A stretch of 64,000 nucleotides of DNA from Candidatus Bathyarchaeia archaeon (GTDB lineage Archaea; Thermoproteota; Bathyarchaeia; Bathyarchaeales; DTEX01), in NCBI GenBank assembly GCA_038817885.1, contig JAWAZE010000004.1, positions 13,509-77,508 on the forward strand, read 5' to 3'. Positions 1 through 64,000 of the stretch are shown piece by piece. Made by a program: the position numbers and the translations under genes. The notes under the pieces are model-generated. The model was given only the letters and a program-made list of their open reading frames with translations. It did not search any database and was not told the origin of the DNA. Position 1 is the stretch's first letter. Each line of letters begins with the position of its first letter.

Positions 1-546
1 AAGCCTCCTAGCGAAAGGATTAGGGAGATGATGAAGGTGTATGGGTTAAATGAGAAGCTCGCCGGGCAGCTCCTAGACGCCGAGTATGATGATCTCTTCG
101 AGGTAATTGTTAGGGAGACCGGGGTTACACCAACGGTTGTGGCCACGGTGCTCACAGAGACCCTTAAGGCCCTTAAACGCGATGGATTTAATGTTGGCGC
201 GTTAGCTGATGAGCAGATAATTGAAACGTTTAGGCTTGTCAGCCAGGGTATAACGACTAAGGAGGCTATACCAGAAATATTGAAGTGGCTTTCTAAGCAT
301 GAGGGGGCTGATCCAGTCGATGCCGTAAGGGAGCTTAATTTAACGATAATGCCGGAGGAGGAGCTTCATGAAATAATTGTCGGATATATTGAAAGGAACG
401 AGAATCTAATTCTAGAGAGGGGTCTCGGCGCACTTAGCACACTAATGGGCTTGATCATGAGGGATTTAAGAGGTAGGGTAAAGCCCGAAATAGTCAGCAA
501 GATCCTTAAAGAGGAGATTTCGAGGAAAATTAAGACGGATCATTAA
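1..546 (+). CDS. gatE: Glu-tRNA(Gln) amidotransferase subunit E, C-terminal part (runs off the window start)
   Basis: GatB/Yqey-like C-terminus (ITTKEAIPEIL...LMGLIMRDLRGRV); frame open from the window start. Confidence 0.85.
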   Translation, partial: KPPSERIREMMKVYGLNEKLAGQLLDAEYDDLFEVIVRETGVTPTVVATVLTETLKALKRDGFNVGALADEQIIETFRLVSQGITTKEAIPEILKWLSKHEGADPVDAVRELNLTIMPEEELHEIIVGYIERNENLILERGLGALSTLMGLIMRDLRGRVKPEIVSKILKEEISRKIKTDH

Positions 547-613
547 ATCATAAATGTTATAAAAATATTATATATAGAATGTTATAAGTTTAACATGCAT
601 CAAAAAGTATAAT

Positions 614-1108
614 GTGATGTTTGTGGGGAGAATTCAAGCTGAAATAAATATGCCCTTCGGCAAAGTAGTAATTGAAGGCTCAACCCCAAAGGATTTGCTT
701 GAAATACTAGAGCACTTACCAGAAGACTTTTTCAGCAATCTAGAAACTCTTATCTCAAAGAAAATCGTGGTGGGCTGTGGAGCTAGCCCTGAAAAAATTA
801 ATAGTATAGTGAAGTACACTGATGAGGGGCCGGTGCTGGTGCTAAAAGATCCTGGTTCCATCACGCATTATGAGGCTATCGGCTTGCTCTTATATTTCTT
901 TAAGAATAAACGTTGTAGTCCCTCACATATAAGGCGCCTTCTCAAATATTCAGGAATCTCCATTCAAGTCTCTTCAAGGCTAAATGAGATGTTTAGAAAA
1001 GGCTTAGTTTTTAAGCCCTCTCCTAAAGAGTCGGAGTGGACTCTAACTCCGAAGGGCGAGCGGTGGGTCGAGGAAGAGGTTCTGCCAAGGGTAATAAAGA
1101 CTTTATGA
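614..1108 (+). CDS. Hypothetical protein with C-terminal winged helix; paralog of 2015-2536 and 2533-3027
   Basis: EGPV motif; VSSRLNEMFRKGLV...WTLTPKG wHTH signature. Confidence 0.7.
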   Translation: MMFVGRIQAEINMPFGKVVIEGSTPKDLLEILEHLPEDFFSNLETLISKKIVVGCGASPEKINSIVKYTDEGPVLVLKDPGSITHYEAIGLLLYFFKNKRCSPSHIRRLLKYSGISIQVSSRLNEMFRKGLVFKPSPKESEWTLTPKGERWVEEEVLPRVIKTL

Positions 1109-1840
1109 ACTGTTATTCTTCACCATTCTCTCATGCGCGTGTTCATAATAGGCTTCCAGCATCGCCTTAATATACTCCTTAAGCATCGCAGGCGTAATCT
1201 CCGGAGTTATAGTTAAATTTATTGTTATGTTTGCTCTAGGCTCCATAGATATCCCAAATGCCGGTAACACCTTCTCCTCAGCCTTCTTGGCGGGCGGTTT
1301 CATCAATCTAACTTCTGCAGGAGATGGCTTCTTTGGCGGCTTAATCGGCTTCTTGACGGTGGATATCCAACCTATTTGGAAAGCGTATGCAATTAAATCT
1401 AGGAAGGCGTTCAGCCCAACCTTATCAGCCCTCAGATCACCAATAATTCTTGGTAGATCTATTAGGGCTGTCTCCCTATCAATCCCCTCATTCTTTATCC
1501 GCTCAACAAATTTAACCAGGGTCTCATCCTTTGAGAGGATGTTTCTTAGGAGAAGCTTTGTTAAGCTGCCATCCGGGTCGATTCGATAAGCGTGGGCAAA
1601 TTCCGCAGCCTCCTTGGTCAGTCTGTACTTCCCCTGCTCCTCCTCGCTTTCCTCTATGAAACCCCAGCTCTTTAAAAAAATATTATTGCGGCTAATATTA
1701 TATAGGGTAACCGTGGATTTTTCGGCAACATCGCTTACACTAACATACTCTTTATCGGCGCCAGCATTTAGGTAGGCAACCAATACCTCACATATTTTAG
1801 GAAAACTTAGGCGCCTTGGAAGAACTTTTAATGTGCTCAT
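1103..1840 (-). CDS. Hypothetical winged-helix protein with Pro/Lys-rich linker
   Basis: VSVSDVAEK...FLKSWGFIEE...GKYRLTKEA wHTH pattern; 245 aa ORF. Confidence 0.65.
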   Translation of the reverse strand: MSTLKVLPRRLSFPKICEVLVAYLNAGADKEYVSVSDVAEKSTVTLYNISRNNIFLKSWGFIEESEEEQGKYRLTKEAAEFAHAYRIDPDGSLTKLLLRNILSKDETLVKFVERIKNEGIDRETALIDLPRIIGDLRADKVGLNAFLDLIAYAFQIGWISTVKKPIKPPKKPSPAEVRLMKPPAKKAEEKVLPAFGISMEPRANITINLTITPEITPAMLKEYIKAMLEAYYEHAHERMVKNNSS

Positions 1841-2014
1841 CCCTTAACCCTCAAATTAACTAAGCCGGAAAGCAACATCCACAGCTGATAGATCCCTCAT
1901 ACTAAGAATATATCCTTTTTGTCTAATCAAAATATCTTTCAGCAAAAATCTTTTAGATTTAAACATAGTATATATCTTTGGGGATTGCCAGAAAAAGAGG
2001 ATTTGTGAGGAGCA

Positions 2015-2536
2015 ATGCGAAGTGGAGGGGAAAATTTAGAATTATCTGTAAAATACAGAGATATTGAAACGAGATTTGTGGGTAAACCGGATGAAGTTAT
2101 AAGATTATTTCTCGATTTCATAAGTAGGGTTCTACCAGCTTTTGATCTGGCCAGCCAGCTGACTCTCTCTGTAGACTTAGACAGCCTTTTAAGAAGTGTT
2201 AAGGGCTTAATAGCCTTCGCGCCAGAGGGGCCAGTTATAACTATTTCACGCGAGAAGATGGGTGGCGATAAAAACGCTATAATGCTCAATTTAATTAAGG
2301 CGTATATTGGCTATAGAATTGGCCGCTTAGAAAAGGACTCCGTCTCGGTGGCCGAGCTTGCATCTACAACTGGATGTAAGGGTGGGACTGTTGCCGCCCG
2401 CCTAAGCGAACTGATGGATATGGGACTTGTTGAGAGGGTTGGGCGTGGAGAATATAGAGTGACAACACTCGGGGTGAAGATATTTCTTGATGAAATGTTA
2501 CCGAAGATTAAGATGGAGGTTGAGGGTAAAAGTTGA
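2015..2536 (+). CDS. Hypothetical winged-helix protein
   Basis: APEGPV motif; TVAARLSELMDMGLVERVGRGEYRVTTLG. Confidence 0.75.
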   Translation: MRSGGENLELSVKYRDIETRFVGKPDEVIRLFLDFISRVLPAFDLASQLTLSVDLDSLLRSVKGLIAFAPEGPVITISREKMGGDKNAIMLNLIKAYIGYRIGRLEKDSVSVAELASTTGCKGGTVAARLSELMDMGLVERVGRGEYRVTTLGVKIFLDEMLPKIKMEVEGKS

Positions 2537-3027
2537 GCGGGAAAGATACTGTTAAAGTCCACCTAGAGATTGGAGACTTAAAGGTGGATTTTGAGGGTGA
2601 TTCTAAGCAGGTTTTTGAGTCACTTTTACGTTTCCTATCACAGGTTTGCCCAAACATAGAGCTGCTACAAAAAATTACGTATGCGCCAGATCTAGTGAAC
2701 CTAATGAATAATATCGCTGGCTTAGTTGAGATATCCTCGGAGGGTCCATTAATTAACCTAAACCTAGACTTATCTACGAGGAACGCGATATGCCTCGCTC
2801 TTTTAGGCGCCTATATAGGAAATAGGATTGGAAAGCTTAGTAAAGACACTTTGTCTATAAGTGAGCTATCAAAGTTGACCGGTAAGGCTAAGAAGACCGT
2901 AACTAATGAGATGCCGAAGCTTATCGAGAACGGTTTAGTTGAGAGGGTTTATGAGGGGGAGTATAGGATAACGGAACTTGGAATCAGGAGAACGGAGGAT
3001 ATTATTAAGGCTGTAAAAGGTGTATGA
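2533..3027 (+). CDS. Hypothetical winged-helix protein, tandem paralog of the upstream gene
   Basis: SSEGPL motif, AYIGxRIG shared with upstream ORF, KLIENGLVERVYEGEYRITELG; 4-nt overlap. Confidence 0.75.
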   Translation: MSGKDTVKVHLEIGDLKVDFEGDSKQVFESLLRFLSQVCPNIELLQKITYAPDLVNLMNNIAGLVEISSEGPLINLNLDLSTRNAICLALLGAYIGNRIGKLSKDTLSISELSKLTGKAKKTVTNEMPKLIENGLVERVYEGEYRITELGIRRTEDIIKAVKGV

Positions 3028-3031
3028 TTGA

Positions 3032-3604
3032 TTAACCCTCAACGACATAACGATAATATACGCTTTCCCCGGCGGTTGGGCTCCGCCTTATTATCTTTAC
3101 GATGTCCCCCGGCTTAGCCCCGATTAGACGAATCGCTGGGTCAGAAGCCTTTATGCGCGGCAGCTTATATGGCTCTATATAATATTTTTCTAGGAGAGCC
3201 CGTCTCTCCTCTGGCGAGAGGATTTCATGCTTTGGAACTAGGTAATGCTTAAATATGTTAAATGATGGGAAGTCCTGCGGGATTAGCTCAATATTATCCT
3301 TTTTGGCTTGGGATTTAGCGGACTGCGTATACCTATTACTCACTATTATCCCGCTCTCAGCACCCCTTTCTTTCATGTACTTTGCCATCTGATTCACGTG
3401 TTTAATGCCAACCTCTGCAATGAATGTGGTCCATATAAGAACCTTCTTTCCTTCCTTATCCTCAACTAAGGCGAATATGTTATCCTCATCCTCCTTCCTC
3501 TCTAAAACCTTATAATTCCTGAGTTCGATTAACACGTTCATTTTCCTCTCAAGTATCGGGTCTACTGGCAAGTAGGGCACCCTCAAGAAAACTCGATATA
3601 TCAA
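3032..3604 (-). CDS. rpoH: RNA polymerase subunit Rpo5/RpoH with N-terminal Mrr/Rpb5-N-like domain (start may be a few codons downstream)
   Basis: C-terminal [11 protein letters not shown]...[10 protein letters not shown]...[27 protein letters not shown] is the Rpb5_C signature; about 100 extra N-terminal residues. Confidence 0.9.
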
Positions 3605-3613
3605 CCCTAATAA

Positions 3614-4377
3614 TTAAATTTTTTCCTTTATTTGGGCGGCTCCCTCTCTGAGGTATGCTACAACAGCTCCAAGGGCGCTCGCAAGCTCGCAGTTCTCGGG
3701 GATAGAGACATTAACGGAAAGCATTTTCACCGTTTCATATATAATCTTAGAGAACAGCCTGTTTTTAGCTAGCATTCCAGTGACGACCACATCATCCTCT
3801 AAATTATATGCTTTTGCCGCCATCGCCGAGACAACACCAATTGTCTGCGAAACCAAATTAAGTATGCCAGCCGCAATATCCTCAGCGCTCGCCCCGCTTA
3901 AAAGCTTTCCAAAGTTTGAGGCTGTTGCATCTGCCGGTAATATGCCAATAGAGCCTCCAATTAAATCGCCTACCATCAGGTCTACCCTGCTTGGATTGCC
4001 CCTTAAAGCCATCTCTTCAAGGGTCTTAAAATCGAGCATCCCAAGCATCCTCCAAGAGAGCCCTAAAATTGTCCCACCGCCGACACACCTGTGCCGCCGA
4101 TATGCCTTATGGTCCTCCCACCCTCACGTAGGATGACAAGGGCGGTGCCAGTTCCAGCGTTCACAACTAGACAATCTTTCTTCCCAGAAAGGGTTGATCC
4201 TCCAAACCCTATAGCCTCTATCTCATTAATCCGTGTGAGAGGTATCCCAAGAACCTCATCCCCAAGAAACCTTGAACCCCCACCGGTAGCTGCGATGATC
4301 TTCACGCTCTCTCTATGAGCCGGGTCGATTATGCTGAGGAGGTGCTTAAGAGACTTCGGAGCCGTTTTCTTTGGATC
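3614..4377 (-). pseudogene. Type II pantothenate kinase-like (Fumble/CoaW family), frameshifted and N-terminally truncated
   Basis: ATGGGS, EIEAIGFGG, VNAGTGT, HIGGTG(V)GGGTILG, ASNFGK motifs; 2-nt GT insertion near 4085; in-frame stop upstream and no N-terminal DxGG motif. Confidence 0.75.
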
Positions 4378-4752
4378 CTAATGGTCACCATAGGATATTT
4401 TTATCCGCAGTGGCGGAGCTATGGTGTGGCATCAATAATTGGTCTGGGGGTTGGGAGCACAATTATAGGGTTTGTCGTCTGGGCATACAGCCAAGTATTC
4501 GTCCTCCCAGCCTCGGTTGGAGGGGTTCCAATTACCGCTATACGCCGCCCTAATCTGGCTAATATGGACATTTGCAACTGAAATTCCATTCCTCGTAATT
4601 CTCGGGCCCCAATTCTAAGGGTCTGCTTACGAGCATTCCCAAACTTAAATCCATTAAAGGAGTAAGGGGCGTGAGCTAGGAAAATGGAAAACATTAAATT
4701 TGTGAGGAATGTTAACCATAATATTCCGCTCTATTAGGGATGGAAGGAGAAC

Positions 4753-5241
4753 TTGTTAAATATAGTTGCCGTCGGCGGGACGTTTGATGAGCTGCATAAG
4801 GGGCATAAAGCCCTACTAAGAACGGCTTTCGAGATCGGTAAAATTGTTTGGATAGGTTTATCCACGGATGAGTTTGCGAGAAAATTACGTAAAAACCATA
4901 CAATTGCGCCCTACGAGGTTAGACTCAGAAACCTCATGCGCTTCATTGAGGATTTAGGTGCCTCAAATAGGGCTAAAATAGTGCCGCTAAATGATCCATA
5001 TGGGCCATCCATATCGAGCCAGGAGATCGAGGCGATAGTTGTCAGCCGGGAGACCGAGACTAGAGCTAAGGAGATAAATGTTCTAAGGGAGAGGAGGGGG
5101 CTTAAACCATTAAAGATAATAGTCATAGACATGGTTTTAGCCGAAGACAAAATCCCAATATCAACCACAAGAATTAAGCGCGGCGAAATAGATCATGAGG
5201 GCCGATTAATTAGAAGGGAAATATTTAAGGGGGGAGAATAA
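4753..5241 (+). CDS. coaD: Phosphopantetheine adenylyltransferase (archaeal type)
   Basis: VAVGGTFDELHKGH, LNDPYGP, ISTTRIKRGEID. Confidence 0.9.
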   Translation: MLNIVAVGGTFDELHKGHKALLRTAFEIGKIVWIGLSTDEFARKLRKNHTIAPYEVRLRNLMRFIEDLGASNRAKIVPLNDPYGPSISSQEIEAIVVSRETETRAKEINVLRERRGLKPLKIIVIDMVLAEDKIPISTTRIKRGEIDHEGRLIRREIFKGGE

Positions 5242-5272
5242 TACTGTTACTTGGTTATCTTAGGCGGATACC

Positions 5273-6418
5273 GTGGTTCAGTTGAAGAGAACTGGTTTAG
5301 CCGAACTCCCACTTCATGATGGTAAGGCCCCTCAATGGCTAGTTAAACGCATGATAGGATTGGCGAGAGAAATAACTACAATTATTATTGATGAGTATGG
5401 GCGGGAGGAATTCCTCCGGAGGATCTCAGACCCACATTGGTTTCAGGCCCTTGGCTGCGTATTAGGATATGATTGGCACTCCTCCGGAGTAACAACTGTT
5501 GTCACCGGAGTTTTAAAAACAGCCCTTAAGGAGGCGGACTTAGGCGTAGCTGTATGTGGCGGTAAAGGGAAAGCCTCTAGAGAAACACTCTCAGAGATAG
5601 CGGTTATTGGGGAGACCTTTAACCTATCAACATCAAAGATAAATGAGCTGCGGTATGCGAGTAGGATGAGCGCTAAAGTTGATAACTCCGCTATACAGGC
5701 TGGCTACCAGCTCTATCACCACGCCTTCTTTGTCGCTGAGGATGGCAGATGGGCTGTTATCCAGCAGGGAATGAACGTGAACGATAGGACGGCGCGCAGA
5801 TACCATTGGCTATCAGACCACGTTGAAAACTTTGTTATTGAGCCCCACAGCGCCATAGTTGGGGATGTTAGACGACCATTCGCGCTCGATATGACCGCTA
5901 AGGAAAGCGAAGAGTGTAGGAGAACATCTGTGGATATAGTCAAGGAGAAGCCTCAGAGGGTTGCGAGAATGCTTGAGATGATAAGGCCATCATGCCAAAG
6001 ATCCCTGAGAGAATGGGTTCCCGAAATAGCGTCTAAAGAGGACGGGGAATATGTTGCGGAGTTTCTTAAGATGCCGTTATCAATAAACTGGAAGGCTCTG
6101 AAGAGGGCTTACGAGATACAGCCAAGAAACTATGAGGAGCTTCTGGGAATTAAGGGTATAGGCTCCTCAACCGTTAGGGGGCTGGCGCTCATCTCAGAGA
6201 TAATATATGGCAATAAGCCAAGCTGGAGGGATCCGGTGAAGTACTCCTTCGCCTACGGCGGTAAGGATGGCGTCCCATACCCAGTTAATAGGAGGGCTAT
6301 GGACGAGTCAATAAGGATTTTAAGGGAGGCTGTTAGTAAGGCTAAGCTTGGGGATAGGGAGCGCCTAGAAATGCTCCAGAAGCTTAGAAGATTTGTGCCG
6401 CCAGACATCAAGATTTAA
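5273..6418 (+). CDS. DUF763 domain protein
   Basis: LPLHDGKAPQWL, WFQALGCVLGYDWHSSGVTT, FAYGGKDGVPYPV. Confidence 0.9.
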   Translation: MVQLKRTGLAELPLHDGKAPQWLVKRMIGLAREITTIIIDEYGREEFLRRISDPHWFQALGCVLGYDWHSSGVTTVVTGVLKTALKEADLGVAVCGGKGKASRETLSEIAVIGETFNLSTSKINELRYASRMSAKVDNSAIQAGYQLYHHAFFVAEDGRWAVIQQGMNVNDRTARRYHWLSDHVENFVIEPHSAIVGDVRRPFALDMTAKESEECRRTSVDIVKEKPQRVARMLEMIRPSCQRSLREWVPEIASKEDGEYVAEFLKMPLSINWKALKRAYEIQPRNYEELLGIKGIGSSTVRGLALISEIIYGNKPSWRDPVKYSFAYGGKDGVPYPVNRRAMDESIRILREAVSKAKLGDRERLEMLQKLRRFVPPDIKI

Positions 6419-6471
6419 CTCCCCTTACTCTCCATTAAAACGGAGCGCGTGTGGCGCGCTTCTATAGGTGC

Positions 6472-6990
6472 TTATTTCGCCTCTAAACCAAGTAGCCTTC
6501 TAGTTCTGTTAACGTAGGATTTAGCCGCCTGCTCAATTACCCTTCTATCATTTTCATTAACTTCCCTAACAACTTTTGCTGGGATCCCCATAGCTATGCT
6601 GCCGCTCGGTATTACTGTTCCCTCGGTCACCACGGCTCCAGCCCCTATTATACACCACTCCCCAATCTTAACATAATTCATTACTATTGCCCCCATACCT
6701 ATCAGCGTGTTAGAGCCCACCATGGCACTATGCACAACAGCTCTATGTCCAATCGTAACCCCATCGCCAATAACTACTGGTGCTCCCTGATCCGCGTGTA
6801 GTATGGCTCCATCCTGAACGTTAGACTCATTGCCTATCACTATGCGCTCTAAGTCCCCTCTTAACACGGCGTAAGGCCATACGCTTGAAAGATCCCCTAT
6901 CTCAACGCTACCTCCAACGAAGGCTAGCTCATGGATAAAGCATAGCTTAGAGAGCTTAGGTGTCCTCCCAAACAATTCTATAACAACCAT
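6472..6990 (-). CDS. Gamma carbonic anhydrase family protein
   Basis: VLRGD, SNVQDGAILH, VTIGHRAVVH hexapeptide repeats. Confidence 0.9.
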   Translation of the reverse strand: MVVIELFGRTPKLSKLCFIHELAFVGGSVEIGDLSSVWPYAVLRGDLERIVIGNESNVQDGAILHADQGAPVVIGDGVTIGHRAVVHSAMVGSNTLIGMGAIVMNYVKIGEWCIIGAGAVVTEGTVIPSGSIAMGIPAKVVREVNENDRRVIEQAAKSYVNRTRRLLGLEAK

Positions 6991-7113
6991 ACTGCTAGAA
7001 AGAGAACATTGAAATATTAAAGGCTATCGCTTAATGGGGTTATGTAAAGTTCAACTGATGGCGTCTTCACATAAATTAGACGGAGCTAGCCGCAACCTAA
7101 TGAAATAAACCCT

Positions 7114-7677
7114 CTAAAATGTGGGCCCAAAGCGCTCCAATAGAACCCTCAATATTTTTTCTGCGCACTCCTCTGGGCTAAGCTTATCTGAGTCCACTAT
7201 CACCTCAGGGTTCACTGGCTCCTCATATGGCACCCCAACGCCAGGAACTGTTCGGCTCTCCCCCCTAAACGCTTTAGCATATATGCCGCCCGGCGCACCA
7301 TAAGCATCTACGCCGCGCCTAGACTCTCTCTCGACGCAGACCTCTAATGGACACCTCAAATAAGCCTCAATAAATCTTGGGATCAACCTTCTGGCTTCAT
7401 CACGGTACTTACGCCTATTTCCAGTCGCATCAATAATCACGTTCACACCATTCTCCGTCAGAATCCTAGCAATATAGGCTAGCGTAGCGTAAACCATATC
7501 CCTCTCCTCCTCGCTATATTTGGGGTTAGGGGTCATAACCTTACGGAGCTCGTCCGAAGAGAGAACATAGACATGTATTCCATGGGCCCTAAGCCTCTCG
7601 GCGAGAAGATGCGCAACAGTGGATTTACCACTACCAGGCAAACCAGTAACCCAAACGCACCAGCCATTTTCAGGCAT
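7114..7677 (-). CDS. Adenylyl-sulfate kinase-like P-loop kinase
   Basis: WVTGLPGSGKST; PYEEPVNPEVIVDSD. Confidence 0.8.
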   Translation of the reverse strand: MPENGWCVWVTGLPGSGKSTVAHLLAERLRAHGIHVYVLSSDELRKVMTPNPKYSEEERDMVYATLAYIARILTENGVNVIIDATGNRRKYRDEARRLIPRFIEAYLRCPLEVCVERESRRGVDAYGAPGGIYAKAFRGESRTVPGVGVPYEEPVNPEVIVDSDKLSPEECAEKILRVLLERFGPTF

Positions 7678-7679
7678 AA

Positions 7680-7889
7680 TTATTTTCTCCTCTGGCGTGA
7701 AATTATCAGCCCATATATTCCATGAAAACTCATTAATAAGCCCATAAATGAGACGGAGAAAGCAAGTATTGATAGAAGGAACGATTTTTCTATAATATCG
7801 ATGACCATAAAGAATGATATAATGAAGCTCACTACTAACATTATTCCGCCAATGATTATTTCGGCGTGCTCCCTTTGTATATTAGCCAT
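7680..7889 (-). CDS. Small two-TM membrane protein in the ABC operon
   Basis: Two hydrophobic segments; overlaps the oppF end. Confidence 0.65.
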   Translation of the reverse strand: MANIQREHAEIIIGGIMLVVSFIISFFMVIDIIEKSFLLSILAFSVSFMGLLMSFHGIYGLIISRQRRK

Positions 7890-8853
7890 AGAGCCAGCAC
7901 TTCACATAGTGCCCCTTATTAACTTCAATAATTGGGGGCTCTTTAGAATCACATATCCCCTTAATAATTTTTGGGCATCTCGGGTTAAAGCGGCATCCTG
8001 CTGGCGGGCTTATCAAATTTGGTGGTTCACCCGTGGGAACATCTCTAATTACGAAGCGATTTGCTGGGTCGGGGTCCGGTATGACGTTGAGTAGCGCCAT
8101 AGTGTATGGGTGCAGTGGGTTACTTAATATTTCTCTTGTCTCCGCATTCTCGATAATATGGGCCGCATACATTATATAGATTCTCTCCGAAAAGTACTTT
8201 GTCGTGGATAGGTCATGCGTAATATATAATATGCTCTGATTATATTTTTGCTGTAGATCTTGAAGTAGCTTTAATATTTCTATTCTAACAGAAGCATCCA
8301 GCATAGAAACAGGTTCATCAGCAACTATTAGCTTTGGCTCTAAAATTGTTGCTCTGGCTATAACTAGCCTTTGTTGCTGCCCCCCACTTAACATGTGCGG
8401 GTATTTATTAATGAAATCTTCAACTGGGGTCAGCTTAACTTTTTCTAGAGCTCTATGAATTCTTTCCTCCCTCTCCTCCCTACTTTTAATTCCATGAATT
8501 ATTAGCGGCTCCTCCAATATTCTTTTCACTGTCATAAAGGGTGGTAGTGCTCCAAATGGATCCTGCTGAACTAAGCCCGTTTCCCGCCTATACCACTTTA
8601 GATCCTTCCAATGGGTTATATCTTTACCATCAAATATTATTCTTCCATCAGTTGGCTCATATAATCTAAGTATGGTTTTGCCCAGAGTGGTTTTACCACA
8701 GCCGCTCTCACCAACTATGGCAGCTGCTTCTCCTTTAGCCAACGTTAGGCTCACTCCATCAACAGCCTTTAGATACAGTTTTCTACCGAGAAAACCCCTT
8801 TTTATCTCAAAGTACTTCTTTAGATCCTTAACTAGCAATAATTGGGTATTCAT
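7882..8853 (-). CDS. oppF: Peptide/nickel ABC transporter ATP-binding subunit
   Basis: GESGCGKT, LSGGQQQR, ADEPVS, C-terminal oligo_HPY domain. Confidence 0.92.
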   Translation of the reverse strand: MNTQLLLVKDLKKYFEIKRGFLGRKLYLKAVDGVSLTLAKGEAAAIVGESGCGKTTLGKTILRLYEPTDGRIIFDGKDITHWKDLKWYRRETGLVQQDPFGALPPFMTVKRILEEPLIIHGIKSREEREERIHRALEKVKLTPVEDFINKYPHMLSGGQQQRLVIARATILEPKLIVADEPVSMLDASVRIEILKLLQDLQQKYNQSILYITHDLSTTKYFSERIYIMYAAHIIENAETREILSNPLHPYTMALLNVIPDPDPANRFVIRDVPTGEPPNLISPPAGCRFNPRCPKIIKGICDSKEPPIIEVNKGHYVKCWLYG

Positions 8854-9818
8854 ACTTTTTTCTTCTCATAAAGCCAGCATTTAACATAAAAATTCTCATT
8901 TAAGTAAATTATAGGTGGATCCTCATTGCACTTCTCGAAAGCAAATGAGCACCTTTCAGAAAACCTACATCCTTTTGGCGGGTTCAGAAGGCTTGGGGGC
9001 GAACCGTGTATGAAGCCCAGCTCCTTATTGGTTCTGAGTGTCGGGACGCTTTCCATCAATTTTTGGGAATACGGGTGTTTTGGATTGCTATAGAATTTTT
9101 CTGCCGTGTTAAATTCAACTATTTGGCCAGCGTACATCACAGCAACCTTATCCGCCAATTCACTTGAGAGACTAATATCATGGGTTATGAATATCATGCT
9201 TATCTTCATTTCCATTTTGATATTCTTTAAGAGGTTCATTATATTTGCCTGGGTCAACACGTCTAGGGAGGATGTTGGTTCATCCAAAATTATTAGTTCC
9301 GGGTTTGTGAGGAGGGCCATTGCTATAATGGCTCTTTGTCTCATTCCACCACTCAATTCGAATGGATAATAATTTATGAAGTTTTCACCTATACCGACCG
9401 TTCTTAATGCCCTTGCAGCCTTTTCGAGGGCCTCCCTTTTATTCATCCTATAAATGATGAGAAGGGGCTCTATCATCTGTTCCCCAACCTTAATGACTGG
9501 GTTTAGAGAATTTAGCGCTGCCTGCGGGACATATGTAATCTTATTCCATCTAATCTTACTCAAGAATTCTTTTTCATCTAGATCCATCAGATCTATGCCA
9601 TTGAATAGGACTATACCCTTATACACAGATACATTTCTGGGCAATAATCTTATTATCGATTTTGCTAGCGAACTCTTTCCGCACCCCGATTCGCCGATGA
9701 TTGCTACCGTTTCTCCCTTAGGTAACGAGAATGAAACGTCATCGACGGCTTTAACTTCCCCCTTCATTGTTCTGTAGTACATTGTCAGGTTCTTTACGTT
9801 TAGATGTTCTTCACTCAT
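8850..9818 (-). CDS. oppD: Peptide/nickel ABC transporter ATP-binding subunit
   Basis: GESGCGKS, LSGGMRQR, LDEPTS, HPY. Confidence 0.92.
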   Translation of the reverse strand: MSEEHLNVKNLTMYYRTMKGEVKAVDDVSFSLPKGETVAIIGESGCGKSSLAKSIIRLLPRNVSVYKGIVLFNGIDLMDLDEKEFLSKIRWNKITYVPQAALNSLNPVIKVGEQMIEPLLIIYRMNKREALEKAARALRTVGIGENFINYYPFELSGGMRQRAIIAMALLTNPELIILDEPTSSLDVLTQANIMNLLKNIKMEMKISMIFITHDISLSSELADKVAVMYAGQIVEFNTAEKFYSNPKHPYSQKLMESVPTLRTNKELGFIHGSPPSLLNPPKGCRFSERCSFAFEKCNEDPPIIYLNENFYVKCWLYEKKKV

Positions 9819-11225
9819 TTACATCTCCTTTAGCCTTGGATTAAATATCTTATCTAGTGCAAAGCCAAGCGTTGCAAAGCTCAGTGAGGTTAACGCTAAG
9901 AGTATGGATGGTTGTAAAACCCAGTAATATAAGCCCTTATATAATGCCCCATAGGTATATGCGTCATCAATAATTTTCCCCCATGTAGGGGCTAGTGGGT
10001 CACCTAAGCCGAGTATTGCTAATGCCGCCTCTAAGAAGACGAAATCTGCAACAGAGATTACTATTGATGGAATTATTGTTGGGAGAACTTTCGGAATCAA
10101 ATAAAGCATTATAATTCTAAGATTACTGGCCCCATAAGCTCTGGCGGCTTCTATATATAGAAACTCTTTTATTTGCAAGAACATTGCCCTGTAATTTTTA
10201 ACACCACTGCCAAAAATCGTGAGCACTATAACAACTAATAAGAGTACCCATATATTGAACTTATAAAATGTGGATATCATTATTAGTAGTGGCAGGAATG
10301 GGAGGACCATAAAGATCTCTGTGACTCTTTGTAAAATAAAATCTGTTTTTCCTCCAAACCAAGCGCTAGTAGCCCCAATAAACATCTGTATTAATGCTAT
10401 TGTGACCGAGGCTGTCACGCCAAAGGAGAGCGCTATGGGTGTACCCCATAAGAGCGCTATCCTTAAATCCCTTCTTAAATGATCTGTACCTGCCAGCCCA
10501 TAAACTTTGCCATATACTACTAGCTTAGCATCTAAGTCTATATTAGTTTCGAAGACTATGCCTTCTATCCAGAGTTCATACTTTCCCTTCATAACTTTAG
10601 CTGTGTCAGGGCTTAGGATGCTAGCGTCCTCTTGTGCAAAGAGTAAAACGGTGACCGGTGCCTCATATTCTATAGCCTTGTTAATCTTCTTTGAAATGAG
10701 GTTACTGAGATCCTTAGCTAAGTCCGCATCATTTGATATGTAATATCTATCCTCTTTTGATATTAGAAGCGTCTTTAGAGTTATTTGCTCCCCACTAGGT
10801 TTAACCCAGTAGATCGTTAAATGCGGGGCCGACTCGTTAAATCTTGCCTTAAAGAATAGGTTTATTTCGCTTGGAAAATCATCATATTCATAGTTGAATG
10901 CAAATTTTATCTTGATTGCACTAAATCTTTCAGTCGGCGCGGGAACTATCGCCTTAGATACCCCACTCTTGACTCTTTCAGTAGTTAGTACTATTGTTTC
11001 TGGAAGCTTCTTTGATAAAAAGAAATTTACCCAAGATGGTAAGGCGTTTCGCGGGTAATCCAGCCAATATTGTTCGCCAGCTCTCCAAAGCCGGATAGCC
11101 TCTTCGTAAGGAATAGCTATAATAGTGTAAATGGAGATTCCAACCAAAAATAATATGATAATTAATCCGATGAACGCGGACTTATAAATTAATAGCTGGT
11201 TAAAGAACCGTTTAACTGATGACAA
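9819..11225 (-). CDS. oppC: Peptide ABC transporter permease with large extracellular insert
   Basis: GTDHLRRD; YIEAARAYGAS (EAA motif); PTWG. Confidence 0.9.
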   Translation of the reverse strand: MSSVKRFFNQLLIYKSAFIGLIIILFLVGISIYTIIAIPYEEAIRLWRAGEQYWLDYPRNALPSWVNFFLSKKLPETIVLTTERVKSGVSKAIVPAPTERFSAIKIKFAFNYEYDDFPSEINLFFKARFNESAPHLTIYWVKPSGEQITLKTLLISKEDRYYISNDADLAKDLSNLISKKINKAIEYEAPVTVLLFAQEDASILSPDTAKVMKGKYELWIEGIVFETNIDLDAKLVVYGKVYGLAGTDHLRRDLRIALLWGTPIALSFGVTASVTIALIQMFIGATSAWFGGKTDFILQRVTEIFMVLPFLPLLIMISTFYKFNIWVLLLVVIVLTIFGSGVKNYRAMFLQIKEFLYIEAARAYGASNLRIIMLYLIPKVLPTIIPSIVISVADFVFLEAALAILGLGDPLAPTWGKIIDDAYTYGALYKGLYYWVLQPSILLALTSLSFATLGFALDKIFNPRLKEM

Positions 11226-11228
11226 ATG

Positions 11229-12290
11229 CTACGTCCCTCCAGCTCTGATCCTTGGATCAAGAATCACATATATAAATTCGAGAGCAAATACCGTTATCGC
11301 GAGAAGGTAGGCATATATCACGACGAGTCCGACGAGAACTGGCGTATCAAATATTACAGAGGCTATGTAAAATAGGCTTCCTATTCCCGGCCAGCTAAAC
11401 ACTCTCTCGGTTATTATCGCCCCCATCCATGAGCCAATTAGCGTTAATGAAAAGTCGGTTATTATTGGCGGTAGTGTTGGCCTAAGTATATATCTTCTTT
11501 GTATCAGGGAGTCTGGTAAGCCCTTAGCCTTTGCAAATTCGACGTAATCCTCGCTTGAAAACATTAGGAAGAAGGTTCTCCTAACATAGACATTTATGAA
11601 TGAGTAAGCTATTAGCCATGATAAGACTGGTAGGGTCATATGCTTTAGGACGCTTAGGGCATATACCATTTTGTCTGCTGGCGGTGGAGCATCAACCATC
11701 CCTCCATACGGCAATAGTCTAAGGAATGATGCAAAGATCAGTATAAGAAATATTCCATAAAACCATCCTGGTAAAGATGAGAGAGGGGCAAGCATTACGG
11801 AGAGCTTTTCTAGAAAACTTCCATATCTCTTAGAGAGGAATAGTCCGAAAAATAGCCCTATAAAGAATAAGATCATTTGTGTCGTCGTGAATAGAAGAAC
11901 AGTGTTTGGCAGTCTTTCAAGGATTATTATGCGGACGTTCTTTGACCCGCTGTCGCTGCTTAGGAATAACGCTCTCCCAAGATTAAGTGTTATGGCATCT
12001 CTCAAATAAATAAAACTCCTATATATGAATGGTTTATCAAAACCTATTCTCTTCAGCTCATTATTGTAGATTTCATCTATTATTCTCGTTATCTGGGTCT
12101 CATTCAATCCCTTATACTCTGGGTTCTGCCGAACGCTCTGAGAGACTTCAAGGAGTATGCCACCTTTAACTATTTCATCAACATATCCACCCATATTTGC
12201 AATCCAGATTGTTATGTAAACTGCGATAACCACGACTATGAAGAGCACAATAGCGCGCTTTAATATGTGCTTAGCTACTTTTATAAACAT
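11229..12290 (-). CDS. oppB: Peptide ABC transporter permease
   Basis: EDYVEFAKAKGL, ITERVFSWPGIG, LDPRIR. Confidence 0.9.
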   Translation of the reverse strand: MFIKVAKHILKRAIVLFIVVVIAVYITIWIANMGGYVDEIVKGGILLEVSQSVRQNPEYKGLNETQITRIIDEIYNNELKRIGFDKPFIYRSFIYLRDAITLNLGRALFLSSDSGSKNVRIIILERLPNTVLLFTTTQMILFFIGLFFGLFLSKRYGSFLEKLSVMLAPLSSLPGWFYGIFLILIFASFLRLLPYGGMVDAPPPADKMVYALSVLKHMTLPVLSWLIAYSFINVYVRRTFFLMFSSEDYVEFAKAKGLPDSLIQRRYILRPTLPPIITDFSLTLIGSWMGAIITERVFSWPGIGSLFYIASVIFDTPVLVGLVVIYAYLLAITVFALEFIYVILDPRIRAGGT

Positions 12291-12350
12291 CTACTTTTCC
12301 TCGCAATCTAAAGAAAAAATAGGTGAAAAAGGCAAATAAAAAAGTAGTGG

Positions 12351-15070
12351 TTACTTTTTCCTTAGTATTGGGAGTATTATCGCTATTATAGAGAGTATTA
12401 TGGCTACTATGCTAATGTACATTATCATCGAGATAGTGCCCACCGCACCCCTCAGCTCATCAATCCTCGCACTAAGCTCATCAATTTTACTTCCTAGCTC
12501 GGCCTTTAAATCGGACAGCTTTACTTCATAGTCAGCTTTAGTCTTCGCTAACTCACTCATTAAATATTCTGTTTCGCTCATAACCATAGCTGTACCACTT
12601 GCAGATACTGGCATGCCAACAAGCTTAGACACAGCCATTACATCTATGCTAAGCGTTCCAGCGGCTAGCAGGGATGTCTCCTCCGACTTGAGCTTAATAA
12701 CCCATTTTCCATCAGATACAGCTTCAGCGGTCCCAGTTAAGGTTGCCGTTGGGCTGGTAACCATGTATTTGACATAGCTCATGTCCGCTACCCTATAAGG
12801 CTTACCTTCAAAGGTTATCGATATAGCGATCTCAGCTGGGAGGCCTGGCACAATCGTAGGTGCAGCGGCAATTTTAACTTCTGGTATCATTGGCTTAGAG
12901 AATTTAAGCCATTTATCAGCGGGATCAATGAATTCCCTATTCGCCTTTAGCACAACTATCCTAGCAGTCGGGTCAACTCTATCTAAGTAGAATGGACCAT
13001 TGCCGATGAGGAAGTGACCCTTCGCACCATACCACTTCTTCAGATTATTATACCTTTCTAAGGCTTCCGCCTCACTAACATACTTGCCGAGCACATTCTT
13101 ATAGGGTATAAATTTCTCCCTAATAGCCTTCTCCAAGTATTCGGCCAGTATTGGTATTGAGGGGCCTGCAACATAGCTCATCCATTCAACTTTAAGGCTC
13201 TCGGCCTTATCAGCCGTGAAGGCCAGCTTTTTATCTGCTTCAGCGAGCCAACCGATGGCAATCATATGCCATGGAGCGGGACACTGTAGAGTTTGATCCT
13301 CTGGATAGAACCTTGTCGCGGCCTCCGCAACTATCCACTCGGCATCCAGATATAACATATCTGAGTAGTATTCTATGACTAATGGGTTCGTGCTCACTAT
13401 CTTAAAGCCCTTAAAGTATTCTCTGAAGGTCTCAAACGCGGGAACAACTGATTCATCATACACTGGGCTTTCGGGCTTAGCTCTATCAAAAGTCATTATG
13501 TAGTCAAGTACTATATCCGCTAGTGAGAGCTTACTTCCATCATGGAACTTCGTGTTAAATAGGTTCTCGTCATAATAGACTATCGTCTTCGTTTTTGCCT
13601 TTGTTCCAGGAGGAGCGTACATTATTTCCTGCTTCACCGGATCCCAGTCATACCATGCGTCTGTTGGCACCGTTACTTCATCGACGAATTTCAGGGACAC
13701 CCAGTCTAAGGTTACCCCTATAGGCAACTCTTTCTCAGCATAGACCTCTGCCTTCTTAACTCTCTGAGGCCAGTAGAGCCCAGTGAATGGGTCTGATATA
13801 ACAGCTGGGTCTGATAGCGCCCGATAGAACATGGCATCATATACCCAGTCGCTTCCTCCAACTGGATTTATTGGATCCACAAGCAGGTCTGTAGACATTA
13901 TTTTGACCGTGCCGCCAACCTTATCAACATATCTGAGGGTGTATGGCCATAATCTTGCGCCAGAGAAGCCCGCTGCCAGATCATATGTTAGCGATACCTC
14001 TTTTCTAGCGGGCCAGGGAGCTATCTGATTAACCAGCCATACTCTTACTGAATCCTTCATTGAAAGCGTTAAGGCTTTCTTCATGAGGTCATTTCTTTCT
14101 TCAATTGTTCTAAAATCTCTAGCCCACAGCTTACCAGCCACGTAATCGAATTCTGGTGCTGGCTTATAAGCGCTCCATAATGGCCCTAAACCGGCTCTCG
14201 GCGTATAATAGAAGCCAAAGGTATCTGCATCATCCCTGGAAACCACGGTTACAATCCATCCGCCGGTGTAAATGTGCCATTTCCCATCAGCCGGGTTACC
14301 TCTTATCCATATTGGCGCTGCCTCTCTGCTAGTTTTATACTGTCTATCAACTGTGAAGCCCAGCTTCTCAAGCTGTGAGGCCACATAATCGCCTATTGCT
14401 CTTCTCTGGTCCTCAATCCTGATAATAAATATTATCGTGACTGGTTCACCCTTATAGTACCATTTCCCATCTCTTAGCTCGGCGCCGAGCTTACTCATCT
14501 CCTCAGTAATGATTTCCTTAGCCTTTTCAAAATTATAGCTATACTCCTTTTCAATCTCCCTAACTACATCTGCATATCTTGCGTAATCTGGGAAGGCTGG
14601 TGTTAAAACCGTGTATTTAGGTACAGCCATCCCAGCCATTATCTCGTCGCAGATATATTTTCTGTCAACCAAGTAATTTATTGCTTCCCTTATCCGTGGG
14701 ACTGAGATGGATTCAACTTGCCAGTTGCAGGAAACTCTGGCCCCACGGGGTTAAATGTTAATTCAAAATATAGCCCAAAAGACGTAACATACCAGAGGTC
14801 TGGCGAAGCCTTTACTCTCTTAAATAGCTCTGGGTCACTTATATCCCTAAAGTACACTTGTATCTCATTTTTAAGCAGCATGTCTACGGTCTTCGCTTCA
14901 TCCGTTTCAACAGATAATATGACTTCGTCAACCCATGGACCCTTAGGCACCTGAGCATAGGAGACTGGAATGTCCAAGAGAAGAATGCATAAGAATAATG
15001 AAGTCAATAGAATTGCCGCCAAAATTCTCATTTTACTTTTCAAATCGACCACACTCAAATATTTTTTCAT
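12351..15070 (-). CDS. oppA: Peptide ABC transporter substrate-binding protein (family 5), split by a 1-nt frameshift near 14707
   Basis: Signal peptide ORF 14690-15070 joins ORF 12351-14672 as GKLNP(F)SVPRIREAINYLVDR if one T is restored; C-terminal coiled coil plus TM anchor. Confidence 0.85.
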
Positions 15071-15113
15071 AAGAAGAGGGCTTTATAAAGATTTTTAAAA
15101 TTCCTACATGGGA

Positions 15114-16202
15114 TTAAAAATTCAGCTTAATATCAATTTTCTCAGTTTCAAGCACGCTCCTTATGAAATTAAATATTTTTATTCTTGTTTCTCTTGCTAG
15201 GTTTGGATACCATATTGGCGATGCTATCACTAGGCCCCTCCATGCATAGAATGGTTGTATTACTGTTAAGATCTCTTCATCCCCCGTTTTACTTAAGTAA
15301 TTCTCCCAAAAAAGCTCGAACAATTTCTTGAATGGATCTTTTATCTCGCCATATGCTTGGAGTGAGAAGAATAGATAATTTATTGTTAAAGCCGCTAAGT
15401 CGTCCGCCGGCTCACCCCACTCGCCTCGGCTTCTATCTAGGACTGTGAAGTCCGTTCCCTCCCTGAATAAAATGTTCCATGGGTGAAAGTCTCCATGAAC
15501 TCTCGCGCACCTATAAGCCTTCTTCTTCAGCCTCCAGCGCCACTCAACGCATTTATGTTCGATCTCCATTAGCGTTCTTTCATCAGCGTAATCCAGCCCG
15601 GGGGGATAGCTGTCTATTAAGCCCATTATATATTCGCCATGGCCAATAAGATCCCTAACACGCCTGATGTAAAGTGGTTCTAGGCCGACGCCCTTAACCG
15701 AGTGGATCTCAACGAGGTAGTCAGAAAGCGCTAGGCAGCGCTTAACGTCTAGGCTAGCTAGCTCACCGCGGCTCTTTATATTCTCTAGATCCAAGTAATA
15801 TGGGCTGCCCTCAACATATTCTGTTAATATAAAAAATTCCCTGTAGTCTCCAAGAGACTTTAGTTCTCCGCTGGTTGTGAATGCCCCGACGTCGATCGAC
15901 TTAACATGCTTTGGGAGATTATTGAAGGCTGAGTGCTGCCAGAGGAGTATCTGAGCCCTATCGGAGGGGTGTTCATGCCCGAAGCCGCCCGGCCTAATGG
16001 TCTCGAGAACAACCCTCTTGACTTCACCATTAACCGAAACTTCGATCAGGTATGGGACGCCGTAACCGAAGCCCTTAAGGTCAACACCCCTCTTCTCCTT
16101 CCCAGAGGTCAACTCAACGATCTTAAGAACATTTGCGTTGGGGCCGTAAACCTCGCAAAAATACCGCCTCAAACTGTCTAGGCCCGAAAGAGATATTTCC
16201 AT
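15114..16202 (-). CDS. Aminoglycoside phosphotransferase/choline kinase family protein
   Basis: VHGDFHPWNIL catalytic loop, VLDRSRG, GEPADD; likely start at ATG 16202. Confidence 0.85.
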   Translation of the reverse strand: MEISLSGLDSLRRYFCEVYGPNANVLKIVELTSGKEKRGVDLKGFGYGVPYLIEVSVNGEVKRVVLETIRPGGFGHEHPSDRAQILLWQHSAFNNLPKHVKSIDVGAFTTSGELKSLGDYREFFILTEYVEGSPYYLDLENIKSRGELASLDVKRCLALSDYLVEIHSVKGVGLEPLYIRRVRDLIGHGEYIMGLIDSYPPGLDYADERTLMEIEHKCVEWRWRLKKKAYRCARVHGDFHPWNILFREGTDFTVLDRSRGEWGEPADDLAALTINYLFFSLQAYGEIKDPFKKLFELFWENYLSKTGDEEILTVIQPFYAWRGLVIASPIWYPNLARETRIKIFNFIRSVLETEKIDIKLNF

Positions 16203-16314
16203 AAGGATCCTCCATAAACAATAGTTGAACGATAAAAATCTTAAGCTTTTTATTTCTCCCGCCCCTACTTTAAAAATAGCCTTTGATATTAAAAGCCTAT
16301 TATTCATTTAGGAG

Positions 16315-17679
16315 TTGGAATGCTCTATGGAGATCGCGGTGCTCGGTGGAACTGTCGTCACTATGGGGGATAAGGGGATTATACGCGATGGGGCGGTCGT
16401 TATTGAGGGGGGCTTTATAATCGATGTTGGAAGGGGCGACGAGATTAAGCGTAAATACCCTAGGTACGAGAGGATTGAGACTGAGGGGAAGGTTATTATG
16501 CCAGGTCTGATCAACGCACACCAGCATATGGCCATGAGCCTATTAAGGGGCTACGCGGACGATTACCCACTTAAGGAGTGGCTTGAGATGTGGGTCTGGC
16601 CGGTTGAGAGGCATATGACTGGATACGATATTTATGTGGGCGCGCTCCTAACAGCCATAGAATCAATTATGGGTGGGACGACGACAGTTAACACAATGTA
16701 TCATTACATGGAGGATCATAATGAGGCTAGAGCGATCTCAGAGACCGGGCTGCGCGGAGTTATTGGGCATGTATGCTTCTCTTGGCGCAGTGAGGAAGAT
16801 ATTAAAGCTCTAAGGGATCTGGCAAGAAAGTGGCATGGGACGGACAATGGGAGAATACGCGTCAGCGTTGACCCACACGCACCGTACACCGTCAACCCAA
16901 AGTATATGGGGGAGCTCAGAGACCTAACAGAGGAACTAAATGAAAGATATGCTCCGGGAAATGGCCCAATAATATGGCACACTCACGTGTCGGAGACGGA
17001 GGATGAGAGACAGAAGATTAAGGATTCATTCAATATCCAAGTTGAGACTGGCATAGTGGAATATATGGATTCTCTTGGCGTTTTAGGTCCAGATGTGATA
17101 GCGGCGCATTGCGTCCATCTAACAAAAAGAGACATCGAAATCCTGAGGTTAAGGGGCGTTAAGGTTGCGTATAACCCAGTCTCAAACCTCAAGCTTGCCT
17201 CCGGCATAAGTCCCGTCCCAGATATGCTCAGAGCTGGCATAACAGTCGCCCTCGGCACAGACAGCCCATGCTCAAACAATTCAGCGGATATGTTTGAGGT
17301 CATGAAGACGGCCGCCCTCCTACATAAGGGGGTTAACAGAGACCCAACAGTGATTCCAGCCGAAACCGCCCTCAGAATGGCCACGATAAACGGCGCAAGG
17401 GCCCTCCTCTGGGATGATCAGATAGGATCAATTGAAATCGGAAAGAAGGCTGATATAATTATAGTTGATTTCCGGAGGCCTCACCTAAAGCCGGTATACA
17501 GCGAGATAAGCCACCTCGTTTACGCCGCTAAGGCCTTTGATGTTGAGACGGTCATAATTGATGGGCGAATAGTTATGGAGAATAGAGAGATAAAAACTGT
17601 TGATGTCGAATGGGTTCTAGATGAAGTTGAGAAGACACGTGAAAGGCTGCTTGAGCGCGCCCATGGAGGAGGAAAATGA
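16315..17679 (+). CDS. mtaD: Amidohydrolase, MTA/SAH deaminase family
   Basis: PGLINAHQH, PHAPYT, HTHVSET, AAHCVHL, LGTD, GKKADII. Confidence 0.8.
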   Translation: MECSMEIAVLGGTVVTMGDKGIIRDGAVVIEGGFIIDVGRGDEIKRKYPRYERIETEGKVIMPGLINAHQHMAMSLLRGYADDYPLKEWLEMWVWPVERHMTGYDIYVGALLTAIESIMGGTTTVNTMYHYMEDHNEARAISETGLRGVIGHVCFSWRSEEDIKALRDLARKWHGTDNGRIRVSVDPHAPYTVNPKYMGELRDLTEELNERYAPGNGPIIWHTHVSETEDERQKIKDSFNIQVETGIVEYMDSLGVLGPDVIAAHCVHLTKRDIEILRLRGVKVAYNPVSNLKLASGISPVPDMLRAGITVALGTDSPCSNNSADMFEVMKTAALLHKGVNRDPTVIPAETALRMATINGARALLWDDQIGSIEIGKKADIIIVDFRRPHLKPVYSEISHLVYAAKAFDVETVIIDGRIVMENREIKTVDVEWVLDEVEKTRERLLERAHGGGK

Positions 17680-17782
17680 GAAAGTGGCTTGATCCAAGGC
17701 TAATTAACCTACAGATTCTTTATATTCCCTAATCGTTATTGTGGAACGGCTAATATACTATTTCCCCAAGATTCTCAGAGCT

Positions 17783-18949
17783 TCATCTATTAAGGAGATA
17801 TTGAAAGCTGCCATAGGCGCTTTTTATAGTTAACTTATTTCCTTCACGGCTCTCTTCACATCTCCCGATAACTTTCGCCTCCAAACGATATTTTTCTGAA
17901 AGATCAATTATGTCGTCAGCAACCTCCGGGCTTGCGATTACTTCAAAGCCGACGCCCATATTATAATTCTCGTACATCGCCTCCCAGCTCTCGCCAGACT
18001 CACGCTGTATAAGTTTAAAGATTGGGTCAGGATTAAACAAGTTATCTTTAATGTAGTGAATGTTCCAGCCTATACGCAGGCACTTTGTTAATCCGCCGCC
18101 AGTATTGTGGACCAGCCCAGTAATGTGCGTTCTGAAGCGCTCCAACACCTTTAGGATTATGGGTGCATAGAATCTTGTTGGCGATAGGATTGCCTCGCCA
18201 ATGGTCATGCCAAGCTCATCAACGTAACTGTCAAACTTAAACCTGCCATAATATGATCTCTTCCCGCCATACGCCTCAATTATCTCCGGATAATTTTCCT
18301 GGTAGCTCTTATCCATTAAGCATAGGCGTGCCAAAGTTATTCCGTTGCACATTATTCCGCTGTTATCACGCCCCTCATATATTGTTCTCCCCCCGCTCCT
18401 AAAGCCTATAATCACGTTTCCGGGTTTAATCTCGCCGCCAGTTATGGCCTTGGAGATCTCTACGCGCCCATTCATGGCCACCACGATATCCAGTGTTCTA
18501 AGCTGGTCTGGCAAATCAGCCGTCTCGCCACCTGAGAATGAGAGTTTTACCCCTAGACTCCTAAGTAAAGATAAACATTCTTTAAAGCCCTCGCTTAAAG
18601 CCCTGAGCACGCCAATCTTATCAACCTTAAGGGGGTTCACAGCTATATAGTCGACGAAGTTTATTGGCACAGCACCGACACAAATAATGTCATCTAAATT
18701 CATTGCTAGGGCATCCTGAGCTAGACCCTTAAACCACCCAACGTCCCCGGTCTCCCTCCAATGAAGGTAGGCTTGAATCGGCTTACTACCAGCGCCATCA
18801 ACATGAGTCACGATACCGAAGCCATTTAATCCGGGATCACTGCTAACAACACAGAAAGCATCTGGAAAAAGGTTATCTAAAAGATCCATGAAAGCCTCTA
18901 TACCCCTCTTCCTAACATCAACGCCAACCTCAGCATACCTAGAAACCAA
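17783..18949 (-). CDS. purM: Phosphoribosylformylglycinamidine cyclo-ligase (AIR synthase)
   Basis: YAEVGVD, DGAGSK, AMNLDD, GGETA, HNTGGG, NMGVG. Confidence 0.88.
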   Translation of the reverse strand: MVSRYAEVGVDVRKRGIEAFMDLLDNLFPDAFCVVSSDPGLNGFGIVTHVDGAGSKPIQAYLHWRETGDVGWFKGLAQDALAMNLDDIICVGAVPINFVDYIAVNPLKVDKIGVLRALSEGFKECLSLLRSLGVKLSFSGGETADLPDQLRTLDIVVAMNGRVEISKAITGGEIKPGNVIIGFRSGGRTIYEGRDNSGIMCNGITLARLCLMDKSYQENYPEIIEAYGGKRSYYGRFKFDSYVDELGMTIGEAILSPTRFYAPIILKVLERFRTHITGLVHNTGGGLTKCLRIGWNIHYIKDNLFNPDPIFKLIQRESGESWEAMYENYNMGVGFEVIASPEVADDIIDLSEKYRLEAKVIGRCEESREGNKLTIKSAYGSFQYLLNR

Positions 18950-19103
18950 AAATTACTCACCACCCTAAAACATTGTATAAAACAACCATATTAATTGATA
19001 TTTTAAAGGCAATGAAAATTTATCTCAACCCAGAGATAAATTTTTAAGCCAGCGCCATCCCATTTATTCTTGAAAATAAGCCTTAAAAATATGCATATAG
19101 AGA

Positions 19104-19181
19104 AGCGGGGTGGGGTAGCCAGGGTAACCCGCTGGGCTCATAACCCAGAGATCGGACGTTCAAATCGTCCCCCCGCTACCA
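19104..19181 (+). tRNA. tRNA-Met initiator (CAT)
   Basis: AGCGGGG acceptor with A1-U72 pair, consecutive G-C pairs in anticodon stem (CTGGG/CCCAG), TTCAAAT T-loop, encoded CCA. Confidence 0.95.
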
Positions 19182-19189
19182 TATAAATC

Positions 19190-19700
19190 TTTTCGTACGT
19201 CCGCCCGCGGATGAGAGGACGTATAACTCCCCATATTAAGTCTTTTTCAGACTTCTCTTTCCCTTCGAGTTGCTTAAGTTTCTCGCGCATTTTCTCCAGC
19301 CTCTCTGCAACCCGCCTCTTCTTAGGCTATTGCTTTGCCTTTTCTATTATCGCCTTGATGTTCTCTTCCAATGCTATGTGCCATGCCTGTTTTTTAATGT
19401 TCTCGAGGCTGAATAATTCAAAGAGCCGCTTTTCAGTCTCTTTTATGTCTAAGCTTTCCCTCTTGAATGGCAAGTCCACGTTCGCCAAAATACTATTGAG
19501 GGTTGTTGTAAATATGGTATCAGCCAGTCTCCTATATGCTCGTAGAGCTTCTCGTTCACGGCCTCGCCTATTTTTATCGCCTCCCTCAACATTTCTTCCG
19601 CGCTCTTTTTGCCTCCCCTCTCCTCACCCCCAACCTCCTTGAACGCGGAGAAGACGGAATCCAAAAAGGAGTAGATCAACATTTGTTTGATGCAATCCAT
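19190..19700 (-). pseudogene. Fragmented hypothetical coiled-coil protein of the element
   Basis: Helical, Lys/Glu-rich reading continues across a frameshift and a stop (…EKRLFELFSLENIKKQAWHIALEENIKAIIEKAKQ*…). Confidence 0.35.
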
Positions 19701-19719
19701 GTTAAAGTCAATAAAATTG

Positions 19720-20726
19720 ATGAAAGCGGCCGTTCTCTTTGAAAATTCGTTGCGCGCAACGATGTTTTCGCCATTCAGCAAGCTAAGGGAGGAGGCCATG
19801 TTAAGGTTGAGGCTCCCCTAACACTGGAGGCTGTTAGGAAGCATTTGGAGGGGAGGCGGACGATAGGCGTCTACCAGTTAAGCGTGGACAGCCGCGTTAA
19901 ATGGCTTTGCTTCGACTCGGATCCGGAGAAGCTGAGCAAGCCGGAGGAGACTGCCAGGCGGATCCTAGGGGTTTGCCTCGAGGCGGTTAAGGGTAAGGAT
20001 GGAACTGAGAGGCCAAGGGTCTGGAGCCATAGCCTGTTGCTTGAGACAAGCCGCTACCCCGATCCAAGCTATCACGTCTGGATACTTTTCCTTACTCCAG
20101 TCCCTGCGAGGGTGGCGCGTTGGCTCGGTTTTAGGCTGCTTGGGCTGGCCGGCTTAAGCCCCCAGCATGTTGAGGTCTTCCCGAAGCAGGATGCGGTCAG
20201 CGATATATTACCTTATGGTAATTTGGTTAAGCTGCCTCTCGGCTTGCATCAGGTTGAACGGAAGTGGAGCCGCTTCCTTGACTTCAGAACATTCGAACCT
20301 CTCCTAAGCGATGTTCTCCTCGAAAAGATTGGCCTCAGCTTCATGGAAGCCGACATTGAGCGGATCGCAAGCATGAAGGATGTGTGTGTCCAGGTTAGGT
20401 TTGAGGGTGGTTCTCAGCCAGCCTCCCTTGCTGAAGAGCCGCTTACACAGAGCGAGAGGGAGTTCTGTGTGAGCTTCCTCTACAAATTATGGGTTCCGGG
20501 TTATAGGAATCAAGTTGAGATGGCTTTTCTCGGATGGTGCATTAAGAACGGGGTTCCCTATGAGGATGCAAGGTGGATCATTGAGGAGATTGTTAGGCGG
20601 AGGAACGATGAGGAGACTTCTGAGCGCCTTCGCCTTGTCGATTACCACAACCGCGTCCACTTGGGTAGGAGGTTAAAAGGGTTATCCGGCCTAAAGGAGG
20701 CGGTTTTGGAGGCCTTGATGAGATGA
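19720..20726 (+). CDS. Archaeo-eukaryotic primase-polymerase (plasmid/element Rep type), 1-nt frameshift near 19743
   Basis: MKAAVLFE/KFVARNDVFAIQ...PLT...HLEGRRTIGVY...WLCFDSD...YHVWI...EVFPKQ...GNLVKLPLG; helical C-terminal domain. Confidence 0.8.
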
Positions 20727-21598
20727 ACGAGCGAATAGAGGCGCTAAAAACATTAGATAACATTTTGGAAGCCAAAACTCAGGGGTTGATCTTCGAGGAG
20801 GAAGGCAAGCTCAAAATAGGTGAGATCCAAATGAGTGAGCGTTGGATAATAGTTCCGTTCAAGCAGGAAATCGACCTAACTAAGCCTGACGAGTGCGTAG
20901 CCATAGATATCAATGAGACCAATATAACAGCTGTAGATTCTTCTGGAAACTGCGTGAAGATAGACGCATCTAAGCTTAGGACCATCTATGAAGCTTACAT
21001 GAACAAACTCAAGCGGATCCAAAGGATTGGGAATTCGAAGGTAAAGAAAAGACTCTATACCAAATACTCAAGCAGATGGAGGTGTAAGATTCGTGATTTG
21101 CTCCATAAACTCACCAAAGCGCTTTCAAAGTTTACAAGAGGCAAAACGCTTATAATGGAGGACCTGAAGAACATAAGGAACAGCATAAATCGAAGGGTTA
21201 AACGGTACAACAGGTTTAGCGGGCGAATCCAGCCAGTCTCTTTAAGAAGCAGAAACCTTAAGCGCAGGCTGAATATGTGGAACTTCAGAAAGATTCTGTT
21301 CTTACTTGAGTATAAGCATAAATTAAATGGCTTCGACGTAGTTTACCTCAACCCATACAAAACCTCAAGCTCATGCTCCAGATGCGGAGGAAAAATAGCT
21401 CCAATGGAGAAAACCTGTCCAAAATGCGGTTTAGACAGGGATATAAACGCTTGTTTAAACATGCTCAAGATGTGGCGAGGTTCAGGCTCCGCCGAAAGCC
21501 TCTCTGTGAGCGTAATGAAGCTGGGGTGTCAAGGCTTATATGCCGATGAGGTGAACCCAGCAGAGCTGAGGGGGAAGTCGAATTTTTCGACAGCCTGA
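20723..21598 (+). CDS. tnpB: TnpB/IS200-IS605 family RNA-guided nuclease, N-terminally truncated
   Basis: RuvC-I AIDIN, RuvC-II IMEDL, Zn finger CSRC...CPKC, RuvC-III DRDINA. Confidence 0.85.
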   Translation: MNERIEALKTLDNILEAKTQGLIFEEEGKLKIGEIQMSERWIIVPFKQEIDLTKPDECVAIDINETNITAVDSSGNCVKIDASKLRTIYEAYMNKLKRIQRIGNSKVKKRLYTKYSSRWRCKIRDLLHKLTKALSKFTRGKTLIMEDLKNIRNSINRRVKRYNRFSGRIQPVSLRSRNLKRRLNMWNFRKILFLLEYKHKLNGFDVVYLNPYKTSSSCSRCGGKIAPMEKTCPKCGLDRDINACLNMLKMWRGSGSAESLSVSVMKLGCQGLYADEVNPAELRGKSNFSTA

Positions 21599-21621
21599 TT
21601 TTCTGTCTATGAGAATCTTCC

Positions 21622-22112
21622 TTAGTATCCCAAGGTTACAAGAGCTTGCGGACCATTGTAAACCATAACTGTTTGGCTGATTATATCTCTGCTCAGTAAC
21701 ACCTTATATATCGTTGATTATCCAGTCTAACCGAGATCACGCGCACATTGTCAATGATTATTCTGGGGATATTTTGTGGAAAATTGGGATCAGAAATTGA
21801 TGGAATGACAAGCTTAACCATGTATACTTGCGCCCTTGAAACTCCTGAGGGAGTTGATAGACTAGCTATTCCAATAGGTGGATACTGAAGGGTTCTGAGA
21901 AGATTTCCGTCTACGCCAGTAATAGATGCACCTGTATCCAGTAAAGCATGTTGTAAGGTGGCGGATTTAATGCTGACATTATGACTTTTAGCCCACGTAT
22001 CAACGATAGAGGGAGGCAGAACATCAACACTTATTTGCGGCCCGAGAACAACAAGAGCTTGCGGATCAAACTGTCTTTGATTGCTATGAAAAGCTATGTT
22101 GATTACTGGCAT
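21622..22112 (-). pseudogene. Retropepsin-like aspartyl protease, frameshifted near the 3' end
   Basis: ALLDTGAS active site; C-terminal YKVLLSRDII...YNGPQALVTLGY is in another frame after a TA dinucleotide insertion at ~21716-21721. Confidence 0.8.
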
Positions 22113-22131
22113 AATGTTGCCTCATCCTACT

Positions 22132-22377
22132 CTAAAACGTGATGGATAGCAATCCATAGGTGTATGAGGGTAATTCTTCTACTTTTTCTTCCCGCGTAAT
22201 ACGCTTAATTAAGACGGGAACATAACCATACTTCTGGAGCACATCCCCAAGAGCTTCCGCCTCATTATCATAAATACCGATAACCTTCTCATCCTTAATG
22301 GCAACAACCTTATTCTCATACTTCTTAAGTAACTCCCCCTTCATCCTTTCATAAACTTCCAGCTCTTTAACCAGCAT
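22132..22377 (-). CDS. DUF5678-like small protein
   Basis: ELLKKYENKVVAIKDEKVIGIYDNEAEAL...PVLIKRI pattern; directly upstream of the aspartyl protease. Confidence 0.75.
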   Translation of the reverse strand: MLVKELEVYERMKGELLKKYENKVVAIKDEKVIGIYDNEAEALGDVLQKYGYVPVLIKRITREEKVEELPSYTYGLLSITF

Positions 22378-22500
22378 AACCTCGCCCACAAACACGCACC
22401 CTATATAACACTTATGATACATAGAGCATTATGAATTTTTCTTGGTTTTCAGCCAAGAAAAACATATATTATGTTTCGTGCTCCATAAAACTCCTTAGGC

Positions 22501-23450
22501 CTACTTGATGAGTCTCTCGAATGCCTTGCGTATCTCGCTTATCTGCTTCTTTAATTCGTTTCTAAGTTCCTTGTTTTCTTCCTCGAGTTGGCTTATCCGC
22601 TCCCTCGCCTCGTGATTCATGATTTTTATGGTCGGAGTCTCCTTGAGGAAAGTTACGGCCGGCAGAACCTTGAGGTACTCGTTTCTAAGTCACTCAATAT
22701 TACTTATGCAGAAGTCGTATAGGCTTTCTACGCCAAACCTTGTTAGGCTGTGTCCCAGGAAGGCTTCGCTTGCCATCCCGTCAACCCCGCTTATTGAGCA
22801 GGCCGTCTTAAAGAACTTCCTCAGGGCGTGGATACGCGTGTTATAACGGACCGCGTTGCTGTTTACACTCTTTTCTCCCCCAACCTTATATATGCCCTTT
22901 ATTGGAACCGGACGCATATCCAAGCCAGCCTTGCTGAATAATCCGCGCCACAGGTTTTCAAACCTCCTGTCCGATAGGGGACGCTTCCCCCTTTCGGTTG
23001 CAAAGACCGGGCTCTCAGGCGTAAGATGCTCCCCTCCTTATTCAAACTCTCTGGGATCTCAACCGCATAACACGGCAAATCTATGTTGAAGATATCATCC
23101 CGAAAATGCTTTAATTGGAGACCGAGACAGGCGCTAAGCCTGAAGTCTCCGCTCGCCATAGCGCATATAATTGCCTTCTCCCTAAGCTCAGCCACCTTAA
23201 GAAGCCGGATAATCTCTTCCTTGCTCAGGACATCACGCTTAAGGAGGGGCTTAGGTGGCCCGAACTTCCGCCTAAACTCCCTTGTAATCTCCCGCCCCAC
23301 CCTATCAACTCCTCGCACTCCATTCTCAACCAGCTAAGCCCTTATGCCTGGAAGCCAGCCCCAAGCCGTTTTTGGAGCTAGGCGATCCTTAGCCCACGTG
23401 AAGAAGTTGCTGAACTTCATGGCAATTTCATCCTCGCTAAGCGGAGGTTA
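22501..23450 (-). pseudogene. Tyrosine recombinase/integrase pseudogene
   Basis: REKAIICAMASGDFRLS, RIHALRKFF, AFLGH, LY motifs and C-terminal coiled coil; two premature stops, a frameshift near 23030 and no N-terminus. Confidence 0.85.
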
Positions 23451-23481
23451 AAAAGAAAGTAGAGAAGGAAAAAGGGCGCTG

Positions 23482-23511
23482 GTTTGTCTGTGGCGCCGCC
23501 GGACGGACTCG
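23482..23511 (-). repeat. att-like 30-bp direct repeat of the tRNA-Asn 3' end (identical to 28521-28550)
   Basis: GTTTGTCTGTGGCGCCGCCGGACGGACTCG occurs exactly at 23482-23511 and 28521-28550. Confidence 0.95.
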
Positions 23512-23601
23512 GTCTAACGGCTGTTGGAGATATCTCCCGCAAAACTCTCTTTCTTTTTCTGCTTTTGAAAATGATTCCGAAAGGAAACTATTTTGTTTGA
23601 C

Positions 23602-25269
23602 TTATTTTATTCTCACAACATTATTCCTTTCTACTCTCAGTATTATTGGAAATAAATTTTCAAATACTACTTTGACTTTATCGTTGGGCGTTTCACTAAT
23701 GAGGAATAAGGATATAATCTTATGGGAGGACGCAAGCTCTATAGCGCTTCTTGTAAATCTATAAGCTCTCCTAAACCCTATAGAATAGATTAAGTCTGTA
23801 AGATCATCCACAATTAATGAATCCATGTTTTTTATAGCTAGAGAAATATCTCCAAGCAAATAAACTAGATCATAAATGGGTAACTCGAATTCGCGATATG
23901 ATAAAGCGGTTTTCTTAGCAACCTCTGATGATAGATAAAAGATATGTACTTGTTCACTAGGCAAATGCTCTAGTATCTTCGAGCCTCTTCTAGTAAATAC
24001 TGTTAGCTCCTCGGAGTTAGCTAAAACCTCACTAATATAGAGCTTAACTATATCTTCATACTTCTCTGAAGGGCTTATCTCCATCAAAATGGGTTTTCCA
24101 AACAAGTCCTTATGCGAAAGACCAAGGAAGCGCGAAAATCCATCAAGGTGGTCCTCAGAAAAGCCTTTGGGTAGGAAAACAGCTCGAAATCTGCCATTTG
24201 CTATCTTATTAATCAACCTATTTTTCTTCAAGAAGATCTCATGAGACTTCAGCAGTACAATATTTTCGCTCTCAATAATTGGAAATATGTCGTTCCAAAA
24301 ATTTATCAGATCATCTATTATTACAAATGGTAATTTCCCTTCTTCGATCTTTTCCAGCGTCTTATCTATGATTTTGGTCAGTTGAGAACTATCAATCTCT
24401 TCTTTAATAACTATTTTTCCACCTGAAATTTCCACTTTTTCGTTTATTCCGATTTCCAGCAAATATCTGTCATATTTAAGGTAATGTTGACCTAAGATAT
24501 CCTTTTGCAGTGAATCGAAGACTTTTTGAAGAAACAAAGAGACGCTCTCATGTAATCCTATTGGCAGCGTTAGGGAGTATATTTCCTCTTTTCTCTCTTC
24601 AAGTAATATACTATATGTTAGTATACTCAGCCCTATAGTTATGGTGACACCACCCAGAGGGACAGTTTCAGGAAAGATATATAAGATGATGTTTGAAATC
24701 GTAAAACCAAAAAGGAAAAACAGGCTGAACCCTAAGAATATCAACTTATATTTTCTCTTAATAAGTTGTGACCTGCTGCCCTTAATTGGCTTTAATATCC
24801 AGATATAGTTTAATAACCCGTAAATTATATAAAACAACATTAGTAATAAAAAGATTGGATAGGGCTCCCCTAACGTAAAAATATATGACCAACCATGTTC
24901 CGTCCAAAGTACCTTAATGGGCAAAAATGGTACACCAAATATGAAGAAGACAATATTAGGCACGATCGCTATTAAGGTGTGTATCATTTTCCCATTTTGA
25001 AGGAACAGAATCGTGAGGAAAATCATTGAAAACGTTAATGAAGCAAAGCCTGTGCTTATCTTAAAGGATATTTCAGATAGAAATTCGTTAGGAGCATTTC
25101 TATGGAGAAAAATTAAGAATTGCCATAGGGCTAGAAAAATTGAGAATGACATGAAAAATTTTGATGGAATAGAATAATGACTTTTGCGAAGAACATAGGT
25201 TCCTAGCATAAGGGATAAAGTTCCTGCTACAATATACTGACTTGTAATAGGAACAAAGTGCCACTCCAT
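23602..25269 (-). CDS. Membrane sensor: N-terminal 7TM (HisKA_7TM-like) domain plus C-terminal inactive KaiC/RecA-fold (DUF835-like) domain
   Basis: About 7 hydrophobic segments in the first ~225 aa; C-terminal LIVDDLTDLIYSIG...FENLFPIIL pattern without Walker A; no His-kinase H-box. Confidence 0.7.
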   Translation of the reverse strand: MEWHFVPITSQYIVAGTLSLMLGTYVLRKSHYSIPSKFFMSFSIFLALWQFLIFLHRNAPNEFLSEISFKISTGFASLTFSMIFLTILFLQNGKMIHTLIAIVPNIVFFIFGVPFLPIKVLWTEHGWSYIFTLGEPYPIFLLLMLFYIIYGLLNYIWILKPIKGSRSQLIKRKYKLIFLGFSLFFLFGFTISNIILYIFPETVPLGGVTITIGLSILTYSILLEERKEEIYSLTLPIGLHESVSLFLQKVFDSLQKDILGQHYLKYDRYLLEIGINEKVEISGGKIVIKEEIDSSQLTKIIDKTLEKIEEGKLPFVIIDDLINFWNDIFPIIESENIVLLKSHEIFLKKNRLINKIANGRFRAVFLPKGFSEDHLDGFSRFLGLSHKDLFGKPILMEISPSEKYEDIVKLYISEVLANSEELTVFTRRGSKILEHLPSEQVHIFYLSSEVAKKTALSYREFELPIYDLVYLLGDISLAIKNMDSLIVDDLTDLIYSIGFRRAYRFTRSAIELASSHKIISLFLISETPNDKVKVVFENLFPIILRVERNNVVRIK

Positions 25270-25273
25270 ACCT

Positions 25274-26899
25274 TTAAATGGCCTCCAGTAATTCTGCTAT
25301 TCTCTTTCTTTGAGGAGGTATTATTTTTGGAGGCTTTATCTGCCCTATTTCCGCACCTTCCTTCACCATTTTCATCGAATATCGTAAGAATGATCCCTCC
25401 CTCAAATACTTAACTTTGATAATATCACCTGGCTTTTTTATAGAGAAGTCTTTTACAAAATTTTGAAAGTCGGGAAGCGTCTTAAAGAGCGCATCGAATA
25501 TAATTTTTGCAGTCTCTTTCTCCGAATATCTCCACGGTCTCTCCATAAGAATATATAATTGCTCGTCTCCCTCATGGATTTCCTTTGTAACTGCCCACTT
25601 CTCAAAATACTTTAACCCAGCTTCCCTTAGAGCGTTTAAAAAGGCTCTTTCAGTAATCCTAAAGTACCCATAGAAATCTAACAATTCATTAACTCTAGCT
25701 TTAAAGATGAAGTACGGCATACAATCATCTCTAAAATCAACAACAGTTAAGAGGTCGCCCATCTTATATCTAATAAGCATGGATTGTATTGAAGTTACTA
25801 CCAGCTCATATGTTTCTCCTCTCTTAAGTTCGTCTATTTTTTTCACATTACCTTTTTCATCAATGAATTCATAGTAACCAGTCTTTAAAATTGGAACTAA
25901 GCATTCTTTTCTATCCGGAGGACCACACATAAGTACTGGAAACTCAGTAGAAGCATATACGTTAGTTGGCTCAACTCCAAACTCTTGAATAAAAAGACTC
26001 TTATATGATTCTATATTCACACCAGCGACACTTATACCTTTAAGTGGTAAAAGATCTCTCAGTCTCTTGTACTTTTTACCAAAATGAGATAGAAGCCATC
26101 TAAATGACATATAGATTTTTGCAAGTCCAAAGTTCAGTGACTTACAGTACTCCCTAAATATTTCTGTTTTATTCTTTAAATACCTGCATACTAGATAAAA
26201 AAAGGCAGTTTCCCCTCCGGCAACAGTAGGTTTTGCCCCTCTTTCAATTTCTTTCAGAATTATCCATAACTTTTTGCCTAAATTAGTTTCCTCCATAACC
26301 TCTGGCGGGGGAATCATACTAAAATATTTACTGCTTAACAAAACGCTCCATCCGGAAAGGTAGGGCAGTGGGGCAGCAAGTTGTAGCCCTCTTTCTCCTT
26401 CTCTAATCTTAGTCTCTCCCCAACTTTCGCTGCATGTCAAAGCTGCCGCCGTTAACAAGTTCTCTTCGAAAATCTTTAAGTTAGTAGCACCATGAACTAT
26501 CCATTTAGGTTCCCCCGTTGTGCCACTTGTCTTTGCAGCGAAACCAAAATCATCAATCATCCATCCATCTACAGTAGGCTTTAGCTCAGCAAATAGCTTA
26601 GAGTAGTAGTCGAAAAAGCGCTCTCTTCCTCTAGGTTTTCTCGCAATCATTGTCTCTATTTTTAAGGCAAACTCCTGTAAAACAGGATAATCTCCATAGG
26701 TTGTTAGCGGTATATCTTCAAACTTTTCAATTTTCACACCATACTTCTTCATCAAATATTGCGCCGTCTTCGTCTTCTTCCATTTCTCGAAATTTTCCTT
26801 GATAATCCCCTCGGAGTATGCAATTTGCTCGAAAAATGGTTTTTCAAGAAAGCTGCAATACTTGTTCCATATCTCCTTCTCGTTCATCATCGCTCTCAC
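25274..26899 (-). CDS. GH3 family acyl-acid amido synthetase (adenylate-forming)
   Basis: IPLTTYGDY, KTSGTTGEPKW (motif I), YASTE (motif II), GYYEFI, YELVVT, RYKMGD (motif III), GQIKPPKI. Confidence 0.88.
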   Translation of the reverse strand: MRAMMNEKEIWNKYCSFLEKPFFEQIAYSEGIIKENFEKWKKTKTAQYLMKKYGVKIEKFEDIPLTTYGDYPVLQEFALKIETMIARKPRGRERFFDYYSKLFAELKPTVDGWMIDDFGFAAKTSGTTGEPKWIVHGATNLKIFEENLLTAAALTCSESWGETKIREGERGLQLAAPLPYLSGWSVLLSSKYFSMIPPPEVMEETNLGKKLWIILKEIERGAKPTVAGGETAFFYLVCRYLKNKTEIFREYCKSLNFGLAKIYMSFRWLLSHFGKKYKRLRDLLPLKGISVAGVNIESYKSLFIQEFGVEPTNVYASTEFPVLMCGPPDRKECLVPILKTGYYEFIDEKGNVKKIDELKRGETYELVVTSIQSMLIRYKMGDLLTVVDFRDDCMPYFIFKARVNELLDFYGYFRITERAFLNALREAGLKYFEKWAVTKEIHEGDEQLYILMERPWRYSEKETAKIIFDALFKTLPDFQNFVKDFSIKKPGDIIKVKYLREGSFLRYSMKMVKEGAEIGQIKPPKIIPPQRKRIAELLEAI

Positions 26900-27591
26900 A
26901 CCTCAGCCTCCGGATAAGGCAGTATCTCTATTCCGATATTTTTTGAGATAGTGTAGTAATAGTACCTTAGGTTTAGCTCCGTCCCCCGCATCTTAAGAAC
27001 TATCAATCTCCTTCGGAGTAAGTTTCCTCGGGGTCTCATTTCGAGTACAATTATCCCGTCAGATAAAAACTCTTCAACGCCAGTACCAAGAGTATTCCCA
27101 CCCCAAGGAATCTCAGTCGTTAGTAACGTTGTGCACCCCAATCTCCGCAATGCTTTCTGAAGAATTGATATCATTATTCTTATTTCAGCTGTGCTCCCTA
27201 GTGAGGTAGTTAAGGCCGTTATAGAGTCGATAACTAGCCTCTCAGGCTCTAAGGCTTTAACAGTTTTAATTATTTCCTCAATTATAATTTCTATGTTTTC
27301 AGCCCCCTTTGCAGAAATAAAGTCTAAGATCGACACTAACTGCTTTTTCTGAAGGCTCTCAAAATCCCATCCAAGAGTAAGCATGTTATCTTTAAAGAAG
27401 TCAGCACTTTCCTCAAATGTTACAAAAACACCTTTTTCCCCGTATTTTATGGCTCCAAAGTATATAAATTGAGCCGCAAATATAGTTTTACCAGTCCCGG
27501 GGCCTCCAGCTACTAGGATGGTACTCCCTCTTGGAAAACCACCCCGCAGTATTTCGTCAAGTTTCTCGATTCCAGTCAGAACCTTCTTCAT
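26896..27591 (-). CDS. Single-domain KaiC/RAD55-like ATPase
   Basis: TGIEKLDEILRGG, GGPGTGKT, TFEES, VIDSIT, LLTTE, DGIIVL, KMRG. Confidence 0.92.
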   Translation of the reverse strand: MKKVLTGIEKLDEILRGGFPRGSTILVAGGPGTGKTIFAAQFIYFGAIKYGEKGVFVTFEESADFFKDNMLTLGWDFESLQKKQLVSILDFISAKGAENIEIIIEEIIKTVKALEPERLVIDSITALTTSLGSTAEIRIMISILQKALRRLGCTTLLTTEIPWGGNTLGTGVEEFLSDGIIVLEMRPRGNLLRRRLIVLKMRGTELNLRYYYYTISKNIGIEILPYPEAEV

Positions 27592-27765
27592 CTACTTTTC
27601 ACCATCAAAATATAACTTATCTCATCCAAACAAAATACCTTTTTATATGGTGACTAAAAATCTTTCGCCGGCATCTCTATATGAAAGATCCATCCTTATA
27701 CTGATGTTCTCAGACCCTTTGAACCAAAATGTCCAGAGATTTCGCTCGGAGTCTCTATGAAGACG

Positions 27766-28158
27766 TTATTCACTTTTAAATCCATCTATACCACGTGTAA
27801 CCATGTATAATTCGACTGCTTTCCTTAAAAACAAGCGCATCTCTTCAGCAGATTTTTGATCGCCACTACACATAAGCTCTAGGAAAAGATCAGGACTTAT
27901 GTTTGAACCAAGCTCTTTGTTAATACCATCTACTAAAATGTTGATTAAAATTTTTGTTCCTATACCAAGAATTTTCTTTGTGACAGAGTAAAAGGTTCTC
28001 GGGTCTTTCCAAAGAACCTCAAATGGGTCACGCTCAAAATCCTTCTCCAAAAAGAAGAGTAACGCCCTTCCAGCAGATTCACCTAATAGGGAATAAATAC
28101 TTTGCCTACAAACTCTACCAACAGTATTAATAATAAGTTCCTCGCTATCACTACTCAA
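27766..28158 (-). CDS. Small helical protein (DUF3227/NitrOD5-like), first gene of the cassette
   Basis: LLGESAGRALLFFL...DPRTFYSVTKKILGIGTKIL pattern; family assignment by resemblance only. Confidence 0.55.
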   Translation of the reverse strand: MSSDSEELIINTVGRVCRQSIYSLLGESAGRALLFFLEKDFERDPFEVLWKDPRTFYSVTKKILGIGTKILINILVDGINKELGSNISPDLFLELMCSGDQKSAEEMRLFLRKAVELYMVTRGIDGFKSE

Positions 28159-28529
28159 AATTCCACCCTAAAATAATTTTTCTTCTACCCTCTATATATT
28201 TATTACTTGTGACATAGTTAAAAATAGATACCTTTATAGTAAGTCCAAAAATAATCTGAAATTATTGGACCGTTCGCTGGGGATATCCCCGCATATCCCG
28301 CTTTAAGAGTGGTTTTTAATGGTGCAGGAATTTAGCCCAGCAGACGGGAAGCATCTTTATCCCAAGGTTTCATTAATCTTGAGCTTCTACGTAAAAGACT
28401 TAGCCATAATTAGCTTGCCGGGCTAGCAGTTTCATTGAGAAGATGCGCGGACGGCGAGACTATACGCGACTTTAATGGCATCAAATTATATATCATTTAG
28501 AAGCGCAGGTGAATAGAGATGTTTGTCTG

Positions 28530-28638
28530 TGGCGCCGCCGGACGGACTCGAACCGTCGACCCACGGGTTAACAGCCTCAGCCTCCCGGAGTGCATTGCCT
28601 CCGGGGCCCGCTGCTCTACCTAACTGAGCTACGGCGGC
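28530..28638 (-). tRNA. tRNA-Asn (GTT) with 32-nt intron at a non-canonical position (~29/30)
   Basis: GCCGCCG acceptor, GCGGG/CCCGT stem, CTGTTAA loop, TTCGAGT T-loop, CCA; hairpin insert at ~28577-28608. Confidence 0.92.
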
Positions 28639-28768
28639 CCGCTGAGTCAGCTGACAGCGCCATTAAACTTGAGTTCTTCGAAATATTTAAGTTTTAATTT
28701 CACTTTAAAAATCTACAGCAATATTCTTAAATAGGATATTCTTTAAGAATATTTTGGTGCACTTTGCT

Positions 28769-28846
28769 GGGCCCGTAGCTCAGCTAGGTTAGAGCGGCGG
28801 GCTCATAACCCGCGGGTCGCCGGTTCGAGTCCGGTCGGGCCCACCA
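28769..28846 (+). tRNA. tRNA with CAT anticodon, probably tRNA-Ile2 (agmatidine); elongator Met not excluded
   Basis: GGGCCCG acceptor typical of archaeal Ile tRNAs, CTCATAA loop, TTCGAGT, encoded CCA. Confidence 0.85.
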
Positions 28847-29059
28847 AATCTTCTTCATGTTTGTGCAAAATGGTGTTCTATATTTTTCAGCGCTGTTGGA
28901 TTGTTTATATCTTTTTGCCGGAAAAGAAAAGTTATCTTAAGGAAAGGGCCCATAGCGTTATGGGAGATTAGATTATATAAATGATGATTTCGCTAAAATT
29001 ACATGAGGGGTATTCCCTATAACATAGGGAGAATGGTATGATTTCCGGGTGAAAGCCCT

Positions 29060-29776
29060 CTGATAAGGTTTAAGTCTAAATCTGATAGGCTTCTGGTCGT
29101 TGATGAGGACCACATCGTTGTCTTTGATGATTTTAGAAATGTTAGGTTAGAGGATGTTGATCTAATTTTTGCTGATCCACCATTTGGAATAGAGTTCAGG
29201 GGTAACCTCGCCACATATCATAGGACGCCAGACGCCCTATCATATGTTGAGGTGCCTAAAGAAGAGTATCCCAAGTTTATTAGGGACCTTGCTGAATGGT
29301 GTTATAGGGCGCTTAAACCAAATGGAAGCATGTGGCTCCTCTCAGGCTGGAACAACCTGAGATACGTATTAGATGCTGTTGAGGATGTTGGCTTTATACA
29401 ATTAAATCATGTCATATGGAAGTACCAGTTTGGAGTATTTACTAAGAGGAGGCTTGTTACATCACATTATCATCTGCTTCTCCTCGTTAAGGACGTGAAT
29501 GATTACACCTTCAATAAGCCTGAGCACTATCCAGAAGATGTATGGATAATTAAGAGACCATACCATCGTGGCGCGGAGACGGCTGGGAATGAACTGCCGG
29601 ATGAGCTAGTGGAGAAGTGCATTAAGACGTCATCTAATCCAGGAGATCTGGTCGTAGATCCTGTTCTCGGCTCAGGGACGACGATGCGTGTATGCCTAAA
29701 ACTTAACAGAAAATGTTTGGGGATAGAAGTAAACCCACAGCTGGAGAAAAGAATAAGGGAGAAATTGAACGTGTGA
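29060..29776 (+). CDS. Orphan site-specific DNA methyltransferase (N6A/N4C, beta class); probable CTG start
   Basis: DLIFADPPF (motif IV) lies in frame upstream of the called ORF start; VVDPVLGSGTT (motif I); GGTGA precedes CTG at 29060. Confidence 0.85.
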   Translation: MIRFKSKSDRLLVVDEDHIVVFDDFRNVRLEDVDLIFADPPFGIEFRGNLATYHRTPDALSYVEVPKEEYPKFIRDLAEWCYRALKPNGSMWLLSGWNNLRYVLDAVEDVGFIQLNHVIWKYQFGVFTKRRLVTSHYHLLLLVKDVNDYTFNKPEHYPEDVWIIKRPYHRGAETAGNELPDELVEKCIKTSSNPGDLVVDPVLGSGTTMRVCLKLNRKCLGIEVNPQLEKRIREKLNV

Positions 29777-29872
29777 CTGAGGAGCCTAAAGACAACCCGG
29801 CAGGCTTGAAGGCTGAATGAAGAATCAAAAAGGGGCTCTAGCCAAAAGTTTACGGGGCCTATTACCTAGCGT

Positions 29873-30781
29873 TTATAGGCGTGATATTTTAAATCTTGGG
29901 TGCGTTGGGGGCGGTCTTTTTCCCTCCTCCATTAGGATCTGCGCGTATGCTGCGTTTATAAGGCTTATTGCTGGGAAGACATATTCTGCATCACTTAGTG
30001 GTCCATAAAGTATAAAGTCAGCTCCTATCGCCACCGGGAGCCCGTTAACTATCGAGGAGCACGAGATTTCTAGCATCTTATTCTTCTTCTCTTTCAAGGC
30101 TTTCCATGAGGCTATCGCGTTATGGGCTCCACATCCAGCCGGATAACCATACCGCTCCTTAACCTCAAATATGGCCTTGCATGCTAAACCCAATGTCGCG
30201 ATATCAAGGACTGTCGTGTCTATAAGAATCTTCTTTATACCCGCCTCCATAGCCCTGGGGATCATGGTTTCCAGAAGTTTAATCCTCTCTTTATAGGATA
30301 TTATTGCCTTTGCACTATACGTCAGTAGTATGGCAGAATCTATGCCAGTCTCCCTAATTTTATCATATATTTGTGTTTTAGTTTCAGGGTTTATCGAGTT
30401 TAAGATTGTTCTATTGGTTATGCCGATCTCTTTTGCAGTATCCATACCGCTCAGCGCAGCCCCTTCAGAAATATAGTCTATAAGTATTGGCATTTTTGTA
30501 GCGTCCGCGGCGAACTCAATGTATCTTCTCGCATTCTCCTGCGAAGAACACACCACATCAAGCATTGCCGGCAGCCCAGTTTTATCTGAAATATCCTCAA
30601 CCTCTTTGATTAGCGCCCGTGCAGCCTCGCTGTCAAAATCGCCCGTATCTTCATTCTTAACTATTTTGTCACCCCTATAGAAAATGCTTCCGATCATGAC
30701 AGTTGGGTTCATGCCGGGTTGGCCGCCGACCTTCACTCCACCTATCTCGAAAATTATCTGCTCCTTACTAAACCTAAACAT
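29873..30781 (-). CDS. mtrH: Tetrahydromethanopterin S-methyltransferase subunit H family protein
   Basis: MFRFSKEQIIFEIGGVKVGGQPG, GSIFY, YGYPAGCGAHN, ADFILYGP. Confidence 0.88.
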   Translation of the reverse strand: MFRFSKEQIIFEIGGVKVGGQPGMNPTVMIGSIFYRGDKIVKNEDTGDFDSEAARALIKEVEDISDKTGLPAMLDVVCSSQENARRYIEFAADATKMPILIDYISEGAALSGMDTAKEIGITNRTILNSINPETKTQIYDKIRETGIDSAILLTYSAKAIISYKERIKLLETMIPRAMEAGIKKILIDTTVLDIATLGLACKAIFEVKERYGYPAGCGAHNAIASWKALKEKKNKMLEISCSSIVNGLPVAIGADFILYGPLSDAEYVFPAISLINAAYAQILMEEGKRPPPTHPRFKISRL

Positions 30782-30852
30782 GCCCTATGCACCACATCGA
30801 TAAGTAAATCATTATATGCGCTAATATTTTTAGGTTTTATGGGAGTATTTTC

Positions 30853-31470
30853 ATGGAAAAGAGGGGCTTGTTAATTTGTATAGAGGGGCTTGATAAGAGC
30901 GGGAAGACAACCCAATCAAAGCTGCTTGTTGAGAATTTAAGGAGAATTGGTTTTAAGGCTTTTTATACATCTGAGCCGAGTGATGGTGAGATTGGCAAGT
31001 TTATAGAGCGGTATGTTCTTAGGAGGGATAGGCGTATACCGGTTCAAGCCGAGGCACTATTATTCGCCGCCGACAGGATTGATCATGTAGAAAGAAAGAT
31101 AAAGCCCCTACTTGATAGGGGAAATATAGTTGTGTCTGACAGATATATTTACTCCTCATTAGCCTATCAGGGAGCGGCGGGCCTAGATATTAAGTGGATT
31201 ATGGAAATAAATAAAATGGTGCCCAGGCCGGACGTGGCAATATATTTAGATGTTCCAGTTGAGGTTGTTATGGAGCGCATCCAAAAGAGGCGTAGAAGAT
31301 CTGTTATGGAGAGCTTAGAGGTGCAGCTTAAGGTTAGAGAGATATACCTAGAGCTCGTTAAGTGGGGGTTCCTTCTCCCGATTGATGGAAATAGACCGGT
31401 TATGGATGTCTCTCAAGATATTCAGAGAATAGTTTTGGAGAGACTTAGGTTAAAACACGCAAATATGTGA
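30853..31470 (+). CDS. tmk: Thymidylate kinase
   Basis: EGLDKSGKTTQ, LLFAADR, DRYIYSSLAYQG. Confidence 0.95.
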   Translation: MEKRGLLICIEGLDKSGKTTQSKLLVENLRRIGFKAFYTSEPSDGEIGKFIERYVLRRDRRIPVQAEALLFAADRIDHVERKIKPLLDRGNIVVSDRYIYSSLAYQGAAGLDIKWIMEINKMVPRPDVAIYLDVPVEVVMERIQKRRRRSVMESLEVQLKVREIYLELVKWGFLLPIDGNRPVMDVSQDIQRIVLERLRLKHANM

Positions 31471-31495
31471 TGCTTCCCTTTAAGAGGCGACGAGA

Positions 31496-32014
31496 TTAAA
31501 ATAAGCGCATATTATTTTCCTCTTTCGCTAATTTGAGGCGCATCCTCTTAACCAGAAACATTATCAGATCCTCAGCGGATATACGCTGTAGACCCCTCTC
31601 ATGGAAGGCCCGAATTTTGAGCTCATTATTATCAGCCAGGAATCTCAAAAAGAAGAAGTCAAATCGTAATGCTATTCGCTTATCGCCCCTCACCCTATAG
31701 TACCTTACTATACATAGAAGGTCCAGTACTCGCAGACCTCTCTCGCCAACTTTCCTCAAAAGAGCATTTAGTATATCTGCATCTAGGTAATTGAATACTA
31801 GTCCATCGGCGACACCAAACTCTAATATAGTCTCTACACCAGGTCCTATGAGCCTGGGTAAGTCATCCTCAACTTTACGCCCATTTAACCCGTACAACAT
31901 ATCCAGTATAATTCTTTGGAGGCTGATTAAAGGAACATTAATTTTTATATGGGCAGTGTAATGACTTCTCTCTGGAAAAATTTTATAGATCCCCAGCGTC
32001 TCTTCGGTTTTCAT
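31496..32014 (-). CDS. Hypothetical protein
   Basis: 172-aa ORF overlapping the upstream gene's stop; no recognisable family. Confidence 0.6.
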   Translation of the reverse strand: MKTEETLGIYKIFPERSHYTAHIKINVPLISLQRIILDMLYGLNGRKVEDDLPRLIGPGVETILEFGVADGLVFNYLDADILNALLRKVGERGLRVLDLLCIVRYYRVRGDKRIALRFDFFFLRFLADNNELKIRAFHERGLQRISAEDLIMFLVKRMRLKLAKEENNMRLF

Positions 32015-32382
32015 TGTTTTCTCTTCCCTATTCTTCTTATTCTCTCAAGATTTTCTAGCAGTATGTTCATTGTCATGCCTAGCTTCTGAATCTCCTCTAG
32101 ATCATCCTCAATCTTCAGTCTCTCATTTATCTCCCAGAGTTTTATCATGATTGTTCTCTCGGTCTGGCTTAGTGCGGCTAATGTCTCAACCTCTCTAGCT
32201 TCTTCATCCTCCTTAACTACAACAACTTTCTTCTGGCATTGGACACACCATAGCTCGCCGCTCTTAAGCTTAAATAATGGCGAGGAGCAGACCGGGCAAG
32301 ATAAATCTGTCAGTAGGGCACCGCTTTTAAGCATATCAGCCATTAACCGAACTTTATCATCGCCACCCGCTTCCCTAGACAC
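32011..32382 (-). CDS. UPF0148 / Sjogren's syndrome-scleroderma autoantigen 1 family Zn-ribbon protein
   Basis: MADMLKSGALLTDLSCPVCSSPLF...CVQC. Confidence 0.85.
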   Translation of the reverse strand: MSREAGGDDKVRLMADMLKSGALLTDLSCPVCSSPLFKLKSGELWCVQCQKKVVVVKEDEEAREVETLAALSQTERTIMIKLWEINERLKIEDDLEEIQKLGMTMNILLENLERIRRIGKRKQ

Positions 32383-32436
32383 AACAAACCACCAACGTTA
32401 CTGTATTAAGAGTATTTTAAGTTTAAAGTTTCTAAT

Positions 32437-32652
32437 TTACCTTTTCAACTTAACCTTAAGAATTTTAACGGTCTCAACAGCCTCACTTGCATCTTTAGCC
32501 CTCGCGAGTATCGCAATTTTATTAGGGCGAATCTGTATTTGATAGCCGCATCTCAAGCACTTAGCGGTCTTCTGACCCTCCTTCGCATATCTAATCGATT
32601 TACATTTTGGGCATGCAAATATTATGTAGTCGTCCAGAGGAAAAACCCCCAC
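32437..32652 (-). CDS. DUF1922-like Zn-ribbon protein
   Basis: CPKC...YAKEGQKTAKCLRCG. Confidence 0.7.
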   Translation of the reverse strand: MGVFPLDDYIIFACPKCKSIRYAKEGQKTAKCLRCGYQIQIRPNKIAILARAKDASEAVETVKILKVKLKR

Positions 32653-32811
32653 ATTATTAAAGCTTATCCACCAAGGATGTTACACCGATGATAACCTATA
32701 TAGTGCGAATTTTAATATTCTTGGTTAACAATATGTTCAGCTTAGCCCTAGTGAAGGCGTATCTCCCCTGAATGAGGAAGAAGACCACAAAGCTAGCAGC
32801 ATTCCATCACT

Positions 32812-33936
32812 TCATTTCTCTTTTAACTGCTTCAGGTAACAAAGGGTCTTCTCAACAGCCCTCTTATAGACTTTTATGCTAACCAGGTATTCTTGGATGC
32901 TTATGTACTCGTTATAGGTGTGGCTTAGGCTTGATTCTCCGGGACCATAGGTCGCAACAGGAACTTTTAAGCGCAATCCAAAAATGTTCATGTCGCCAGT
33001 CCCGGTTTTCCGGATAAGTCTCGCCTCCCCACCGGTTTCCTCAAATATAGCTTCCTTTAGAGATTTGATAACAATATTTCTTCTATCAGCAATGTACGGC
33101 TCAACGGCGCCAGTGACCTTAAGACTAACATCACAACTACTTTCATTCCTAAACTCCTTTATTACCTCATTAACAATCTCTATAGCCCTCTTAGAGGAAG
33201 TCGTTGGAGGCAATCTTAACTCGGCGCTCACGAAGCATATGTCTGGTATACTGTTCGTTGTGCCTCGACCATATATTTTTGTTAGGGCTGGTGTCAATGA
33301 GTAGAAGACGCCGTGCAGAGACCTATACTTGTCTTCACAGACCTTCTTAAGCCTAAGCCAGAATTTAATTCCCTCCTCAATGGCATTCGGCAGGAGGTGT
33401 TGAGCTCCTAAATGTCCAGTAGACGCCTTAAATGCTATTCTTAGTTTAATGTGCCCTTTGTAGGCAAAGGTTATGTTATTTATGCCGCTCGGCTCGCCGA
33501 AGATCGCGCAGTCGACATCGATCTTCTCTCTTAAGAGGCTTTTAACACCCTTTCCCCCTTTCTCCTCATCGACGACGCCAGCGACGATAACTCTTCCATT
33601 TAGGCTATCATCTTTTAGGAGGACTGCGGCGTTTATCATGGCTGCTAGGGAGGACTTGGCGTCAACGGCCCCCCTCCCATATATTCTTTCATCTTTAACT
33701 CTTACTGGAATCCTGCCTGGTACAGTATCTATGTGCCCGCAGAGTAAAATTTTTGGGCTGCCTGAACCAACTTCGCCGTAAACATTCCCAACCTTGTTCC
33801 GCCAGACCCTATTAAAGCCTATTCTTCCCATCTCATCAGCGAGGAAAGATGATATCTCGTCCTCAGAGCCGCTTGGGCTATATATTTCAAGCATCCTCTT
33901 CAAGAGGTTTACCGCGTAATCTCGGTCGATATTCAC
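32812..33936 (-). CDS. lysK: [LysW]-lysine/ornithine hydrolase (M20 family)
   Basis: YSPSG, CGHIDTVPG, GRGAVDAK, VDEE, GEPS, TGTGDMN, YGPG; operon context. Confidence 0.9.
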   Translation of the reverse strand: MNIDRDYAVNLLKRMLEIYSPSGSEDEISSFLADEMGRIGFNRVWRNKVGNVYGEVGSGSPKILLCGHIDTVPGRIPVRVKDERIYGRGAVDAKSSLAAMINAAVLLKDDSLNGRVIVAGVVDEEKGGKGVKSLLREKIDVDCAIFGEPSGINNITFAYKGHIKLRIAFKASTGHLGAQHLLPNAIEEGIKFWLRLKKVCEDKYRSLHGVFYSLTPALTKIYGRGTTNSIPDICFVSAELRLPPTTSSKRAIEIVNEVIKEFRNESSCDVSLKVTGAVEPYIADRRNIVIKSLKEAIFEETGGEARLIRKTGTGDMNIFGLRLKVPVATYGPGESSLSHTYNEYISIQEYLVSIKVYKRAVEKTLCYLKQLKEK

Positions 33937-35153
33937 TCCACCAACGCCCGCTGATTACCAATTATCTTTTTCTCTTCCTCAAAAATAATTTCTTTAAGAG
34001 TCTCTGCGACGGTCTTCAGCAGCTCTATGCTTATAACAAGGGGTGGGAGAAAGCGGATAACATTTCTACCTGAATAGAGTAATATTACTCCCCTCTCAAG
34101 GGCCCCCATCAAAATATTGTATATGTCTACCCTCGCCTCAAGACCCAGCATTAAGCCTAACCCTCTAACTTCTCTAAGGATCTTAGATTCCTCAACTAAG
34201 TCTTGGAGCATACCCTTAAACCTATTTCCTAAATCCCATGCCCGCTCAACCAGTCTCTCCTCAATTATAGCGTCTATCACTGCGGATGCCGCCGCACATG
34301 TGACTGGGTTCCCACCGAAGGTGCTTGTATGCTCGCCAACCTTAAGTGCATTCATGATTTCCTCCCTCGCTAAGGTTGCTCCTATTGGAAGTCCGCCGCC
34401 CATTGCCTTTGCGATGCACATTATGTCTGGGATAACCCCCCAGTGCTCAGAGGCCCACATTCGGCCTGTCCGACCGAACCCTGTTTGAACTTCATCGAAT
34501 ATTAGCACGGCACCCCTCTTATCGCAGATTTCTCTTAATCCCTCTAAGAACCCCTCTGGTGCAACGTGGACTCCTCCCTCCCCCTGAATTGGCTCAACGA
34601 TTATTGCGGCCGTATTTTCGGTGACTGCTTCTTCAACCTTATCTAGTCTTCCAAAAGGTACGAACTTAAAGTTTGGGTTTAGGATACTCTTGAAGGACTC
34701 ACGGTACTTTGTGTTCCATGTGGCCGATAATGCGCCGAGGGTTTTCCCATGAAAACCCCTAACCATACTTATTATCTCACTTTTGCCAGTGTATTTCACG
34801 GCGACCTTTATTGCGCATTCAACAGCCTCGGTGCCACTATTGCATAGAAAGACCTTATTTAAGCCTTTAGGCGCTATCTTTACGAGCTTCTCTAGGAGCT
34901 CTGCCCTCTTATCATTATATAATGAGCCGTGGCACGCTATGAGCTTCTCGCACTGCTCCTTTATTGCGGATACAACCTTTGGGTGGCAGTGCCCAATTAG
35001 GCTTACGCCGTATCCTCCCATGCAATCAATATATGCTCTGCCATCCACATCGTAGAGGATTGCGCCGCTCCCTTTAACAATACAGGCTGGATACTTCTGG
35101 TATACGTTTGCCAGAAAGAAATTTTCGGTGGCTATTATCTCCTCTCTATTCAG
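33933..35153 (-). CDS. lysJ: [LysW]-aminoadipate semialdehyde transaminase; probable CTG start at 35153
   Basis: NSGTEAVE, EPIQGEGG, DEVQTGFGRTG, AKAMGGG; conserved N-terminus (ANVYQKYP..IVKGSGA) continues in frame to a CTG. Confidence 0.9.
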   Translation of the reverse strand: MNREEIIATENFFLANVYQKYPACIVKGSGAILYDVDGRAYIDCMGGYGVSLIGHCHPKVVSAIKEQCEKLIACHGSLYNDKRAELLEKLVKIAPKGLNKVFLCNSGTEAVECAIKVAVKYTGKSEIISMVRGFHGKTLGALSATWNTKYRESFKSILNPNFKFVPFGRLDKVEEAVTENTAAIIVEPIQGEGGVHVAPEGFLEGLREICDKRGAVLIFDEVQTGFGRTGRMWASEHWGVIPDIMCIAKAMGGGLPIGATLAREEIMNALKVGEHTSTFGGNPVTCAAASAVIDAIIEERLVERAWDLGNRFKGMLQDLVEESKILREVRGLGLMLGLEARVDIYNILMGALERGVILLYSGRNVIRFLPPLVISIELLKTVAETLKEIIFEEEKKIIGNQRALVE

Positions 35154-35970
35154 CCGTTATCACCGTGCCATTTAATCCACTTAACGCTCTTGTTATTGGA
35201 TCCTCTACTAGACCGCAAGATATTATAGCTTCCTTAACCCCTGCCTCAATGGCTTCTATTAACGCTATAACCTTCATGTTCATGCCCGGGCCTATCTTGG
35301 GTAAAAGATCTTTGGCATCCTTTAAAGAAATCTTTCTTAAATACTCCCCACCAATCTTTATCCCCGGGACATCTGTTAGGAAGATTAATTTTTCCGCCTT
35401 TAATGCGCCCGCTATCTGCCCAGCAACCCTATCGCTATCAACATTAAGGTATTCGTTCTCCTCACCGATCGCTATTGGAGAGATAACTGGGACATACCCG
35501 CCCTCTAGGAGAATCTCAAGCACCCTCGGATTAACTCTAGAGATCCTTCCAGTAAAGCCTCCGTCAATAACCCTCTTCCTACCCCTCTCATCTACTACAA
35601 CGATCTTCTTCTTTCTATTAGCCAAAAGTAGTGATCCATCTATGCCGGAAAGGCCGACAGCCCTTATACCCGCTCCTATAAGCCACCTAACGATAGCCTT
35701 GTTTATTCTTCCAGCCATAACCATGGTATATATTTCAACGGTCTCCTCATCGGTATAGCGGCTTCTTATACCCTCCGGTGAAGTCACAAAAACCTGGCTC
35801 TTCCCTAGTTTCTCCGCTATCTCAGTAACTTCATCACCACCACCATGAACAATAACAATCTTCTCGCCATTCACCTCTATTATTCTCTTAATGTCGTTGG
35901 CCAGGTTCTCCCCCAGACTCATTCTAAAAATGTCCCCACCAACCTTTAGAACTATCATGCTGAGCACCAA
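35146..35970 (-). CDS. lysZ: [LysW]-aminoadipate/glutamate kinase
   Basis: LKVGG, VHGGG, SPEGIRSRYTD, NVDSD, LTDVPG. Confidence 0.92.
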   Translation of the reverse strand: MVLSMIVLKVGGDIFRMSLGENLANDIKRIIEVNGEKIVIVHGGGDEVTEIAEKLGKSQVFVTSPEGIRSRYTDEETVEIYTMVMAGRINKAIVRWLIGAGIRAVGLSGIDGSLLLANRKKKIVVVDERGRKRVIDGGFTGRISRVNPRVLEILLEGGYVPVISPIAIGEENEYLNVDSDRVAGQIAGALKAEKLIFLTDVPGIKIGGEYLRKISLKDAKDLLPKIGPGMNMKVIALIEAIEAGVKEAIISCGLVEDPITRALSGLNGTVITAE

Positions 35971-35991
35971 AATCGATTTGCCATGTGTGAG

Positions 35992-37044
35992 CTAGATTGG
36001 GTGGAGCGCCGAGTATCTTAGCCCCTCCCCCTCATCCCAGCCGCACATAATGTTCATGTCTTGGACAGCTGTTCCAGCAGCCCCCTTCATCAAATTATCT
36101 ATAGCCGAGAGGACGACAAGCCTATTCGCATGCTCATCTAACTCAAATCCTATATCACAGTAGTTTGAGCCGACAACTATTTTTGGATCGGGATATCTAT
36201 ATAGGCCCTTAACATCCCTGATAAATCTAATGAAGGGTTCGCCTGAATAAAACTCCCTATATATGCGCCAAACCTCCGTGGACAATATTGGCTCATTGAG
36301 GAAAGTGTGGCAGGTTGATAGTATTCCCCTGACCATGTTCACGGCGTGAGCGGACATTGAAATCACAACTTTCTCATTGCAAAGTAGGCTGAGCTCCTGC
36401 TCAATCTCAGCCGTATGTCTATGCCTAACAGGCTTATATGGCCTAACAATACTATAGTGCTCGGCGTGATGGGTTGATAGGGATGGCTTTACACCAGCTC
36501 CTGAGGAGCCAACCTTAAAATCTATAACAATTCTGTTCCTGTCAATCTTACCGGACTTAACCATTGGCGCTAAGGCCAGTATGCCGGCCGCAGCCATACA
36601 GCCTGGAACAGCCACTAGCTGAGCCCCCCTTACCTCCCCACGGTGGAGTTCAGGCAAACCATAGACAGACTTTTTCAGAAGCTCTGGATTTCCGTGGCTC
36701 CAACCATACCATTTTTCATAGTCCTTTGGGTCCTTGAGCCTAAAATCTGCGCTCAGATCAATCACTTTTATACCCACTTCAAGGAGACCCGGAACAATTT
36801 TTGACGAAACCCCATGGGGTGTCGCCATAAATAATATATCGCATAAATTAGTTGCTTTCTCCGGGTCAGACTTAATGAACTTTAACGTTGTCCGCCCTCT
36901 GAGGTTTGGATGCACTCGGTAAATATACTCGCCAGCATAAGTATTTGATGTGGCCGCGGTAACCTCAACCTTCGGGTGAAAGAGAAGTAGGCGTAAAAGC
37001 TCGCCGCCAACATAGCCTGAGGCCCCGAAGACCCCAACCCTCAC
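35992..37044 (-). CDS. lysY: [LysW]-aminoadipate/glutamate phosphate reductase (ArgC family)
   Basis: GASGYVGGEL, DLSADFRL, YGLPE, PGC, IDNLMKGAAG. Confidence 0.92.
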   Translation of the reverse strand: MRVGVFGASGYVGGELLRLLLFHPKVEVTAATSNTYAGEYIYRVHPNLRGRTTLKFIKSDPEKATNLCDILFMATPHGVSSKIVPGLLEVGIKVIDLSADFRLKDPKDYEKWYGWSHGNPELLKKSVYGLPELHRGEVRGAQLVAVPGCMAAAGILALAPMVKSGKIDRNRIVIDFKVGSSGAGVKPSLSTHHAEHYSIVRPYKPVRHRHTAEIEQELSLLCNEKVVISMSAHAVNMVRGILSTCHTFLNEPILSTEVWRIYREFYSGEPFIRFIRDVKGLYRYPDPKIVVGSNYCDIGFELDEHANRLVVLSAIDNLMKGAAGTAVQDMNIMCGWDEGEGLRYSALHPI

Positions 37045-37904
37045 CTCTTCATCACCTTAACGGCATACCCGATTATCTTTTCAGGAATATTAACTCCTGT
37101 GGCCGCATATAATCCCTTAAACTCGGGTGTGTTATTAACCTCGTGCACTACTAATCCATCAGGAGACTCCATACAATCTATGGCTAAGACTCCACCTCCA
37201 ACAGCCTCCGAGGACTTAAGGGCTAACTCTATTAGCTCGCTGGTGAGTGGGCATGGCTCAGTCTTAGCCCCGCGGGCGACATTTGTCCTCCAATCACCGT
37301 TCATTGAGTAGCGGTATGCCGCCGCAACGACCTCATCGCCAACTGTGAGGACCCGTATATCTCTAGGAGGCCTCTTAACATACTCTTGAAGATAATAAAT
37401 TTGTAGTAATGCATCATGCATCTCTTCACGGGCTTCTAGGAGGGCCTGCGCCGTATCCTTATCCTTAAGGAGGGCTATTAATCGGCCCCAGCTTCCAACA
37501 ACTGGCTTTAAAACTGCTGGGTAGCCTAACGAATCCAGCGCTTTTAAGGCGCTTTCATCCGTGAAGGCTATAAAGGTCTTAGGGACTGGTACATTAGCCT
37601 TTATGAGCGCTAACGTTGTAAATAACTTGTTTCCGCAGATTAAAGACACATTAAATGGGTTAATAACCTGTATTCCAGAGCTCTCGAGGAAGGCTGTTAT
37701 ATGCAGTCCTCTAAAATAGCTTATACAGCGCTGGAGAGCTAGATTCCCAAAATTATTTTTGGTCCTATCATGATCACTTAAAATATCTACATAGACGTCT
37801 TTTAAGTCAACCAGCTTTAAATCTAGCCCTAAGTTTCTTGAAGCATCTATCAGTACTTTCTCTTCCCACCTAATCCTATCGTAAATTAGGCTTATCTTGC
37901 TCAT
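37041..37904 (-). CDS. lysX: LysW ligase (RimK-type ATP-grasp)
   Basis: IRWEEK, KPVVGSWGR, RDIR, WRTNVARG, HEVNNTPEFKG. Confidence 0.93.
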   Translation of the reverse strand: MSKISLIYDRIRWEEKVLIDASRNLGLDLKLVDLKDVYVDILSDHDRTKNNFGNLALQRCISYFRGLHITAFLESSGIQVINPFNVSLICGNKLFTTLALIKANVPVPKTFIAFTDESALKALDSLGYPAVLKPVVGSWGRLIALLKDKDTAQALLEAREEMHDALLQIYYLQEYVKRPPRDIRVLTVGDEVVAAAYRYSMNGDWRTNVARGAKTEPCPLTSELIELALKSSEAVGGGVLAIDCMESPDGLVVHEVNNTPEFKGLYAATGVNIPEKIIGYAVKVMKR

Positions 37905-38094
37905 TTATTCGCCCCAATCCTCACTTTCGACCTCAGCTGGCTCTAGGCACAATATCCCCTTCTCATCAAACCTGACTTCGAGGTCTAAGCCGCAATCTGG
38001 GCAGCTGACTATTTCCCCCTCGAGGGCATCGTCTGGGACCTCTATTTCTGCATCGCACTCAGGACATTTCGCCTTGAAGGTTACCGCCCCCCAT
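37905..38094 (-). CDS. lysW: Amino-group carrier protein LysW (not in ORF track; one extra G in a run after the ATG)
   Basis: KCPECDAEIEV...GEIVSCPDCGLDLEV...ESEDWGE-stop; ATG at 38094 is 1 nt out of frame. Confidence 0.9.
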
Positions 38095-38237
38095 TCTCAC
38101 GCTTATAGGAGAAACACATTTTTCTTTATAAATCTTTCGGTTATCTTTCAAGAATCTTTAATAATAATTCCAAAAAATATTTTTTTGTAAATATTCATTT
38201 AAATATTAGTTAAGAATCTTTATTTAAGGGAGATTTT

Positions 38238-38690
38238 ATGGAGTCGGAGCTAGATGAGATTGATAAAGAGATAATTAAGATGCTGCAAGATGACGCGAGA
38301 ATATCATTTAGAAAAATAGCTGAGAAGCTGAATGTTAGTGAGGCAACAATCTTTGTTAGAGTTAAGAAGCTTATTGAAAGAAATGTTATAAAAAGGTTTA
38401 CGGCGATAGTTTCGCCGGAGTCCCTAGGCAAAAGGATAACAGCTTTCATATTAGTAAATGCTGATCCAAAGAAGACCCATAACGTCTTAGAGACTTTGAG
38501 CAAGATGGATGACGTTTATGAAGTTTATGATGTAACTGGCTCATACTATGCTATAGTTAAAGTTAGGACTGAGGACCAGAGTAAGCTCGCGAAGATAATT
38601 GACGAAATAGGTTTAATCGACGGGGTCATAAGTACTGAAACAGCTATCGTCTTAAGGAGTATAAAAGAGGAAAATCGAATAAAAATCTAA
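38238..38690 (+). CDS. Lrp/AsnC family regulator, divergent from the lys operon
   Basis: LDEIDKEIIKMLQDDARISFRKIAEKL, VYDVTGSY. Confidence 0.92.
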   Translation: MESELDEIDKEIIKMLQDDARISFRKIAEKLNVSEATIFVRVKKLIERNVIKRFTAIVSPESLGKRITAFILVNADPKKTHNVLETLSKMDDVYEVYDVTGSYYAIVKVRTEDQSKLAKIIDEIGLIDGVISTETAIVLRSIKEENRIKI

Positions 38691-38751
38691 AAATTCCGCT
38701 AATTTATCCCCGGAGACCAAACGCGCTAAAATCTTAAATAAATAAAATAAA

Positions 38752-39378
38752 TTGATATTATACGTTAAATGTTTAGTTAAGGTGAGGATACTTATCAGAC
38801 GTGTAATAGTTATCACCGGAACTCCGGGCGTTGGAAAATCCTCCATTTCAAAAATCCTCTCATTGAAAATCAATTCCATCATCATATCTTTAGGAGAACT
38901 TGTTAGAAAAGAAAAGCTTTACAGTGGGGTGGATGAAGGGAGAGATACACTGATAGCCGATTTAGAGAGGGTTTCTAAAAGAGTCCAGGAGATAATTTTG
39001 GGTTCTGACCGCGACGTGATCGTTGAGGGCCACTTCGCACCAGACGTTGTTCCCCCAGAATATGTCACGATGGCATTTGTTTTAAGAAGGAGCCCGGAGG
39101 AGCTTAAGCACATTCTTGAGAGCCGGCGCTACAATGAAAAGAAGATTGCTGAAAACCTCGCAGCCGAGATTCTGGATGTGTGCTTATATGAGACCGTGAA
39201 GAGGTTTGGCAGGGAGAAGGTATGTGAAATAGATGTGACCTCGAGAGATGCTGAGGACGCCGCCCAAGAGATCCTTGAGGTCTTAAGCGGGTTAAGGGAG
39301 CGTAGGGTTGGGATAGTAGATTGGCTTGGAAAATTGGAGGCAGAAAATAAGCTCGAAGAGTATTTGAAGGAATTCTAA
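38752..39378 (+). CDS. Adenylate kinase, AK6/Fap7 family (start probably slightly downstream)
   Basis: ITGTPGVGKS, IVEGH, KIAENLAAE, GIVDW. Confidence 0.88.
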   Translation: MILYVKCLVKVRILIRRVIVITGTPGVGKSSISKILSLKINSIIISLGELVRKEKLYSGVDEGRDTLIADLERVSKRVQEIILGSDRDVIVEGHFAPDVVPPEYVTMAFVLRRSPEELKHILESRRYNEKKIAENLAAEILDVCLYETVKRFGREKVCEIDVTSRDAEDAAQEILEVLSGLRERRVGIVDWLGKLEAENKLEEYLKEF

Positions 39379-39415
39379 ATGAGATCGAAATCTCATTTTT
39401 AAAGACTGCTGCAAC

Positions 39416-39766
39416 TTAGAAGGTTTTTATTCCTCTTAGAAGATCCGGCCTTGTTAGTAATCGTATCCCCTTGCGATTAGCGTATGCCTTTGCATGTTCG
39501 CTGAATTTCTCGGCTACTATAATTGGGTTTGTGAAACCCATGCTTTGCGCCAGTTTATCTATATTTATTATTATATTGACACCGACGGTCCTATTCCACT
39601 CCTTAATCCACACAGGATAGGTTTCGCTCCCCCTTCTCACTATAAGAGGAGATTTTTTGGGGGATGGAGATTCCTGATCAGATTCTCCAGTTTGACTTCT
39701 ATCTATAGTATAGCCTCTCCTCATAAAGTACTGTATAGCGAGCTTGGTTAGTGGTTGTCTGCTCAT
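39416..39766 (-). CDS. Stand-alone Mrr-like restriction-endonuclease-fold protein, probably inactive
   Basis: FMRRGY...WIKEWNRTVGV...IIVAEKFSEHAKAYANRKGIRLL Mrr_cat pattern. Confidence 0.7.
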   Translation of the reverse strand: MSRQPLTKLAIQYFMRRGYTIDRSQTGESDQESPSPKKSPLIVRRGSETYPVWIKEWNRTVGVNIIINIDKLAQSMGFTNPIIVAEKFSEHAKAYANRKGIRLLTRPDLLRGIKTF

Positions 39767-39809
39767 CTTTCCCACAAGAAGAGATGGATATAAGAGAAGA
39801 AAAATCTTT

Positions 39810-40892
39810 TTAACAAGTTGATGTGTTTTTGAGGATCTGCTCAAATATATTTTTTACACCTATCCACTGAACTATTATTCCTCCAGACATAATTTGAAGC
39901 CAAAATGTCGCGATACGTATTAAGAAGGTTGCTGCCCCGCTGAGCGCTGGCTCAAAGCCCAGCAGCACATATAGGTTTGACATGATTATTTCCATTAGGC
40001 CTGGGGCGACGATGGATATTGGAGCTGCCTGGAGGGCCATGCTTATTGAGTACACCACGATGGTTTCATAGAATCTAAAGATTATTTCAGAGAAGCCGAG
40101 CGCATAAAAGGTTAAGATAAAGACACTTAAATGGGAAAGCCATGCAAGAAAGCCATAAAGTACAGCTAATGTTAACGTCCACCGCCTACTACTGATATTC
40201 CTAAACTCGTTATAAAAATATTGTAAATTCATATAAACATTCTCCCTAATTTTTAGCAAATTTATTACACGTTTCCTAAATGTAAAGGAAATAAAGTTTA
40301 GAATTGCATTAATAATCTTCTCAGCAACACCCTTCCTCAGAGACGCAAATAGTAACAGCGCTATTACGGCGGCTGAGCCGAGCATCACTATTGATAGAGG
40401 ATATATTATGCCTGAGCCAACATCGTATCTTGTTATAAGGAAGATTGAAGAAACCATTAAGCTGCCCAGCGCTATGGATATCACTATTATACGGTGTGCG
40501 ACTATTGAGGCGATTATTTTTCCAGGTTGCTCGCCAGTCTCCCTTTGGACGAGATAGATCTTTGCCATTTCGCCAGACACTGTCTCAAATGGTATTATCG
40601 CATCCAAGAAGCCCCCTAACCAACAGTAGAGAAAAGCCTTCTTTAGTCCTATCTTTATCCCCATAGGCTTCATAAGCTTATTCCAGCTCATCGAATAAAA
40701 GAGCGTGCTTAGGAATACTGCTGCAAGGGCAGCAGTATAATATAGAAGATAATTGCATAGGTCGAGTTTTCCAAGAACGCCCATTATTTCGTTAACGCCG
40801 ACTGTAAAAAAGAGATATATTAGGAATACTGGTAGCCCGACGAGGACAAGGGCTAGAAATTTCGTGAGGGGAGATTTTCCCATTTTAATCAA
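39810..40892 (-). CDS. Lysylphosphatidylglycerol synthase TM / flippase-like membrane protein (UPF0104)
   Basis: Multi-TM; IIPFETVSGE, APGLME, LIRIATFW. Confidence 0.8.
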   Translation of the reverse strand: MIKMGKSPLTKFLALVLVGLPVFLIYLFFTVGVNEIMGVLGKLDLCNYLLYYTAALAAVFLSTLFYSMSWNKLMKPMGIKIGLKKAFLYCWLGGFLDAIIPFETVSGEMAKIYLVQRETGEQPGKIIASIVAHRIIVISIALGSLMVSSIFLITRYDVGSGIIYPLSIVMLGSAAVIALLLFASLRKGVAEKIINAILNFISFTFRKRVINLLKIRENVYMNLQYFYNEFRNISSRRWTLTLAVLYGFLAWLSHLSVFILTFYALGFSEIIFRFYETIVVYSISMALQAAPISIVAPGLMEIIMSNLYVLLGFEPALSGAATFLIRIATFWLQIMSGGIIVQWIGVKNIFEQILKNTSTC

Positions 40893-41009
40893 TTAGGGGT
40901 ATGCGTGCTGTCAATATATGCATTTCTGAAAAACTCTGCTGTCTTTATCTTTTGCATTCGCCTTTTTGTTCCATCCCTATATGTCTGCTAGGATATTGCA
41001 TATTCTCAT

Positions 41010-41690
41010 TCATATAGTATTTACTGCTTGTATGTATTTCTTTAAGGTTATTGTCCATCCGAAAATCTGACTAATATTCCAGAGAGTAGCCTTTTTCACA
41101 CCTTTTGGCCCTATAGCTTCACAGCAATCAGATATCACAATTGGCCAGAAATCTCTGAAAAATGCATCGCGTACCGTGGACTCCACACAAACATTTAAGG
41201 CGATCCCCACGAAGAAAAGATATTTTATGTTTTGACCTCTTAACATCTCTTCCAGTTTGGTATTGACGAAACCGCTATATCTCTGCTTATCAATGACGGG
41301 TTCTTCTGGGAGCGGTCTGACTTCTTCAATTATTTCAGCACCCCATGTCCCCCTAATTAATAGCCTATCTTTAAGATTCGGTTTTTCACGAAGGAGAATA
41401 AGGCTGTATTCTTTCCAATAGTTTGGGGATTCTGACCCACCTGAATCAGATAAGTCCTGAGAATAAACATGTCTTAAGTATATTATTTTTAGACCATGCT
41501 TCCTCGAATTATCCAGCACATTTTTAATTGGATTAATTATACGTCTAAGCCTTGATATATTGAAGCCAATTAAATCAAACATCCCACCGGGACTTAAGAA
41601 GGTATTTTGCATATCAACCACGATTACTGCAGATCTTGAAGGGTCTATATTTATAGATTCTGGCTCTGTGGGAAACCTTATGAGACTCAT
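41010..41690 (-). CDS. Isochorismatase-family cysteine hydrolase (RutB-like)
   Basis: VVDMQN, GTWGAEI, KQRYSGF, NVCVESTVRDA. Confidence 0.88.
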   Translation of the reverse strand: MSLIRFPTEPESINIDPSRSAVIVVDMQNTFLSPGGMFDLIGFNISRLRRIINPIKNVLDNSRKHGLKIIYLRHVYSQDLSDSGGSESPNYWKEYSLILLREKPNLKDRLLIRGTWGAEIIEEVRPLPEEPVIDKQRYSGFVNTKLEEMLRGQNIKYLFFVGIALNVCVESTVRDAFFRDFWPIVISDCCEAIGPKGVKKATLWNISQIFGWTITLKKYIQAVNTI

Positions 41691-41859
41691 ACCACATACT
41701 ATTTAGAAGAGGGCTATTAATTTTTTGTATTCAATCTTGATTCTCTTTCCACTTTCCGGATATTTTTCTGTCTTATTAGGGTTGAGTCACATTACAAGCG
41801 AAAAATTTGATAAGGGTTATATCTGCTTTATTTAATTAAATGTTGCTGGTCGCTCTGCA

Positions 41860-42528
41860 ATGCGGATAAAAGCTGTGATATCTGATTTAGACGATACGTT
41901 GATACACTCTGGAATAAATTATGGTGAGGTAAAATCCTCGATTATAAGATTCTTAGTTAAATCTGGCGTGGATGAGGGTCTCCTAAATGAGAGCATGTCA
42001 AACTTAGAGATCATTGATAGAGCGACAAAGTATCTAAGCGAAAAGAACTTTAGTGAAGCGAAGATTAAGGAAATAATTAACAGTGTTTATGCGATATTTA
42101 ATGAGGCTGAGCTGAGATCGCTGGGAAAAGCTAGGTTGATGGAAGGTTCCATAGAAACTTTGTCCATATTGAAGAGGTTGGGTCTTAAAATCGGTGTTAT
42201 AACAAATAGCTGCGGCGCATATTCCAGGAAAATACTCGAAATGTTCTCATTGAGTAGATACGTTGATGTCTTGGTTACTAGAGACGATGTCTCCCGCCAT
42301 AAACCAGACCCAGAGCACCTCCTGAAAGCCCTCGAATCACTCGCGGTGGGCGTTTCAGAGGCAGTACTTGTTGGGGATCACATTATAGACGCTTTATGCG
42401 CAAGGGAGGCCGGGGTAAAATTTATTTTACTTAGGAATGAAAAGGTGAATTTTCGGGATGCTGAGAAGAATGCGTTTGCCGTAATTGACAGCCTAAGCGC
42501 TTTGCCATCTTTAATCCAGCAACTCTAA
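41860..42528 (+). CDS. HAD-superfamily hydrolase (phosphoglycolate phosphatase-like)
   Basis: SDLDDTL, ITNS, KPDP, VGDHIID. Confidence 0.88.
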   Translation: MRIKAVISDLDDTLIHSGINYGEVKSSIIRFLVKSGVDEGLLNESMSNLEIIDRATKYLSEKNFSEAKIKEIINSVYAIFNEAELRSLGKARLMEGSIETLSILKRLGLKIGVITNSCGAYSRKILEMFSLSRYVDVLVTRDDVSRHKPDPEHLLKALESLAVGVSEAVLVGDHIIDALCAREAGVKFILLRNEKVNFRDAEKNAFAVIDSLSALPSLIQQL

Positions 42529-42599
42529 GAGATGTCTATTGCGAACCTTAAAGACATAAATTTTTCGCTTAATGCATTTTATTTGGGGTTAAATTTGTT

Positions 42600-44321
42600 A
42601 TGGAGTCTCTTATAGATGCGTCTTTAGGCTTATCGCCGCTTGATATTCTTGTTTCTGGGCAAGTCATTGACGTCTATCGTGGGGTCATCTTTGATGGGTT
42701 CGTTGGCGTTAAAGATGGGCTAATATCATATGTTGGCGCTAAGCCTAAGCCGTCTAGGAAAATAATTGATCTACGCCAAAACTATATTCTTCCAGCCTAT
42801 ATTGACGGGCATATTCATATAGAGAGTACGCTTATGAGGCCGAGCGCCCTCGCCAGAGCAATTATCCCAAGGGGCACATGCTGCATAATCGCCGACCCAC
42901 ATGAGATCGCTAATGTCTTGGGTTTAGAGGGAATAAAATTTATGATTGAGGACTCGGAGAAGACTCCCCTAAAAGTTTACTTTATGATACCATCATCAGT
43001 CCCGTCAACAAATCTTGAGGCTGCTGGAGCCAATATTGGCCTAGAAGAGATAAGGGTGCTTAAGGGCTTTAAGCGTATCCTAGGTTTAGGCGAAGTCATG
43101 AATTATCTTGGGGTAGTAAACAAGGATAAAAGTATTCTGGGTAAGATAATGGCTTGTAGCGGCATGATTATAGATGGACATGCGCCGGGCTTGAGGGGTG
43201 AGATGCTATGCGCATATATACTGGCTGGCATACGCTCCGACCATGAGGTGTTGGATGAGGAGGAGGCTGCTGAGAAGCTATCGCTTGGGATGTGGATTAT
43301 GATACGCGAGGGCTCAACCGCTAAGTCGATAGCGAGGCTTAAGGGAATTATCTCAAGGGGTTGCCCTGAAAGGGTTATGCTTGTGACCGATGATAGGCAT
43401 GCTGACGATATAGTTGAGGAGGGACATATAGATCATTGCCTAAGAAGGGCTGTTGGGGAGGGCGTGGATCCGATAGACGCCGTTAAAATGGTTACACTTA
43501 AACCATCAGAGTACTTTGGCCTCAAGGATCTTGGTGGGATATCTCCGGGAAAGTCCGCCGACATAGTGATCGTTGATAATCTAAGAAGCTTTAATGCTAT
43601 ACTAGTTATAATAGATGGAAAATTGGTCGCTAAGGATGGAAAATTGCTATGTGCTGAGGGTGTTAAAGAGCGGGAGACACAATTAGGCAGAGTTAGTATC
43701 GGAGACTTAAGGCTGGAAAATCTGGAGGTTAGACATCCAAAAATTAGGTGTGGGAAAGCCGTTGTGAGGGTTATAGGCTTAGTTGAGAATCAAATATTCA
43801 CCGAGGATGAGCGCTTTGAAATGGACGTTGTTGATGGAGTTGTTAAGTCGGACCCGAACAGGGATATACTTAAAGTCTGCGTTGTTGAGAGACATAGAGG
43901 TTCGGGTAGGGTTGGCTTAGGTTTTGTTAGGGGTTTCGGGCTTAAGAGTGGAGCAATATCCTCTACTGTGGCACATGATTCACATAATATTATTGTAGTT
44001 GGCGCGGATGACATGGACATGTATAGGGCTATTTTGAGGCTTAGGGAGATAAATGGCGGCTTCGTCATATCTAATGATGGGAGGGTTATTGCCGAGCTAC
44101 CGCTACCAATAGCTGGCCTGATGTCCAACCTGGATGCCGAGGAGATATCCATGAGAATTAAAGCGCTAAGGGAAGAGGCGAGAAAACTCGGCTGTAGGGT
44201 TAGGGATCCATTCATGGCATTATCATTTCTATCACTGCCAGTTGTGCCGAAACTTAAGATCACCGATTACGGGCTAATTGATTCAGAGAGGCAAGAGATT
44301 ATAAGCCTATTTGCCGACTAA
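42600..44321 (+). CDS. ade: Adenine deaminase
   Basis: DGHIHIES, ADPHEIANV, DGHAPG, SDHE, IREGS, AHDSHN, LPIAGLMS. Confidence 0.93.
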   Translation: MESLIDASLGLSPLDILVSGQVIDVYRGVIFDGFVGVKDGLISYVGAKPKPSRKIIDLRQNYILPAYIDGHIHIESTLMRPSALARAIIPRGTCCIIADPHEIANVLGLEGIKFMIEDSEKTPLKVYFMIPSSVPSTNLEAAGANIGLEEIRVLKGFKRILGLGEVMNYLGVVNKDKSILGKIMACSGMIIDGHAPGLRGEMLCAYILAGIRSDHEVLDEEEAAEKLSLGMWIMIREGSTAKSIARLKGIISRGCPERVMLVTDDRHADDIVEEGHIDHCLRRAVGEGVDPIDAVKMVTLKPSEYFGLKDLGGISPGKSADIVIVDNLRSFNAILVIIDGKLVAKDGKLLCAEGVKERETQLGRVSIGDLRLENLEVRHPKIRCGKAVVRVIGLVENQIFTEDERFEMDVVDGVVKSDPNRDILKVCVVERHRGSGRVGLGFVRGFGLKSGAISSTVAHDSHNIIVVGADDMDMYRAILRLREINGGFVISNDGRVIAELPLPIAGLMSNLDAEEISMRIKALREEARKLGCRVRDPFMALSFLSLPVVPKLKITDYGLIDSERQEIISLFAD

Positions 44322-44367
44322 AGGTATAAATTTTGATTTAGCATCTATCCCTCTTGAGGCATGCAAT

Positions 44368-45075
44368 TTGACCAGAGCCTTATATTTAGAGGATAGCTAT
44401 CTCAGGGAATGCGAGGCAACCGTCGTCAGGATGATCGATAGTAAAAAAATAATTTTGGATCAAACGATCTTCTATCCCGGTGGTGGCGGGCAGCCGCACG
44501 ATACTGGAAAGATAATCCGTGGCGGCGATGTCTTTAATGTCACCTTTGTTGCTAAGGTCGGTGATGAGATAGTTCATGATGTTGATAAGGAGGGATTAAT
44601 TGTCGGGGACCGTGTCCGCTGCGTGATCGACTGGGATAGGCGATACAAGTTTATGCGCAGCCACACGGCAGCCCACGTCTTCGCCTCACTAGTCTGCAAT
44701 GAGACTGGCGCCCTAGTTACTGGGAATCAGATTGAAGAGGATAAGGTTCGCTTCGACTTCAGCCTAGAACAATTTGATAGGGACGTGATCATGAAATGCG
44801 TTGAAAGGTCTAATGAGCTATTTAGGCGGGATATCCCCGTAATATGGTATGAGCTGCCGCGCGAAGAAGCTCTAAAGATCCCGGGGATCGTTAAGATGGC
44901 TAAAGTTCTCCCACCGGAGATACCTAGGCTGCGCATAGTTGAGGTCGTGGGCGTAGATAAGCAGGCTGATGGCGGAACGCATGTAAGGAGCCTTAGGGAA
45001 GTCGGCCAGATAAGGCTGCTAAAGATTGAGAGTAAGGGCAGGCTCCATAAGCGCATCTACTTCACAATAGAATGA
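44368..45075 (+). CDS. alaX: Alanyl-tRNA editing protein AlaX-M
   Basis: FYPGGGGQPHDTG, MRSHTAAH, DGGTHV; likely TTG start at 44368. Confidence 0.9.
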   Translation: MTRALYLEDSYLRECEATVVRMIDSKKIILDQTIFYPGGGGQPHDTGKIIRGGDVFNVTFVAKVGDEIVHDVDKEGLIVGDRVRCVIDWDRRYKFMRSHTAAHVFASLVCNETGALVTGNQIEEDKVRFDFSLEQFDRDVIMKCVERSNELFRRDIPVIWYELPREEALKIPGIVKMAKVLPPEIPRLRIVEVVGVDKQADGGTHVRSLREVGQIRLLKIESKGRLHKRIYFTIE

Positions 45076-45103
45076 GATCTATCGTAAAGACAGGTGCTGC
45101 TTA

Positions 45104-45682
45104 TTGCGTCTACATATCCATAAAAGGGCTTTCAGAGCGCTTGGGGTGTCGGAGAGCTTCATTAAGGGGTTAAGTGAGAAGTCCATTTTAGCCGGCGTGG
45201 TCTTGAGGAGTGATCGGATAATCGATGGGTTCACTTTTTCAAGGGCTACGGTCGGGGGGATGGATGCAACCGACTCCATCATAAACATGTATAGGGCTCT
45301 GGGGAGGGATGATATAAACATTTTAATGCTCAATGGATGCGTGATAAGCTGGTATAATGTAGTCGATCTTCAGAGGGTTCATGAGGAGACGGGACTTCCG
45401 CTAATATGCGTGACATATGAAGAGTCCCCCGGCTTAGAGAAGTACTTTATGGAGCTCTTTCCAGAAGACTATGAGAAGAGGGTGGAGATTTATAGAAAGA
45501 ATGGCCTTAGAACCCAGGTGAGACTCCATACTGGGTTTGATGTATACATAAGGTTTTACGGGATGAAGCTTGAGGAGGCGAAGGGCATACTGGACAAGTT
45601 TACGCTTCATGGCGCTGTTCCGGAGCCGCTGAGAATAGCAAGGCTATTAGCGAGGGGAATAATGAGGACGCTTCATCAATAA
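45104..45682 (+). CDS. DUF99 family protein (endonuclease V-like fold)
   Basis: RALGVSESF, TVGGMDAT, SWYNVVD, VPEPLRIAR. Confidence 0.85.
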   Translation: MRLHIHKRAFRALGVSESFIKGLSEKSILAGVVLRSDRIIDGFTFSRATVGGMDATDSIINMYRALGRDDINILMLNGCVISWYNVVDLQRVHEETGLPLICVTYEESPGLEKYFMELFPEDYEKRVEIYRKNGLRTQVRLHTGFDVYIRFYGMKLEEAKGILDKFTLHGAVPEPLRIARLLARGIMRTLHQ

Positions 45683-45780
45683 AAAGTCTAACTAATAATC
45701 TAATCTTTTAGAGATTAAACTAATTTTTGTTGGAAAAAGACTCGGCATTGCCTTTCCTTCCCTACTGGCCATAAGCCTTT

Positions 45781-46053
45781 TCAGCCTATTAACTTCACTT
45801 CTGTTCCAAGGGCTTGGCCAGGCAGCCCCCTTCTAAATCTGGCTCTAACCAGGCCCTTATTTCCATGCGGCGCAACTATAACGCCCACTATAATATTCTT
45901 CTTGCCATCCGACCATGAGACCCGCTTACCTATAAGCTGACCAGCATCAAACCTAGAGTTTATTCCCGGAAATTGCAGTATAACCTCCCTTGGATATTGC
46001 TCCCTTGGGCCGAGCCTATAGTTAACCACGACACCCTTCATGCCAAATGACAT
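45781..46053 (-). CDS. rpl35ae: 50S ribosomal protein L35Ae
   Basis: NYRLG, HGNKGLVRARFRRGLPGQALG. Confidence 0.9.
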   Translation of the reverse strand: MSFGMKGVVVNYRLGPREQYPREVILQFPGINSRFDAGQLIGKRVSWSDGKKNIIVGVIVAPHGNKGLVRARFRRGLPGQALGTEVKLIG

Positions 46054-46246
46054 GCAAACCACCTCAAAGCTTATCAAAGCTGTTTTTTCACTACAGTTCT
46101 GGCATTAATGGGGTTATCTCGGCACCCTCCACAGCTAAAGATCCAGCCCTCTATTGAGATTACTTGTAAAATTAGCGTGTAAATATATTTTACTCTTAAG
46201 CGACGTTTCGCACTCATGAACCTATAAAGCCTGTCTATAACCAGCC

Positions 46247-48487
46247 TTATCGCCAGTAATCTGTCAGTGATTGCTGTTCTTCTCCGCCGGCCTTCTCGGC
46301 CAGTTTCTTCCATTCCTCTTGGCTTATTGTCCCACCGACCTGCTCTTTAATTCTCTTCGCTATTTTAGGTCCTATATGCGGTAGAGACATTAGCCTCTCG
46401 ACCGACGCCTTCTTTAGATCCTCGATCGTCCTCAGACCAGCATTAAAAAGTATGCGGGCCCTGACCCTGCCGATTCCCTCAAGTCTCGCAAGCGGGAGCA
46501 GCTCCGCCTTAACGCCTTTCTCAACACGCTCCATGAGCTCGGCGAGCTTAGATAGTAGGTTCTTGTGACCAAAGATCTTTGCAAGCTCGTAGGAGGAGTA
46601 TAAAAGCCATCTAGCTGTCTCCGTTAGGTAGTATAGATCTCCGGGCTCGACGCCGAAGTACTCGATTATCTGGTCTTCGCTGTACTCTTCTATCCAGGCT
46701 TTTAAAACCATCGCCGTCTTAACCTCGCCAAGAAACTCCTCGAACTCTATTCTGTCGCCCCACTCGTCTGGGACCTCAAACATGAATTCATCTCTATGCT
46801 CATCGGCGAAGAGGACAATTCTGTCAACGTCCTCTGATGTAGGCCTAACCTTCGGAGACATATCGGGCGTGCGCGCTATCATGTGAAGTAGGCTTATATC
46901 AGTTATCTTTTTGGCCCCCCTCCTTAGGGCGTCACGGATAATTATGGCTGAGAGGGGGTCGATATATAACTGTGAGACCCTCGCCCCGAACTCCGTCGCC
47001 TTAAGGAAGCCGCCCTCCAACCTCACCATATCCTCGTCATGGAGGAACTTTATCACCCTACTTATTGTTCCCTTGATAGTATCAAGGTTATACTGGTATG
47101 CGTACAGTGTTTTTGCAAAGAAATCGTAGACTCCCTGTTCTGAGTAGGCGAAGCCGGAAGCTATAGATGCGAGGACATGGCTCCTTAAAACCTTCTCTAC
47201 GCCCAGCTTAGACCATATACGTTCAGGCTTAGCGAAGACATAACTTGTTGATAGATAATCCCGTTCATCCTCACTTCTTGCGATAAGTATAGCCTCCCCA
47301 ACATTATCATACTTAGGCCTCCCAGCCCTGCCAACCATCTGCTTGTATTCGAGAACCGTAATTGGGTAATAGCCGTACCCAGCTTCATAGCGCCTATAAT
47401 CGCTTATTATAACCATCCTAGCCGGGAGGTTTACGCCGAAAGCCAGGGTTGGTGTGGCAGTTAGAACCTTAATCTTGCCATCCCGGAATGAATCTTCAAT
47501 TATTTTTCTGTGGGCCCCAGATAAACCTGCGTGGTGAAAGGCCACCCCGCCCCTAACCAGCTCCGCTAATGCGTCACTAAGCCTTGTCCTCTCACCAGAA
47601 GCCTGAATTTCCTCAGCCAGACTCTCTATGGAGCGCTTAAGCGATTTAGGTATAAGCTGACTAACCTCTGAATAAGCCTTCCTCGCAACACTTACGGCGT
47701 TCTTCCTTGAGGACGCAAATATGAGCACCTGCCCACCCTGCTTAACGCAGCGGACAGCCAAGTTTATTACCGGATCCTTAACAACTCTATCGATCTTGAT
47801 GGAGCTACCATCCTTAAATTGAACCTCATTATCATATAGTATTCCCTCCCTAAGCTTAACTGGCCTCCAGTCGGTTGTTACTGGCTTAGCATTAAGCCAT
47901 TCGGCTATCTCATCCACATTTTTTATTGTTGCACTTAAAGCTAGTATCTGGATGCTCGGGTTTATTTGGGATACCCTCGCTAAAACAACCTCTAATGTCG
48001 GCCCCCTCTCAACATCATTAATTAAATGCACCTCATCCGCAATAATAAGCGACACATCACTTATCCATGGGGCCCTATGCCTAAGCAGCGAATCGCATTT
48101 CTCATTTGTAGTCACTATAATATCGTATTTTCCGAGCCACGGGTCACTACTATCATAGTCCCCAGTGCTTATACCAACACTTATATTCCTTCCATCCGGC
48201 TTGCGTATAACAGTATACTTCTTAAATACCTCATACTTCTCATTCGCGAGAGCTCTTAGCGGCGTCAAATATAAGACTTTCCCACGATTCTCTAAAATAT
48301 GCTTTAGGGCGCATAGCTCCGCAACCAGTGTTTTCCCAGAGGCTGTTGGGCTTGCTAGAACTAAGTTAACACCCCTAAGCGCCCCCGCCCTTATAGCTTC
48401 CTCCTGCGGTGGAAAAAGCTCCTTTATACCCTCCTCTAGGAGAATCCTCTTCACATCTGGGCATATTTCGAGCTCCTCTATAAGCAA
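46247..48487 (-). CDS. hel308: Ski2-like DNA helicase Hel308/Hjm
   Basis: PTASGKT, DEVH, LSAT, FHHAGL, QMVGRAGRP, GIGRVRAR. Confidence 0.93.
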   Translation of the reverse strand: MLIEELEICPDVKRILLEEGIKELFPPQEEAIRAGALRGVNLVLASPTASGKTLVAELCALKHILENRGKVLYLTPLRALANEKYEVFKKYTVIRKPDGRNISVGISTGDYDSSDPWLGKYDIIVTTNEKCDSLLRHRAPWISDVSLIIADEVHLINDVERGPTLEVVLARVSQINPSIQILALSATIKNVDEIAEWLNAKPVTTDWRPVKLREGILYDNEVQFKDGSSIKIDRVVKDPVINLAVRCVKQGGQVLIFASSRKNAVSVARKAYSEVSQLIPKSLKRSIESLAEEIQASGERTRLSDALAELVRGGVAFHHAGLSGAHRKIIEDSFRDGKIKVLTATPTLAFGVNLPARMVIISDYRRYEAGYGYYPITVLEYKQMVGRAGRPKYDNVGEAILIARSEDERDYLSTSYVFAKPERIWSKLGVEKVLRSHVLASIASGFAYSEQGVYDFFAKTLYAYQYNLDTIKGTISRVIKFLHDEDMVRLEGGFLKATEFGARVSQLYIDPLSAIIIRDALRRGAKKITDISLLHMIARTPDMSPKVRPTSEDVDRIVLFADEHRDEFMFEVPDEWGDRIEFEEFLGEVKTAMVLKAWIEEYSEDQIIEYFGVEPGDLYYLTETARWLLYSSYELAKIFGHKNLLSKLAELMERVEKGVKAELLPLARLEGIGRVRARILFNAGLRTIEDLKKASVERLMSLPHIGPKIAKRIKEQVGGTISQEEWKKLAEKAGGEEQQSLTDYWR

Positions 48488-48511
48488 GGCCGAAACTTTC
48501 TCCGGAAAAGC

Positions 48512-50554
48512 TTATGTCTTCTTTAAGTATCCGCTTTTAGGCTCATAAAGTGTTCCCTCGCGGATCATTTGCTGAATGAGCTTCTCAGCCTCGCTCTTAG
48601 CAATACCGTACTCGCTACTAAGCCTCTCAAGCAGATCGGCCCTACTAACCATGCCGCTCTCCTTCTCCATATCAACAATAGTGCTCAATATAACGCGCAG
48701 CTTATCCTGAACGCTCCTCGGCTTACCAACCATAATAATATCAATATCAAACTTCTTTGAAGAAACATCCACGCCAACCTCCTCAAGGGACCTCTTCATA
48801 ATCCCTATGGCGGCCTCAGCATCATCTAGGAGAACGGTATTCCTAAGGGCTGCGCGTGCTCTAGCCTCAGCTATCCTTATAAGGGCCTCGAGCTGGCGGG
48901 CGGTTATAGCGATCGGCGCCCCCTCACCCTCGCTCGCAGACCGCATCGTCAAATAAAACTCTTTTAGGCGCTCCATAGCCTCCTGAGTTAAAACTGGCCT
49001 AATATTATTTCTTGCATAGGCAATGTATTTCCTGAGCAGGTCCGGCGGGATCGGCGGCTCTACAGGAGGCATCTCCTTCGCATGCAGCTTAAGCATATGC
49101 TCGCTCATTCTGGCGTCATGCTCCTTCTCCGGAACATCCCTTAGGACGAATATTAGATCGAACCTCGATAATATTGTTATCGGCAACGAGATATTCTCCG
49201 CAACCGTCCTATATGGATCGTATCTTCCGAGGGCTGGGTTTGCCGCAGCCAGTATCGCTGTCCTAGCATTTAGTGTTGCGACGATACCCCCCTTAGCGAC
49301 CGAGACCGTCTGCTGCTCCATAGCCTCATGTATGGCAACCCTATCCTCATTCCTCATCTTATCAATCTCATCTATGCATGCAATGCCCTTATCCGCTAAA
49401 ACAAGGGCGCCCGCCTCAAGGGTCATCCCACCGGTAGGCGAGGGGAGGACGGCCGCCGTTAGGCCAGCCGCGGTTGTCCCCCTTCCACTTGTATATAAGC
49501 CTCTCGGCGCGACCCTCTGAACATAGCGCAGAAGCTGCGACTTGGCTGTGCCGGGATCGCCTATAAGCAGCACATGTATATCGCCTCTAATAGCTATGTC
49601 CTGAAGGTGCTTTGGGACCCCGCTGAAGAGGAGGTACATTATCGCCTCCTTAATGTGCTCATAGCCATAGATTGATGGCGCAATTGACTGGATAATCTTC
49701 TGGTGTACGCTCGGATCCTTTGCCAACTTAAGTATCTGCTCCTCCTCCTCAGGCGTTATTAGCAGTGACTCAGGCTCCCTACTTGCAGTCTCAATATAAT
49801 TCGCGTCCAAGTACAGCGTAAAGGCTCTGCTCTTGCCAGTTCTAGGGTACGATGTTGCTTCAGCGCCAACTATACCAACAATATATACTCTATCCCCGGG
49901 CCTAGCGGTATCAACAATATCTTTACCAACAACCCTTATGTCAAGGGAGCGGGGAGTCTGGCCCGGCGGAATATCTTCAGGATACTCCTGTATCCGAAGC
50001 TCCTGATAATCAACAAACTTAGACTTCTCCAGAACAAAATCAAATAGTTTAGTATTTCTACATCCAGGTTTAGCGCATTTAGATGGAAATTTTATGAATG
50101 CCCCACTTTGTGGTTCTTCTTTTTCAGCTTCACAGACCTTACATTTAAAGATTGCTACTGTAACAATGGGTCTAATGGTTGAGGCGCGCATTATTATGCC
50201 TTCAACCATGACTAGCTTGCCTATATGCTCTGAGCCTAGCTTGCGTAGCGGCGTTACGCGCGGCAGTCCACGAACTCTGACTGTGACTCCGGTCTCCCTT
50301 ACCTTCTCAGCATAATCTTTAACCTCAAACTCAAGCTGCTCGAAGGCAGCGCTACTTGCATAAGATAGGTATTCCTGTGGCTTCTCGAGCAGCATGTCAG
50401 CCAAGTAGGGATCGATCACTAGGATATCTTCGAAGTCAACTATAACTGAGGTTGACGCGTTAAGGGCCATCTGGGCTATCCTCTGGCGGTACTTGGCGGT
50501 CTTAAACAGCGAGCCGAATTTTTCAACGGGCTTCTCAACAATAGTCTCGGTCAC
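48512..50554 (-). CDS. mcm: Replicative helicase MCM
   Basis: GDPGTAKS, IDEIDKM, AAANP, SRFD, TARQLE. Confidence 0.97.
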   Translation of the reverse strand: MTETIVEKPVEKFGSLFKTAKYRQRIAQMALNASTSVIVDFEDILVIDPYLADMLLEKPQEYLSYASSAAFEQLEFEVKDYAEKVRETGVTVRVRGLPRVTPLRKLGSEHIGKLVMVEGIIMRASTIRPIVTVAIFKCKVCEAEKEEPQSGAFIKFPSKCAKPGCRNTKLFDFVLEKSKFVDYQELRIQEYPEDIPPGQTPRSLDIRVVGKDIVDTARPGDRVYIVGIVGAEATSYPRTGKSRAFTLYLDANYIETASREPESLLITPEEEEQILKLAKDPSVHQKIIQSIAPSIYGYEHIKEAIMYLLFSGVPKHLQDIAIRGDIHVLLIGDPGTAKSQLLRYVQRVAPRGLYTSGRGTTAAGLTAAVLPSPTGGMTLEAGALVLADKGIACIDEIDKMRNEDRVAIHEAMEQQTVSVAKGGIVATLNARTAILAAANPALGRYDPYRTVAENISLPITILSRFDLIFVLRDVPEKEHDARMSEHMLKLHAKEMPPVEPPIPPDLLRKYIAYARNNIRPVLTQEAMERLKEFYLTMRSASEGEGAPIAITARQLEALIRIAEARARAALRNTVLLDDAEAAIGIMKRSLEEVGVDVSSKKFDIDIIMVGKPRSVQDKLRVILSTIVDMEKESGMVSRADLLERLSSEYGIAKSEAEKLIQQMIREGTLYEPKSGYLKKT

Positions 50555-50564
50555 CTTGACCCCC

Positions 50565-51122
50565 CTAAACTATCTTAGACCTCCACTCGGTAACCACCCG
50601 CCTTATCTGCTCATAGAGGTCCCTCTCCTCCGGGGTGAGGTTTTTTAAAGCTTGGCTTTCCGGAGCTGGTATTGTTGCTAGTGATATGATTTTCCTAAGC
50701 CTGCAGCTAACTATGTCGTGCGCTAGATTTAGGATGTGTTCGTACTCTCTTAGTTTCTCCGGACTCATTCTGGAGGACTGTTTTAGATCGCTGATTACTC
50801 GCCTAATTCTGGGGTAAAAGTCTTCTGGAATTGTTGAGAGTTGTCCGAGGGCTTGGATTCGCTCAGTCCACTGAATCTTATAGATCTTAGCGGCATCGAG
50901 CCCGCCCTCCTTAATCTTAACCAGCTTATCCCTCTCTAGCTCCCGTGCAACCCAGAATCTAACCTCGTACTCATGCCCCTCCTCAAAGGGGCCTATGGAG
51001 AAGCCTACAAGATCGATCTTTGGAACGTTCTTAACAGCAATTACAGTAACAAAGTTATTCTCAAATATGAAATCTGAAAACTCTATACTTGAGCAGTACT
51101 CTTTAGACATGTTCTGTGGCAC
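50565..51122 (-). CDS. GINS complex subunit (Gins23/Psf2-like)
   Basis: GPFEEG...FWVARELE, IPEDFY, RLRKII, NLTPEE; directly upstream of mcm. Confidence 0.82.
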   Translation of the reverse strand: MPQNMSKEYCSSIEFSDFIFENNFVTVIAVKNVPKIDLVGFSIGPFEEGHEYEVRFWVARELERDKLVKIKEGGLDAAKIYKIQWTERIQALGQLSTIPEDFYPRIRRVISDLKQSSRMSPEKLREYEHILNLAHDIVSCRLRKIISLATIPAPESQALKNLTPEERDLYEQIRRVVTEWRSKIV

Positions 51123-51262
51123 GAACTCCCAAGTCTACATAAGAACACATGGTTTTAATATACTTTCTAGTGCCAAATTATGCCAACATACACGTGGATA
51201 TATCAGCCAGCATTTGAGAAAACTTAAATTTCCCGTCTCTCTATTTCTTTTAGAGAGGTTTC

Positions 51263-51547
51263 ATGAGGATACGAGCTATTTATTTGGGTGTTGTGAGGCA
51301 TAAGACTGGTAGGGGAGAAGAAGAGTATAATCTACCTGATAAATCTTCGCTTAAAGATTTTCTTATGAAGGTGGCTGAGAGATACCCGGCCCTTAAAGAC
51401 ATAATCTATAGTTTGAATGAAAATCCAGCTGACCCAACCTTAATAGTGGCGTTGAATGGATCTTCCGTAAAGATCTCTGAAGGCGATAACATTATGCTTA
51501 AAGATGATGACGTGATAACGCTGATGACCGTTATAGGTGGAGGATAA
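51263..51547 (+). CDS. MoaD/ThiS/SAMP ubiquitin-like protein
   Basis: Beta-grasp pattern, VALNG, C-terminal GG. Confidence 0.85.
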   Translation: MRIRAIYLGVVRHKTGRGEEEYNLPDKSSLKDFLMKVAERYPALKDIIYSLNENPADPTLIVALNGSSVKISEGDNIMLKDDDVITLMTVIGGG

Positions 51548-51565
51548 AGGGACCAGGAAATAAAA

Positions 51566-51584
51566 GGGAAAACTCTTATAAATA
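51566..51584 (+). promoter_or_regulatory. Putative BRE/TATA promoter of the ribosomal operon
   Basis: GGGAAAA followed by CTTATAAATA about 40 nt upstream of the L22 start. Confidence 0.5.
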
Positions 51585-51625
51585 CCTACTATATTTTGTA
51601 CTCAACAAACAGCGGTGAATTAGCT

Positions 51626-52084
51626 GTGCCTGAGTGGGGCTATTCAATAATAACATATGAGCCGACAAGTATGGCTAGGGCTAGTGGTAGAGAGCTTAGA
51701 ATATCGCCTAAGGCCGCTAGAGAGATATGCGCGGCGATAAGGGGCATGATGCTCGAGGAGGCGAAGGAGTTTCTAAGGAAGGTTATTGCTAAAAAAGTGG
51801 CTGTCCCATATAGGCGATATAAAAAGAAGCTTCCACATAGGAGGGGCTTAGACGGTGCTGGAAGGTATCCGGTTAAGGCCGCCTCGAAGATACTTGAGGT
51901 TCTTGAGAGCGCTGAGGCGAATGCCGAATACAAGGGACTGAATACAGAAAATCTTAGGATAATCCATGCGTCCGCATACCCCGGCGCGAAGATAAAGAGG
52001 TATATGCCACGGGCATTCGGCAGGGCAACGCCAAAGTTTGAGACGCTATGCCATGTTGAGATAGTTCTGCAGGAGGAGAAGTGA
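51626..52084 (+). CDS. rpl22: 50S ribosomal protein L22
   Basis: LRISPKAAREI, GRYPVKAA, PRAFGRA; likely GTG start at 51626. Confidence 0.95.
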   Translation: MPEWGYSIITYEPTSMARASGRELRISPKAAREICAAIRGMMLEEAKEFLRKVIAKKVAVPYRRYKKKLPHRRGLDGAGRYPVKAASKILEVLESAEANAEYKGLNTENLRIIHASAYPGAKIKRYMPRAFGRATPKFETLCHVEIVLQEEK

Positions 52085-52098
52085 GAGAGGGATTATGA

Positions 52099-52728
52099 AT
52101 GGCTTATGTTAAGCACTTTATTAAGGAATCCATTAGAAAGGCTGAGGTAGACGAGTTTTTATGGAGGGAGTTTGAGAGGGCTGGTTATGGCGGGGTTGAG
52201 ATAACCAAGACCCCGCTTGGCACGAACGTTGCCATCCACGCAGTACGCCCCGGCCTTATCATAGGTCGCGGCGGAGAGACAATTAAAAATCTCGCTAAAA
52301 TCCTCGAGGAGAAATTTAATTTGCCGAACCCGCAGATTTCAGTGGCTGAGATAGAGGTTCCAGAATTAAATCCGTATGTTATGGCCTCAAGAATAGCTGC
52401 CGCCCTTAGGCGTGGAATTCACTTTAGGAGGGTTGGTTTCTGGGCGCTAAACCAGATAATGAAGGCGGGCGCCCTCGGAGCAGAGATAATTATTAGTGGT
52501 AAGCTTAGGACTGAGAGGGCTAGGTCAGAGAAGTTTAGGAGTGGATACATGCCGAAGAGCGGTGATCCAGCCATGAAGTACGTTAAAAAGGCGGTTGCGC
52601 ACGTTCAGCTTAAGCCAGGCATATTTGGAATACAGGTCTATATAGTTCAACCAAACGCAAAATTCCCAGATGAAATCGAACTCCTTGAAGAAAAGGGGGA
52701 GGAGACCGCTGCCGAGGGCGAATCATAA
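52099..52728 (+). CDS. rps3: 30S ribosomal protein S3
   Basis: RAGYGG, TPLGT, RPGLIIGRGG, GAEIIISGKL. Confidence 0.96.
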   Translation: MAYVKHFIKESIRKAEVDEFLWREFERAGYGGVEITKTPLGTNVAIHAVRPGLIIGRGGETIKNLAKILEEKFNLPNPQISVAEIEVPELNPYVMASRIAAALRRGIHFRRVGFWALNQIMKAGALGAEIIISGKLRTERARSEKFRSGYMPKSGDPAMKYVKKAVAHVQLKPGIFGIQVYIVQPNAKFPDEIELLEEKGEETAAEGES

Positions 52729-52746
52729 TCCTTTTGGTGACCGAGC

Positions 52747-52959
52747 ATGGCAATTTTAAGGGTAAAAGAGATTAGAAAAATGAGTCGGGATGAGCGTGAG
52801 AAGAGGTTGGCTGAGCTACGCGCTGAGCTCGCTAGGCTTAAAATGATGGTTAAGGCTGGTGGGGCGGTCGATAAGCCAGCTAGGATGAGGGAGATTAGGC
52901 GGGCCATAGCCCGCATATTAACCGTTAATAGTGAGGAGGATAAGGGAATTAGGGGATGA
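52747..52959 (+). CDS. rpl29: 50S ribosomal protein L29
   Basis: LRVKEIRKMS...REIRRAIARILTV. Confidence 0.93.
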   Translation: MAILRVKEIRKMSRDEREKRLAELRAELARLKMMVKAGGAVDKPARMREIRRAIARILTVNSEEDKGIRG

Positions 52960-53240
52960 GAGATCCCAGATGTATTCTCCAGGACGAATTTATTGGGTTG
53001 AAGGTTAAAGTTGTTAAGTGCACTAACCCAAGTTGTGTTGGCTTATCCGGGACCGTTATTGATGAGACTAGAAATACGTTCAGGGTTCTCTGTAGAGATG
53101 GTAAGGAGAAAACATTAATTAAGGAGAATTGCGTTCTCCATTTTACATTACCTGATAAGACCATAGTTGAGATTGATGGTAAGGTCCTTGTGGGTCGTCC
53201 TGAAGATAGGGTTAAGAAGGTCATTAGGAGGTATTGGTAA
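52956..53240 (+). CDS. rnp1: Ribonuclease P protein component 1 (Rpp29)
   Basis: EFIGLKVKV, GTVIDETRNT, GRPEDRVKK. Confidence 0.92.
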   Translation: MRDPRCILQDEFIGLKVKVVKCTNPSCVGLSGTVIDETRNTFRVLCRDGKEKTLIKENCVLHFTLPDKTIVEIDGKVLVGRPEDRVKKVIRRYW

Positions 53241-53585
53241 GTGTCGTATAAGGTTAAGCCGCCTGAGAAAACATGTGATGATGAATATTGCCCCTTCCAC
53301 GGATCATTAAGAATTAGGGGCAGGATACTTGAAGGTGTTGTTGTGAGCACCAAGATGCAGAAGACGGTTATTGTGAGGCGCGATTACGTGCATTATGAAC
53401 CGAAATTTAAGCGCTATGAGCGCAGGCATAGTAGGATACCAGCCCATAACCCCCCATGTGTAGGTGCAGCCGAGGGTGATGTTGTCCGGATAGCCGAGTG
53501 TAGGCCAATAAGTAAGACAGTGTCCTTCGTTGTAGTGGAGAAGATAGGTGGGAAGGAGGGGCCTAAGAGTGGCGGCGAAAGCTAA
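53241..53585 (+). CDS. rps17: 30S ribosomal protein S17
   Basis: CPFHG, KRYERR, AECRPISKT. Confidence 0.95.
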   Translation: MSYKVKPPEKTCDDEYCPFHGSLRIRGRILEGVVVSTKMQKTVIVRRDYVHYEPKFKRYERRHSRIPAHNPPCVGAAEGDVVRIAECRPISKTVSFVVVEKIGGKEGPKSGGES

Positions 53586-54009
53586 GACCAGGGGACTGCA
53601 GGCTAAGGGAGCTGGAAAGCCGAGGGTGAAGATAAGTAGGGGGGTAAATGTTGGCTCAATAATCAAATGTACAGATAATTCTGGAGCTAAGGAGCTAAGG
53701 GTTGTCCAAGTGGTTGGATATAAAGGTAGACGTAGAAGGGTTCCGGCCGCTGCAGTGGGTGATCTAATAATCGTATCTGTCAGAAGAGGGACGCCGGATA
53801 TGAGGAAAAAACTATTTCACGCTGTGCTCGTTAGGCAGAGGAAACCATATAGAAGACCTGATGGCATATGGGTTCAATTTGAGGATAACGCTGCAGTTAT
53901 AATAACGCCTGAGGGCGAGATGCGTGGCTCCGAAATACATGGCCCTGTTGCTAGGGAGGCTGCTGAGAGGTGGCCGAGGATATCTAGTGCGGCCAGCATA
54001 CTAATATAG
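53569..54009 (+). CDS. rpl14: 50S ribosomal protein L14
   Basis: [27 protein letters not shown]; likely GTG start at 53569. Confidence 0.95.
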
Positions 54010-54019
54010 GGGGAGCACC

Positions 54020-54448
54020 ATGGTAAGGAGCACTTCAGATAAACCAAGTAAGCAGAGGAAGAGACTCTATAATGCACCATACCACCTACGTGGGAAGATA
54101 ATGTCCGCCCATTTGTCGGAGGATCTCCGCAAAAGCTATGGAACTAGATCTCTTCCAATAAGAGCTGGCGATATTGTAAGGGTTATGAGGGGCGACTATA
54201 AGGGGGTTGAGGGGAAGGTTTTGAGGGTTGATAGAGAGAAATACCGCATCTATATCGATGGTATAACTAGGCAGAAGGTTGATGGGACAACAGTTCTTGT
54301 TCCAATACATCCATCTAACGTTGAGATCACAAAACTAAACCTAGATGATAAATTTAGGAAGAGTATACTGGAGAGGAGGATGGGTGAGAAACTAGAGGGG
54401 ACCGTGGAGGAGCCTCCTAAGACCCCAGAAAGTCCAGGAGGAGGTTAG
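54020..54448 (+). CDS. rpl24: 50S ribosomal protein L24
   Basis: [27 protein letters not shown]. Confidence 0.95.
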
Positions 54449-54451
54449 GGT

Positions 54452-55219
54452 ATGGGAAAGATGGGTGGTAGTAGGCATCTAAAGCGTGAAGTATCCCCCG
54501 CATTCTGGCCCATAGAGAGAAAAAAGCATGTCTGGACTCTTAAGCCAGATCCAGGACCGCATCCTTTTAAGCGCTGTATACCGCTAGGGATAATTATTAG
54601 AGATCTTTTGGGATATGCTGAAACAATGAAGGAGGCGAAGAAGATTATTACCCAAGGTAAGGTTTTTGTGGACGGAAGGGTTAGGCATGATGTGCACTTC
54701 CCAGTCGGATTGATGGATGTCCTCTCCATCCCGAAGATCAATAAGGGCTGGAGGGTTCTTCCCTATGGGAAGGGCTTAGCATTATTTGAGGTAAGCGATG
54801 AGGAGATGAAATATAAGATCTGCAGAATTGAGAATAAAACAACCCTCCCAGGAGGTCACATTCAACTCAATCTACATGATGGTAGAAACATTCTCATAAG
54901 ATGTGAGGATCCAAAAAAGCCCGTTGGAGAGGTATACCGCACCCTCGACACATTAATGATAAGCCTGCCAGACCAGACTATTCTTGAACATTTTAAGCTT
55001 GATGTCGGTGCGGTGGCCCTTATAGTTGATGGAGAGAACCTTGGTAAGCATGGTTTTATTAAGACGATTAACTTGATTGAGGGGCAGAGGAGACGTAGGT
55101 GCCTAGTAACAATAGAGGATGAGGGTGGAGCTACCTATCAAACAATCCTAGACTACATATTTGTTATAGGCGATAAGGTGCCAAGAATTTCTCTGCCAAG
55201 GGTGGTGGAAAGTGCCTAA
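54452..55219 (+). CDS. rps4e: 30S ribosomal protein S4e
   Basis: HLKR, PGPH, FPVGLMDV, QLNLHDGRN. Confidence 0.95.
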   Translation: MGKMGGSRHLKREVSPAFWPIERKKHVWTLKPDPGPHPFKRCIPLGIIIRDLLGYAETMKEAKKIITQGKVFVDGRVRHDVHFPVGLMDVLSIPKINKGWRVLPYGKGLALFEVSDEEMKYKICRIENKTTLPGGHIQLNLHDGRNILIRCEDPKKPVGEVYRTLDTLMISLPDQTILEHFKLDVGAVALIVDGENLGKHGFIKTINLIEGQRRRRCLVTIEDEGGATYQTILDYIFVIGDKVPRISLPRVVESA

Positions 55220-55805
55220 CATCTCAGCTGAGTTAATTGAGAGCTTTAAGGCCAAGTGGCAGGAGAATCCGATGCTCAAGCCGAGAATAGAGAAGGTTAT
55301 TGTGAACTGTTGCACTGGCAGGTCTGGCGAACCACTTGAGAAGGCTGCAAAGATAATTGAGGAGTTAACCGGCCAGAAGCCCTGCTATAGGAGAGCTAAA
55401 AAGACGATAAGGGATTTTGGTATAAGGCGAAAGGAGCCGATAGCCTGTGTGGTCACGCTTAGGGGTGAGTGGGCTATAGAGTTCCTGAAGAAGGCGTTGG
55501 ATGCCGTTGGCAATAAGATTCCGGCCAGCTCATTTGATATATTTGGGAACTTCTCCTTTGGAATAGAGGAGCATATAAACATACCTGGAACAAAATATTC
55601 TCCTGAAATGGGCATTATAGGCATGGATGTCTGCGTTTCGCTTGCGAGGCCGGGCTATAGAGTTAAATATAAGAGGCGCGCAAAATCTAAAGTTGGCAAA
55701 AATCATAGGTTAACAGCTGAGGAAGCAATGGCATTCATGGTTGATGAGTTTGGCATCGAGATATCGGAGGAGAAGAGAGAGAAGAAGAGGCGCAAGGGGA
55801 AGTGA
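55212..55805 (+). CDS. rpl5: 50S ribosomal protein L5
   Basis: NPM..PRIEKV, FGIRRKEPI, GNFSFGIEEH. Confidence 0.95.
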   Translation: MPNISAELIESFKAKWQENPMLKPRIEKVIVNCCTGRSGEPLEKAAKIIEELTGQKPCYRRAKKTIRDFGIRRKEPIACVVTLRGEWAIEFLKKALDAVGNKIPASSFDIFGNFSFGIEEHINIPGTKYSPEMGIIGMDVCVSLARPGYRVKYKRRAKSKVGKNHRLTAEEAMAFMVDEFGIEISEEKREKKRRKGK

Positions 55806-55811
55806 GGGAAA

Positions 55812-55979
55812 GTGAGTGAAAAGGGTCAGCAAAGGAAGATGAGAAGGTTCGGTAAGGGTAGTAGACCCTGTAGGAGATGCGGCTCATACGGCCCCATAAT
55901 AAGAAGATATGGCTTAATGCTATGCCGGCAGTGTTTCAGGGAGGTTGCTGAGAAGCTGGGCTTTAAGAAGTATAGTTGA
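55812..55979 (+). CDS. rps14: 30S ribosomal protein S14 (Zn type; not in ORF track)
   Basis: Translated by hand: [12 protein letters not shown]...[26 protein letters not shown]. Confidence 0.95.
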
Positions 55980-55989
55980 GGTGGTTTTA

Positions 55990-56379
55990 ATGAACATGGA
56001 CACTATCGTGAATGGTTTGACTACAATATATAATAATGAGGTAAGAAGGAAAAAAGAGTGCTATATAATGCCTGCATCAAAGCTTCTCGGCAACGTATTG
56101 AGGGTTATGCAAATGCACGGGTATATTGGCGAGTTCGAGTTTATTGATGATGGTAGGACAGGTAAGTTTAGGGTTCAGCTCCTTGGCAGAATAAATAAGT
56201 GCGGGGCCATAAGGCCCAGATATTCTTTTAAAGCAAAGGATATTGAAAAGTGGGAGAAAACATATTTGCCTGCGAGGGATATAGGCATACTTATAATTAC
56301 AACCTCGCATGGAGTTATATCGCATATTGAGGCTAAGAAGATGGGAATTGGAGGAAAACTACTAGCCTATGTATACTGA
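55990..56379 (+). CDS. rps8: 30S ribosomal protein S8
   Basis: [37 protein letters not shown]. Confidence 0.95.
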
Positions 56380-56391
56380 TGGTGTAATGAT

Positions 56392-56967
56392 ATGCTGGAG
56401 TCATTAAAGCACTCTCATGAAATTGTTAAGATCGAGAAGAGGAAGATAAAGATCCCGGAGGGAGCTAAAGTTAACGTGAATGGTGGAGTAGTGGAGGTTA
56501 TAGGCCCCCTAGGAAAGTTGACACGAGATTTCTCAAGAAACCCCGTCTCAATAGAAGTTTTAGGCGATGAAGTCTTGGTTTTCACATCTTCACAAAGAAG
56601 GAGAGAAAAATCTCACGTTGGAACTGTTGCCGCACATATTAAGAATATGATTAAGGGCGTAACGAAAGGCTTTACATATAAACTCAAGATTGTCTACGCC
56701 CACTTTCCAATATCAGCTAAGGTTAGCGGAGACACGGTCCTTATAGAGAACTTTATGGGCGAGAGGACTCCGAGGGTAGCGAAGATGGTGGGCAACACTA
56801 AAGTTATTGTTAAGGGAGATGATATAATAGTCCAGGGAATAAACCTGGAGGAGGTTAGCCAGACGGCTGCAAACGTAGAGCAGGCGACTAAGATAAAGAA
56901 GAGGGACCCACGCAGGTTCTTAGATGGCATATATATCTATGAAAAATTGGAGGGGCTTGTCAGTTGA
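56392..56967 (+). CDS. rpl6: 50S ribosomal protein L6
   Basis: NMIKGVTKGF, YAHFPI, DPRRFLDGIY. Confidence 0.95.
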   Translation: MLESLKHSHEIVKIEKRKIKIPEGAKVNVNGGVVEVIGPLGKLTRDFSRNPVSIEVLGDEVLVFTSSQRRREKSHVGTVAAHIKNMIKGVTKGFTYKLKIVYAHFPISAKVSGDTVLIENFMGERTPRVAKMVGNTKVIVKGDDIIVQGINLEEVSQTAANVEQATKIKKRDPRRFLDGIYIYEKLEGLVS

Positions 56968-57365
56968 GCTCTGAGACTGAAGGCTTAGAGGAGGCCAAGA
57001 AGGCCATCGAGTTAAGAAGGAAGATTAAGGAGAAGAAACCAGACTTCATTAGGCAGGAGAGCTGGCGCTATGACCGTGTAGATGATAGCTGGAGGAGGCC
57101 CAGGGGAATAGATAGTAAGATGCGCAGGGAAGTTAAAGGTTGGCCGGCCAGAGTCAAGATTGGTTATAGGGGGCCGAGGAAGGCTAGGGGGCTTCACCCT
57201 TCAGCTTACCGTGAAGTCATAGTCTATAATGTTGATGATTTAAGCCGCGTTGACCCGAAGACTGAGGCTATAAGGGTGGCCCACACGGTTGGTGCTAAGA
57301 AGAGGACTGAGATATTAAATAGAGCTAAGGAGCTGGGAATACATGTTTTAAATGCGACAAAATGA
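56964..57365 (+). CDS. rpl32e: 50S ribosomal protein L32e
   Basis: WRRPRGIDSKMR, RGLHPS. Confidence 0.95.
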   Translation: MSSETEGLEEAKKAIELRRKIKEKKPDFIRQESWRYDRVDDSWRRPRGIDSKMRREVKGWPARVKIGYRGPRKARGLHPSAYREVIVYNVDDLSRVDPKTEAIRVAHTVGAKKRTEILNRAKELGIHVLNATK

Positions 57366-57386
57366 CCGAGACAGGTGGTGTTATAG

Positions 57387-57839
57387 TTGAGTTTAAGAAG
57401 CCAGCGTAGGATGGCTGCAGAGATACTTGGTGTTGGCGAGGAAAGAGTTTGGATAGATCCCGAAAGGATTGAGGATGTAGCGAATGCGATAACGCGAGAG
57501 GAGATTAAGAGACTGATTAAGGAGGGAGTTATAAAGAAGATTAAGGATCAGGGCGTAAGCAGGGCGCGCGCTAGGATAGCGCATGAGAAGAGGAAGAGGG
57601 GTAGGCGCAGAGGTGTTGGAAGCAGGAGCGGCGCGTCCGGCGCAAGGGTAGATCACTTAAAAGAGTGGGTTGAGAGGATAAGAGCTATCAGGAGGAGACT
57701 CCGCGAGCTCAGGGGGAAGCGCGTAATAACTGTTAGGGCTTATAGGCAACTATACCTTAAAGCCAAGGCTGGAGTCTTCAAGTCGATTTCAGACCTACAC
57801 CACTATATTGAGGCTCACGGGTTGAGGAGGAGGCGTTAA
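57387..57839 (+). CDS. rpl19e: 50S ribosomal protein L19e
   Basis: QRRMAAEILGVG..RVWIDP, YRQLYLKAKAG. Confidence 0.95.
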   Translation: MSLRSQRRMAAEILGVGEERVWIDPERIEDVANAITREEIKRLIKEGVIKKIKDQGVSRARARIAHEKRKRGRRRGVGSRSGASGARVDHLKEWVERIRAIRRRLRELRGKRVITVRAYRQLYLKAKAGVFKSISDLHHYIEAHGLRRRR

Positions 57840-58438
57840 TGGCAAAGGGTCCAGTATACACCGTCCCATATAGGAGACGGAGAGAGGGGAAGACCGATTA
57901 CAAGCTTAGAAAAAAGCTTATCATGTCTAAGATCCCTAGACTTGTCGTTAGAAAGAGCAATAGAAACTTTATTGCCCAGGTTGTTATGGCTACTGTTATA
58001 GGTGATGTCGTTATCGTCTCAGCGCACTCCCACGAACTTAGAAAGAGGTTTGGCTGGCTTGGAAGCCTAAATAATCTTCCAGCAGCATACCTTATAGGCT
58101 TACTCTGCGGCTTAAGAGCGGCCGCAAAGGGTATTAAGAGGGCAATTTTAGATATAGGCTTACATATGCCTTCAAGGGGCGCGGCCGTCTTCGCAGCCAT
58201 GAAGGGCTTCATTGATGCTGGAGTAGAAGTTCCCTATGACGAAACTATTTTACCAGATGAATCTAGGATGCGTGGGGAACATATAGCTAAATACGCTGAA
58301 CTATTAGTCTCAACAAACATGGAGAAATACACAAGATACTTCTCAGAATACTTAGCCAGAGGATTACCACCAGAAAAACTCCCAGAGCACTTCGAGACTG
58401 TCAAGGAGAGGATACTTGAGAGCTTCAAGGGCGAATAA
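57839..58438 (+). CDS. rpl18: 50S ribosomal protein L18
   Basis: RRRREGKTDY, RLVVRKSN, NLPAAYLIG, LDIGL. Confidence 0.95.
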   Translation: MAKGPVYTVPYRRRREGKTDYKLRKKLIMSKIPRLVVRKSNRNFIAQVVMATVIGDVVIVSAHSHELRKRFGWLGSLNNLPAAYLIGLLCGLRAAAKGIKRAILDIGLHMPSRGAAVFAAMKGFIDAGVEVPYDETILPDESRMRGEHIAKYAELLVSTNMEKYTRYFSEYLARGLPPEKLPEHFETVKERILESFKGE

Positions 58439-58448
58439 AGTTTAAATT

Positions 58449-60332
58449 TTAAGTATTCTTCCTTCCTGAGGTTTTTGTAAGATCCAATTCAATATAAAAA
58501 AGGTTTCCATCAACCCTATATCTCATAGGATAACCAGACTTCCTAAGTATATGCATCATTTTAGCATTTTCTACAAGAACCCATGCTGTAAACGTCTTTA
58601 TCCCACGGGATTCCGCTATTTCTGCCAGATAATTGAATAGGGCTGTTCCTAAACCTTTATCTTGCCAATCATCTCTTACAGCCAACGAAACTTCCGCCTT
58701 CTCTGTTCCTGGTATACATGAATAGCTTCCTATGGCTACCATAACTTCATTACTATTCTCCGTCACCACACCGACAATGCTCATCTCATTAACATAGTCT
58801 ATCACAACGTAAGGCCATATTCGCTTTAGGGGCATGATGTCTAATGACCCAAGAAATCTTTTTTTGATGCTTTCTTTCGAAAGGACGTAGAAGAAATGTT
58901 GCTTTAAGGTCGCATCAGACGGCTTTATAGGTCTAAGCAGCACCTTCGATCCATCATCTAATGTAACATATCGCTTCAGCTCCTCCGGATACTCTACCTC
59001 AGGAAAGGGCATGATCTCCTTTGGAACGTAATTATGCTTTTTCGCCCACTTAAGAAGTCTATTTCTGAAATTCGGATGAGCAATGCTTATCAATGCTAAA
59101 GCTCTCTCCCTAATAGTCTTACCCCTAAGATAGGCTACACCATATTCTGTAACAACGTAATCAACGTCCCCTCTAGTTAATGTAACACCTGCCCCCTTGC
59201 TCAGAAAATCTTTTATGCGTGAGATCCTTCCATCCTTTGCCGTCGAGGGTAAAATAATTATCGCCTTCCCATATCTTGATAGCCTCGCACCCCTCATAAA
59301 ATCAGCCTGTCCGCCCGGCCCACTATAAAATTTATAGCCAAGGGAGTCTGAGCATACCTGGCCCGTTAAATCTACTTCAAGCGCCTGATTTATTGCAACC
59401 ATCTTGTCATGCTGAGCAATTATAAATGGGTTATTCACGTAGTCTGATGGGTAGAATTCAACCATCGGATTATTGTCTATGAACTCATATAATTTGCGGG
59501 TTCCCATCGCGAAGGACGCAATTATTTTACCTCTGTTTATTGTCTTTTTAGCGCACGTCACTACACCCTCCTCAACGAGATCCACAACTCCCTCGGAAAG
59601 TAGTTCAGTATGTATTCCAAGATCTCTTTTATCTACTAGATAACTTAGGATCGCGTCCGGTATACTGCCTATGCCTATCTGTAATGTTGACTCGTTCTCA
59701 ATGAGGCTGGAAACGTATTTTGCAATACGCTCTGAAACTATATCAGGTTCAGATCGCGGCATCTCAAGTATTGGTTCATCATGCTCAACAATTATGTCAA
59801 TGTTCTTAACATGTATGAAACTATCACCTAAAACCCTTGGCATTCTCCTATTAACCTGAGCAATAACGAGATTAGCCTTCTCAGCGGCAATTTTTGTAAC
59901 GTCTACTGAGACGCCTAGACTGCAGAATCCATGCTCATCTGGCGGTGTAACTTGTATAAGTGCAACATCTATTTGAATGGCCCCACTCCTTATTAGGTAT
60001 GGTAAGTCTGACAGGAAGGTCGGCGTATAATCAGCTCTACCTTCAGCCACAGCCCTACGAGTGTTAATTCCAACAAAAAATGCATTCATCCGAAATCTCT
60101 CCGAATACCTAGGTTTCGTGTAAGGTGCTACCCCAAGAGTGTGCACATGAAGTATTTCATTGTCAGCTAGATGATCCGCTATCTCAACCAAACCCTTAAC
60201 TAAGTATTGCGGTTCACCGCAAGCCGATCCTATAAAAATATGGTCCCCAGACTTTATGTATCTTAGAGCCTCCTTCAAGCTCATTCTCTTATCCTCATAT
60301 GACCTACTGCGCAGTCTCTCTCCCCTAAGCAT
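58449..60332 (-). CDS. Acetyl-CoA hydrolase/CoA-transferase fused to C-terminal GNAT acetyltransferase
   Basis: TLQIGIG, LGIHTE, SGPGGQADF, VVTEYG; then VRDDWQDKGLGT GNAT motif. Confidence 0.88.
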   Translation of the reverse strand: MLRGERLRSRSYEDKRMSLKEALRYIKSGDHIFIGSACGEPQYLVKGLVEIADHLADNEILHVHTLGVAPYTKPRYSERFRMNAFFVGINTRRAVAEGRADYTPTFLSDLPYLIRSGAIQIDVALIQVTPPDEHGFCSLGVSVDVTKIAAEKANLVIAQVNRRMPRVLGDSFIHVKNIDIIVEHDEPILEMPRSEPDIVSERIAKYVSSLIENESTLQIGIGSIPDAILSYLVDKRDLGIHTELLSEGVVDLVEEGVVTCAKKTINRGKIIASFAMGTRKLYEFIDNNPMVEFYPSDYVNNPFIIAQHDKMVAINQALEVDLTGQVCSDSLGYKFYSGPGGQADFMRGARLSRYGKAIIILPSTAKDGRISRIKDFLSKGAGVTLTRGDVDYVVTEYGVAYLRGKTIRERALALISIAHPNFRNRLLKWAKKHNYVPKEIMPFPEVEYPEELKRYVTLDDGSKVLLRPIKPSDATLKQHFFYVLSKESIKKRFLGSLDIMPLKRIWPYVVIDYVNEMSIVGVVTENSNEVMVAIGSYSCIPGTEKAEVSLAVRDDWQDKGLGTALFNYLAEIAESRGIKTFTAWVLVENAKMMHILRKSGYPMRYRVDGNLFYIELDLTKTSGRKNT

Positions 60333-60471
60333 ACTGAAGACCCCGAAAGAGCATTCTTAAGAGTAAAAACGTTAAGCAGTGCATATAAACATGCACTTAT
60401 TTATACTGCCGCAATATCAATATTTATAAAACTTTTTAAGATAATAAAAAGCAAAGAGGATAAGGGGTTCT

Positions 60472-62571
60472 ATGAAACTCGACGCCTTTTTTAATCCAAG
60501 ATCAATCGCTGTCATCGGCGCAAGTAGGGATCCCTCTAAAGTTGGGCATAGAGTTCTTAAGAACCTCATTGAGGGAGGATTCGATGGAACGCTGTATCCA
60601 ATAAACCCTAACGCCGACGAAATATTAGGGCTCAAATGCTATAAAAATGCTAGGGTCATCCAAGGCGAAGTTGATCTCGCTGTAATTATTGTTCCAGCTA
60701 ACATTGTACCATCCGTTCTAGAGGATTGTGGTGTTAAGGGAGTTAAGGGTGTAGTCATCATATCTGCCGGCTTTGGAGAGACTGGCAAAGAGGGAGCACA
60801 ACTAGAACGCGAGCTCGTTAGCATATGCCGGAGATATAGTATACGGATGCAGGGCCCAAATTGCCTCGGGATAATAAGCATTCAGAACCGCGTAAACGCA
60901 TCCTTCGCCCCAGCAATGCCCTTACCAGGCAATATATCGTTTGTTTCCCAAAGCGGGGCTCTTGGAAGCGCAATATTAAATTGGGCTATCAGAAATGAGA
61001 TTGGCTTTACAAAGTTTATAAGCTTAGGGAATGAGGCGGACTTGAATGCGGCGGACTTTATAGAGGCTTTGGGCGAGGACGATGATACAAAGGTTATTGG
61101 GTTCTATATTGAAGGTGTCAAAGAAGGAGGGCGCTTCCTAGAGGTTGCTAGGAAGGTTTCTAGAAAGAAGCCCATAGTCGCAATAAAAGCTGGGACGACA
61201 AGCGCTGGTATAAGGGCTGTCTCATCTCACACTGGCTCTTTAGCGGGCTCAGAAGTGGCCTTCTCAGCAGCCTTTAAGAAGGCTGGAATAATAAGGGTTA
61301 ATACTCTCGAAGAACTATTTAATATTATATTAGCTTTTGGCTCTCAACCGCCGCTTAAAGGAAGGAGGATTTTAATAGTAACGAACGGTGGGGGACCGGG
61401 TATACTAGCCACGGATGCGTGTGAAAGGGCTAATTTAGAGCTGCCAACTCTTGAGCATGATGTTGTAGAAGATCTGCGCAAAAATATGCCTCCACAAGCC
61501 AGTCTAGGCAATCCAGTAGATGTTTTGGGCGACGCTGATGAAAAACGCTATAAGATTGCGATTGAAGCAGGTTTGAAGAGCGATAACGTTGATGGAATAA
61601 TAGTCATTTTAACCCCGCAGGCGGTAACCCCCTCAGAAAAGGTTGCCGAGACTCTAGCCGAGGTTGGAAGATTTTCAAGTAAACCTATTCTCGCCTCCTT
61701 CATGGGGTTTGAGGAGAGCTCAACGGTCATTAAGATACTTAAGAGGAATAGAATCCCAAACTACGCATTCCCGGAGCAGGCGGCCTATGTCCTCAGATCA
61801 ATGTATGATTACACTTTAATAATTAACTCCCCTATTGAAGAGAAAATTCCAAAGGTGGAAATAAACGCTGATAAAATTTTGGGGATTATTCAACGCGTAA
61901 GATCAGAGGGTCGGTCGGTCCTCACAATAAATGAGGCTATGACTATCGCTAATGCAGCTGGGATACCTATGCCAAAAGCCGCGGTTGCTAAAAGTGGGGA
62001 GGAGGCTGGCAGACTAGCTGATGAATTAGGTTATCCAGTAGCGATGAAGATAATCTCGCCAGATATCATACATAAAACAGATATTGGCGGGGTAATCCTC
62101 GGAGTTAAAAGTAGGGCTGATGTGGAGGAAAATTATGAGCTCCTTCTTAGGAGGGTGAGAACGATTATGCCGCGCGCAAGGATTTCAGGTGTACTTGTAC
62201 AGAAAATGGCTCCGCGGGGGAAGGAGGTTATTGTGGGCGCTGTCAGGGATCCGCAGTTCGGCCCGCTGATAATGTTTGGTTTGGGTGGAATATACGTTGA
62301 CTTCCTAAGGGATGTTTCTTATAGTCTCTGTCCATTAACTAGGGCCGAGGCTGCTAGGATGATCGAGGAGACAAAAACATATGCTCTTCTTAGAGGAGTT
62401 AGGGGGGAACCGCCTTCAGACATAAACTCCATTATAGATGTTATGCTTAGGACATCGGAGGTAATGATGCGGTTCAAGGAGATAGCGGAGATGGAGATTA
62501 ATCCACTGTTTGTTTATGGGAGCGGTGAGGGATGCCTTGGAGTGGATATGAGAATAATTATAAGAATATGA
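60472..62571 (+). CDS. acd: Acetate-CoA ligase (ADP-forming), fused alpha/beta
   Basis: PRSIAVIGAS, GPNCLG, SQSG, SHTGSLAG, HKTDIGGV, EINPL. Confidence 0.9.
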   Translation: MKLDAFFNPRSIAVIGASRDPSKVGHRVLKNLIEGGFDGTLYPINPNADEILGLKCYKNARVIQGEVDLAVIIVPANIVPSVLEDCGVKGVKGVVIISAGFGETGKEGAQLERELVSICRRYSIRMQGPNCLGIISIQNRVNASFAPAMPLPGNISFVSQSGALGSAILNWAIRNEIGFTKFISLGNEADLNAADFIEALGEDDDTKVIGFYIEGVKEGGRFLEVARKVSRKKPIVAIKAGTTSAGIRAVSSHTGSLAGSEVAFSAAFKKAGIIRVNTLEELFNIILAFGSQPPLKGRRILIVTNGGGPGILATDACERANLELPTLEHDVVEDLRKNMPPQASLGNPVDVLGDADEKRYKIAIEAGLKSDNVDGIIVILTPQAVTPSEKVAETLAEVGRFSSKPILASFMGFEESSTVIKILKRNRIPNYAFPEQAAYVLRSMYDYTLIINSPIEEKIPKVEINADKILGIIQRVRSEGRSVLTINEAMTIANAAGIPMPKAAVAKSGEEAGRLADELGYPVAMKIISPDIIHKTDIGGVILGVKSRADVEENYELLLRRVRTIMPRARISGVLVQKMAPRGKEVIVGAVRDPQFGPLIMFGLGGIYVDFLRDVSYSLCPLTRAEAARMIEETKTYALLRGVRGEPPSDINSIIDVMLRTSEVMMRFKEIAEMEINPLFVYGSGEGCLGVDMRIIIRI

Positions 62572-62584
62572 TTGCTAGAAATAA

Positions 62585-63670
62585 TTGAGGGACGAAGAAT
62601 TGGTTAAGAGAGCAATTTATCTAGTCTCTACTAAGGATCTTTCTGGTAAAAGCGCTATAACCATAGCCTTAGCATCAATATTGATGGAAAGGGGGCTAAA
62701 GGTAGGATACTTTAAGCCTATAGGAATGAGCTCCTCATTAACTCCTGGAAGAGAGCTACACGACGAAGATGTTGAAATAATGAAGGCTATTCTGAGATTG
62801 GAATATACGGAGGATACCATATGCCCCATCCTCCTAAAGGGGGACGAGTTTCTTAAGGATTTCATGAAAAGCGATATCGAGTCATTCATGGAGAAGATAA
62901 AATATGCGTATAAAAGGATCTCAGAAAACTCCGACGTTGTATTGCTTGAGAGTCCTCATAACCTTATGACCGGCTCTTTTATAGGGTGCCCAGCTCCGAG
63001 AATCGCGAGGGAGTTAAGTGCGGATATAATATTAGTTGAGAAGGCAGAAAGCGACCTTGCTCTCGATAACGTGCTTCAGGTCCAAGATTGCTGTATAAGA
63101 TGGGGAACGAAACTCTTCGGTGTGATATTTAATAGAGTCCCGGAAGATAGAGTAGAGCGATTTAAAGGAATAATTAAGCCTTTTATCGAGGAACGCGATA
63201 TCAATGTTCTAGGAGTGATTCCAGAGGACAGAGGATTGAGCGCTCCAACGGTAAGAGAGATATGCGACTTCATCGGCGGTAGGGTTCTGGCGGGGGAAGA
63301 TGGTCTAGATAATAACGTCGAGGAAATTCTTGTTGGAGCCATGACGCCGGAAAGCGCAGCAAAATACTTTCGCAGAGCCCTAAATGAGATTGTGGTAACT
63401 GGCGGTGACCGGACAGATATAATTCTGACTGCTCTTGAAATTGGCGTATCAGCAGTAATATTAACTGGAAATCTTTATCCAAGCGTTAAAGTCCTTCCAA
63501 AGGCAGACCAACTTAAAGTCCCATTAATACTTGTTCCACACGATACTTACGCAACAATCCAATACGTCCAAAGAGTGATTGGTAGAATAAAGCCTAAGGA
63601 TCTTAAAAGGATAAAGATTGCCACAAACCTAGTTAAAAATTATGTGAATTTGGAGAGAATTCTTGACTGA
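62585..63670 (+). CDS. Phosphotransacetylase-family protein (BioD-like P-loop plus DRTGG domain; no Pta catalytic domain)
   Basis: SGKS, GYFKP, VGAM, VTGGDRTD, ILTG. Confidence 0.85.
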   Translation: MRDEELVKRAIYLVSTKDLSGKSAITIALASILMERGLKVGYFKPIGMSSSLTPGRELHDEDVEIMKAILRLEYTEDTICPILLKGDEFLKDFMKSDIESFMEKIKYAYKRISENSDVVLLESPHNLMTGSFIGCPAPRIARELSADIILVEKAESDLALDNVLQVQDCCIRWGTKLFGVIFNRVPEDRVERFKGIIKPFIEERDINVLGVIPEDRGLSAPTVREICDFIGGRVLAGEDGLDNNVEEILVGAMTPESAAKYFRRALNEIVVTGGDRTDIILTALEIGVSAVILTGNLYPSVKVLPKADQLKVPLILVPHDTYATIQYVQRVIGRIKPKDLKRIKIATNLVKNYVNLERILD

Positions 63671-63771
63671 CGGGAAAAGATTCGCTTATATACTCTTTTA
63701 GTCTCTTAATCTGCTAAGAATGAATAGATGAGGCGGAAGGATACTATCATTCATCTGCGAGAGTGATCTAA

Positions 63772-64000
63772 TTGGCAGAGTATATTAGACAGCCAATTGT
63801 CTGCGTTCTTGGACATGTTGATGTCGGTAAAACCACTCTTCTAGATCAAATCAGGAAGACAAGCGTCCAGGCCCGCGAGGTCGGCGGGATGACACAGCAT
63901 ATTGGCGCAAGCTTCTTCCCAATGGAGACCCTCAAGGAGATCGCCGGCCCCTTCTTAAAAAAGATTGGTGGGGAAATACGTGTACCGGGACTCCTCGTCA
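63772..64000 (+). CDS. infB: Translation initiation factor IF-2 (aIF5B), 5' part
   Basis: TTG start; [21 protein letters not shown]...[11 protein letters not shown]. Confidence 0.93.

Follow-up and report, generated by a model that had tools for sequence, protein, structure and literature searches.

The window, the whole 64,000-nucleotide stretch of DNA analysed here, comes from a hot-spring archaeon and carries a cassette of four intact, co-oriented ORFs on the minus strand. These encode a small helical protein of 130 aa with a TTG start (27766-28158), a KaiC-like ATPase of 231 aa (26896-27591), a GH3 protein of 541 aa (25274-26899, probable start at the ATG at 26890) and a receptor of 555 aa (23602-25269). 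Perfect 30-nt direct repeats (100%) at 23482-23511, the left cassette border, and at 28521-28550 bound 5,009 bp, between which lie the four ORFs and no other gene, as the first-pass annotation had it when it described four intact genes as the only cargo. The 4 nt that it gave between GH3 and the 7TM gene were likewise confirmed as the spacing from the GH3 stop to the receptor start. It also reported a 4-nt overlap of KaiC and GH3, which exists only with a GTG start at 26899. Because the G247 orthologue of GH3 (88% identical) begins at the position matching the ATG at 26890, 5 nt past the KaiC stop, the two genes are probably separated by a gap of 5 nt. The small gene is spaced 174 nt from KaiC here and 25 nt in G247; the 174-nt spacer was considered as a V4R remnant and this was ruled out.

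The right repeat copy is att-like and corresponds to the 3' 21 nt of an intron-containing tRNA-Asn(GTT) gene, the insertion target, plus 9 nt downstream. The tRNA gene (28530..28638, minus strand, 32-nt intron) was detected with 53.9 bits by the Rfam tRNA model and by ARAGORN with intron search. The repeat core occurs only twice in the whole genome, and the GC content of the cassette is 37.1% versus 43.7% for the genome. Contigs from other public hot-spring runs reproduce the cassette region and break at both repeats, and no empty tRNA site was found among their contig joints. Sequencing depth in those runs was 13.3 and 10.4 for cassette contigs versus 19.0 and 17.9 for the flanks, and in a second set 4.0 and 4.1 versus 7.9 and 8.5, depth not being equivalent to copy number. 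No integrase is encoded between the repeats; an integrase-like frame adjoins the cassette from outside and carries frameshifts and stops. An autonomous integrative element was rejected: the att-like repeats at a tRNA are present, but there is no intact integrase inside. As the cassette is without an integrase of its own, it is an inserted islet and not an autonomous element, and an integrase supplied from outside would have inserted it at tRNA-Asn. What stands of the "mobile cassette" proposed earlier is therefore a past insertion at the tRNA, not autonomy. None of the viral contigs encodes a relative, and a defence role is unsupported, PADLOC giving only weak P-loop matches for KaiC.

GH3 chemistry consists of the adenylation of an acid followed by amide formation. 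The cassette GH3 matched GH3_M (PF23571) with 40.8 bits (cut-off 23.6), and in a fold search its model matched JAR1 (4EPL) with an E-value of 5e-19 and a TM of 0.65, the top ten matches all being plant GH3. Sequence-profile matches in the PDB were plant GH3 in 10 of 10 cases and PaaK in none. The three nucleotide-binding motifs, for which the accessible part of PMC12493201 served as reference, are all intact (residues 123-132, 315-319 and 376-382), and the adenylation lysine is Lys522, invariant across clade A. Sequence and model together predict a GH3-family acyl-adenylating amido synthetase. The protein is like the plant enzymes JAR1/GH3.11, GH3.12, GH3.5 and GH3.6 in fold, in the three nucleotide-binding motifs and in the C-terminal Lys motif, but it has about 15-17% identity to plant GH3 and its predicted partner is a 7TM protein. 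In plants, soluble receptors such as COI1 perceive the GH3 products.

The receptor comprises a 7TM domain (residues 1-227), a helical domain (about 239-365) and an inactive KaiC/DUF835-like domain (375-555). It has itself no Pfam or NCBIfam match reaching cut-off, but its homologue L038 passes HisKA_7TM (PF16927; 29.5 against a cut-off of 28.6), homologue P0006 carries the same family and homologue L130 passes the DUF835 cut-off. The structure model (pLDDT 84) has seven helices, six segments being found by hydropathy alone. Its 7TM part matched the GPCR-type CD97 with Z 16.0 (rmsd 3.9, 215 aligned, 8% identity), where generic helical bundles can score up to Z about 13, and the tail matched PH0284, of RecA/KaiC fold, with Z 14.3 (rmsd 2.9, 171 aligned); a motif search found no Walker A pattern in the tail. 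The model thus depicts a predicted GPCR-like 7TM bundle followed by the helical domain and by a KaiC fold lacking Walker A. We do not class the receptor as a GPCR: its output is the fused domain, and no heterotrimeric G protein partner occurs in any locus viewed. The helical domain has no match to the small-protein or V4R profiles, and across 45 sequences the outer face of the 7TM domain shows no enrichment of conserved residues (16 of 123 outer versus 9 of 99 inner positions).

The cassette KaiC matched PF06745 with 222 bits and is a single domain in which the Walker A, the catalytic EE and the Arg finger are all present. Alignment to solved CI and CII domains makes it CI-like, with acidic residues where CII has the Ser/Thr pair. 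A circadian clock KaiC was rejected: the single 231-aa domain has neither tandem CI-CII nor phosphosites, and it scored 177 bits against the circadian profile NF006799 (cut-off 408). The identities first assigned to GH3, KaiC, the 7TM domain and the inactive KaiC are hence borne out by profiles, motifs and structure models. The 130-aa protein has no Pfam or NCBIfam match reaching cut-off; weak evidence makes it NitrOD5-like, namely 11.2 bits against PF11537, with 18.3 bits for its best paralogue (both below the cut-off of 27 bits), and NitrOD5 as the nearest named cluster in the Atlas (0.84, a lead only). Two of its three paralogues in the genome lie directly before other KaiC genes. It is present in only 2 other loci, most relatives carrying V4R or HTH-V4R proteins instead, and its match to the small proteins of the kinase variant is weak (30%). 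The 130-aa protein is an exchangeable local KaiC partner.

Recurrence of the combination elsewhere had been set beforehand as a neighbourhood check, and the check bore the combination out: of 70 genome loci, 68 have a receptor gene directly next to GH3, a total made up of 67 cases plus L062, where a fragment of a receptor lies at the contig end. The census left out 21 weak GH3 matches (E 2.5e-6 or worse); one that was inspected, L092, is without GH3 by HMM. Among metagenome loci, a GH3-adjacent receptor was present in 58 of 79; the 21 misses all had less than 600 nt or nearly no sequence on at least one side, and where both flanks reached at least 600 nt the receptor adjoined GH3 in 35 of 35. 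The adjacency occurs in four different orientations, convergent and divergent included, and often within 30 nt. GH3 and receptor thus remain neighbours in many lineages of archaea while parts downstream of them are exchanged, and the conserved unit is this pair and not all four genes. Of the four-gene circuit first suggested, the GH3 and receptor core holds and the 130-aa protein, with its two other loci, does not belong to it.

Three types of receptor output were found, namely inactive KaiC, histidine kinase and HD-GYP. We read the GH3-adjacent partner, from its domain composition, as a signalling protein because its membrane domain recurs joined to HisKA-HATPase in close orthologues, which retain the 7TM and helical domains and lie beside REC genes, and elsewhere to GAF-HD-GYP and GAF-PAS-HisKA. 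An adjacent KaiC accompanies the inactive KaiC tail in 17 of 18 loci from genomes and 12 of 12 from metagenomes (29/30), and a kinase output in none of 10 genome and none of 14 metagenome loci (0/24); the kinase forms are one clade in a quick tree (support 100), so few independent events stand behind these counts. A DUF835 tail without an adjacent KaiC occurs in three Hadarchaeum-type loci. Since the output is exchangeable, the original description of a system without a histidine kinase applies only to this variant and to the archaeon's own genome. A REC search of that genome (93.6% complete) gave no match; the absence of histidine kinases there is based on the REC search and our own models, and a HATPase_c search gave zero candidates. 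Clade-B receptors have no helical domain and a different membrane domain, without detectable homology to that of clade A (hhalign 4%).

LuxM/LuxN is one synthase plus membrane-receptor pair of quorum sensing. Further such clusters are lqsA-lqsR-hdeD-lqsS of Legionella and cqsA/cqsS of Vibrio, as described in the accessible part of PMC8023197. The loci studied here are like them in that an enzyme forming a small molecule would be encoded beside a polytopic membrane sensor, in that solo receptors occur and in that the kinase variant has receiver proteins and a small membrane gene nearby. They are unlike them in that the enzyme is a predicted ATP-dependent GH3 amido synthetase, the sensor is probably of HisKA_7TM type, and the output may be inactive KaiC or HD-GYP instead of a kinase. 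KaiC-centred archaeal signalling was reportedly set out by Makarova, Galperin and Koonin in 2017, a work cited in PMC5847659. The likeness lies in a single-domain KaiC beside an inactivated, DUF835-type KaiC and a small helical or V4R partner, and the difference in GH3 as an added, fixed input and in a sensor that can be rewired to a histidine kinase.

We hold it slightly more probable than not that GH3 and the 7TM receptor are a make-and-sense pair for an acyl-amino-acid signal. An amide formed by GH3 from a carboxylic acid and an amino acid would be bound by the receptor from the membrane or from outside; in this variant the KaiC-like tail, itself dead as an ATPase, would then relay the signal to the adjacent KaiC ATPase and its small partner. 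The GH3 product would then be the receptor ligand and leave the cell, and the inactive KaiC would touch KaiC. The putative synthase and receptor genes are clustered, as is asked of quorum-sensing systems, and we infer that the two are cognate. Speaking for this reading are the gene linkage, the signalling domains of the partner, the change of relay genes along with the receptor output, the intact GH3 motifs and the N-acyl ornithine made by the bacterial GH3 OlsH. Weighing against it are the lack of a conserved acyl-donor or export gene, the missing enrichment of conserved 7TM residues on the outer face, the clade-B membrane domain without detectable homology, the small number of independent output changes, the Hadarchaeum-type loci and the closeness of PaaK-type ligases in fold. 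The module likely marks an undescribed means by which microbes produce and perceive a small chemical signal.

Alternatively, the receptor may detect a free environmental carboxylic acid which GH3 conjugates and removes as feedback, a reading that we consider rather unlikely. Plant GH3.5 and GH3.6 conjugate and remove auxin, and both rank among the top structural and profile matches of the cassette GH3. Neither an acyl-donor nor an export gene is conserved beside the pair, and the lack of a travelling acyl-donor biosynthesis gene suits clearance. HTH-V4R or HTH-REC regulators directly upstream in many loci fit feedback control, but are equally compatible with autoinduction. A clearing enzyme would, moreover, be useful alone, yet GH3 lacks a receptor in only 3 of 61 clade-B places, one of them near a contig start, whereas solo receptors make up 9 of 68 clade-B receptors and occur also in G117.

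It is improbable, in our estimate, that GH3 is a receptor subunit at the cytoplasmic face that communicates its substrate or adenylate state or itself acylates the receptor, no diffusible signal being involved. The nearly absolute and close linkage, the cytoplasmic helical domain common to all clade-A receptors and a basic, hydrophobic insert of clade-A GH3 (about residues 250-280), which could dock on the membrane, speak for such a subunit; the clade-B architecture and the solo receptors speak against it, and the convergent and divergent orientations do not suggest subunits that are coupled in translation. A predicted complex of GH3 with receptor residues 1-372 scored 0.00, which is evidence neither way.

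Quite improbable, too, is a lipid or metabolic enzyme, making an N-acyl amino lipid or acyl-CoA, that the sensor merely regulates. In its favour, the fold search scored PaaK-type acyl-CoA ligases only a little below GH3, L179 has a UbiA prenyltransferase gene after the pair and L180 a similar one, and one distant homologue (P0133) is fused to a PEMT-type methyltransferase. A prokaryotic GH3 with published experimental data is OlsH of Singulisphaera acidiphila, whose product, N-acyl ornithine, is an N-acyl amino acid (PMC12493201, accessible part, in whose main text the words "receptor" and "kinase" do not occur). The OlsH product is a membrane lipid, and the OlsH operon also encodes the acyltransferase OlsI. 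In the loci viewed here, by contrast, genes for acyltransferases, the CoA pathway or catabolism are not conserved around the pair. The absence of PaaK among the profile matches also counts against this explanation, as do two Bacteroidota GH3 loci with no nearby match to the receptor models. That four genes were gathered on an island with no joint function is very improbable: relatives carry unrelated cargo at the tRNA-Asn end, a hot spot of insertion, and the small gene resembles resident paralogues, but the linkage persists where sequences have diverged by more than 70%, where genes are inverted and where outputs are exchanged. The census refutes chance for GH3, receptor and KaiC; chance may apply to the small gene only.

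If the make-and-sense reading is true, hormone-type GH3 chemistry serves prokaryotic signalling, the published prokaryotic GH3 function that we found being lipid synthesis. No description of a GH3-receptor pairing was found in the literature covered, which excluded Makarova 2017 and supplements, both possibly relevant to novelty; PMC9425974 has a single GH3 mention, about Flavobacteria. Archaeal quorum sensing is called largely unexplored, with the Haloferax signal still undefined, in the accessible part of PMC13464002 (2026), and the module names a candidate synthase and receptor for it together. Since this sensor occurs in nature coupled to a histidine kinase or an HD-GYP domain, standard read-outs should be able to reveal the ligand, and once found it could be used to probe the inactive-KaiC/KaiC relay, a proposed archaeal signalling principle. 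More tentatively, we see here a possible widespread and undescribed archaeal, and probably also bacterial, autoinducer family in which GH3 would make a jasmonoyl-isoleucine-like amide, read by a GPCR-fold receptor through KaiC, histidine-kinase or c-di-GMP relays and spread on tRNA-targeted islets. It would provide a genetically defined synthase-receptor pair for archaeal cell-cell signalling, and the KaiC-hub hypothesis would gain its first defined chemical input.

Solo receptors are commoner than solo GH3, an asymmetry that speaks for the make-and-sense pair; Legionella species likewise retain receptors after loss of the synthase (PMC8023197, accessible part).

A GH3 query against 401 genomes of the class gave 96 places: 14 close ones that make up clade A and include the window, 61 distant ones assigned to clade B, and 21 weak ones, which were left out; a phylum sample gave 16 more, 15 in family f42 (14 of 17 f42 genomes match). 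Seventy loci were fetched, 54 from the class-wide query and 16 from the phylum sample. A polytopic receptor gene adjoins GH3 in 67 of them, a count from which one fragment row was excluded, and a receptor fragment at a contig end in a 68th; one of the remaining two is cut by a contig end and the other, L048, is a true exception. By coordinates, the receptor lies within 1.3 kb of GH3 at 58 of the 61 clade B places. Among the best 79 of 345 confirmed metagenome matches, 58 loci have the receptor, the 21 without it all lie near contig ends, and it is present in 35 of the 35 having 600-nt flanks. Among the source names are Bathyarchaeia, Thermoplasmatota, Hadarchaeum and Thermoproteota, and orientation varies (tandem both ways, convergent, divergent). 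The GH3-receptor adjacency at the core of the signalling system proposed in the first-pass annotation thus recurs in the gene-neighbourhood search.

The reverse search with the clade A receptor N-terminus found 19 places in 18 of the 401 genomes: 14 adjoin GH3, three are at a contig edge where GH3 is expected, one is a solo kinase (genome G117) and one a weak match. Near-full-length clade B receptors (n = 68) stand next to GH3 in 59 cases and alone in nine, seven of these with GH3 elsewhere in the same genome. At L168, L169 and L170 a single GH3 gene lies between two clade B receptor genes, and several genomes of family f22 carry at least two GH3-receptor pairs each, which suggests several signal channels.

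The GH3 protein (25274-26899) matches PF23571 above cut-off, and the best structural match of its predicted model (pLDDT 83) is JAR1 (E 5e-19, TM 0.65), PaaK-type ligases scoring only a little lower. The clade profile matched 10 sequences of solved structures, all 10 plant GH3. Three nucleotide-binding motifs are retained, as listed in the part of PMC12493201 covered here, and Lys522 is invariant across 17 clade A sequences. One distant homologue (P0133) carries a fused PEMT-type methyltransferase domain; long homologues (P0104, P0116, P0126, P0139) have extensions without a Pfam match.

The receptor (23602-25269) is modelled (pLDDT 84) as seven helices with basic inner loops, a helical domain and an alpha/beta domain. 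In structural alignments of the predicted model, residues 1-227 resemble bundles of the GPCR type (Z up to 16.0, at rmsd 3.9 and 8% identity), and residues 375-555 resemble proteins of the RecA/KaiC type (Z 14.3 at rmsd 2.9). Walker A is missing from the tail. These results support the earlier description of a 7TM protein with an inactive RecA-fold domain. Homologues score above the thresholds for HisKA_7TM and DUF835; the window receptor itself does not. Clade A and clade B tails are homologous (hhalign 92%), whereas no homology was detectable between their membrane domains. The membrane part and the DUF835 or inactive-KaiC part are separate genes at L188-L190, L208, L047 and L059, the halves flanking GH3 at the last two.

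One and the same combination of 7TM and helical domains is followed either by an inactive KaiC domain or by HisKA-HATPase. Loci of the inactive-KaiC type have KaiC next to GH3 in 17 of 18 cases from genomes and 12 of 12 from metagenomes; for the kinase type the corresponding counts are 0 of 10 and 0 of 14, and KaiC is next to GH3 in none of three HD-GYP or three Hadarchaeum-type DUF835 loci. These counts exclude 26 metagenome loci without an assignable output class and reflect few events, since the nine kinase forms in a quick tree fall into one clade (support 100). More distant loci fuse HisKA_7TM to GAF-HD-GYP or GAF-PAS-kinase, the latter with HTH-REC upstream, and one clade A-like locus has a sigma-54 activator upstream; the HD-GYP, GAF-PAS-kinase and sigma-54 loci look bacterial in origin. 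No REC domain was found in the host genome (1.52 Mb, 93.6% complete), so that the relay there must do without a kinase, as far as an assembly of 94% completeness allows this to be said. The claim that no histidine kinase is involved holds for this host but not for relatives, which fuse the same sensor domains to HisKA-HATPase. In kinase-variant loci (L058, L038, L039, L040, L042, L183, L199) a REC gene is conserved, accompanied by a gene for a 100-aa helical protein and by one, convergent on GH3, for a 130-aa four-helix membrane protein; a wHTH-TrmB-like gene is close by in three that were examined, and the four-helix gene is also found after two loci of the inactive-KaiC type (L172, L174).

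The window KaiC (26896-27591) consists of one CI-type domain, in which Walker A, the catalytic EE and the Arg finger are all present; motif inspection and alignment found no CII Ser/Thr pair. The 130-aa protein (27766-28158) resembles NitrOD5 below threshold. It recurs at only two other loci (L031, L171), and the gene upstream of KaiC in relatives is mostly HTH-V4R or V4R-like. Two of its three host paralogues immediately precede other KaiC genes, and within this genome the protein appears to be a general partner of KaiC. The KaiC-like genes that follow those two paralogues (regions C1:2836-4628 and C17:22457-24144) are a two-domain gene of 480 aa near tRNA-Leu and its frameshifted copy; the third paralogue (C1:131715-132107) is solitary, near tRNA-Ser.

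We lean slightly towards a reading in which GH3, by its predicted activity, would join an acyl donor to an amino acid, the 7TM domain would read the resulting amide as its putative ligand, and the inactive tail would modulate the neighbouring KaiC ATPase and its partner. It is preferred because GH3 is almost absolutely linked to a protein with exclusively signalling output domains, because no metabolic or lipid partner is conserved, and because solo receptors outnumber solo enzymes, resembling Legionella lqs in the part of PMC8023197 covered. Conserved 7TM residues are not enriched at the outer face, which we count against it. That the receptor senses a compound which GH3 clears is the best placed of the alternatives, though unlikely; that GH3 is a co-sensor or modifying enzyme is rather doubtful and a role in lipid or CoA metabolism slightly more so, and chance association is very improbable. 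The make-and-sense module would work like synthase-receptor quorum-sensing clusters, of which it is a candidate rather than an established example. No description of the GH3-receptor pair was found in the literature covered, which included parts of PMC12493201, PMC5847659 (GH3 being absent from the main text covered), PMC6393860, PMC13464002, PMC8023197 and PMC9425974, Makarova 2017 lying outside this scope. The window is distinctive in its att-bounded insertion at tRNA-Asn, in a small helical protein replacing the V4R partner, and in a host without a detected receiver domain.

The four genes are intact, all on the minus strand, and, as first described, the only cargo between the repeats (5,009 bp), with 4 nt from GH3 to the receptor. 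The reported 4-nt overlap of KaiC and GH3 applies if GH3 starts at GTG; ATG 26890, leaving a 5-nt gap, is the likelier start, since the G247 orthologue begins at the equivalent position. A perfect 30-nt direct repeat (23482-23511 and 28521-28550) bounds the cassette, its right copy coinciding with the 3' end of a tRNA-Asn gene that has an intron, and the cassette's GC is 37.1% against 43.7% for the genome. Within the genus, GH3 was found in 4 of 23 genomes, in one of them as a fragment; in G247 and G178 the genes are at other sites, with GC again below the flanks and no tRNA in the fetched region. Sequencing runs containing the window DNA are hot-spring metagenomes.

Relatives' tRNA-Asn loci (14, ten with at least 1 kb downstream) hold unrelated cargo and none of the cassette genes; the site is therefore an insertion hot spot with lineage-specific cassette cargo. 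Four further loci have att core copies outside the tRNA. The tRNA-Asn att sequence flanks other gene sets at L136, L137, L146 and L147 of the same genus, which from N-terminal sequences look like contractile-tail or injection-system genes. Of the proposed mobile cassette, what stands is an islet inserted at tRNA-Asn; the sole integrase-like frame is a broken one directly beyond the left repeat. That tyrosine-integrase-like frame (about 22520-23450, with frameshifts and stops) belongs to a decayed integrative element (19200-23460) between tRNA-Met (19104-19181) and the cassette, together with a probably truncated AEP primase-polymerase (19845-20726), a TnpB-like gene (20723-21598), and aspartyl-protease-like and DUF5678 genes. 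Beside a tRNA-Met, an N6/N4 DNA methyltransferase (29100-29776) has an ORF of only 174 aa, and the sequence upstream may contain its interrupted 5' part.
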